A DNA stretch of 42,007 bases from Candidatus Rokuibacteriota bacterium (GCA_003221655.1 QHSV01000235.1:1-42007), one strand, 5' to 3'. Counted from the first letter of the stretch, positions 1 to 42,007 are shown. The notes: generated by a model not told the origin, from the letters alone. Made by a program: numbers and translations.

Positions 1-31
1 ACTCCGGCGCGGGGCGCCGACACGCCTGCTC

Positions 32-1162
32 TCACGCGGAACGTCGTGCGGTCAGCCGCTCGATGAGCGGGAAGAGCGTGGCCCGGGCGACGCGGAAGCT
101 GTAGCGTGCTTCGCAACGCTGGCGGGCGCGACGGCCGAGCGCCGCGGCTTCCTCGGCGTTGTCGAGCAACCGCTTGATCGCGCCGGCGAGCGCGGGCACG
201 TCCCCGGGTTCGACCACGAGGCCGCAGCCGTCCAGGATCTCAGGAATCATCGAGACCGACGTCGAGACGATGGGACGGGCGAGCGCCATCGCGTCGAAGA
301 GCTTCGCGGGCACCTGCGCCACGGTGTCGGTGGTATCTCGCTGAGGCACGGCGACGACGTCGGCGGCGACGAGGTAGCGAGGCACGTCATCGAACGGAAT
401 CTCGCCAGTCATGCGCACGTGTGGGATCCGGGACCAGCGCGGCGCTCCACCACGGGCCGGATCCACGCCCACGAGCGCCAGGACGACCCCGGGCCCCAGC
501 AAGCCTACCGCGTCGATCAGGTCGTCGACGCCTTTGTGCCCCCGCGGCGTGCCGAGAAACATCACGACCTTGCTGGCGCCCACCCCCTGCCGGGCGCGCG
601 CGGCGGCGCGATCGTAGCGGGCCGGATCCCACGCCTCGGTATCGCGTACGTGGGGCAGGAGCGTCCCGCCGAAGCGGCGCTCGAGGAATCGCGAGGCCAC
701 CGTGATCGCGTCGGCACGACGGATGAGCTTCTCCGCGAGCCACGTCCACGGGAGCCCGTTCGGATTGGCGAGGTTGAGGGCACGACCGACCCGACCCCAG
801 GCGCCCGAGCGACAGAAGAAGCCGACCTCCCAGTCGTCGATGTCGAGGACGAGCGGCCGCTGCCGGCGTGCCCGCGCGAGCAGGCCCAGTCCGAAGCTCG
901 TCGGCCGCGGCTTGGACGCGACGAGGACCTCGCCGTCGACGAGCTCGAGGAGCTCGGGAACGTGTCGTGCGAACCCGGGATCGCGCCCGGCCCGCACGCT
1001 GCGATACGCGACCGCGCCGTTCCGCGATGGCGCCCAGAGATCTTCGCCGAACTGAGGCCCGACCACGTCGACCTCGTAGCGCGACGAAAGGAGACGAGCA
1101 AGCAGGTCGGCACGACCCGTCGCATTGTCCGACAGGTCGGAGGCGAGGATGGAGATCTTCAC
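32..1162 (-). CDS. glycosyltransferase family 4 (GT-B fold), LPS core/polysaccharide type
   Basis: ORF 32..1426. The first 88 codons are Arg/Gly-rich read-through. A GTG at 1162 (VKISILASDL...) makes a GTGA overlap with the upstream stop at 1159. The C-terminal half looks like GT1/GT4 (...VPAKLFDAMALARPIVSTSVSMIPEIL...). Confidence 0.7.
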   Translation of the reverse strand: MKISILASDLSDNATGRADLLARLLSSRYEVDVVGPQFGEDLWAPSRNGAVAYRSVRAGRDPGFARHVPELLELVDGEVLVASKPRPTSFGLGLLARARRQRPLVLDIDDWEVGFFCRSGAWGRVGRALNLANPNGLPWTWLAEKLIRRADAITVASRFLERRFGGTLLPHVRDTEAWDPARYDRAAARARQGVGASKVVMFLGTPRGHKGVDDLIDAVGLLGPGVVLALVGVDPARGGAPRWSRIPHVRMTGEIPFDDVPRYLVAADVVAVPQRDTTDTVAQVPAKLFDAMALARPIVSTSVSMIPEILDGCGLVVEPGDVPALAGAIKRLLDNAEEAAALGRRARQRCEARYSFRVARATLFPLIERLTARRSA

Positions 1163-2277
1163 GCCGCGCCGGCCGCCAGGAGGCTCGTGTAGCGCGCCTC
1201 GAGCGCAGCCGCCACGCGGGCGCCCGAGTACCGCTGTCCGACCAGCCGCTGTCCGGCCTCGCCCAGCCGCGCGCACGCCGCGGGGTCCCTCACGAGCCTC
1301 GCCAGCGCGTCGGCGAGCGCCTCGGCGTCGCCGGCTGGCACGAGCGCCGCGTGCTCGCCGTCGGCCAGCACCTCCGGCACCACACCCACCCGCGACGCGA
1401 TGAGCGGCCGCCCGGCGGCCAGACACTCGAAGACCACGCGGGACATGCCGTCGGACTCGAGCGGCACGTAGAGCACGATGTCGAGCGCGGCGAGGGCAGC
1501 CGGCAGATCGTCGACGAAGCCGCCGATGTTGAACTGCCGCCCGAGCCCAGCTCGATCGATCGTGTTCCGGACTACCGCCTCCATGCTCCCGCGCCCCACG
1601 AAGACGAAGTGAGGCCGGACACCACGCGCGCCGAGTCGGGCCGCCGCATCGACCACGACCGCGTGTCCCTTCATGACGCGAAGGCCGGCAATCATGCCCA
1701 CCAGCGGGTGGTCCGGCCGGCCGCCGAGCCGCCTGTACACCTCGGGATCGCGTGGGAGCGGGCGATACCGCTCCGCGTCGGCGCCGCCCCGCAGCGCGGC
1801 GATACGATCAGCGTCCACGAGCTCGGAGGCGATGTACTGCCGCCGGATGGCCTCGGTCACCGTCACGACGAATGCCGTTGCCCGACGGTAGAGCCAGCGA
1901 TTGGCGGCGTGGGGCCTCACGGCCAGAGCGATGTGGCGCGTCCTGACGACGGGCCGCGGCGTTGAAATCAAGCGATTGGCCACGGCGACGAGCCAATGCT
2001 CTTTGCCGCGATGCACGTGGACCACGTCGGTCTCCTCCAGCAGGGCGCGAAGGCGGCCGAGGTCCCGGGCGTCCGCCATCAGCCGGACGCCGCTCGCGAG
2101 CGTGGTCACGGGCTCCACGCCTTCTCGGCGCACGCCGTCGATCACCCGTGCCTCCGTTCCGGCGAGGCACACGAGGGTCACCGCGTGTCCGCGACGCTCG
2201 AGCTCTCGCGTCATCCTAGCCGCCCAGTAGGCGTCGGACGACCACCCGCGGCAGGAGACGAGCTGGAGAATCCTCAC
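1159..2277 (-). CDS. glycosyltransferase family 4
   Basis: ORF 1159..2334. A GTG at 2277 (VRILQLVSCRGWSSD...) gives a GTGA overlap with the upstream stop at 2274. It has a typical GT4 N-terminus and a C-terminal ...SDGMSRVVFECLAAGRPLIASRVGVVPEVL... Confidence 0.7.
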   Translation of the reverse strand: MRILQLVSCRGWSSDAYWAARMTRELERRGHAVTLVCLAGTEARVIDGVRREGVEPVTTLASGVRLMADARDLGRLRALLEETDVVHVHRGKEHWLVAVANRLISTPRPVVRTRHIALAVRPHAANRWLYRRATAFVVTVTEAIRRQYIASELVDADRIAALRGGADAERYRPLPRDPEVYRRLGGRPDHPLVGMIAGLRVMKGHAVVVDAAARLGARGVRPHFVFVGRGSMEAVVRNTIDRAGLGRQFNIGGFVDDLPAALAALDIVLYVPLESDGMSRVVFECLAAGRPLIASRVGVVPEVLADGEHAALVPAGDAEALADALARLVRDPAACARLGEAGQRLVGQRYSGARVAAALEARYTSLLAAGAA

Positions 2278-3392
2278 CGGACGTCCCCATAGACGCGCTC
2301 GACCGTCTCGACCGAGCGCTCGAGGCCGAAGCACTCCTCCGCTCTCGCGCGACCCGCGCTCCCCATCGCCCGTCGCCGCGCCGGGTCCTCGAGTATGTCC
2401 CCGAGCGCGCGCGCGACACTCTCCGGGCGGTCGTCGTCGATCAGGAACCCGGTTTCGCCATGCACCACCGTTTCCGGAAGCGCGCCCACGCGTCGAGCGA
2501 TCACCGGCCGTGCCGCGGCCATCGCTTCGAGCGCCGCCCGGCAGGACTCATCCGAGCCCGCCGCCATGAGGGCGAAGCAGTCCCCGGCGGCCAGGACCGA
2601 GGGGAGGTCAATGTCGCGATAGCCCGTGAAGATCACGTGACTTCCGAGCTCGAGATCGGCGACCAGCTGCTCGAGGGGCCTGCGCGTCTCGCCTTTTCCA
2701 ACGAGCAGCAGGCGCACTCGCGGGAGCCGGGGGACGAGCAGGCCAACGCCCGCGAGCAGGAGCTCGTGACCGCGATTCGTCGCCAGCCGCGCGACCGAGA
2801 CCACGACCGGCGCGTCGCCGAGCTTGAACTCTTCCCGGACCGGCGCGGGGTCCGCGTCAGCGGCGAACCGCCTCAGGTCGACGGCGCCCGGGATCCAGAA
2901 GACGCGCTCCTGCGGGATCCCGGCCTCGCGGCAGCGAGACTCGATCTGCCGGGAGACCGCGAACACTGCGCCCGTCCGACGGTAGAGTGTCGACGCAAGC
3001 CGGTCGCGCTTGACCGAGCGCAAGTTGTGGAAGGTTCTCACCACTGGTGGGCGGCTGCCCAACGGCCGCTTTGGCCTGCCGAGTACCGCGAGCCAGTGGT
3101 CATGCGAGTGGTGAGTGTGCACCACGTCCACGCCTTCGTCGCGGATGAGCGTGCGGAGTCGCAGCACATCGCGCGCGAGCGCCCGCGGTCCGAGGCGAGC
3201 GTCCATGCGGAGTCCATCGACCAGCTCGATCCCAGCCTCCCTCGCCTTGGCTGCGAACCGATCGCCAGGGATGATCCCGAGCAGGGTTCGGTGGCCGCGG
3301 GTGCGCAGGCCGGACACGAGGTGGATGATGGGATCGGCGCTGCCTGTCCACCAGCGATTCGCTGCGAGGTGCAGAATCGTCAGCGGTTTCAT
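2274..3392 (-). CDS. glycosyltransferase family 4
   Basis: ORF 2274..3500. An ATG at 3392 (MKPLTILHLAANRWWTGSADP...) gives an ATGA overlap with the upstream stop at 3389. The C-terminal ...SDESCRAALEAMAAARPVIARRVGALPETVVHGETGFL is GT4-like. Confidence 0.7.
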   Translation of the reverse strand: MKPLTILHLAANRWWTGSADPIIHLVSGLRTRGHRTLLGIIPGDRFAAKAREAGIELVDGLRMDARLGPRALARDVLRLRTLIRDEGVDVVHTHHSHDHWLAVLGRPKRPLGSRPPVVRTFHNLRSVKRDRLASTLYRRTGAVFAVSRQIESRCREAGIPQERVFWIPGAVDLRRFAADADPAPVREEFKLGDAPVVVSVARLATNRGHELLLAGVGLLVPRLPRVRLLLVGKGETRRPLEQLVADLELGSHVIFTGYRDIDLPSVLAAGDCFALMAAGSDESCRAALEAMAAARPVIARRVGALPETVVHGETGFLIDDDRPESVARALGDILEDPARRRAMGSAGRARAEECFGLERSVETVERVYGDVR

Positions 3393-4381
3393 GAGGTCCC
3401 CGCCAGGAGCGCGTCCATCTCGTTGCCGACCGTCTCCGCGAGGATCCCGCGCATACAGGGGTGGTCGATCGGACACGCCCGGTAGAAGCACGGCGCGCAC
3501 GGCACGGGATGGCGCACCACGGCCACGCCGCCGAGCGGCGCGGTCAGCGCCGGGTCCGTCGGCCCGAAGAGTGCCACGACGGGCGTGCCGAGCGCCGCCG
3601 CGAGGTGCGCAACGCCGGTGTCGCCCGAGACGAGCACGGCGATCTCCGTGAGCACCGCGGGAAGGAGGTCCGGACCGTCGCGCCCGACGAGGCTCACCGC
3701 GCGTGTCTGGCGCAGCACGTCCGCGGCGGCAGGCGCGTCCGATGGCGCTCCCAGAAGCACTGGCACCACGCCCCGCGCCGGCCCGCGTCGACAGAACTCG
3801 ACGACGCGCTCGCGCGCCCAGACCTTGGCTGGCCCGGACGCGGCGCCGAGGTGGACGCCGACTCTGGGCTTGCCCTCGGGCGCTCCGCTCTCGCGCATCA
3901 GCTCACGGGCCCGCTGCCGCGTATCGGCCCGGGGTCCGGGCGCCGTCAGGCGCGGCTCGCGCGCCGTCGTGGTCGCTCCGAGGTGAGCGACGAGCAGCAG
4001 GTACTCGTCGACCTGGTGGAGTCGCGGTGCGGGGAGGGGCAGCGCGTCGGTGAGAAGCCAGCCGCGCCCGTCCAGCGCGAACCCGATCCGTCGCCGCCCA
4101 CGCCAGTACACGGCGGCGGCGGCCGCCTCGAATGAATTGGGGAAGAGCACCACCGTGTCACCCGCGAAGTCGCGAACCGTGTCGGCAATGCGAAGCCGGC
4201 CGCTCCACGAGCGCGGGTACCCCACCAGTACGTCGCCGAGCCCCTGACCGGCGAGCAACTCGACCCACGGGCCCGCGAGGAGCACGTGAGCCTCCGGAAA
4301 CGCCTCGCGAAGCGAGCGGAGTGCCGGCACCGCCATCACGGTGTCGCCGAGCCAGTTCGGCAGCCGCACGGCGATCTTCAC
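3389..4381 (-). CDS. glycosyltransferase family 9 (ADP-heptose:LPS heptosyltransferase-like)
   Basis: ORF 3389..4741. A GTG at 4381 (VKIAVRLPNWLGDTVMAVPALRSL...) is the characteristic GT9 N-terminus. It makes a GTGA overlap with the lpxK stop at 4378. GDTGVAHLAAALGTPVVALFGPTDP lies near the C-terminus. Confidence 0.75.
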   Translation of the reverse strand: MKIAVRLPNWLGDTVMAVPALRSLREAFPEAHVLLAGPWVELLAGQGLGDVLVGYPRSWSGRLRIADTVRDFAGDTVVLFPNSFEAAAAAVYWRGRRRIGFALDGRGWLLTDALPLPAPRLHQVDEYLLLVAHLGATTTAREPRLTAPGPRADTRQRARELMRESGAPEGKPRVGVHLGAASGPAKVWARERVVEFCRRGPARGVVPVLLGAPSDAPAAADVLRQTRAVSLVGRDGPDLLPAVLTEIAVLVSGDTGVAHLAAALGTPVVALFGPTDPALTAPLGGVAVVRHPVPCAPCFYRACPIDHPCMRGILAETVGNEMDALLAGTS

Positions 4382-5460
4382 GGGCAAGCGCGCTGGAAGG
4401 CCTGCCGCCAGGTGGGCTCGCCCGTCTGCAGGACGAGTCGGATACTCAGGACGTAGAGGGGCTGGCGCGGCAGACGAAGACGACGCAGACGGACCCAGTC
4501 TTTCTCGGTCGTGATGAGCGCCTCGACACCCAGCTCCGCGGCGCGCGCATCGAGTCGGGTGACGTCGTCGGTCGAGTACCAGTGATGGTCGGCGAACTCC
4601 GACAGCTCCGCCACGACAGCACCGGTGCTCGTGAGGGTCTCGGCGAACGCTGCGGGGGACGCGATACCGGCGAATGCGGCGAGTCGCTTTCCGCCGAGCT
4701 CGGCGAGACCAACGGATCGCATCCGGCCCGCCTCCCAGCATTCCGAGGGTACGAGCGTGGCGGTGAGGACGGGAACTCGCGGAGCGTGCTCGTCGACAGC
4801 TTCGACCACCTCGCGCGCGTCCCCGAGACCGAGCGCGCCGGTGGCGACGACGAGGTCGGCCCTCGCGAGCGAGGCGAGCGGCTCGCGTAACGGCCCGGCA
4901 GGAAGCAATCGCCCGTTGCCCCAGGGCCGCCGCGCGCGCGTCATCACGATCTCGAGATCCTTTCTGAGCGTCCGGTGCTGAAACGCATCGTCGAGAACGA
5001 TCGCGGTCACCCCGAACTTCTCGATGGCGACTCGCGCGGCATCGTGACGGTTCGAGCCGACCACGACGGGGATGCCCGGCAGCCGACGCGCCAGAAGGAA
5101 CGGCTCGTCACCCGATTCCTCCGGGTCGAGACTGATCGAGGCGGCGTCCGCAACGATCTGGACGCCGCGCGTGCTGCGGCCGTAGCCGCGGCTGACGACC
5201 GCCGGTCGATGGCCGAGGGCGGCGAGGGTTTGGACGGCCACCTCCACGGCCGGGGTCTTCCCGGTCCCTCCCACGGTCAGGTTTCCGATGGAGACCACGC
5301 GGCACGGCAGAGCGCGCGATCTCAAGATTCCCCGTCCGTAGAGCCATTCGCGTGCCCCGAGGAGGCCGCGGTAGCCACCACCGGCGACGGCCAGCACCCG
5401 TGCCGGCCCAGACGCGAAGCCCTCCTCCCAGCCGCGGACGAAGCGTTCGCGGGACCTCAT
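4378..5460 (-). CDS. lpxK: tetraacyldisaccharide 4'-kinase
   Basis: ORF 4378..6051. An ATG at 5460 (MRSRERF...) makes an ATGA overlap with the waaA stop at 5457. P-loop VVSIGNLTVGGTGKTP is present, followed by VSRGYG and LDDAFQH motifs. Confidence 0.85.
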   Translation of the reverse strand: MRSRERFVRGWEEGFASGPARVLAVAGGGYRGLLGAREWLYGRGILRSRALPCRVVSIGNLTVGGTGKTPAVEVAVQTLAALGHRPAVVSRGYGRSTRGVQIVADAASISLDPEESGDEPFLLARRLPGIPVVVGSNRHDAARVAIEKFGVTAIVLDDAFQHRTLRKDLEIVMTRARRPWGNGRLLPAGPLREPLASLARADLVVATGALGLGDAREVVEAVDEHAPRVPVLTATLVPSECWEAGRMRSVGLAELGGKRLAAFAGIASPAAFAETLTSTGAVVAELSEFADHHWYSTDDVTRLDARAAELGVEALITTEKDWVRLRRLRLPRQPLYVLSIRLVLQTGEPTWRQAFQRACP

Positions 5461-6758
5461 GAGCGCACCCCGGGGTAAAGATAGCGACCGATGAGATCGA
5501 GCGTTTCCCGGACTGCGCCGTGGCGGGACGCGACGGCCTCGTACCCGGCATCGCCAAGCTTCGCGCGAAGGTCCGGATCGGCGAGCAGCCGTCGGAGCTC
5601 GCGGGAGAGGTCGGAGGCGTCTCGGACGACGAGGGCGGCGCCGACCGACTCGAGCAGGCTCGTGGACTCGCGGAAGTTCGTGGCGTGGGGTCCGACCAGT
5701 ACGGGTTTGCGCCTCTGCGCGGCCTCGAGTAGGTTGTGACCGCCCACCGGCACGAGACTCCCCCCGACGAACACGACGTCGGCGATGGCATAGAGCGTCG
5801 CGAGCTCGCCCACGGTGTCGAGGACGACGACGGGCGGGACGGGGACTGACGTGCTCGTCACCGCAAACGGAAGCTCGCTGCGACGGATCGAAGGCCAGCT
5901 GCGTCGGGCCAGGAGGGCGAGCACTTCGGCCGTTCGCTCCGGATGTCTCGGCGCGATCACGAGCACGAGCTCTGGAAACTCGGCGAGGGCGGCGCGGTGG
6001 GCCTCCAGGACCGGGTCCTCCTCGCCCGCGTGAGTGCTTCCGGCGATCCACACGCGCTGGCCGGGGCTGAGGGCGAGGAGCCGCCGCCAGAGGTCCACGG
6101 TTCCGGCCGGGTCGGCGACAGGCGCGTCGACCTTGATGTTCCCCGTGACGACGACCCGTTCCGGGTGAGCCCCGAGCGCGATGATGCGACGCGCGTCCTC
6201 GTCCGATTGCATGGCGAACACTCGGACATCGGCGAGGACGGATGTCAGGAAGCGCCGCACGAGCCGGTAACGACGAAAGGATCGATCCGAGATTCTCCCG
6301 TTGGCGATCATCACCGGCACGCCGCGGGACGCCAGAGCCCGCAAGGTGTTCGGCCAGAGCTCGGTCTCCATACAGATCAGGAACGCCGGATTGATGGACG
6401 TCGCGACACGCCGGGCGACCCAGGGAAGGTCGAGCGGAAAGAAGCGATGGGTCACGAGCCCGGCAAACCGCTCACGGACGATCTGGGCTCCGGTGTTCGT
6501 GACCGTCGTCATCACTACCGGCAGCTCCGGATGAAGACGCCGTAGACCTTCGATGAGCGGCGCGGTGGCGATCGCTTCGCCAACGGACACCGCGTGCAAC
6601 CAGGCCGAGAGTCGGCCCGCGCCGATCGGCGCGTCCCCACCAAGCCGCGCGCGGGCGTTCAGCGGCACACCCCGAGTGAAGCGCCTCACCAACGCAAGCG
6701 GCACCCAAAGCGTGACGAGCCCGATCAGAGCCACCGCGGTGTACAGAGCGTACATCAT
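5457..6758 (-). CDS. waaA: 3-deoxy-D-manno-octulosonic acid (Kdo) transferase
   Basis: 433-aa ORF. It has an N-terminal TM helix, then WLHAVSVGEAIATAPLIEGL (the typical WaaA/KdtA signature) and a C-terminal GT-B domain ending ...FVGGSLVPVGGHNLLEAA. Confidence 0.88.
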   Translation of the reverse strand: MMYALYTAVALIGLVTLWVPLALVRRFTRGVPLNARARLGGDAPIGAGRLSAWLHAVSVGEAIATAPLIEGLRRLHPELPVVMTTVTNTGAQIVRERFAGLVTHRFFPLDLPWVARRVATSINPAFLICMETELWPNTLRALASRGVPVMIANGRISDRSFRRYRLVRRFLTSVLADVRVFAMQSDEDARRIIALGAHPERVVVTGNIKVDAPVADPAGTVDLWRRLLALSPGQRVWIAGSTHAGEEDPVLEAHRAALAEFPELVLVIAPRHPERTAEVLALLARRSWPSIRRSELPFAVTSTSVPVPPVVVLDTVGELATLYAIADVVFVGGSLVPVGGHNLLEAAQRRKPVLVGPHATNFRESTSLLESVGAALVVRDASDLSRELRRLLADPDLRAKLGDAGYEAVASRHGAVRETLDLIGRYLYPGVRS

Positions 6759-7411
6759 GCGCCCACCAACCGGTCTGCCGCCGCGGTGACCTCATCCAGG
6801 CTCCGCTCGACAACCTTGCGGACGCACTCTCGGTCGGCATCGCGCGCGATCGTCGTCGCGGCACCGAACACCAGGGCGGCGCGGGCGAAGGGTGCCGGAA
6901 CCAGGAACGCGTCCCAAGTCGCAAGGCGATTGGCCGGTCTGGCGGCGAATCCCAGAGGAACCACCGGCGCGCCCGTCAGGCCCGCGAGGGCGACAACGCC
7001 GGGCGCGAGCTGACCGCGCGGCCCCCGCGGGCCGTCGGGCACCAGGGCCACGTCCCGACCGGCCCGGACGGCCGTCACGAGAGCACGAAACGCCGTCGCA
7101 CCGCCCCTCGACGACGACCCCCTGACCACGTCAAGACCGAAGCGGCTCACGTAGCTGCCGACGAGGCCACCGGCGCGCGAACGGCTGGCCAGCACGCTGA
7201 CGGTGCGGGCACCGTGGGTCCGGCGCAACCGGGCGTTGAGCCAGGGCACCATCAAGATGCGCCCGTGCCATACGCAGTAGATCAGCGGGCGCGCGGCTGT
7301 CCAGTGCGGCACCAGAGCGTCGACCCCCTCGACGCGCAGACGCAGCGTCGCCCCCAGGAGTCGCACCAACGTCGCGGCGACAGGCGGCACCAGCGCGAAC
7401 CGAGGATCCAT
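6755..7411 (-). CDS. DUF374 / lysophospholipid acyltransferase-like protein commonly adjacent to waaA
   Basis: ORF 6755..7414 (GTG at 7414 or ATG at 7411). Motifs YCVWHGRIL, VLASRSRAGG, VVRGSSSRGG and VPDGPRGPRG match the DUF374 pattern. Its stop overlaps the waaA start (ATGATG). Confidence 0.7.
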   Translation of the reverse strand: MDPRFALVPPVAATLVRLLGATLRLRVEGVDALVPHWTAARPLIYCVWHGRILMVPWLNARLRRTHGARTVSVLASRSRAGGLVGSYVSRFGLDVVRGSSSRGGATAFRALVTAVRAGRDVALVPDGPRGPRGQLAPGVVALAGLTGAPVVPLGFAARPANRLATWDAFLVPAPFARAALVFGAATTIARDADRECVRKVVERSLDEVTAAADRLVGA

Positions 7412-7504
7412 CACAGACTCGCCTCGGGCGCGGACACCCTGCGGCTGCGCACCGCCATCACAGACTCGCCTCGGGCGCCGACACCCTGCGGCTTCGTGCC
7501 GCCA
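7411..7504 (-). repeat. tandem direct repeat, 2 x 47 nt (43/47 identical), encoding two chained 15-codon mini-ORFs
   Basis: Plus strand 7411-7457 is tcacagactcgcctcgggcgcggacaccctgcggctgcgcaccgcca. Plus strand 7458-7504 is tcacagactcgcctcgggcgccgacaccctgcggcttcgtgccgcca. The repeat lies exactly between the lpxB stop and the DUF374 start. Confidence 0.9.
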
Positions 7505-8413
7505 TCAGGCGGCGCCCGCCTGGGCGAGGACGAAGCGCGCGGCGCGCGTTCCCACGCCGGGTTCTCCGAGCGGTGCCGCCTCCAGGGTGACGGTGCCTGA
7601 GGTGGCGAGGAGCAGATCGGCCGCGCGGATGACGGCATGTGTCTGACCACCGAGGATCTCGACGGGCGGACCACCGTGGAGGTGGTGCACGGCGAGCCGC
7701 CGGTCGATCGTGGGCGCCAGGCCCAGCAGGAACCGGGTTCCCGGCACGGCGGCCAGCACTTGCGCCGCCGCATCCCGCATCAACGGCAGCATGCGAACGA
7801 TCTCCTGGTGGCGACTCCCTGGCAGGAGCCCGATCACGGGGGTCCGGTCCTCGATCCCGAGCCCGCGTCGCGCCTCCTCACGGGTCGGCACCGCCTCAAG
7901 CTGGTCGAGCAGCGGATGCCCGACGAACTCGACGGGCACTCCCGCCCGGCGGTAGAGAGGAGTTTCGAACGGGAACACAGCGAGCACGAGGGAGACGAAC
8001 CTCCGGATCGTCTTCACCCGGCCCCCGCGCCACGCCCACACCTGAGGAGGAATGAAGTACACGACCGGGACGCCCGCGCGCTGCGCGGCGCGCGCGAGGC
8101 ACAGATTGAACTCGGGAAAGTCGATCAGGACGAGCACGGCCGGGCGTTCGACGCCGCGGAGCGCGGCGCGTAGCCCGCGGTAGGCGCGGTAAAGGCGCGG
8201 CACCTGGCCGAGCGCCTCACTCCCTCCGACGACGGCGTTCGCAGTCACGTCTACCAGGAGGTCCATTCCCGCTGCGGCCATGCCCGCACCGCCCATCCCG
8301 AAGAGTCGCCAGCCCGGGTCGAGCCCACGCAACGCCCGACACAGACCGGCGCCATGGAGGTCGCCGGAGGCCTCGCCCGCGACGAGCATAATCGCCTTCG
8401 ACCGGCCGGTCAT
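7505..8413 (-). CDS. lpxB: lipid-A-disaccharide synthase, apparently 3'-truncated (302 codons)
   Basis: ORF 7505..8773. An ATG at 8413 (MTGRSKAIMLVAGEASGDLHGAGL...) makes a TGATG overlap with the lpxI stop. GT19 features IDFPEFN, PPQVWAWR, LLPGSR and SGTVTLEAA are present. The ORF ends only about 24 codons after the SGT-TLE motif. Confidence 0.8.
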   Translation of the reverse strand: MTGRSKAIMLVAGEASGDLHGAGLCRALRGLDPGWRLFGMGGAGMAAAGMDLLVDVTANAVVGGSEALGQVPRLYRAYRGLRAALRGVERPAVLVLIDFPEFNLCLARAAQRAGVPVVYFIPPQVWAWRGGRVKTIRRFVSLVLAVFPFETPLYRRAGVPVEFVGHPLLDQLEAVPTREEARRGLGIEDRTPVIGLLPGSRHQEIVRMLPLMRDAAAQVLAAVPGTRFLLGLAPTIDRRLAVHHLHGGPPVEILGGQTHAVIRAADLLLATSGTVTLEAAPLGEPGVGTRAARFVLAQAGAA

Positions 8414-9213
8414 CACTCCACGCCCACCAGGGCCATCCCGGCTCCGTTCGCGATCCGAAGGCACGCCTCCTTGTCCAGGACCAACACCCGCTCCGCCTCG
8501 ACCGCGACGACCGTCGCGCCGCCGGCCGTGGCGATCTCGATCGTCTCCGGACCGATGGTCGGCATGTCGAATCGGTAATCGTGGTCGCGCGCCGCCGCCT
8601 TGACCACGACCGCTCCGACACCGGCACCGGTGATGCCGCGCCGGATCGTCTCGGTCGTGCCTTCGATCGCTTCCACGGCGGCCACGGCGCCGCGCTTGAC
8701 CACGACGGTCTGACCGACTCCCGCGTCGGCGACAAGCCGCGCGACTGCAAGTCCCCGGCGCACGTCGGCCCACTCGGCGTCGGTGGGCGCGCGGGCCGAC
8801 CAGCAGCCGTTGTCGCCCAGCCAGTCGCCGAGGAAGGGTCGCTGATCGAGGAGGGTGATATCCATCTGGCCGAGGGTCGCGACCACGGCCTGCACGAGGT
8901 TCGTGTCGACCATCGCTCCGGCCGCCGCCGTGATCTCGGCGAGCGAGGGATCGGGACGGTTCCCGCGCAGGAAGTCCTGAATCCAGAACTTCCCGGAGAA
9001 CAGCACGGCGCCGACGCGTTCGCGCTCGAGCGCGGCCAGCACGACACCGACCTCGTTGAGGCGGCTCGGGATCGTGCGTTCAGCGTGGGCGCTCACACCG
9101 GGCACCTCGCCGAACGTGAACGCCACGACGCGCCAGCCCTGGCGCTGCGCCTCGCCCGCCATGCGCGCCGGTAGCACGCCGGCGCCGCAGATCAGGCCGA
9201 GTGATCGCTCCAC
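8413..9213 (-). CDS. lpxI: UDP-2,3-diacylglucosamine diphosphatase LpxI (DUF1009 family)
   Basis: 266-aa ORF. The N-terminus MERSLGLICGAGVLPARMAGEAQRQGWRVVAF is typical of LpxI. It sits between lpxA and lpxB, as in other LpxI-type lipid A clusters. Confidence 0.8.
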   Translation of the reverse strand: MERSLGLICGAGVLPARMAGEAQRQGWRVVAFTFGEVPGVSAHAERTIPSRLNEVGVVLAALERERVGAVLFSGKFWIQDFLRGNRPDPSLAEITAAAGAMVDTNLVQAVVATLGQMDITLLDQRPFLGDWLGDNGCWSARAPTDAEWADVRRGLAVARLVADAGVGQTVVVKRGAVAAVEAIEGTTETIRRGITGAGVGAVVVKAAARDHDYRFDMPTIGPETIEIATAGGATVVAVEAERVLVLDKEACLRIANGAGMALVGVE

Positions 9214-10220
9214 GGAAGGTTGTTCGAGTACGCCGCCTCGCAGCGGCCGTCCCGGATCATGCGCTCGATCTCGAGGGCCATGGCAAGCGATCGCAAATCC
9301 TCGGTCTCGGCCAGGACGACTGTCTCGCCAGCACGCGCGCGTCGAACGGTCCGGACCAGATGGAGGATCTCGAGCTTGAGCGGGTTGTCTTTGTGCACCT
9401 GCACGTGCTCGACGAAGGAGGCTCGCCGGTAGCGGATCGACTCCCGGTTGAGCGTGTACTCCTGCGCCGCCCGGCGATGGATCCGAATGTCCTGCTCCGC
9501 GTAGTCCAGGACGACGTAGGCGTCCGGCTGCGTGATGGCGAGGGTCCGGATCTTCTCCTCGGTGGCCCGGCTGGCGGTGATGAGCGCGATCGTCCCGGAC
9601 TCGAAACCGATCTGGACGTTGGCGATGTCGGTCACGGCGGAGAGCACTGAGGATCCCATCGCGGTGAGCCGCCGGGGCGGCGAGTCCACGAGCCCGAGGA
9701 CGATGTCGAGGTCGTGGATCATGAGATCCATCACGACGCTGTCCTTCTGGACGCGGGGCGTGAAGGGGCCGAGGCGCCGCGACTCGATGAGGATCGGGCG
9801 ATCCACGATCTTCTTCAGCTCCTGGACCGCACCGTTGAAGCGCTCGACGTGGCCGACATGCAGCACGGCACCGCTGCGGCGGGCGATGGCGAAGAGCTCG
9901 CGCGCCTCCTCGAGCGTGGGAGTGATCGGCTTCTCGACGAGGACGCCCACGCCCGCCTCCAAGAGCTCCGCGGCGACCTGGAAGTGTTGCTCAGTCGGCA
10001 CGGCAACGCTGGCGAGGTCGACCACGCCGATCAGATCGCGATGGTCGACGAGCGGGCGGGTGTCGTAGTACGCCGCCACGTGGGCGGCCCGCTCCCGGTC
10101 GGAATCGACGACGGCCGCCAGCTCGATGTCCCACAACTCGGCGTAGGCGAGCAGGTGGTACTGGCCCATGTGTCCTGCGCCCACGACACCCGCGCGCAGC
10201 CTCCGGTCGTCCGAGCCCAT
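9192..10220 (-). CDS. Gfo/Idh/MocA family NAD(P)-dependent oxidoreductase
   Basis: 342-aa ORF with a Rossmann motif GVVGAGHMGQYH and the EKP motif (VLVEKPITPT). Its ATG at 10220 abuts the lpxA stop (TAA at 10221). It overlaps the lpxI start by 22 nt. Confidence 0.8.
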   Translation of the reverse strand: MGSDDRRLRAGVVGAGHMGQYHLLAYAELWDIELAAVVDSDRERAAHVAAYYDTRPLVDHRDLIGVVDLASVAVPTEQHFQVAAELLEAGVGVLVEKPITPTLEEARELFAIARRSGAVLHVGHVERFNGAVQELKKIVDRPILIESRRLGPFTPRVQKDSVVMDLMIHDLDIVLGLVDSPPRRLTAMGSSVLSAVTDIANVQIGFESGTIALITASRATEEKIRTLAITQPDAYVVLDYAEQDIRIHRRAAQEYTLNRESIRYRRASFVEHVQVHKDNPLKLEILHLVRTVRRARAGETVVLAETEDLRSLAMALEIERMIRDGRCEAAYSNNLPWSDHSA

Positions 10221-11078
10221 TTACACCGGCTCGCTTTCCGGGCGCGGGACCAGGCGCTCCCCGGCCCCGAGCGCCGAGCCCCCTCGCTGCGCGGCGCCGC
10301 AGATCCCGCGCCGAGCGCCGGTGATGAAGTCGAGCAGGCCGATCACCGGTGCTGCTGCCGGCAGCTCCCGGCGGATCCGCTCGACGGCCCGCCGCGGCGA
10401 GAGCCCGCTCCGGTACAGCAGTCGATACGCGTCCTGCAAGAGCCGGCGATCAGCGGCAGCGATGCCGGCACGCCTCAACCCGACGATGTTGATCCCGTGG
10501 GCGGTGACCGGGTTTCCCTCCACCAGAACATAGGGAGGCACGTCGGCGTTGACCCTCGAGAGGCCTCCAACGTACGCGTACGCGCCGATGCGTGTGAACG
10601 GTACTATGCCGACGAAGGCCCCGATCGTGGCCCGCTCGCCGATCTGACAGTGTCCGCTGATTGCGGCGCCGTTGATGATGATGGCGCCGTCGCCGACGCG
10701 ACAATCGTGGGCCACGTGGCTCGTGACCATGAGCAGGCATCCCTTGCCGATCTCGGTCCATCCTCCGGCGCTGGTCGCGCGGTGGATCGTCACGTACTCT
10801 CGGATCACGGTGTCGGCGCCGATCCGGACGCCGGACGGGGTGTCGTCACAATACTTGAGGTCCTGGGGCCGTCCGCCCAGCAACGACCCGTGGCCCACCT
10901 TCGCGCGCTCGCCGATCTCGACGCGACCCTCGAACACGCAGTGGTGTCCGATCTCGGCATCGGCGCCGATGGTCACCTCGGAGCCGACGACGGAAAACGC
11001 GCCGATCCGGACGCCCGCGCCGAGCGTCGCCTTCGGATCTACCACGGCCGTCGGATGCACGCCCTCAGGCATCGCCAA
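10221..11078 (-). CDS. lpxA: acyl-ACP--UDP-N-acetylglucosamine O-acyltransferase
   Basis: Hexapeptide-repeat left-handed beta-helix protein with IHPTAVVDP-type start, VTSHVAHDCRVGDG (catalytic His region) and a helical C-terminal domain. GGGAGG lies 5 nt upstream of the TTG at 11078. An alternative ATG is at 11072. Confidence 0.88.
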   Translation of the reverse strand: MAMPEGVHPTAVVDPKATLGAGVRIGAFSVVGSEVTIGADAEIGHHCVFEGRVEIGERAKVGHGSLLGGRPQDLKYCDDTPSGVRIGADTVIREYVTIHRATSAGGWTEIGKGCLLMVTSHVAHDCRVGDGAIIINGAAISGHCQIGERATIGAFVGIVPFTRIGAYAYVGGLSRVNADVPPYVLVEGNPVTAHGINIVGLRRAGIAAADRRLLQDAYRLLYRSGLSPRRAVERIRRELPAAAPVIGLLDFITGARRGICGAAQRGGSALGAGERLVPRPESEPV

Positions 11079-11138
11079 GGCGACCTCCCGGCCCGCGCCG
11101 CGCTCGGTGAGCTCGAACGGCCCCCGCTGGCGTGTCCA

Positions 11139-11717
11139 TCAGGGCGACTTCTTCGGCGCCTGCTGGTCGTACGCACGAATGATCTCGTCGGTCAGATCGG
11201 CGTCCGGCGACGCATAGAGGACCGAGGCGCCTCGCTTCTCCACGACGAGGTAGTACCCGCGCTCCTTGCCGACCCGCTCGATGACTCCCGACAGCTCCTG
11301 CAGGACCCGCTGGAGCAGCGTCTGCTCCTTCTTCTCGAGCTCCTTCTGGAAATCGTCCATCTGCCGCGCGGCGTCACGGCGCTTGCGCTCGAACTGCTCC
11401 TGCCGCTCGCGCCGAGCGTCGGGTGTCATCAGCGCCCCCTTCTTCTCGAGCTCGTCGCGCAGCTTCTCGAGTTCCTGGCGCTTACCTTCCATCTCGCGCT
11501 GCATCACTGCCTTCTCGCGCTCGAGCTGCTCGCGGGCCGCCACGCCCGCCGAGGACCGGGCCAGTACCCGCTGCACGTCGATATACGCGATCCGGATCGC
11601 CGACCCGGAGGCGGGCGCCGGAGACGCAGTCGGCCCCGGCGCCTGGGCGACGACCGGGGACACGGCCACACCGAGGAGCACGGTCACCACGATGATTGCG
11701 CCACTCCATTCCTTCAT
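11139..11717 (-). CDS. skp: OmpH/Skp family periplasmic chaperone
   Basis: 192-aa ORF with a signal peptide (MKEWSGAIIVVTVLLGVAVSPVVAQA) and a Lys/Glu/Arg-rich coiled-coil core. It lies directly downstream of bamA. Confidence 0.85.
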   Translation of the reverse strand: MKEWSGAIIVVTVLLGVAVSPVVAQAPGPTASPAPASGSAIRIAYIDVQRVLARSSAGVAAREQLEREKAVMQREMEGKRQELEKLRDELEKKGALMTPDARRERQEQFERKRRDAARQMDDFQKELEKKEQTLLQRVLQELSGVIERVGKERGYYLVVEKRGASVLYASPDADLTDEIIRAYDQQAPKKSP

Positions 11718-11726
11718 CCAACCCTC

Positions 11727-13988
11727 CTAGAACGGCGAGCCAACAGAGAAGTGAAACGCCCCCATCGCCTCACCCGCTCGCCGGTCAAGATTGAAACCGT
11801 AGTCCACGCGGATCGGGCCGAACGGCGACTGCCATCGTATACCTCCGCCCGCCGCCTTGCGAAGGTCCGTGGGATCGAATGAGGTGCTGAATCCGTAGAC
11901 GTTGCCGATGTCGAAGAAGCCCGCCAGCCGGAAGGCAAAAGGCAAGGGGATTATGTACTCGACGTTGCCGAGTATTTCGCTCGTTCCGCCGGTCTTGAAT
12001 CCGGTCTCGTCCACGGGCGAGAGGCCGTGGAATTTGAAGCTGCGGATCGAGTTCGGACCGCCGAGGAAGAAGCGCTCGAAGAGCGGCAGCGGTTCGTCCG
12101 CCCAGCCGAATCCGTACCCTCCCTCCGCCCGCACCGCAATGATGTGGCCGAGCCAGATCGGCTTGAAGTAGGTCTGAAGCGCCGTCATCTTGACGAACTT
12201 CGAGTCGCCGCCAAGCCCGGCGAAGTCCAGACTGAGCACCGTCTGCAAGCCCTTCGTCGGTGCGGCGATCACGTCGCGGCTGTCGCGGGTCAGTGACCCT
12301 CCGACCGCGGAGGTCAGCGTGATGCCCTGCTGGTCCTTCAACGCGGGCGACGCGAAGTCATCGATGTTTCTGATGTCGTCGCGCGACACCCGGTATCCGA
12401 GGTGCCAACGCCAGTACTCCGCGAAGGGGTGACTCAGGCGCAGATTCACGCCGGTGGTGTCGTACGTGTAATCGGTGTAATCCCGGATGCTCTTGAAGAT
12501 GTCGAACCCCGCCGAGAGCGGGCGGTCGAAGAGCCAGGGTTCGGTGAAGCTGATGGTACCCTGCTGCGTCTTGGCGCCGGCGCGGATTCGGATCGCGGCC
12601 TCCCAGCCCCGGCCGAGGAAGTTGCGCTGGGCGAGATCGATCGTGCCGACCAGCGAGTCGACCGATGAATAGCCGCCGCCGATGCTGAAGAGCCCCGTGG
12701 CTCGCTCGACCACGTCGACGTTCACGACGATCTTGGTCTTGTCCGCGCCGGGCTGCGTCGTGACCGCCACGCTCTCGAAGAAACCCAGGTTGACGAGCTT
12801 CTGCCGGGCCCGCTCCCTTTTCTGCAGCGTGTAGAGGTCCCCTTCGCGCAGCGGGAGCTCGCGGCGCAGGATCTTGTCCTCGCTCCGCACGTTGCCGCTG
12901 ATATTGATCCGCTCGACGTACACTTCCGGCCCTTCCGAAACTTCGAAGGTCAGGTTGATCTGGTTGGTCGCAGTCAGCTGATCGCGCTTCGGATTCACGT
13001 CGGCCGAGGCGCGGCCGATCGTGCTGTAGAGATTCAGAATCCCCTGGACACTGTCGCGGACCTTCCCCACCGAAAAGACGTCGCCGGTCTTCAATTTGAT
13101 CTGCCGGTAGATCTCGCGCTCCGGTAGGAGCGTCACGCCCGTGATCTGCACCGTCCCGACCGTGAACTGGGGGCCCTCCACGACGACGACCGTGATCGTC
13201 ACGCGCGCCCGCTCGCGATCGATGGCGATGTCGGTCGATTCCACCCGAGCCTGGATGTAGCCGTTGTCGTTGTACGCAGCGATGATACGGTCGACGTCCG
13301 TGTCGAGGCGCTGGCGTTGCACCTTGCCGCGCAGGATGAAGTACTGCCGTTCCTTCGTCTCCATCGCGTCTTTGAGCTGGTCGTCCGTCAGTCCCTTGTT
13401 CCCGCGGAACACGATCGTGTCGATGGTCATCTGGCGCCCCTCGACGATGCTGAAGACCAGGCGCACATCACCGTCGCTGAACTTCTCGACGTTCGGGGTG
13501 ATCTGAACCTCGAAGTACCCCTCGTCCTCGTAGTAGTCGCGGAGCTTCTCCACGGCGCGCTGTACGTCGACGGGGTTGTAGACGCTACCCAGTTTGATGT
13601 CGATCTTCTCCTGCAGCGTCTCCCGGTCGGCCTTCTTGTGACCGACGAAGTCGACGTCGCGCACGAACGGACGCTCGGTCACCACGAACACGACCTTCAC
13701 CCCGCCCTCGAAGTCTTCGACTCGTAGTTGGACGTCGTCGAAGAACCCGAGGCCGAAGATGGCGCGGATGTCCTCGGAGAGGAGGGAAGGGTTGAACGTC
13801 GAGCCGACGGTGCTCTTGACGCGGCCGAGAATCACGGCGTCGTGGACTCGCCGGCTGCCCTCGACTTGGATGTCCTTGACGACGATGGGGGGGGCCTGAG
13901 CCGGCTGCGCCCGCGCCATCGCGGCGGGGAGCAGGCTCGCCGCGAAGACGACGACAATGGTGAGACGCACTGGTCCCGCTATTGTCAC
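11727..13988 (-). CDS. bamA: outer membrane protein assembly factor BamA
   Basis: This is the C-terminal ~753 codons of ORF 11727..15098. A GTG at 13988 is preceded by GAGAGG (an alternative GTG is at 13970). It has a signal peptide ...LLPAAMARAQ, POTRA repeats (IVVKDIQVEGSRRV..., IDTIVFRGNKGL...), a C-terminal beta-barrel and a terminal F. Confidence 0.85.
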   Translation of the reverse strand: MTIAGPVRLTIVVVFAASLLPAAMARAQPAQAPPIVVKDIQVEGSRRVHDAVILGRVKSTVGSTFNPSLLSEDIRAIFGLGFFDDVQLRVEDFEGGVKVVFVVTERPFVRDVDFVGHKKADRETLQEKIDIKLGSVYNPVDVQRAVEKLRDYYEDEGYFEVQITPNVEKFSDGDVRLVFSIVEGRQMTIDTIVFRGNKGLTDDQLKDAMETKERQYFILRGKVQRQRLDTDVDRIIAAYNDNGYIQARVESTDIAIDRERARVTITVVVVEGPQFTVGTVQITGVTLLPEREIYRQIKLKTGDVFSVGKVRDSVQGILNLYSTIGRASADVNPKRDQLTATNQINLTFEVSEGPEVYVERINISGNVRSEDKILRRELPLREGDLYTLQKRERARQKLVNLGFFESVAVTTQPGADKTKIVVNVDVVERATGLFSIGGGYSSVDSLVGTIDLAQRNFLGRGWEAAIRIRAGAKTQQGTISFTEPWLFDRPLSAGFDIFKSIRDYTDYTYDTTGVNLRLSHPFAEYWRWHLGYRVSRDDIRNIDDFASPALKDQQGITLTSAVGGSLTRDSRDVIAAPTKGLQTVLSLDFAGLGGDSKFVKMTALQTYFKPIWLGHIIAVRAEGGYGFGWADEPLPLFERFFLGGPNSIRSFKFHGLSPVDETGFKTGGTSEILGNVEYIIPLPFAFRLAGFFDIGNVYGFSTSFDPTDLRKAAGGGIRWQSPFGPIRVDYGFNLDRRAGEAMGAFHFSVGSPF

Positions 13989-14017
13989 CGGCCTCTCAGG
14001 CGTGTGGGGACGGCGTG

Positions 14018-16465
<2,448 letters not shown>

Positions 16466-16611
16466 TGGCGTTTCCCACCCCTTCCGCAGGTCGCGGGATG
16501 CGGATTTTTCTTTCGGCGACGCCTAGTTACCGGACTGCGAGCTCAGTATAGCCCACCGTCTCCACGGCCGCCAGCCTTTTTTCTCCCGGGCCGACTAACT
16601 CCGCGAAACCC
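16466..16611 (-). promoter_or_regulatory. clpC upstream region: candidate -10 TATACT (16545..16550) and 5' leader hairpin (16483..16504) abutting the SD
   Basis: This is the largest intergenic gap in the window (146 nt). The minus strand reads ...GGTGGGCTATACTGAGC... Further down is UCCGCA-N10-UGCGGA, immediately 5' of GGAAGGGGUGGG and the GTG start. The -35 is weak (TGGCGG). Confidence 0.3.
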
Positions 16612-17320
<709 letters not shown>

Positions 17321-17340
<20 letters not shown>

Positions 17341-18562
17341 CGACGGGGACCAACGACCCCGCGCGCCTGGCCGGGATGATGGTGGCCAGGAACGACAGCA
17401 GAAGCGTGGCGCCGATGATCATGAGTCCGTCGCTCACCGTGAGCTTCATGGGAAGGTGGTCGATCTGGTACACGTCGCCGGCCAGTCTGATCACCTTGTA
17501 GGTGTTCTGTGCCCAGATCACGCTGAGGCCGACGGCGGCGCCGGCCGCCGTGCCAGCAACGCCGATCGTCATGCCGACCGCGAAGAACACCATTGTGATC
17601 GACCGCGCCGAAGCGCCGACGGCCTTGAGGATGCCGATCTCCTTGCGCTTCTCGGCGACGAGCAACACGAGGTGACCGATGATCGCGAACGCCGCGACCA
17701 GCACGATGATTGTCACCACGACGAAGAGGGCGAGCTTTTCGAGCTGGAGCGCGGCAAAGAGACTCCGATTCATCTCCATCCAGTCGCGCACCCAGTAGCG
17801 AAAGCCCAGCTCGGCGGCCACCACCTGGCCGACGCGCTTGGCGTCGAACGGATCCGCGAGCTTGACCTCGATCCCGGTGACTCCGGCGATCCCCGCGAAC
17901 TCCTTGGCCACGGGCAGGCTCAGGTAGGCGATCGAGGAATCGTATTCGTGCATGCCGATCTCGATCGTGCCAGCCACCGTGTAGCGCCGCATCTTGGGGA
18001 CCATGCCGACAGCCGTCACGGCGCCCTCCGGAGAGATCACCGTCACGGGGTCGCCGGGGAACACGCCGAGATTCCGCGCCAGCTCGCGGCCCAGCAGGAT
18101 CGCGGGCGCGCCGTCGGCGAGCGGCTCGAGCGCCCCCTGACGGAGCTGCGACCGAACGTCCTCCCGGACCGCCGGAGTCGTCAGGTCCACGCCCCGGATC
18201 AGACCGCCGCGCGCCCCACCGCCGGACGTGGTGAAGAGCGCCTGCTGATGCACGAAGGGAGTGGCCGAGTGCACGCCCCGAATCGTCTTCACGCGGCCGG
18301 CGATGCGGTCCGCTTCGTCGAGCCCTTGCGCCCCGCTCTGGAAGATCAGCAGATGCGGGCTTCCGGCAATGATCCGATCGCGGATCCCATCCTGAAAGCC
18401 AGTCATCACCGCGAGCACCACGATGAGCGCGGCGACCCCGAGGAACACCCCACCAAGGCCGATCCAGACGAAAAGCGACAGGTTCGTCCGCTGCCCGCGC
18501 GATCTGAGATACCGGAAGCCCAGCAGAAGCTCGAATGGCAGCCCCCGTTTCATGAGCCCCAT
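17321..18562 (-). CDS. lipoprotein-releasing system transmembrane permease, LolC/LolE family
   Basis: 413-aa ORF. The N-terminus LPFELLLGFRYLRSRGQRTNLSLF is typical of LolC/E (MacB-FtsX fold). It has a periplasmic domain and a C-terminal FtsX-like TM bundle. Its start makes a TGATG overlap with the lysS stop. Confidence 0.82.
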
Positions 18563-20067
18563 CAGCTTTCCTCGCCAGCGCCGGCCGCGCGCCCGCCTTC
18601 CGGTCGCAGGAGCGGGAACAGGATCACCTCGCGGATCGACGGCTGGTTCGCGAACATCATGAGCAGCCGGTCGATGCCGATGCCCTCGCCCGAGGCGGGC
18701 GGCATGCCGTACTCGAGCGCCCGGACGTAGTCCTCGTCGAGCCAGTGGGCCTCGTCGTCCCCCCGCGCCTGCAGGCCCGCCTGCTCGCGGAAGCGCGCGA
18801 GCTGGTCGACCGGGTCGTTCAGCTCGCTGTAGGCGTTCGCCATCTCGTGCTGCGCGACGAACAACTCGAACCGATCGACGAGCAGTGGGTTGTCCCGCTT
18901 GCGCTTGGCGAGCGGGGAGAGCTCGGTCGGGAAGTCGACCACGAACGTCGGCTGGACCAATGTCGGCTCAACCAGGGTCTCGAACGCCTCCTTCCAGAGT
19001 TTCGGCGCGGGTCCCTCGTCGTGAACGATGCCGCGCGCGGCCGCCGCCCGTGCCACAGCTGCGACGTCCGTCTCGGGCGTCACGCAGAGCCCGAGGGTCT
19101 CGGACAGGCCGTCGAAGAACGCTAGCCGCCGCCAGGGCGGCTTGAGGTCGAGCGGGTGCTCGCCCCACATGAGGGCCAGGGAGCCCCGCAGCGAGTGGGC
19201 GAGGTCGACGAAGAGCGCTTCCGTCAGCTCCATCAGATCCGTGTAGTCGGCGTACGCCTGATAGAACTCGAGCATCGTGAACTCAGGGTTGTGCAGCGTC
19301 GAGGTCCCCTCGTTCCGGAAGTTCCGGTTGATCTCGTAGACGCGCTCGAAGCCACCGACGAGGAGCCGTTTCAGGTAGAGCTCGGGGGCGATGCGCAGAT
19401 AGAGATCCATGCCGAGCGCGTTGTGGTGGGTCTTGAACGGCCGCGCGATCGCGCCGCCGGGAATCGGCTGCATCATGGGTGTCTCGACCTCGAGGAAGCC
19501 CCGCGCGTCGAGGAACGCCCGCATGGCCCGGATCAGTCGCGCGCGCATCAGGAAAATCTCGCGCGCCTCGGTGTTGACGATCAGGTCCACGTACCGTTGC
19601 CGGTAACGCGTCTCGACGTCCTTCAGGCCGTGCCACTTCTCTGGGAGAGGCCGCAGCGACTTGGCCAGGAAGCTGACGGTCTTCACGGCGACCGTCAACT
19701 CCCCTGTCCGCGTCCGGAACATCTCGCCCGTCACGCCGATGAAGTCGCCCGCGTCGAGCTCGACAAAGCGCGCGTACTCGTCGCCGAGCCCGTCGGCACG
19801 CGCGTAGAGCTGGATCCGTGCTGTCTGGTCCATGAGATGCGCGAAGCACGTCTTGCCGTGATGGCGCATCGCCACGACGCGACCCGCGAGGCTCACGGGA
19901 CCGAAGCCTTTCAGCTCCTCCTCGCTCGCGCCGCCGAGCCGCTCGGCGAGGCCGCGAGCCCAGTGCGTCACGGGATACCGGCCACCGAACGGATCGATCC
20001 CGCTCCGGCGCAGGGCCTCAAGCTTTTCACGCCGTTGCCGGATCAGCTCGTTGTCGTCGTGATTCAC
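18562..20067 (-). CDS. lysS: lysine--tRNA ligase (class II)
   Basis: 501-aa ORF with an OB anticodon-binding domain and class II motifs (...FLEVETPMMQ..., ...YEINRNFRNEG..., ...GIGIDRLLM...). Its GTG start makes a GTGA overlap with the prfB stop. Confidence 0.92.
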   Translation of the reverse strand: MNHDDNELIRQRREKLEALRRSGIDPFGGRYPVTHWARGLAERLGGASEEELKGFGPVSLAGRVVAMRHHGKTCFAHLMDQTARIQLYARADGLGDEYARFVELDAGDFIGVTGEMFRTRTGELTVAVKTVSFLAKSLRPLPEKWHGLKDVETRYRQRYVDLIVNTEAREIFLMRARLIRAMRAFLDARGFLEVETPMMQPIPGGAIARPFKTHHNALGMDLYLRIAPELYLKRLLVGGFERVYEINRNFRNEGTSTLHNPEFTMLEFYQAYADYTDLMELTEALFVDLAHSLRGSLALMWGEHPLDLKPPWRRLAFFDGLSETLGLCVTPETDVAAVARAAAARGIVHDEGPAPKLWKEAFETLVEPTLVQPTFVVDFPTELSPLAKRKRDNPLLVDRFELFVAQHEMANAYSELNDPVDQLARFREQAGLQARGDDEAHWLDEDYVRALEYGMPPASGEGIGIDRLLMMFANQPSIREVILFPLLRPEGGRAAGAGEES

Positions 20068-20958
20068 GCTTCCCGGCCCCGCGCCCAGAGCAGGTATGCC
20101 TTGATCAGAGCGTCCAGGTCGCCGTCCATGACGGCGTCGACGTTACCGACCTCGAGCCCGGTCCGATGATCCTTGATCAGTTGGTAGGGATGGAACGTGT
20201 ACGAGCGGATCTGGCTGCCAAAGGCAATCTCCTTCTTCTGACCCGTCAGCTCGGCCAGCTCTTCGCGCTGCTCCTCGACATCGTCGACCTCGGGGACCAC
20301 CGCCACCGAGGCAAAGCTCGTCTGTCGACGGCGCGAAGCGTCGAACGGAGAGATCCGCACCAGACGGTGCACGCCCGTCTCGCCGCGGAGGTAGCCGAAC
20401 GCGTACTCGCCGGATACCTCGACCGTCGCGGACTTGATGCCGGCCTCGTCACCCGGGAGCAGATCAACGACCTCCGCCTTCAAGCCCGCGCGCTCACACC
20501 ATCTGAGATACATCCGGAGCAGCATCTGCGCCCAATCCTGCGACTCGGTACCCCCCGCTCCAGGATGGATCGACACGATCGCGGCCTTCGTGTCGTGGGA
20601 CCCCGAGAGCATGATCTTCATCTCGAACTCGTCGAGGTCCTTCCGGAGGCCCGCCACGCCGTCGGCGATCTCGGCGTCGAGGCTCCCGTCGGTCGCCTCT
20701 TCGGCCAGCTCGAGGAGCACCGTGAGATCCTCGGCCTTGGCGGCGAGCTCCTTCACCCGTGTGACGAGCCGCGATAGCTCGGTCCGCTCGCGGATGACCT
20801 CCTGCGCGCGACGGTTGTCCTCCCAGAAGGACGGTTGCGCCATCTCGGTGTCGAGCGCGGTGAGCCGCTGCTCTTTGACGGGGACGTCAAAGATGCCCCC
20901 GGAGCTCGGTCAGGCGACCCGTGAGCTCGGCCACATCACGCTTGGAATCACCCAGCAT
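20064..20958 (-). CDS. prfB: peptide chain release factor 2 with programmed +1 frameshift; GGQ-bearing segment absent
   Basis: Frame 0 runs 20958..20890 (MLGDSKRDVAELTGRLTELRGHL), followed by TGA. Frame +1 runs 20888..20064 (DVPVKEQRLTALDTEMAQPSFWED...). AGGTESQDWA and SPF (RISPFD) motifs are present. No GGQ motif occurs anywhere in the product. Total length is about 297 aa. Confidence 0.85.
20886..20901 (-). promoter_or_regulatory. RF2 autoregulatory +1 frameshift site
   Basis: The minus strand reads CGG GGG CAT CTT TGA C. That is an internal SD-like GGGGG, a 3-nt spacer and the slippery CTT followed by in-frame TGA C, the canonical prfB recoding cassette. Confidence 0.88.
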
Positions 20959-22475
20959 CAGGCAGCTCGTGGCCGCGCGCGCGCGGCCAGTGACGCGCCC
21001 GACACGCCGAGCGCCAGATAGGCGAGCCAGTCACCGAAGCGGGAGTAGACGGTCTCTCCGGCACGCAGGGGCACGCGCTCGGTGAGCGTCGTGCGCTCGT
21101 AGAGCGACGCGCGCCGCACGATCTGTCCGGTCGGCGCGATGAACGCCGACACCCCGGTGTTCGCCGCACGCACCACCGAGACGCGGTGCTCGACCGCGCG
21201 GAACGGGTACATGGCAAGATGCTGCCACGGGCCGCTCGTCCGGCCGAACCAAGCGTCGTTCGTCATGTTTACGATCAGGCGCGCCCCACCTCTCATGAAT
21301 TCACGGACGAGCTCCGGGAAGATCCCCTCGTAACAGATTACGACGGCGAACGGGGCTGGCGGGCCCGGGAAGACGCTCGCACGGGAGCCCGGCTCGAGCT
21401 CAGCGATGAACTCGGCCCAGCCCCTGACGAATCCGATCAATCTCGACAGCGGCACGAACTCTCCGAACGGGACGAGGTGGATCTTATCATACCTCCCGAC
21501 AATCCCACGTTCAGTCAGGAGAAACGCGCTGTTATACAGCTTGGGCGGAGTCGCTCCATCAGCATCGATGGAGCCCACGAGCAACGGGGCGCTGACGGCC
21601 CTGGACATGGCCGCCAGAGCTCTCAGAAGGTCCTCATCACGGCGGAGCACCGTGGGGACAGCCGTCTCGGGCCACACGATCAGATCGGGGTGCTCGGCAC
21701 CCGCCCGCTGTGTCAGAGAGAGGTAAATCTCGACCGTCTTCTCGGCATAGTTGGGCTCGAACTTCAGCGGCTGCTCGATCGATGGCTGCATGATGGCCAC
21801 CTTGGCCTCGTCCGAGGACAGGGGAGCGCCTAGGCGCCAGATCCCAAAGCCCATCGTACCGCCGAGCACCACCCCGGCGAGCGCAACCCCGCCGAGGGCG
21901 GAACGCCACGAGAGGACGAGACAGCCCGCGAGCGCGGCGTTCACCGCGACGATCACGAGCGAGACCCCGTAGACGCCTCCGAGCTCGGCGATCTGGATGA
22001 CGGGCAGGCGCAGGTACTGCGCGTAGCCGAGAATGCCCCAGGGGAAGCCACCGAAGAGATGACCGCGAACCCACTCCCCGCCCACCCACAAGAACGGCGA
22101 CGCGCAGAGAGCCCGGGCGACCGAGCGTCGCGCCAGCCACGACACGGCGGCGGCGAAGACCCCGACATACAACCCGCAATACGCTGCGAGCGCGAGCGTT
22201 GGGCCCCAGGTCAACGGCCAGGGAATCGTGCTGTAGGTCCTGAACGTGAAATCGAGCCACCGCAGCAGCATCAGGAAGAATACGGTCCCGAAGAACCACC
22301 CCCACCCAAGGGCGGCGCGTGCCGGGCCCCTCACCGTGGTCACCAGCAGCGGCGCCAGGACCACCCAGACGACGTCCTCCCAGTCGGTGCGGGGAAAAGC
22401 CAGCGCCATGCCGACGGCGGTGGCCGCGAGGACGGCAGCGCGGGGAAGCGACGGGCGTAGGATCAGGAGCCCCAC
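20958..22475 (-). CDS. lnt: apolipoprotein N-acyltransferase
   Basis: This is the C-terminal ~505 codons of ORF 20958..22823. A GTG at 22475 is the first start compatible with the upstream stop at 22463. It has multi-TM N-terminal helices and a nitrilase-type CN-hydrolase domain with WPE, YDKIHLVPFGE and VVICYE (E-K-C triad). Confidence 0.82.
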   Translation of the reverse strand: MGLLILRPSLPRAAVLAATAVGMALAFPRTDWEDVVWVVLAPLLVTTVRGPARAALGWGWFFGTVFFLMLLRWLDFTFRTYSTIPWPLTWGPTLALAAYCGLYVGVFAAAVSWLARRSVARALCASPFLWVGGEWVRGHLFGGFPWGILGYAQYLRLPVIQIAELGGVYGVSLVIVAVNAALAGCLVLSWRSALGGVALAGVVLGGTMGFGIWRLGAPLSSDEAKVAIMQPSIEQPLKFEPNYAEKTVEIYLSLTQRAGAEHPDLIVWPETAVPTVLRRDEDLLRALAAMSRAVSAPLLVGSIDADGATPPKLYNSAFLLTERGIVGRYDKIHLVPFGEFVPLSRLIGFVRGWAEFIAELEPGSRASVFPGPPAPFAVVICYEGIFPELVREFMRGGARLIVNMTNDAWFGRTSGPWQHLAMYPFRAVEHRVSVVRAANTGVSAFIAPTGQIVRRASLYERTTLTERVPLRAGETVYSRFGDWLAYLALGVSGASLAARARPRAA

Positions 22476-23188
22476 GCCAGCCGGTCGGCGAGAAACCGAG
22501 GCAACCCTCCGCGGCGGATCTTCGTTGCCGCCGTCGCGATGTCGTAGACGACGCGCCGGCTCGCGACCGTTCCCCGCTCGGTGTCCCAGATCGCGTAGGC
22601 CGCGCGTGGGTCCCGATCGCGCGGCTGACCGACGCTGCCCACATTGACGATGTAGCGGCGGCCGCGCTCCAGCGCGAAATCGATCGGCCCCGGCAGGTGC
22701 TCCGGCCCGGTGGAACCCAGCGACCACACGCTCACCAGATGCGAGTGGCCGACGAAGCAGAGCCGCGTGGCGAACGCCGAGAACGCATCGAAGCCGTCCT
22801 GCGCTGTGACGAGATATTCCCATTCGTCAGGGCGATCGGGCGAGGCGTGGACGAGGGTGGCGTCGCCCACCACCGTGACCAGCGGGAGTCCGGCCAGGTA
22901 CGTCCGGTGATCGTCGTCCAGTCGCTCACGCGTCCATTCGGCGGCAGCGCGCGCGTGGGGATTGAACCAGTCGAGCGCGAGAAGGCCGGCCACGCCATGC
23001 TCGTGATTGCCGCACGTGATCGACTGCGCACGCTCGGCGACGATCTCGACGCAGGCAACCGGATCGGCACCGTAGCCGACGAGATCCCCGAGACAGAGGA
23101 GCGCGTCCGTCCGCGGCGCCGCGTCGGCCAGCACGGCCTCGAGCGCCTCGAGGTTGCCATGAATGTCGGAGAGCACCGCGTACCGCAC
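22463..23188 (-). CDS. metallophosphoesterase family protein (calcineurin-like phosphodiesterase)
   Basis: ORF 22463..23335. A GTG at 23188 (VRYAVLSDIHGN) lies 8 nt after the nusB stop. Motifs DIHGN, GDLVGYG, GNHE and GH are present. Confidence 0.72.
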   Translation of the reverse strand: MRYAVLSDIHGNLEALEAVLADAAPRTDALLCLGDLVGYGADPVACVEIVAERAQSITCGNHEHGVAGLLALDWFNPHARAAAEWTRERLDDDHRTYLAGLPLVTVVGDATLVHASPDRPDEWEYLVTAQDGFDAFSAFATRLCFVGHSHLVSVWSLGSTGPEHLPGPIDFALERGRRYIVNVGSVGQPRDRDPRAAYAIWDTERGTVASRRVVYDIATAATKIRRGGLPRFLADRLAWGS

Positions 23189-23196
23189 GGCCGGGC

Positions 23197-23613
23197 TCAG
23201 GAGATTGGACGGAGTTCTTTGTGGATGCGGTCGAGCACGCCGTTGATGAATCGGCTCGACTCCTTCGTTCCGAATTTCTTGGCGATCTCGATGGCCTCGT
23301 TGATGGCGACCTTCGGCGGCACGTCCGCGGTCCACAGCAGTTCATAGACGGCCAGCCGAAGGATATTGCGGTCGACGACGGCCATCCGCTCGAGGTCCCA
23401 GTGCTCGGCGCACTGCGAAATCACCTGGTCGATCTTCGCCTGGTTCGCTTTGGCGCCCCGCACCAGGGCGTCGCCGAACACCCGCGTACTTCCGTCGACT
23501 GGGTGGCGCGCCCAGAATTCAACCTCGTGCGGTGTCGGATCGTCCTCACCGTTGAGGTCGAGCTGGTACAGGAACTGGAGCGCGACCTCGCGGGTCTTCC
23601 TGCGCTTTCCCAT
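23197..23613 (-). CDS. nusB: transcription antitermination factor NusB
   Basis: ATG at 23613 (MGKRRKTREVALQFLYQLDL...). It has the AINEAIEIAKKFG...FINGVLD C-terminal signature and the conserved position after ribH. Confidence 0.88.
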   Translation of the reverse strand: MGKRRKTREVALQFLYQLDLNGEDDPTPHEVEFWARHPVDGSTRVFGDALVRGAKANQAKIDQVISQCAEHWDLERMAVVDRNILRLAVYELLWTADVPPKVAINEAIEIAKKFGTKESSRFINGVLDRIHKELRPIS

Positions 23614-23614
23614 T

Positions 23615-24232
23615 TTATCGGGTGCCGTGAGGCCGCCTTGGACCGCGGGTGGCCTGAGAAAGGCGCACGTGGCCCCGACTCGCCCGTTCACCCGCTTCTG
23701 AAGGGGTCACGCGCGCAGGGCTCCGACTCGCCCGCTCACCTTCTACTCCGCCATCGCGTATGCTTCGGATCCACTCGGCCATCTGCAGAGCCGCCTCGGC
23801 GGCCTCTTCACCCCGGTTGCCCACCTCGCCGCCCGCTCGCGCCCACGCTTGCTCTTCACTCAGAGCCGTGATGAGCCCGAAGGTCGCTGGCACGCCGGTG
23901 GCCAGCGCCACCTGTCGGATGCCCGATGCGGCCTCGCGCGCAACGTGCTCGAAGTGGGGAGTCTGGCCTCGGATCACGACGCCCACGCACACGATCCCTG
24001 CGTACCGGCCGGTCGCCGCCAGGTGGCTCGCGGCTTGAGGGAGCTCGAAGGATCCAGGCACCCAATGCACCTCGATGGCGTCGGGACCGAGCCGGGCGGC
24101 CCGGAGCGCTTGTAACGCACCGGCGACGAGCCGCTGGGTGATGCGCTCGTTGAAGCGGGCTGCAACGATCGCGAACCTGAGTGATCCGGGGCTCCGGGCG
24201 ACCCGGCGGAGCTTCGGGGCGCGACCGGCCAT
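23615..24232 (-). CDS. ribH: 6,7-dimethyl-8-ribityllumazine synthase with ~45-codon Arg-rich C-terminal extension
   Basis: Motifs FAIVAARFNERIT, VPGSFELP, VVIRGQTPHFEHV and GNRGEEAA are present. The conserved core ends near ...ALQMAEWIRSIR, but the frame stays open to the TAA at 23615. Confidence 0.85.
   Translation of the reverse strand: MAGRAPKLRRVARSPGSLRFAIVAARFNERITQRLVAGALQALRAARLGPDAIEVHWVPGSFELPQAASHLAATGRYAGIVCVGVVIRGQTPHFEHVAREAASGIRQVALATGVPATFGLITALSEEQAWARAGGEVGNRGEEAAEAALQMAEWIRSIRDGGVEGERASRSPARVTPSEAGERASRGHVRLSQATRGPRRPHGTR
23671..23740 (-). repeat. imperfect direct repeat, 22-nt core x2 spaced 48 nt, inside the ribH 3' extension
   Basis: Plus strand 23671-23692 is ggccccgactcgcccgttcacc. 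Plus strand 23719-23740 is ggctccgactcgcccgctcacc (20/22 identical). Flanks are weakly similar. The protein shows GERASR twice. Confidence 0.75.
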
Positions 24233-24233
24233 T

Positions 24234-25445
24234 TCAGTCTGGCAGCGACGACAGGAGGTGCCCGAGCTTGTCGCGCTTTGTGCTGAGGTATTTCCGGTTG
24301 GTCTCCGTCGCTGGGATCTCGATGGGTACGCGCTCGGCGATCTGAAGACCGTACCCCTCGAGACCGACGATTTTCTTCGGATTGTTGGTCAGGAGCTTCA
24401 GGTTCTTGACCCCGAGATCCACGAGGATCTGGGCGCCGATGCCGTAGTCGCGAAGGTCGGCATGAAAGCCCAGCGCCGCGTTGGCTTCGACCGTGTCCTT
24501 GCCCTGGTCCTGAAGCTCGTAGGCGCGCATCTTGTTGAGGAGCCCGATCCCGCGCCCCTCCTGCCGCATATAGACGAAGACCCCGCGCCCCTCCGCCTGG
24601 ATCCGGGCGAGAGCCTTGTCCAGCTGAAGCCCGCAGTCGCATCGGCGTGAGTGGAAAACGTCTCCCGTCAGACACTCGGAGTGCACACGGACCAGCACGG
24701 GTTCGTCGCCGGACACGGAGCCCATCACCAGGGCGAGCGGCACGCGGCTGTCCACCGTGGTGTCGTACGCGATCGCGCTGAATTCGCCGAACTCCGTCGG
24801 AAGCTTCGTCGTCGCGATCCGCCGGACCAGCTTTTCCTTGAGAATCCGATATTCGATGAGGTCCCTGATCGTGATCATCTTGAGGCCGTGCACCTGGGCG
24901 AGCTCGGTCAACTGTGGCACCCGCGCCATGTCGCCGTCCTCGTCGAGGACCTCGCAGATGACACCCGCCGGGTAGCAGTCCGCCAGGCGAGCGAGGTCGA
25001 TCGCGGCTTCCGTGTGGCCGGCCCGTCGAAGGACTCCGCCCGGCATCGCCCGTAGCGGCAGGATGTGGCCCGGACGGGTCAGGTCGTCGGAACGCATCAA
25101 GGGATCGACGAGCGTACGAATCGTGACGGCGCGGTCGTACGCGGAGGTGCCGGTCGTGACACCCCGCCGCGCGTCCACGGTAACCGTGAACGCGGTTCCC
25201 ATAGGGGCCGTGTTGTCGGAGACCATCATCGAGATCTTGAGCTCGTCCAGGCGCTCACCGAGCAGAGGGACACAGATCAGGCCTCGGCCGTGCTTCGCCA
25301 TGAAGTTCACCGCTTCGGGCGTCACACGGTCGGCCGCCATCACGAGGTCGCCTTCGTTCTCGCGGTCCTCGTCGTCCACGACGAGAAGAATGCGTCCCTG
25401 TCGGATCTCCTCGATGCCCGCCTCGATGGCCGAAAACGCTGTCAT
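24234..25445 (-). CDS. ribBA: bifunctional 3,4-dihydroxy-2-butanone-4-phosphate synthase / GTP cyclohydrolase II
   Basis: 403-aa ORF. The DHBP synthase half carries [12 protein letters not shown]. The GCH-II half carries [18 protein letters not shown]. Its start makes an ATGA overlap with the ribE stop. Confidence 0.92.
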
Positions 25446-26044
25446 GTCGTCCCCCTCAATGCCAGCGAGCGAACCAGATACTTACCGATCACGTCCACCT
25501 CGATGTTCGTCGCATGCCCCGGCTTGAGCCGTCCTAGCGTCGTCACCGCCAGCGTGTGCGGGATCAGCATCACCTCGAAGCTCAGCTCCGCCAACCCGGC
25601 CACGGTGAGGCTGACACCATCGACCGCCACCGACCCCTGGGGGATCAGCAACGGCTCGAGCTCGCGGCCCGGCAGCGTGATCCGCACCCGCGCCGTCGAT
25701 TCTACCCGAGTTACGGCGTCCACGGTTCCCACACCGTCGACGTGGCCCAAGACGAGGTGCCCGCCGAGGGCACCGCCAAAGCGCAGCGGCCGTTCCAGAT
25801 TCACCGGGTCACCCGGAGCCAGCCGAGACAGCGCCGTGCGGCCGAGCGTTTCCGGACCCATCTCGAACGCGAAGCCTCCCGGGTGTCGCTCGACCACCGT
25901 CAGGCACACGCCGTTCACCGCGATGCTGCCACCGACGTCCGCCCCTTCGACCGTCACGACGGCGTCGACCTCAAGCGTCGCGACGCGCGGGCTGAGCCGG
26001 ATCGCCCGGACCGAGCCGACCTCCTCGACGATCCCGGTGAACAT
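25442..26044 (-). CDS. ribE: riboflavin synthase
   Basis: 200-aa ORF starting [10 protein letters not shown], with the duplicated lumazine-binding repeat (..[13 protein letters not shown].. and ..[12 protein letters not shown]..). Confidence 0.9.
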
Positions 26045-27168
26045 CAGTCGCCCGGTATCCCTCTGAGAACCTCGGCCTCGATCAGGAGGTCGTCACCCAG
26101 TTTGGTGACGGCGAAGCCGCCGAGCCGGACGGCGCTCTTGAGCTCTCGTCCAACACCCCCGACGACCGGGGTCGCGTCGCGTCCTCCGACGAGCAGCGGA
26201 GCTACGTACATCGCCACGCGATCGACCAGCCCCGCATCGAGGAAAGCCGCGTGAACCTCCCCACCGCCTTCGACAAGCACTGCCCGGACCTCACGGGTGA
26301 AGAGCTCGCTCAGGAGTGCTCCCAGCTCCACTCGCCCGTCTCGTGTCCGGCACGGCACGATCGTTGCCCCCGAGCCCGCGAGCTCGCGGATGCGCTCCTC
26401 CGGGACGTTCGCGCCAACGACGATCAGCGCGCAACTCGGCGTCCCCGCCCGGACGAAGCGGGCCTCACGCGGCGTCCGCGCCCGGGTGTCGAGCACGACC
26501 CGCAGCGGCTCGCGCGGCCACGGGCGCCCCAGACGCACGGTGAGCTCGGGATCGTCGCGCAGCACGGTCCCGACCCCCACGACGATCGCGTCAGCTTCAC
26601 TGCGGAGCTGGTGGGCGTGCCGCCGGGCGGGCTCACCCGTGATCCACCGCGAGGCGCCGTGGAGGTCGGCGATCTTGCCGTCGAGCGTCATGGCGGCCTT
26701 GAGCGTGATGTGGGGTCGTCGCTCGCGCATCGCGGTCAGGAACACGCGGTTCTGGCGCTCCGCGTCCGCGGCGGCCACGCCCGTGACGATCTCGACGCCC
26801 GCGCGCCGGAGCTCGGCGAAGCCCCGTCCCGAGACGAGCGGGTTCGGGTCACTGACGGCCGCGACCACGCGCGCCACGCCACTCGCAGCGATCGCGGGGG
26901 CACACGGGGGCGTCCGGCCCTGATGGGCGCACGGCTCGAGCGTCACGTAGAGCGTCCCGCCGCGTGCCCGCGGGCCGGCCTCCCGCAGTGCCTCGACCTC
27001 CGCGTGCGGCGCGCCCACCCTGGCATGGAACCCCTCGCCGACCACCTCACCTGCGGGCGTGACGACGATCGCCCCGACCATCGGGTTCGGCGAGGTGAGT
27101 CCGCGTCCCGCCTCGGCCAGCTCAATCGCCCGCCGCATGAATCGCTCGGCCACTTCCGCACCGCTCAT
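26044..27168 (-). CDS. ribD: bifunctional diaminohydroxyphosphoribosylaminopyrimidine deaminase / 5-amino-6-(5-phosphoribosylamino)uracil reductase
   Basis: 374-aa ORF with deaminase zinc motifs HAEVEAL and TLEPCAHQGRTPPC plus a RibD_C reductase domain. Its start makes an ATGA overlap with the ftsY stop. Confidence 0.9.
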   Translation of the reverse strand: MSGAEVAERFMRRAIELAEAGRGLTSPNPMVGAIVVTPAGEVVGEGFHARVGAPHAEVEALREAGPRARGGTLYVTLEPCAHQGRTPPCAPAIAASGVARVVAAVSDPNPLVSGRGFAELRRAGVEIVTGVAAADAERQNRVFLTAMRERRPHITLKAAMTLDGKIADLHGASRWITGEPARRHAHQLRSEADAIVVGVGTVLRDDPELTVRLGRPWPREPLRVVLDTRARTPREARFVRAGTPSCALIVVGANVPEERIRELAGSGATIVPCRTRDGRVELGALLSELFTREVRAVLVEGGGEVHAAFLDAGLVDRVAMYVAPLLVGGRDATPVVGGVGRELKSAVRLGGFAVTKLGDDLLIEAEVLRGIPGD

Positions 27169-28091
27169 GCCTCGCCCACCAGCGCATCAACGAACGCCTG
27201 CGGATCGAACGTCTGGAGATCCTCGACGCGCTCTCCCAAGCCGATCAGCTTTACGGGGACCTTGAGCTCGCGGACGATGCGCACGACGATCCCGCCCTTG
27301 GCGGTGCCGTCGAGCTTGGTCAGGCACACGCCGGTGAGGGCGATCGCCTCGTGGAACACGCGGGCCTGCGCAAACCCGTTCTGACCGGTCGGAGCGTCGA
27401 GAACCATCAGGGTCTCGTGAGGCGCTCCGGGGAGCTGACGCTCGATCACACGGCGGAGCTTCACCAGCTCGTCCATGAGGTTCGTCTTCGTGTGCAGTCG
27501 CCCCGCGGTGTCGACGATCAGCACGTCCAGGGCGCGCGCTGTGGCCGCCTTGACCGCGTCGAACACGACCGCTCCGGGATCGGACCCAGCGGCCTGTCGG
27601 ATGACCTCCACATCGATGCGCTCACCCCAGCGCTTGAGCTGCTCGATCGCCGCAGCGCGAAACGTGTCGGCCGCCGCCAGGAGCACGCGCTTGCCCGAAC
27701 CCTTCAGCGACGATGCGAGCTTCGCGGCGGTCGTGGTCTTGCCCGACCCGTTCACGCCAAGCAGCAGCACGACGGCTGGGCGGTGATCGAGATTCAGCGG
27801 TTGGGCAGCCGGCGACAGCATGTCGACGAGGAAGCGCCGAAAGAGCGGGCGTAGCTGGCCGGCGCGGGTCACCGTCCCGAACATCACCTCTTCCCGGGCG
27901 CGATTGGTGAAATCGGCGGCCAGGGCGGCTCCCAGGTCCGCGGCGATCAGCAACTCCTCCAGCTCCTCGAGCAGCGCGTCGTCGATGGGTCGATCGGTCT
28001 CCAGAACGGCGCCGAGACCGCCAGCGAGATACTCCTGCGAGCGCCTCAGCCCCTCGCGGAGGCGATCGCCCAGCCCGGAGAGGAACTTCAC
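27165..28091 (-). CDS. ftsY: signal recognition particle receptor FtsY (NG domain only)
   Basis: ORF 27165..28229. A GTG at 28091 makes a GTGA overlap with the upstream stop at 28088. GTPase motifs [15 protein letters not shown] and TKLDG are present. Confidence 0.88.
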
Positions 28092-29005
28092 CGGATGTCC
28101 GGGGGCAGGACCATCCGGGTGATGACCGCTCCACTGGAGCCGAGTCGAGGGATCGACCGGCCGTTGAGCTCGAGGCTCACCCCTCCGGCGTTGCCGATGG
28201 TGAGGACGAAAGGACCGTTGGATACCCACTCCCGCACCTCGTTGGCTGGGATCGTCTCCTCGCTGGTCCGCCCGTCTTCCGTACGAACGCGCATCCAGGT
28301 TGTTTCCGTCGTTCGCGCGACGAGCCGATACGGTGAAACGACGCCTTGTGCAGTTGAAGAGGAGGCGGGGACGGGCGCCGAGACGCTTGGCGCGATCACG
28401 TTGGGGGTCGCGGCAGGGCGCTCGGAAGCGCCGGCGCTAGGCTGGGTGCTCGGCGGCCGCTTCAGCGGCTCGGCAGCGACCGGCGGTTGCGCCGGGGCGC
28501 TCTCGGCTGGCTCGGCCGCGGGCGTCGGGATCGGCTCAGGTTGTGGAGGCGCCGTGACATGGATAGGTCCTCTCCCGTCTACCTCTTCTCGTCCCGACTG
28601 AAGTGCCACGGTGACGGCGAAAAGGGCAGCGCCAAGGACTACGAGGAGCACGAAGCTGATCAGCACGGCGCCCCGGCCCCGCCCCTCGCGTCGCTCGCTC
28701 GTGGCGGCGCGGGCCTGGTGGTCAGGCGCCGGAGGCGGCGGCACGGGGAGGCTCCTGGCGGGCTCGCGGCTCTGCCCCGCCCGAAGGTCGTAGAGGGCGA
28801 TCGCCTCGTCGGAGGACACACCGAGCACCTGGCAGTACGCGCGGATGAAGCCCTTGGTGAAGACAGGCGCCGGGAGCGAGGCCAGGTCGTCCGTCTCGAG
28901 CGCCTCCAGATAGTGGTGGAGGACACGGGTTGACCGGGAAAGCTCCTCGAGAGAGACCCCCTGCTGCTCGCGAAGGTCACGCAGGTACGCGCCGACGGCG
29001 GACAT
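28088..29005 (-). CDS. RodZ-like helix-turn-helix membrane protein (HTH + TM + Pro/Ala-rich linker + DUF4115-like C-terminus)
   Basis: It has an N-terminal XRE-type HTH (YLRDLREQQGVSLEELSRSTRV...FTKGFIRAYCQVLG) and one TM helix (VLISFVLLVVLGAALFAV). The C-terminus ...WMRVRTEDG...TIGNAGGVSLELNG is typical of RodZ. Confidence 0.65.
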   Translation of the reverse strand: MSAVGAYLRDLREQQGVSLEELSRSTRVLHHYLEALETDDLASLPAPVFTKGFIRAYCQVLGVSSDEAIALYDLRAGQSREPARSLPVPPPPAPDHQARAATSERREGRGRGAVLISFVLLVVLGAALFAVTVALQSGREEVDGRGPIHVTAPPQPEPIPTPAAEPAESAPAQPPVAAEPLKRPPSTQPSAGASERPAATPNVIAPSVSAPVPASSSTAQGVVSPYRLVARTTETTWMRVRTEDGRTSEETIPANEVREWVSNGPFVLTIGNAGGVSLELNGRSIPRLGSSGAVITRMVLPPDIR

Positions 29006-29047
29006 ACTACGAGCGTAGCTTATTGAGCCAGCTTCTTCACCTACTTG

Positions 29048-32000
29048 CTAAGCGTTCAGGTTGACCGAGACAAGGGTCGAGAGGCCGGGCTCTTCCATCG
29101 TTACACCATAGAGGACATCGGCGGCTTCCATGGTCTTCCGGTTGTGGGTGATGACCAGGAACTGCGTCTGGCCGGTCAACTCCCTCAGGACACGCAGAAA
29201 GCGGTAGATGTTCGCGTCGTCAAGCGGCGCGTCGACCTCGTCGAGGACGCAAAAGGGGCTTGGCCGGAAGTAGAAGATCGCGAAGAGGAGCGCCAGGCCT
29301 GTGAGGGCTCGCTCTCCACCCGAAAGCAGAGTGACGGCCTGGAGACGCTTGCCGCGCGGCTGCGCCATGAGCTCCACCCCGGTGTCGAGGGGGTCGCCCC
29401 CTTCCTCGGCTTCGACCAGCCTCAGCTCGGCGCGCCCGCCCTCGAACAGTCGCTCGAAGAGCCTGCCGAAGTGGAGGTTGATCTCGTCGAATGCCTGGAC
29501 GAACCGGTCCTGCGCGGTGCGCGTCATCCCACGCAGCGCCTTCTCGAGGTCCTTGATCGAAGCCGTGAGGTCGTCGTGCTGAGCCCGAAGGAAATTCAGC
29601 CGCTCGTCGAGCTCGCGGTACTCATCGTCGGCGACCAGGTTCACCGGACCGATCGCGGCGAGCCGCTCCTCGAGGTCGGCCACCCGGTCTCGGACGCCGT
29701 CGAGATCCCGTGCCGGATCGTGACGGGCGACGAGCGCGGGGGCATCGACACCGTACACGCGCCACGCCTCCTGCCCGAGCTCTTCGCGACGCACGCGACA
29801 CTCGGTTGAATGGATGTCGATCTCGTGGGCGGAGGCAACCAGCCGCCCGAGCTCGCTCTCGGCGCCGCGCGAATCGTGCTCGACCGCGCGGAGCTCGGAG
29901 GTCAGCCCATCGTGCTCCTCCGTCGCGTGTCGCGCCGCCGCGTCCGTACGGTCGCGCTCCACCGCGACCTCACGCGCCGCGAGGTCCGTGCGCTCTCGCT
30001 CGTCGGCGAGCCACGCCCGCCGCTCGGTAAGCTGGGTCTGACGCTGGCCCGCCTGGGCGAGGCGCTGCGCCAGGTCGCGCCCGGTCTCGTCGAGGCGCGG
30101 AAGCTCCCGACCGAGCGCCTCGACGCGCTCGGTTGCGGAGGCGAGATCCACGCGGCACGCCGTCAACTCGGCGCCAAGCGCCGTCTCGTCCGCCTGAGCG
30201 CTCTCGATTGCTTCTCGCACTTTCGCGGCTGCCGCCTCGATCGCCTCTTCGGCGTTGCGCGCGACCGCGATCCGCTGGGTGAGCCGCGCGAGCGTGGCGC
30301 CCGTCTCCTCGGCTTCCCGCGCAACCTGCTGCGACTCCGCCGAAATCGTCTCCAGGTGGCGCAGCACCCGCTCGTGCTCCTGGGCGGACCGTTCGAGATC
30401 CTTCTCGCCGGCGAGCCGTTCCGCCAGACGCGCCTGCACCGACCGCCCGAGCCCGGCGCTCTGCTCCCTCAGTGCGACCACGGAAGCGCCGAGCGTGGTG
30501 ACGTCGGTCTGTCCCGCATCCACGACGGCGGAGAGCCGCTGGACCTCCCCTTCGAGGTCTCGTAGCTGGCGCTTGCGTGCCAGCAGGGAATGCTCCGTGG
30601 CCGCCGACGCGCGGTTTTCGCCGCCGTGGAGGCGGCCGGTCGGTCCGAGGACCTCGCCTCCCGGCGTGACGTAGGTCGCCACGACGCCGTTCCGACGCCA
30701 CAGCGCCTCGGCCTCGTCGAGGTGGTCGACGATCGCCACCTGCGCGAGGAGGTGATGGACCAGGTGCGGCGCATTCGCGCCGACGCTCCGGGTCACCCAG
30801 CGGACGCCGTTGTCGTCCGGCCCAGGCCCGTCAGCTACCGGCAGGTGCTCGAGCGGCAGGAAGGTCGCGGACCCAAGGCCGTGGTCGCGGAGATATGCGA
30901 CGGCCGTCCGAGCGTGTTCGAACCGCTCGACGACCACCCACTGGAGCCGCTCTCCCAGCACCGCTTCGATGGCGCGCTCCATGCCGGGTGGGACTTCGAG
31001 CAGGTCCGCGACGGTACCGACCACGCCGGGCAACGCGACGCGCCGGTCCTCCGCGAACACCGCGCGGACGCCAGCCCCATAGCCCTCGCGCGCACGCTCG
31101 AGCTCGGACAGGGCCTCGAAGCTCGACCGGCGCGCCGCCAAGGCCACGCGCGCGTCGGCGAGCCGCGCCTCGGCCTCGATCGACCGTCGCGTTTCGTCGG
31201 CTTCCTCTGCATCGAGCCGCCGGCGCTCCTCCTCCAGCGAGCTGAACTCGGCGGCGGCTCGGTTACGCACCACGGTCAGCGCGGCCCGCTCCGACACGAG
31301 CCGGTCGGCCTCCGTCCTGGCCTGGGCGAGCTCGGCCGCGAGCCGCTCGGCGCGTCGCCCCAGCTGAGCCTCGCGCTCCCGTAGCTCGCCGGCGCTCCGC
31401 ATGAGGTCGATGCGCTCGCCCGCGAGCCGCGTCTGTTCGAGGCGAAGCGCCTCAGCGTGGTCGCGTTCCAGTGCGAGGGCCGCACGCTGGCGCTCGACGG
31501 CGGATTCGAACTCTGCTGAGGCGCGCGAACGGTCGGCGGCGAGCTGCTCCGCGTCGCGGAGCGCCCGGCGCACTTCCTCACGCTCACTGACGATGGAGGA
31601 CAGCCGCTCGGTGGCCGCCCGAACTTCTTCGTCGAGGCGCACGTTCTCGTCGCCGAGCTCGCGAATCTGCACCCCCATCTGCTCGCGGCGCTCGAGGAGC
31701 CTCTCGAGCTCTCCCTGCACCTTCGCGACCGACTGGCGGAGGTCCGAGAGGCGGTGCTCGCTCTCCTGGAGGGCTTCCCTCGCCCGGGCCTCGCGAGCGG
31801 CCAGAGACGCGAGACGCGTGCGCAGATCCTGCTCCCCGTCGCGCACGCGCACGAGCTCGGCGGCCAGGCGCTCACCTTCGCCGGCGAGCCCGGCATAGTC
31901 CGCGGCGACCAGCGCCAGGCCCAGATCGCGCTTCTCCGTCTGCAGCGTCTTGTACTGTTGCGCCTTCTTCGCCTGGCGCTCGAGCGAAGCGAGCTGTCGG

Positions 32001-32593
32001 CGCACCTCGTCCATGACGTCACGCACGCGCACGAGGTTCTGGCGGGCGGCGTCGAGCTTGCCCTGGGTTTCGTTGCGCTGCTGCTTGTAGCGCGCGATCC
32101 CGGCGGCCTCCTCGATGAACACGCGGCGCTCGTGCGGCTTCGCCGTGAGCACGTGGTTGAGCTTGTCCTGGTCCATCACCGAGTACGCGCGTGGGTTGGC
32201 GCCGGTGCCGGCGAAGAGGTCGAGGATGTCACGCAGGCGGGACAGGTTCTGGTTGAGGAAGTACTCGCTCTCGCCCGTCCGGTAGAGCCGGCGACTCACT
32301 GCCACCTCGGTCCACGGCACCGAGAGCACGCCGTCGTTGCTGAAAGTCAATTCGACCTCGGCGAAGCCGACCGGCTTCCGCGACGCGGAGCCGTGGAAGA
32401 TCAGGTCCTCCATGCGCTGGCCGCGAAGCGACTTCGCGCTCTGCTCGCCGAGCGCCCAGCGCACCGACTCCGAGATGTTGCTCTTCCCGCATCCATTCGG
32501 ACCCACGATGGCGGTGATGCCGGGCGTGACCTTCAGGACGGTCTTTTCGGCGAACGACTTGAAGCCGTGCAGCGCAACGGACTCGAGGCGCAT
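29048..32593 (-). CDS. smc: chromosome segregation protein SMC
   Basis: ORF 29048..32860 with an ATG at 32593 (MRLESVALHGFKSFAEKTVL...). It has Walker A GPNGCGKSN, long coiled coils, a hinge, signature LSGGERALTGLA and Walker B FCVLDEVDAPLD. Confidence 0.92.
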   Translation of the reverse strand: MRLESVALHGFKSFAEKTVLKVTPGITAIVGPNGCGKSNISESVRWALGEQSAKSLRGQRMEDLIFHGSASRKPVGFAEVELTFSNDGVLSVPWTEVAVSRRLYRTGESEYFLNQNLSRLRDILDLFAGTGANPRAYSVMDQDKLNHVLTAKPHERRVFIEEAAGIARYKQQRNETQGKLDAARQNLVRVRDVMDEVRRQLASLERQAKKAQQYKTLQTEKRDLGLALVAADYAGLAGEGERLAAELVRVRDGEQDLRTRLASLAAREARAREALQESEHRLSDLRQSVAKVQGELERLLERREQMGVQIRELGDENVRLDEEVRAATERLSSIVSEREEVRRALRDAEQLAADRSRASAEFESAVERQRAALALERDHAEALRLEQTRLAGERIDLMRSAGELREREAQLGRRAERLAAELAQARTEADRLVSERAALTVVRNRAAAEFSSLEEERRRLDAEEADETRRSIEAEARLADARVALAARRSSFEALSELERAREGYGAGVRAVFAEDRRVALPGVVGTVADLLEVPPGMERAIEAVLGERLQWVVVERFEHARTAVAYLRDHGLGSATFLPLEHLPVADGPGPDDNGVRWVTRSVGANAPHLVHHLLAQVAIVDHLDEAEALWRRNGVVATYVTPGGEVLGPTGRLHGGENRASAATEHSLLARKRQLRDLEGEVQRLSAVVDAGQTDVTTLGASVVALREQSAGLGRSVQARLAERLAGEKDLERSAQEHERVLRHLETISAESQQVAREAEETGATLARLTQRIAVARNAEEAIEAAAAKVREAIESAQADETALGAELTACRVDLASATERVEALGRELPRLDETGRDLAQRLAQAGQRQTQLTERRAWLADERERTDLAAREVAVERDRTDAAARHATEEHDGLTSELRAVEHDSRGAESELGRLVASAHEIDIHSTECRVRREELGQEAWRVYGVDAPALVARHDPARDLDGVRDRVADLEERLAAIGPVNLVADDEYRELDERLNFLRAQHDDLTASIKDLEKALRGMTRTAQDRFVQAFDEINLHFGRLFERLFEGGRAELRLVEAEEGGDPLDTGVELMAQPRGKRLQAVTLLSGGERALTGLALLFAIFYFRPSPFCVLDEVDAPLDDANIYRFLRVLRELTGQTQFLVITHNRKTMEAADVLYGVTMEEPGLSTLVSVNLNA

Positions 32594-32626
32594 GGGGTTT
32601 CTTAGCACGGGCGACCCGTTACGACC

Positions 32627-32654
32627 AAAGAAAAAAGCACCAGCCGTGGGGGTG
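32627..32654 (-). terminator. weak intrinsic-terminator candidate after secA
   Basis: The minus strand reads CACC-CCCACGGCT-GGTG followed by CTTTTTTCTTT. The stem is only 4 bp, but the T-tract is conspicuous in this GC-rich context. It lies in the 94-nt secA-smc spacer. Confidence 0.25.
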
Positions 32655-32687
32655 TTACCGAGGCAGAGCGCTAAATATCGTCCCTCT

Positions 32688-35474
32688 TCATGTCTTGAGG
32701 TAGTGACATTTCTTGTACTTCTTGCCGGAGCCGCAGAAGCAGGGGTCGTTACGCCCGATTTTTTCCCCGGTCGCCGTGCGCGGAGCCGCCTGGGCGCGCG
32801 GCGCGGGCACGGCCGCGCGCGCGGGCTCGCTCGCCAGCTCGCCGCGGGATTCACGCGCATCCGCCCACGCCGTCATCGCGGGTAGCTCCATCGGCGCGTC
32901 GCGCACGATCTGCACCTTGAAGAGCCGCTCGATCACAGCGGCCTTGACGCGCTCGAACATCTCCTCGAAGAGGTCGAACGCCTCTTTCTTGTACTCCGTC
33001 AACGGGTCGCGTTGGCCGTAACCACGCAGCCCGATGCCTTCCTTGAGATGGTCGATCGATAACAGGTGGTCCTTCCACTGCGTGTCCAGGACGATCAGCA
33101 TCTCGTGTCGCTCGAGCGCCTGCAGGAGGTCAGGGCCGAGCTCCTGCTCGCGCTCCGCGAAGCGCGCCTTGACCGCGCCCTGGACCAGCTCGTCCAACCC
33201 TTCGCGGGAGGCCACCTCGGCGTACTGGGCCGGCGAGACCCGCGTGTCGAACTGCCGGTGGAGCGCCTCGGTGAGACCGCCGAGATCCCAGTCTTCCGGA
33301 TGCGCGCCGCGCGCTGCGTAGGCGTCGAGCGTCCCGCCCGTGAGCTCCTCGAGCCAATCGGCGATGGTCTCGTCCTGGCTCTCGCCCTCCAGGATCTGGC
33401 GCCGCATCCCGTAGATGACCTCGCGTTGCCGGTTCATCACGTCGTCGTACTCGAGCAGATGCTTGCGGATCTCGAAGTTGTGGGTCTCGACACGCTTCTG
33501 CGCGGTGGCGATCGCCCGGGTCACGAGCTTGTGCTCGATCGGCTCACCCTCCTGCATCCCGAGGCGCTCCATGATCCGCTCCACGCGCTGAGAACCGAAG
33601 ATCCGCAGCAGGTCGTCCTGGAGCGACAGATAGAAGCGCGAGGAGCCGGGGTCACCCTGTCGTCCGGAGCGTCCGCGGAGCTGGTTGTCCACGCGCCGCG
33701 CCTCATGGCGCTCGGTGCCGACGATGTGCAGACCGCCACGCTCGACCACACGGGCGTGCTCGGGCTCGGTGATCCGTCGGGCCTCGGCCAGGGCGGCCGT
33801 CCGGTCGGGCGCCGCCGCAGTCACGGGGTCCAACCCCTTTTTTCGGAGAATCTCCTTCGACAGGAAGTCGGGGTTGCCACCGAGCAGGATGTCGGTGCCG
33901 CGGCCGGCCATGTTGGTCGCGATCGTGACCGAACTCTCCCGGCCCGCCTGGGCGACGATCTCGGCCTCGCGCTCGTGATACTTCGCGTTGAGGACCTCGT
34001 GACGGATCCCACGCTTTTTCAGGAGGCTCGCCAGCACCTCGGACTTCTCGATCGAGACGGTGCCGACGAGGACGGGCTGACCGCGCTGGTTGCGCTCGAT
34101 GATATCGTCGACCACCGCGTTGAACTTCTCCCGCTCCGTCTTGTACACCACGTCCGGATTGTTGATCCGGATCAGCGTCCGGTTCGTGGGGATCACCGTG
34201 ACGTCGAGCTTGTAGATCTTGGCGAACTCCTCCGCCTCGGTCTCGGCGGTGCCGGTCATTCCGGCGAGCTTGTCGTACATGCGGAAGTAGTTCTGAAAGG
34301 TGATCGTCGCCAGCGTCTGGTTCTCCCGCTCGATCCGTACGGCCTCCTTGGCCTCGACCGCCTGATGGAGGCCGTCGGACCAGCGCCGGCCCGGCATCTG
34401 GCGCCCCGTGAATTCGTCGATGATGACGACCTGCCCGTCCTTGACGATGTAATCGACGTCGCGCCTGAAGAGCGCGTGGGCCCGGAGCCCCTGCTGGATG
34501 TGGTGCAGGATGGTCATGTGGCGCGGGTCATAGAGATTCTCGACGTTCAACAGCCGCTCGCAGGTGGCGATCCCCTCCTCGGTCAGCGAGACCGCGCGCG
34601 CTTTTTCGTCGACGATGAAATCGCCCTTCTTCTCCGCTTCGATCTCCGAGAGCTTCCCCTCGACGATCGTGGCGGCCCGGCGGAGCTTCGGGATGATCCG
34701 GTCGATCTTGAAGTAGAGGTCGGTCGACTCGTCGGCCGGCCCGGAGATGATCAGGGGCGTCCGCGCCTCGTCGATCAGGATCGAATCCACCTCGTCGACG
34801 ATGGCGTAGTGGAGCTCCGGCTGCACCAGCTCCTCGAGGGTGAAGCGCATGTTGTCGCGGAGGTAGTCGAAGCCGAACTCGTTGTTCGTGCCGTAGGTGA
34901 CGTCGGCCCGATACGCCTCCTGGCGCGTGCACGGCCGAAGCGAGGTCAGCCGGATATCCGACGTCACGAACGCCGGGTCGTACAGAAACGACGCCTCGTG
35001 CTGGATGACGCCGACGGAGAACCCGAGCGCGTCGTAGATGGGCCCCATCCACTGCGCGTCGCGCTTCGCCAGGTAGTCGTTGACCGTGACGATGTGCACG
35101 CCGCGGCCCGTCAGGCCGTTCAGGTACGCCGGGAGCGTCGCCACGAGCGTCTTGCCCTCGCCCGTCGCCATCTCGGCGATCGTCCCCTCGTGGAGCACCA
35201 TGCCGCCGATCAGCTGGACGTCGAAGTGGCGCATCCCGACCGTGCGGCGCGCCGCCTCGCGGCACACCGCGAAGGCCTCGGGCAGGACGTCGTCGAGCGT
35301 TCCGTCGCGCTCGATCCGCTTCTTGAACTCCTCGGACTTCGCGCGGAGGGCCGCATCGTCGAGGGACCGCAGTGACGGTTCGAGCGCGTTGATCGAATCG
35401 ACGACCGGCATCATCCGCTTGACGTCGCGCTCGTGCTTGGTCCCGAAGATCTTTTTCAACAGGACGTCTATCAT
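32688..35474 (-). CDS. secA: preprotein translocase ATPase SecA
   Basis: 928-aa ORF with the N-terminus [19 protein letters not shown]-like motor motifs ([29 protein letters not shown]) and the C-terminal zinc-binding tail [13 protein letters not shown]. Confidence 0.95.
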
Positions 35475-35484
35475 GACGTGCTCA

Positions 35485-37173
35485 TTATACAGGGCGCGTT
35501 CGCGGACCTGGCCGCCCCAACAGCTCGCGAGCGTGACCGCGCGCGGTGTCGGTGACCCGCTCGCCCGCCACCATGCGTGCGATCTCCTCGACGCGCGCCT
35601 CCCCGGTCAGCACCTCGGCGCTGACGCGTGTCCGGCCCGCGCGCACGCCCTTGGACACGCGAACGTGGTGCGCCGCGCGGGCGGCGATCGGCGCCAGGTG
35701 CGTCACACAGAGGACCTGACGCCCCTCGGCGGCTTTGGCGAGCTTCTGGGCGACGACCGCCGCGACGCGCCCGCCGATGCCCGCGTCCACCTCGTCGAAG
35801 ATCATCGTCGGCACGCGGTCGGCGCGCGCAAGGACGGCTTTGAGGGCGAGCATCGTCCGCGAGAGCTCGCCGCCCGACGCCACCCGGGCGAGAGGACGCA
35901 CGTCCTCGCCCGGGTTCGCCGAGAGGCGGAATTCGACCCGGTCGAGGCCGCGCGGCCCGACGTCCGCGAGCGGCACCTGCTCGACCGCAATCTCGAAGCG
36001 GGCCCGCTCCATCCCGAGTTGCCGCAACTCACGCTCCGTCTCTCCAGCGAGCTTCTCCGCCGCGGCGCGACGGCGGTCCGCGAGCGCGACCGCCGATTCC
36101 TGGAGCTCCGTGCGCAGCTCGCCGAGCATTCGTTCCTGCTCGGCCAGGATCTCCTCGTGGCGGCCCAGACGCTCAAGCTCGACCGCCGCCTCCTGCCGGA
36201 AGGCCAGCATCGTCGCCTCCGTGTCCCCGTACTTCCGCTTGAGACGGGTGAGGACGTCGAGGCGCTCGTCCACCGACTCGAGCCGGCCCGGCGCCATCGT
36301 CACGCCCTCACGCAGCGCGCGGATCGCCGCGAGCGCGTCCTCGATCAGCGCCCCGGCGCCGTCCACCGCGTCGGCCGGCGTGGCGAACGCCGGATCGAGC
36401 CGCGCGAGCTCGTGCAGGAGGCGCGCCGTGCGGTGCAGACGGCTCGTCGCCGAATCTTCGTCCTCGTTGAGGAGCCCGCCGGCCTCGGCGAGCCCTGCGG
36501 CCAGCCGCTCAGCGTGCTGGAGCCGCCGGCGCTCTGACCGCAGCTCCTCCTCCTCGCCCACCCACAGACGCGCGCCGTCGAGCTCCGAGAGCTGAAAGCG
36601 GAGGAGGTCCTCCCGCTGAGCCCGATCGCGCTCGGCCGCCCGCACGTGCTCGACCTCGGCCCGCGCCGCCTGATGCTTGGCGAACAGCTCGCCCACGCGC
36701 GCGCGTAACTCCTCGGTATCGGCGAAGCGGTCCAGCAGGTCGAGCTGGCGGGCCGTCTCAAGCAGGCGCTGGTGCTCGTGCTGACCGTGGACTTCGACCA
36801 GGTGGTCGCCAAGGCGCTCCAGCAGCCCGACGGTCACGGGCGAGTCGTTCACGAACGCGCGATGACGCCCGGAATGGGTAAGCTCGCGTCGTACCACGAG
36901 CTGGCCCTCGTCCAGGCCGAGCCCTACGTCGTCGAGCACCGCCGCCGCCGGGCCCTGCGGCTCCACATCGAACACGGCCTCGACGGTCGCCGTCTCGGTG
37001 TCCGTACGGATCACGTCGGTCTGGGCGCGGGCGCCGCGGATCAAGAGGATCGCGTCGATGAGCATGGACTTCCCTGCGCCGGTCTCGCCGGTGAGCACGT
37101 TCAGCCCGGGACCGAACGCTGCGGTCACCGCGTCGATCACGGCGAAGTTACGGACCCGGATCTCGCGGAGCAT
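35485..37173 (-). CDS. recN: DNA repair protein RecN
   Basis: 562-aa ORF starting [14 protein letters not shown], with Walker A GETGAGKS, a coiled-coil middle, a C-terminal SGGELSR signature and [11 protein letters not shown]. Confidence 0.92.
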
Positions 37174-37182
37174 CTCGTGTCG

Positions 37183-37230
37183 ATGCTAGGGCAGCAGAGC
37201 GGGTACCTCAAGTGGTATCCGAGCGAATAC
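37183..37230 (-). promoter_or_regulatory. candidate recN promoter (TTGAGG-17-TAGCAT) overlapped by two short palindromes
   Basis: On the minus strand the -35 TTGAGG is at 37206..37211 and the -10 TAGCAT is at 37183..37188, with an exact 17-nt spacer. Palindromes TACC-N6-GGTA (37204..37217) and GTAT-N8-ATAC (37215..37230) overlap or flank the -35. Confidence 0.3.
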
Positions 37231-37234
37231 GGCG

Positions 37235-38092
37235 CTAACGCTCACCCCACTTGAGCTTTGTGCGCAGGACGGAGAAGAAATCCTTCTGCGGGAAGCGAAC
37301 CAGCCGGATACGCGAGGCCGCCTTGCGGATCTCGACCGTATCGCCTTCCCTCAGTCCCACGCCGACCTGGCCATCCATCGTGGCCATGACCTCCTGGTCG
37401 GCCAGGAGGGTGACTTCGATCCGGTCCGTCCCGGGCACAACGATCGGCCGGTTGGTCAGCGTGTGCGAGCAGATGGGGGTCAGCACGATCGCATCCATCG
37501 TGGGGAAGAGGATGGGGCCCCCGGCCGAGAGCGAATAGGCGGTCGAGCCGGTCGGCGTCGAGATGATGAGGCCGTCGGCGCGGTACGCGGTCGCGTACCG
37601 CCCCTCGACGGACACCGAGAGGTCGATGATGCGGCTCATCGCCGACTTCGTGATGACCACGTCGTTGAGCGCCGCGTACTCGCAGAGCGGCTGTCCGTTG
37701 CGGATCACGCGCGCGGCCAGCAGCATCCGCTCCTCGATCGCCATCCGGCCCCCCAGATACGCCTCCAGGGCCGGGAACATCTCCTCGAGCGTCGTCGCGG
37801 TGAGGAATCCGAGTCCGCCCAGGTTCACCCCGAGCAGCGGCACGCCGAGGTCACCCACGGCCCGCGCCATCGAGAGGAGGGTGCCGTCGCCCCCGAGCAC
37901 GATGAGCAGGTCGACCTGCCCCGGCAGTTCCGCCTTGCTGGCCGACGCACCGACCACTACCGGGACCAGGTCCGCGGTCTCCTTCTCGAACACCACGGCG
38001 TGCCCGCGGGCCGCGAGCCACGGGAGCAGCTGGAGAATGACGCCCTGAGCGCGGGGCGCATCGGGCTTGGCAACGATGCCGACGCGCGTCAC
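37235..38092 (-). CDS. nadK: NAD+ kinase
   Basis: 285-aa ORF with GGDGTLL, NLGGLGFL and the ADGLIISTPTGSTAYSLSAGGPI motif. Its start makes an overlap with the tlyA stop. Confidence 0.9.
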   Translation of the reverse strand: MTRVGIVAKPDAPRAQGVILQLLPWLAARGHAVVFEKETADLVPVVVGASASKAELPGQVDLLIVLGGDGTLLSMARAVGDLGVPLLGVNLGGLGFLTATTLEEMFPALEAYLGGRMAIEERMLLAARVIRNGQPLCEYAALNDVVITKSAMSRIIDLSVSVEGRYATAYRADGLIISTPTGSTAYSLSAGGPILFPTMDAIVLTPICSHTLTNRPIVVPGTDRIEVTLLADQEVMATMDGQVGVGLREGDTVEIRKAASRIRLVRFPQKDFFSVLRTKLKWGER

Positions 38093-38901
38093 GCGAGCGC
38101 CTCAACGCTCCGGGTGATCATCGACTCCAGATCGCTGGCGGTGCGGCCGTGCGTCGAGAAGTGCAGGAAAAACTCGTGATTGCCCTTCGGGCCTCGCAGC
38201 GGCGAGGCGGTGACACCGAGAACGTGCCAGCCGCGGAGCACCACGTAGCGCGCCAGGCGTTGGACCGCCCCCCGGTGATGCGCCGGGTCGCGGACGACGC
38301 CGCCCTTGCCGACATGCTCACGTCCGACCTCGAACTGCGGCTTCACGAGAGCGGCGACTTCCCCGCGCGACGCGAGGACGCCGAACACCGCGGGAAGGAT
38401 CTTCTCGAGCGAGATGAACGACACATCGATGACCGCGAGCGTCGGCTGCTCGCCGAAAACCCGAGGGTCGAGCGCCCGCGCGTTCGTGTGTTCCATCACG
38501 ATGACGCGCTGGTCTTTTCGGAGCCGCGGGTCGAGCTGGCCCGTGCCGACGTCCACCGCGTACACGCGCGTGGCGCCGCGCTGGAGCAGACAGTCGGTGA
38601 ATCCTCCGGTGGAGGCCCCGACGTCCAGGCAGACGCGCCCGGGCACCTTGATCTGGAAGGTGTCGAGTGCGTGAACGAGCTTCTCGCCACCACGGCTCAC
38701 GTACGGGGCGCGCGCCCGAAGCTCGACCGCCGCTCCTGACGCCACGAGAGCACCCGCCTTGTCCACGCGCTGGCTGTCCACGAACACGTCGCCCGCCAGG
38801 ATGTGACGGGCCGCCTTTTCGCGACTCTCCACCAGCCCCTTGTCAACGAGCAACCGGTCGATCCGGACTCGCGCTCCCGTGCGCTTCATTATGCGCCTCA
38901 T
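38089..38901 (-). CDS. tlyA: TlyA family rRNA (cytidine-2'-O)-methyltransferase
   Basis: This is the C-terminal ~270 codons of ORF 38089..39447. The start is the ATG at 38901 (TAATG overlap with the rhomboid stop) or at 38889. It has an S4 domain (RIDRLLVDKGLVESREKA) and an FtsJ-type SAM site CLDVGASTGGFTDCLL. Confidence 0.85.
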   Translation of the reverse strand: MRRIMKRTGARVRIDRLLVDKGLVESREKAARHILAGDVFVDSQRVDKAGALVASGAAVELRARAPYVSRGGEKLVHALDTFQIKVPGRVCLDVGASTGGFTDCLLQRGATRVYAVDVGTGQLDPRLRKDQRVIVMEHTNARALDPRVFGEQPTLAVIDVSFISLEKILPAVFGVLASRGEVAALVKPQFEVGREHVGKGGVVRDPAHHRGAVQRLARYVVLRGWHVLGVTASPLRGPKGNHEFFLHFSTHGRTASDLESMITRSVEALA

Positions 38902-39608
38902 TATAGGCGACGGCCACGCCGCGGCCGCATCAGAAACAGCAGAGCCATCCCCGCCAGAACCCCCCCGATGTGGGCGAACCAAGCGGTGCCCCCGGTCGCG
39001 CCACCGCCCCCCGCCGAGGCGCTGGCCGTGATGAGCCCGTTGAGGAACTGGACCACGATCCAGAAGCCGAGCACGATGATCGCCGGCCAGCGGACGACGC
39101 GAGCGAAAAAGCCGAAGATCACGAGCACGAGCACGCCCGCGTACGGAAACAGCAGGAGGTACGCCCCCAGCACTCCCGAGACGGCGCCGCTCGCGCCGAC
39201 CATCGGAATGCGCGAGCCCGGGTGCACCACAATCTGCGCCAGCGCCGCCGCCACACCGGCCATGAGATAGAAAGCGAGGAAACGCCCGTGCCCGAGGGTG
39301 TCCTCGACGTTGTCGCCGAAGATCCACAGGTAGAGCATGTTGCCGGCGACGTGGAACAGCCCGCCGTGCATAAACATGGACGTGAAGATCGTCACGATCG
39401 GATGCGGGAACTCGCCGAGTACCGAGCAGGCGCCGGTGACCCGGCACGGTACAACTCCAAACTCGAAGATGAACGCCTCGGCCGCCCGCGGGTCGCCGCC
39501 CATCCCGATCGAGGCCTGGTAAAGGAAAACGAGAACGTTCAGGGCGATCAAGCCGAAGGTGACGAACGGGACGCTGCCGCTCGAGACGTCGTCCTTGAGC
39601 GGGATCAT
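38901..39608 (-). CDS. rhomboid family intramembrane serine protease
   Basis: 235-aa polytopic ORF with HGGLFHVAGNMLYLWIFG, catalytic GASGAVSGVLGAY and FAHIGGVLAG (His). Confidence 0.85.
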   Translation of the reverse strand: MIPLKDDVSSGSVPFVTFGLIALNVLVFLYQASIGMGGDPRAAEAFIFEFGVVPCRVTGACSVLGEFPHPIVTIFTSMFMHGGLFHVAGNMLYLWIFGDNVEDTLGHGRFLAFYLMAGVAAALAQIVVHPGSRIPMVGASGAVSGVLGAYLLLFPYAGVLVLVIFGFFARVVRWPAIIVLGFWIVVQFLNGLITASASAGGGGATGGTAWFAHIGGVLAGMALLFLMRPRRGRRL

Positions 39609-40918
39609 CGCTGGGTCGTTGGCTGGAGCACGACGACGGTCGGGTGGGTCAGGTACCGTTCCGCGGCCCGTGCCACATCCGCGGCCGTCACGGCCTCGAT
39701 CGCGCGTGCGTAGCGCTCCGGGAAGTCCCAGCCAGCGCCAACAACCTCGAAGAAGGCGAGATACCAGGCCTGGCGGGCGTTCGTGCGCCGGTCCATCGAG
39801 AGCTGACCCCGGACGTACGCCTTGGCGCGGGCCAGCTCCTCGGCGGTGATGGGCGCGGCTCGTACGCGCTCGAGCTCGTGTAACACGCCCACCTCGGCCG
39901 CGGCGGCGTTCGCCGGCGCCGTCCCCAGGTAGGCCACGAAGAACGCCGGCCCGGTGCGGAACGGAGGGACCACCACGCCCGTCGAGTAGGCGAGCCCGCG
40001 GCGGTCGCGAAGCTCCACGAAGAGGCGGCCGGCCATGCCGCCACCGAGCGTCGCCGCGAGAACCCGAACCGCCGGGTGGAGAGGATCCGACAGCCCTGGC
40101 CCGAGATAGCCGACCAAAATCTGCGCTTGCTGGGCGCGACGCTCGATGAGCCGGCGTTCACCTGCAGGCTCGGGAACCGCGAGCGCATCCCCGGCGTGCG
40201 GCGCCGAGCGAGCCATCCGGCCGAAGAGCCGCTCGGCGACCTGGATGACACGCCCCCGCTCCACCTGGCCACTCACCGCGAGCACCATCCGCTCCGGGCG
40301 GTAGATCGCTCGGTAGTGCGTCCGCAGCTCGTCACGCGTCAGCTGCTCGATGCTCTCCTTGTGGCCGAGGTAGTGCCGCCCGTAGGGATGAGGACCGTAG
40401 AGGTCCCGGAGCATCGCGTCGAAGGTGAACGAAAAGGGCGCGTCCGCTCGGGATTTGATCTGGGCGAGGAGCAGCCGACGCTCTCTTTCGATCTCCTCCG
40501 GCTCCAACGCCGGCTCGAGGGCGGCTTCGGCAATCAGTGCGAGGAGCGTCGTCCAGTTGCGCGCCAGCGTCTGGCCCCGCACCTCCGCGGCCTCGACCTC
40601 ACCACCCGCGTCGAGCGTGCCGCCGATATCTTCATAGCTCGTGGCGAACTGCTCGGCCGTCCGCTTGGCCGTGCCGCGGAGCATTGCGCGATGGAGGAAG
40701 TTGGTAATGCCGGCGGTCGTCTCCGTCTCGAAGCGCGAGCCGGCCCGCACCTGGAGCGACACGGCGACCGCTGGGACCGCAGCGTTCTCGCGCACGAGCA
40801 CCGTCATCCCGTTCGCGAGCACGTGTCGCGTGACCTGCCGCTCCTGGGCGGCGGCGCCGCCGGCCGCGAGGCCAAGCGCGAGAACTGCCGATCCGAGCGA
40901 CAGGCCGATGCGCCTCAT
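39605..40918 (-). CDS. M16 family peptidase-like protein, predicted non-catalytic (no HxxEH)
   Basis: ORF 39605..41050. An ATG at 40918 (MRRIGLSLGSAVLALGLAAGGAAAQE signal peptide) makes an ATGA overlap with the upstream stop at 40915. The zinc-motif position reads GITNFLHRAMLRGT instead of HxxEH. Confidence 0.78.
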   Translation of the reverse strand: MRRIGLSLGSAVLALGLAAGGAAAQERQVTRHVLANGMTVLVRENAAVPAVAVSLQVRAGSRFETETTAGITNFLHRAMLRGTAKRTAEQFATSYEDIGGTLDAGGEVEAAEVRGQTLARNWTTLLALIAEAALEPALEPEEIERERRLLLAQIKSRADAPFSFTFDAMLRDLYGPHPYGRHYLGHKESIEQLTRDELRTHYRAIYRPERMVLAVSGQVERGRVIQVAERLFGRMARSAPHAGDALAVPEPAGERRLIERRAQQAQILVGYLGPGLSDPLHPAVRVLAATLGGGMAGRLFVELRDRRGLAYSTGVVVPPFRTGPAFFVAYLGTAPANAAAAEVGVLHELERVRAAPITAEELARAKAYVRGQLSMDRRTNARQAWYLAFFEVVGAGWDFPERYARAIEAVTAADVARAAERYLTHPTVVVLQPTTQR

Positions 40919-42007
40919 CGAGCCGGCGGGACGAACGCCAGCCGCCCGTAGCGCTCGGGATCCAGGTAGCGCCGCGCCGCGAGGCGAACCTGCTCGGACG
41001 TGACCGATCGCACGCGGTCGATGTAGGCGAGCTCCTCGGCGAGCCGCCACACTGTCTCGGCGTGGCCGAGCAGGCGGGCCCGCCCCTCGGCGGTCTCGCT
41101 CCGAAAAGCATGCTCGGCCTCAGCCTGGGTGATCGCCCGGCGGAGCTCCGCGTCCGTCACCCCCTGCTCGCGCAGGCGCTGGACCACCCTCAGGATTTCG
41201 GCCTCGGCGCGGGCGAGGTTTGGAGCCTCGAGTTGAGCCGTCACCATGATCACGCCACCAGCCTCGTACGCCGTGTAGTCGGAGCCGACCGAATTGACGA
41301 GGGCGAGTCGCTCGCGGAGCGACTGGGGCAGGCGTGAGGACCGCGACTGACCGAGGATCGAGACGAGCAGATCCACGGCAGGAGTGTCGGCGTGATCGAG
41401 TCTCGGGCCGAGCCACCCCATGCCGAGGTATGCGAACGCTCCGGGCCGCGGATCGTCGACTCTTTTCGGCGTGAGGCTCGCGGGCGCGGAGCCGGATAGC
41501 CGCTGGAACCCGCTGCGCGGCAGCCGGCCCAACGTTCGCTCCGCCGCCCTGAGTGTTTCGGTCGGGTTGACGGGACCGACGACCACCAGCGCGAACGACT
41601 CGGGGACGTAGTGGCGACGGTAGAAGGCGAGCAGCGTGTCGCGCGTGAGCGTCTGGATGATGTCGGCCGTGCCAAGAATCGGACGGCTGTAGGGGTGGCT
41701 GCCGAACACCACACCGTAGAACTGCCGGGCGAGATGCCGTTGCGGACTGTCTTCGCTGAGCCGCATCTCCTCGAGCACGACTTTCTTCTCGAGCTCGAGC
41801 TCGGTCTCGTCGAGGATCGAGTTGACGCTGATGTCGGCGAGCATCTCGATGGTCGCAACCGCACGCGGCGCCGGCAACACCGCATGATAGAACGTGTAGT
41901 CGAGCGAGGTTCCAGCATTCATCCGTCCGCCGACACCTTCGACATCCCGGTCCACGAAGCCTCGGGGCCGTGTGGTCGTGCCCTTGAAGAGCATGTGCTC
42001 GAGGTAG
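40915..42007 (-). CDS. M16 family zinc peptidase (pitrilysin-like), 5' end outside window
   Basis: The frame is open to the window edge. The last codons read ...YLEHMLFKGTTTRPRG, the xxEH part of HxxEH followed by the canonical FKGT. The rest is M16 / M16_C-like. Confidence 0.8.
   Translation of the reverse strand, partial: YLEHMLFKGTTTRPRGFVDRDVEGVGGRMNAGTSLDYTFYHAVLPAPRAVATIEMLADISVNSILDETELELEKKVVLEEMRLSEDSPQRHLARQFYGVVFGSHPYSRPILGTADIIQTLTRDTLLAFYRRHYVPESFALVVVGPVNPTETLRAAERTLGRLPRSGFQRLSGSAPASLTPKRVDDPRPGAFAYLGMGWLGPRLDHADTPAVDLLVSILGQSRSSRLPQSLRERLALVNSVGSDYTAYEAGGVIMVTAQLEAPNLARAEAEILRVVQRLREQGVTDAELRRAITQAEAEHAFRSETAEGRARLLGHAETVWRLAEELAYIDRVRSVTSEQVRLAARRYLDPERYGRLAFVPPAR

Follow-up and report, generated by a model that had tools for sequence, protein, structure and literature searches.

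A prfB gene without its GGQ segment in a Rokubacteria contig is probably a defect of the deposited sequence

Release factor 2 (RF2) is the sole reader of UGA. The GGQ motif is required for peptidyl-tRNA hydrolysis, and in an RF2 carrying GGA (a Gln-to-Ala substitution) the rate of peptide release falls to 0.0015 per second (PMC3919579). In plants, the RF2-derived protein PrfB3 has lost both the SPF and the GGQ motifs and stabilises petB mRNA (PMC5897788). A naturally occurring RF2 able to recognise stop codons without hydrolysing would, if true, represent a novel type of regulator of translation, here in a TGA-rich organism. A prfB gene of this appearance is located on a contig from Candidatus Rokuibacteriota bacterium (GCA_003221655.1, QHSV01000235.1); the whole stretch of 42,007 nt that was analysed is called the window here and makes up this contig in full. 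Its source population belongs to Candidatus Rokubacteria / Methylomirabilota and has a GC content of 68.6%. If translated as written, the gene would yield a protein with domains 1, 2 and 4 and the SPF motif and without the GGQ loop, which could at best bind UGA/UAA without peptide release.

Outside the gap, the window gene is, by its predicted features, a textbook frameshift-regulated prfB (Table 1). The frameshift cassette comprises an SD-like GGGGG, the slippery codon CUU and a UGA in frame with a C directly after it; it lies about where it is expected in a bacterial prfB (near codon 24-26) and is also found in relatives (L001-L003). The joined product retains the segments AGGTESQDWA, RISPFD (residues 201-206) and GSQIRSY...DHRTG. 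Its PCRF domain is complete (Pfam PF03462, 193.8 bits, profile positions 2-194 of 194). The RF-1 domain is fragmentary, with a match to profile positions 77-116 of 116 only (Pfam PF00472, 21.3 bits, cut-off 35), and the GGQ tripeptide, sought in the 297-aa frameshifted product, is absent. These profile matches, which an earlier note on this DNA had proposed to obtain, bear out its description of a prfB that keeps its frameshift site and SPF motif and lacks GGQ. The product scores 360.8 bits against NCBIfam TIGR00020 in two pieces, under the cut-off of 370, and with the 210 missing nucleotides restored it scores 512.4 bits, above the cut-off. RF2 chains from the PDB likewise align in two blocks, with chain residues 229-297 skipped. 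Of the features that define a bacterial RF2, the gene thus has the PCRF domain, SPF, the +1 frameshift site and the orthologous position, and as written it lacks the RF-1/GGQ domain and a TIGR00020 score above the cut-off.

The gene is embedded in the order ribD-ribE-ribBA-ribH-nusB-metallophosphoesterase-lnt-prfB-lysS-lolE-lolD-clpB-bamA-ompH-lpxA, which matches that of relatives L001, L003, L102 and L106; the order lnt-prfB-lysS-lolE is also kept in L109-L113. The TGA of lnt (20960..20958) shares one base with the prfB ATG. The best protein matches are RF2 proteins of Candidatus Rokuibacteriota and Methylomirabilota MAGs. As judged from gene order and these matches, the window prfB is the orthologous lnt-prfB-lysS locus and not a paralogue.

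Table 1. Coordinates of the features discussed, in window positions.
Feature	Position	Strand	Remark
prfB (release factor 2)	20064..20958	minus	ATG 20958..20956; joined product 297 aa
prfB ORF0	20958 to CTT at 20892..20890	minus	read in frame 0
prfB ORF1	20888 to TGA stop 20066..20064	minus	after +1 shift at CTT/T/GAC
prfB +1 frameshift cassette CGG GGG CAT CTT TGA C	20901..20886	minus	
SPF stop-codon recognition tripeptide (TCT CCG TTC)	20351..20343	minus	residues 203-205
Fusion codon GAG (E229)	20271..20273	minus	deletion junction
lnt (apolipoprotein N-acyltransferase)	20958..22475	minus	directly upstream of prfB; start inferred from 505-aa orthologues
GTGA overlap, prfB stop / lysS GTG start	20064..20067	minus	
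lysS	20067..18562	minus	downstream of prfB
lpxB	7505..8413	minus	second clean in-frame deletion

The segment missing from the window prfB is exactly 210 nt, or 70 codons, and includes GGQ. Every relative aligned, at the protein or the DNA level, puts the breakpoint at the same place, between bases 20273 and 20272 of the window. The absent piece, TCAACGTG...GAAAAGA, encodes V229 to K298 of the intact 367-aa protein, with GGQ at positions 248-250. Residues 229-298 form the core of domain 3, comprising GGQ and the first half of the long helix. Both sides are cut after codon position 1 (G/TC...A/AG, fused to GAG), so the cut is not codon-aligned. The in-frame gap and the in-frame fusion described in the earlier note are therefore real, and its details require adjustment: the gap had been put at about 71 residues and the full length at about 365 aa, compared with 70 residues and the 367 aa of intact conspecific RF2, and the extra Glu at the junction, now placed at 20273/20272, is the fused GAG codon. 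The two similar words that had been thought to flank the gap (GTCGAC and GTCGAG) are both located upstream of the junction and also occur in the intact genes. No microhomology was found at the prfB junction. The window contains no Ns, and neither a copy of the 210 nt nor a GGQ or RF domain was found elsewhere in it.

Several specific causes of the junction were considered and rejected. A polymerase jump mediated by a hairpin is not supported, as shuffled sequences fold at least as well as the full-length segment (z = +0.89). For a repeat-mediated deletion, the only nearby repeat is GAGCTGGCCGA, whose copies are 30 nt apart and do not bracket the gap. A strain chimera at the prfB junction conflicts with contig L113, which is near-identical to the window on both flanks. 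Dropped FASTA lines were dismissed by arithmetic on the coordinates, the breakpoints being off multiples of 60, 70 and 80 from either contig end.

The most direct evidence is provided by ten conspecific contigs (L105-L114) from ENA, JGI and NCBI assemblies of at least nine samples, with 97.7-99.8% nucleotide identity to the window. In each of the ten, the 210 nt are present exactly at 20273/20272. The discovery of about 210 extra nucleotides with a GGQ motif at this junction in related genomes had been set beforehand as the sign of an assembly artefact, and the near-identical flanks of these ten contigs support the misassembly or deletion artefact that the earlier note had listed among its readings. 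L113 (JGI 3300005558) is especially close. Over 895 bases of prfB it differs from the window by five changes, every one synonymous, and its 367-aa RF2 is the same as the window product at all retained residues except the fused junction codon. On the upstream flank of the junction the two contigs differ at 5 of 2300 nt, and on the downstream flank at 3 positions over roughly the first 1070 nt. The contig's prfB sequence equals the intact gene of the population minus 70 codons. As read from these contigs, the source population has an ordinary, intact, apparently frameshift-regulated prfB at this locus.

The spanning contigs were obtained by a search with full-length LysS. The first conspecific contigs, reached via RibBA, LolE and OmpH, do not extend to prfB: the first 17 either miss the region or break off within lysS (18681-19589) or lnt (21814-22516). 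A search with an N-terminal fragment of LysS returned only short partial proteins with an identity of at most 89%. The population itself (99-99.9% nucleotide identity) is found in many ENA and JGI soil assemblies, and strain diversity is seen in it at the prfB locus. Eight of its contigs from other samples break inside lysS or lnt, which indicates that the lnt-prfB-lysS region is hard to assemble.

The wider comparison gives the same picture. GGQ is present in all 120 of the best protein homologues, each of at least 329 aa, and the GGQ segment is encoded in 79 of 79 complete prfB loci of GTDB species representatives (an 80th, interrupted by a contig end, was left out). The gapped prfB is consequently the only one of its kind in a set of over 200 RF2 genes and proteins, made up of the 120 protein matches, the 79 GTDB loci and the 10 conspecific contigs. 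A degenerate pattern of the junction had zero matches in the GTDB representative genomes and one chance match in JGI metagenome contigs (L004), which is unrelated to the window. The repaired 329-aa protein is exactly matched in a public protein collection (P0371, on 9 contigs). Exact look-up of the truncated 259-aa and 297-aa products in this collection, which apparently leaves out the window's own contig, returned no record, nor did that of the window's LysS and LolD. Five more distant relatives (L001-L003, L009 and L102; 82-90% DNA and 82-95% protein identity to the window) are too distant for a strain-level deletion to be told apart from variation between lineages.

The window has a further clean deletion, also in frame, in lpxB, which belongs to an lpxA-lpxI-lpxB-lpxK-kdtA cluster. 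Most diderm bacteria require LpxB to make lipid A. The window lpxB lacks 240 nt (80 aa) between 7573 and 7572, again cut after codon position 1 and in frame, with no microhomology at the junction. The 240 nt are carried by all four aligned conspecific contigs (L092-L095), with which BLAST coordinates group L096. The window LpxB has 302 aa; among the nine other members of its protein cluster, eight have 382 aa and one has 379 aa. The Pfam LpxB match covers profile positions 1-284 of 374 in the window product. This 302-aa LpxB is already in protein databases as though genuine.

An indel scan against conspecific contigs, which took in ~32 of the 42 kb of the window, detected only two large gaps, those in prfB and lpxB. 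Large genes without conspecific cover were assessed by Pfam domain coverage, which is full for SecA, RecN, NAD kinase, the TlyA-like protein, a glycosyltransferase and two M16 peptidases, with the exception of one M16 ORF (40915..41994) that is without the first 39 profile positions of the N-terminal domain. A related defect is present in a sister NCBI contig, L110 (GCA_009772675.1), in which a clean 149-nt out-of-frame deletion breaks clpB, as judged against the window and three other spanning conspecific contigs (L106, L107 and L109).

Taken together, these comparisons suggest that the prfB gap is most probably a defect of this one deposited contig, introduced by a local error of assembly, scaffolding or curation; the 210-nt gap is most likely not a property of the organism. 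It is judged a probable artefact, or at most a one-off dead allele, rather than a new release factor because ten conspecific contigs with matching flanks are intact. The segment is present in independent assemblies, and further comparable defects occur in the same contig (lpxB) and in the sister contig (clpB of L110). A deletion-type misassembly, or an error of curation or gap closing, would have removed the 210 nt locally; for example, two sub-contigs may have been abutted without the intervening sequence. A cell whose only prfB was the gapped one, and which also had the shortened LpxB, would not be expected to live, since GGQ is needed for peptidyl-tRNA hydrolysis and TGA is the stop codon in 24 of 32 gene-sized ORFs on the minus strand of the window. 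These 32 were hand-picked from an ORF list and are not annotated genes; the earlier note had given at least 21 genes ending in TGA. Two broken essential genes on one 42-kb contig, each with a gap unique among many conspecific contigs and with no accompanying divergence, are not what would be expected of a lineage that is alive, a paralogue in decay or a variant shaped by adaptation.

Some properties of the junctions count against an artefact. A pure de Bruijn contig normally holds no junction without read support, and de Bruijn errors do not usually leave a clean, N-free junction without flanking repeats, so the reading as real alleles keeps some weight. Both window gaps are also multiples of three (chance 1/9), which tolerated in-frame alleles might show. 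The assembler may accordingly have picked up real, very recent loss-of-function alleles (prfB minus 210 nt and lpxB minus 240 nt), carried by non-viable or short-lived variants, by relic DNA, or in company with an intact complementing copy. Deletions by illegitimate recombination can give clean N-free junctions of this kind, de Bruijn assemblers require read support for each k-mer, in-frame gaps would preserve translational coupling to the downstream genes, and the population is strain-diverse at the locus. This explanation nevertheless appears unlikely. It calls for two independent inactivating deletions in essential genes on one 42-kb molecule, and the alleles are seen in none of the ten conspecific contigs for prfB and none of the four aligned for lpxB (the fifth being assigned by BLAST coordinates). 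The absence of microhomology is unusual for spontaneous bacterial deletions, and an allele at assembly-level frequency should meet strong counter-selection where 24 of the 32 ORFs end in TGA. The stronger version, in which the GGQ-less prfB and the short lpxB would be real alleles of living Rokubacteria, for example in polyploid or merodiploid cells beside intact copies, with a hydrolysis-dead 297-aa product that would still decode and sit on UGA/UAA stop codons with no release of the peptide, is very doubtful.

The earlier note had also allowed for a decaying copy whose function a second prfB would cover. This reading is taken here to include a redundant copy, with the working prfB elsewhere in the genome. 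The view is limited to one 42-kb contig of that genome, which leaves room for such a gene. The copy that is seen, however, occupies the single orthologous lnt-prfB-lysS locus with its frameshift site intact. Apart from the gap, no amino acid is exchanged with respect to intact conspecific genes, the five differences from L113 being synonymous, and a tandem or nearby second prfB occurs in none of the relatives examined (flanks of up to 10 kb on each side). Decay is thus highly improbable. The third suggestion of the note, a functional RF2 that would bind UGA/UAA via SPF and be dead in hydrolysis, acting for example as a regulator or a stop-codon blocker, fits the intact PCRF domain, SPF, C-terminal part of the long helix, GSQIRSY region and frameshift site and has a precedent for non-termination RF2 derivatives in plant PrfB3 (PMC5897788), but it is extremely improbable for a gene that exhibits zero evolutionary conservation of the gap in any other assembly, matches the normal gene outside the gap, takes the place of the only visible prfB rather than adding to one, is not cut along codons and shares its contig with a comparable lpxB gap, which argues for a common non-adaptive cause.

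As a feature, the gapped prfB is, on the comparisons above, most probably not biological. Its value is that of a data-quality flag: a public contig contains at least two clean, in-frame, N-free gaps in essential genes. Gaps of this type escape frameshift and stop-codon checks and can therefore give false leads in searches for unusual domain architectures. When set beside conspecific contigs, they soon become apparent.

Compared with canonical RF2 (TIGR00020; PCRF and RF-1 domains; autoregulatory +1 frameshift), the window gene shares the locus, the cassette, the PCRF domain, SPF and the C-terminal domain, and its product is 100% identical to intact conspecific RF2 outside the gap. It differs in lacking residues 229-298, and its RF-1 and TIGR00020 scores are below the cut-offs. 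Laboratory GGQ mutants of RF1 and RF2 bind stop codons and barely hydrolyse peptidyl-tRNA, and the window product, if translated, would likewise keep decoding and lose catalysis. Those mutants, however, are in vitro point substitutions in which domain 3 is otherwise complete, whereas the window gene is without most of domain 3 and its product is known from sequence alone. Plant PrfB3 is, like the window product, an RF2 homologue without GGQ (PMC5897788). In contrast to the window gene, it is an extra paralogue beside functional PrfB1 and PrfB2 and is conserved across land plants. The window prfB keeps SPF, is the only copy at its orthologous locus and is conserved in no relative. A PrfB3-like derivative was rejected: the gap occurs in 0 of 10 conspecific contigs, 0 of 120 proteins and 0 of 79 GTDB loci, and the gene lies at the orthologous locus with no substitutions. 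The remaining comparison is with misassembly or gap-closure errors in metagenomes. Unlike typical cases, the window junctions are without a repeat, an N-run or microhomology. As in such errors, a segment present in all independent assemblies is missing at clean junctions, several events are found in the window contig and one in its sister, and the region breaks other assemblies.

The window lpxB lacks 240 nt (80 aa), cleanly and in frame, relative to four aligned conspecific contigs (L092 to L095); a fifth, L096, was grouped with these by BLAST coordinates rather than by alignment. The shortened LpxB of 302 aa, which is present as a protein entry in NCBI nr, covers only positions 1-284 of 374 in the Pfam LpxB profile. 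The other members of the LpxB cluster are 382 aa long in eight of nine cases and 379 aa in one. A 47-nt tandem duplication runs across the boundary between lpxB and the DUF374 gene, taking in the stop codon of the former and the start of the latter, and each unit is opened by a TGATGG stop/start overlap. Two copies of the unit are found in the window and in L093, and one copy in L092, L094 and L095; the duplication is either strain-variable or another assembly difference.

Features around the lpxB and prfB loci (window positions, forward-strand numbering)
Feature	Position	Strand	Details
lpxB	7505-8413	minus	deletion junction 7573|7572
47-nt tandem duplication	7408-7507		2.1 copies, 92% match
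prfB/lysS stop-start overlap	20064-20067		GTGA
lnt/prfB stop-start overlap	20956-20960		TGATG
Indel-rich region	23613-23770	minus	3´ part of ribH, as far as the ribH/nusB junction

In other samples, eight contigs belonging to this population each break off within lysS (window 18681-19589) or lnt (21814-22516), and the lnt-prfB-lysS segment is therefore seldom recovered in one piece with its flanks. The window differs from the prfB-spanning contigs by a cluster of variants at 19005-19204, which suggests that co-occurring strain haplotypes may fragment assemblies at this locus. The overlapping stop and start codons suggest, at the sequence level, that lysS is translationally coupled to prfB, and such coupling would survive the in-frame prfB gap.

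Small indels are abundant among the conspecific contigs in the 3´ part of ribH. RibH is 205 aa long in the window and in L005 to L008, and 212-213 aa in five contigs that span prfB (L106, L107 and L110 to L112). Judged from these sequences, the difference looks like natural length variation close to the C-terminus.

The sister NCBI contig L110 (GCA_009772675.1, WNGN01003512.1) carries a gap in clpB near its position 10658, where 149 nt equivalent to window 15550-15698 are absent. This segment is kept in the window and in all three other conspecific contigs spanning the site (L106, L107 and L109). This loss shifts the reading frame, and clpB is not called as a gene at that place in L110. It is the same type of clean gap as that of the window, in a different NCBI-deposited assembly.
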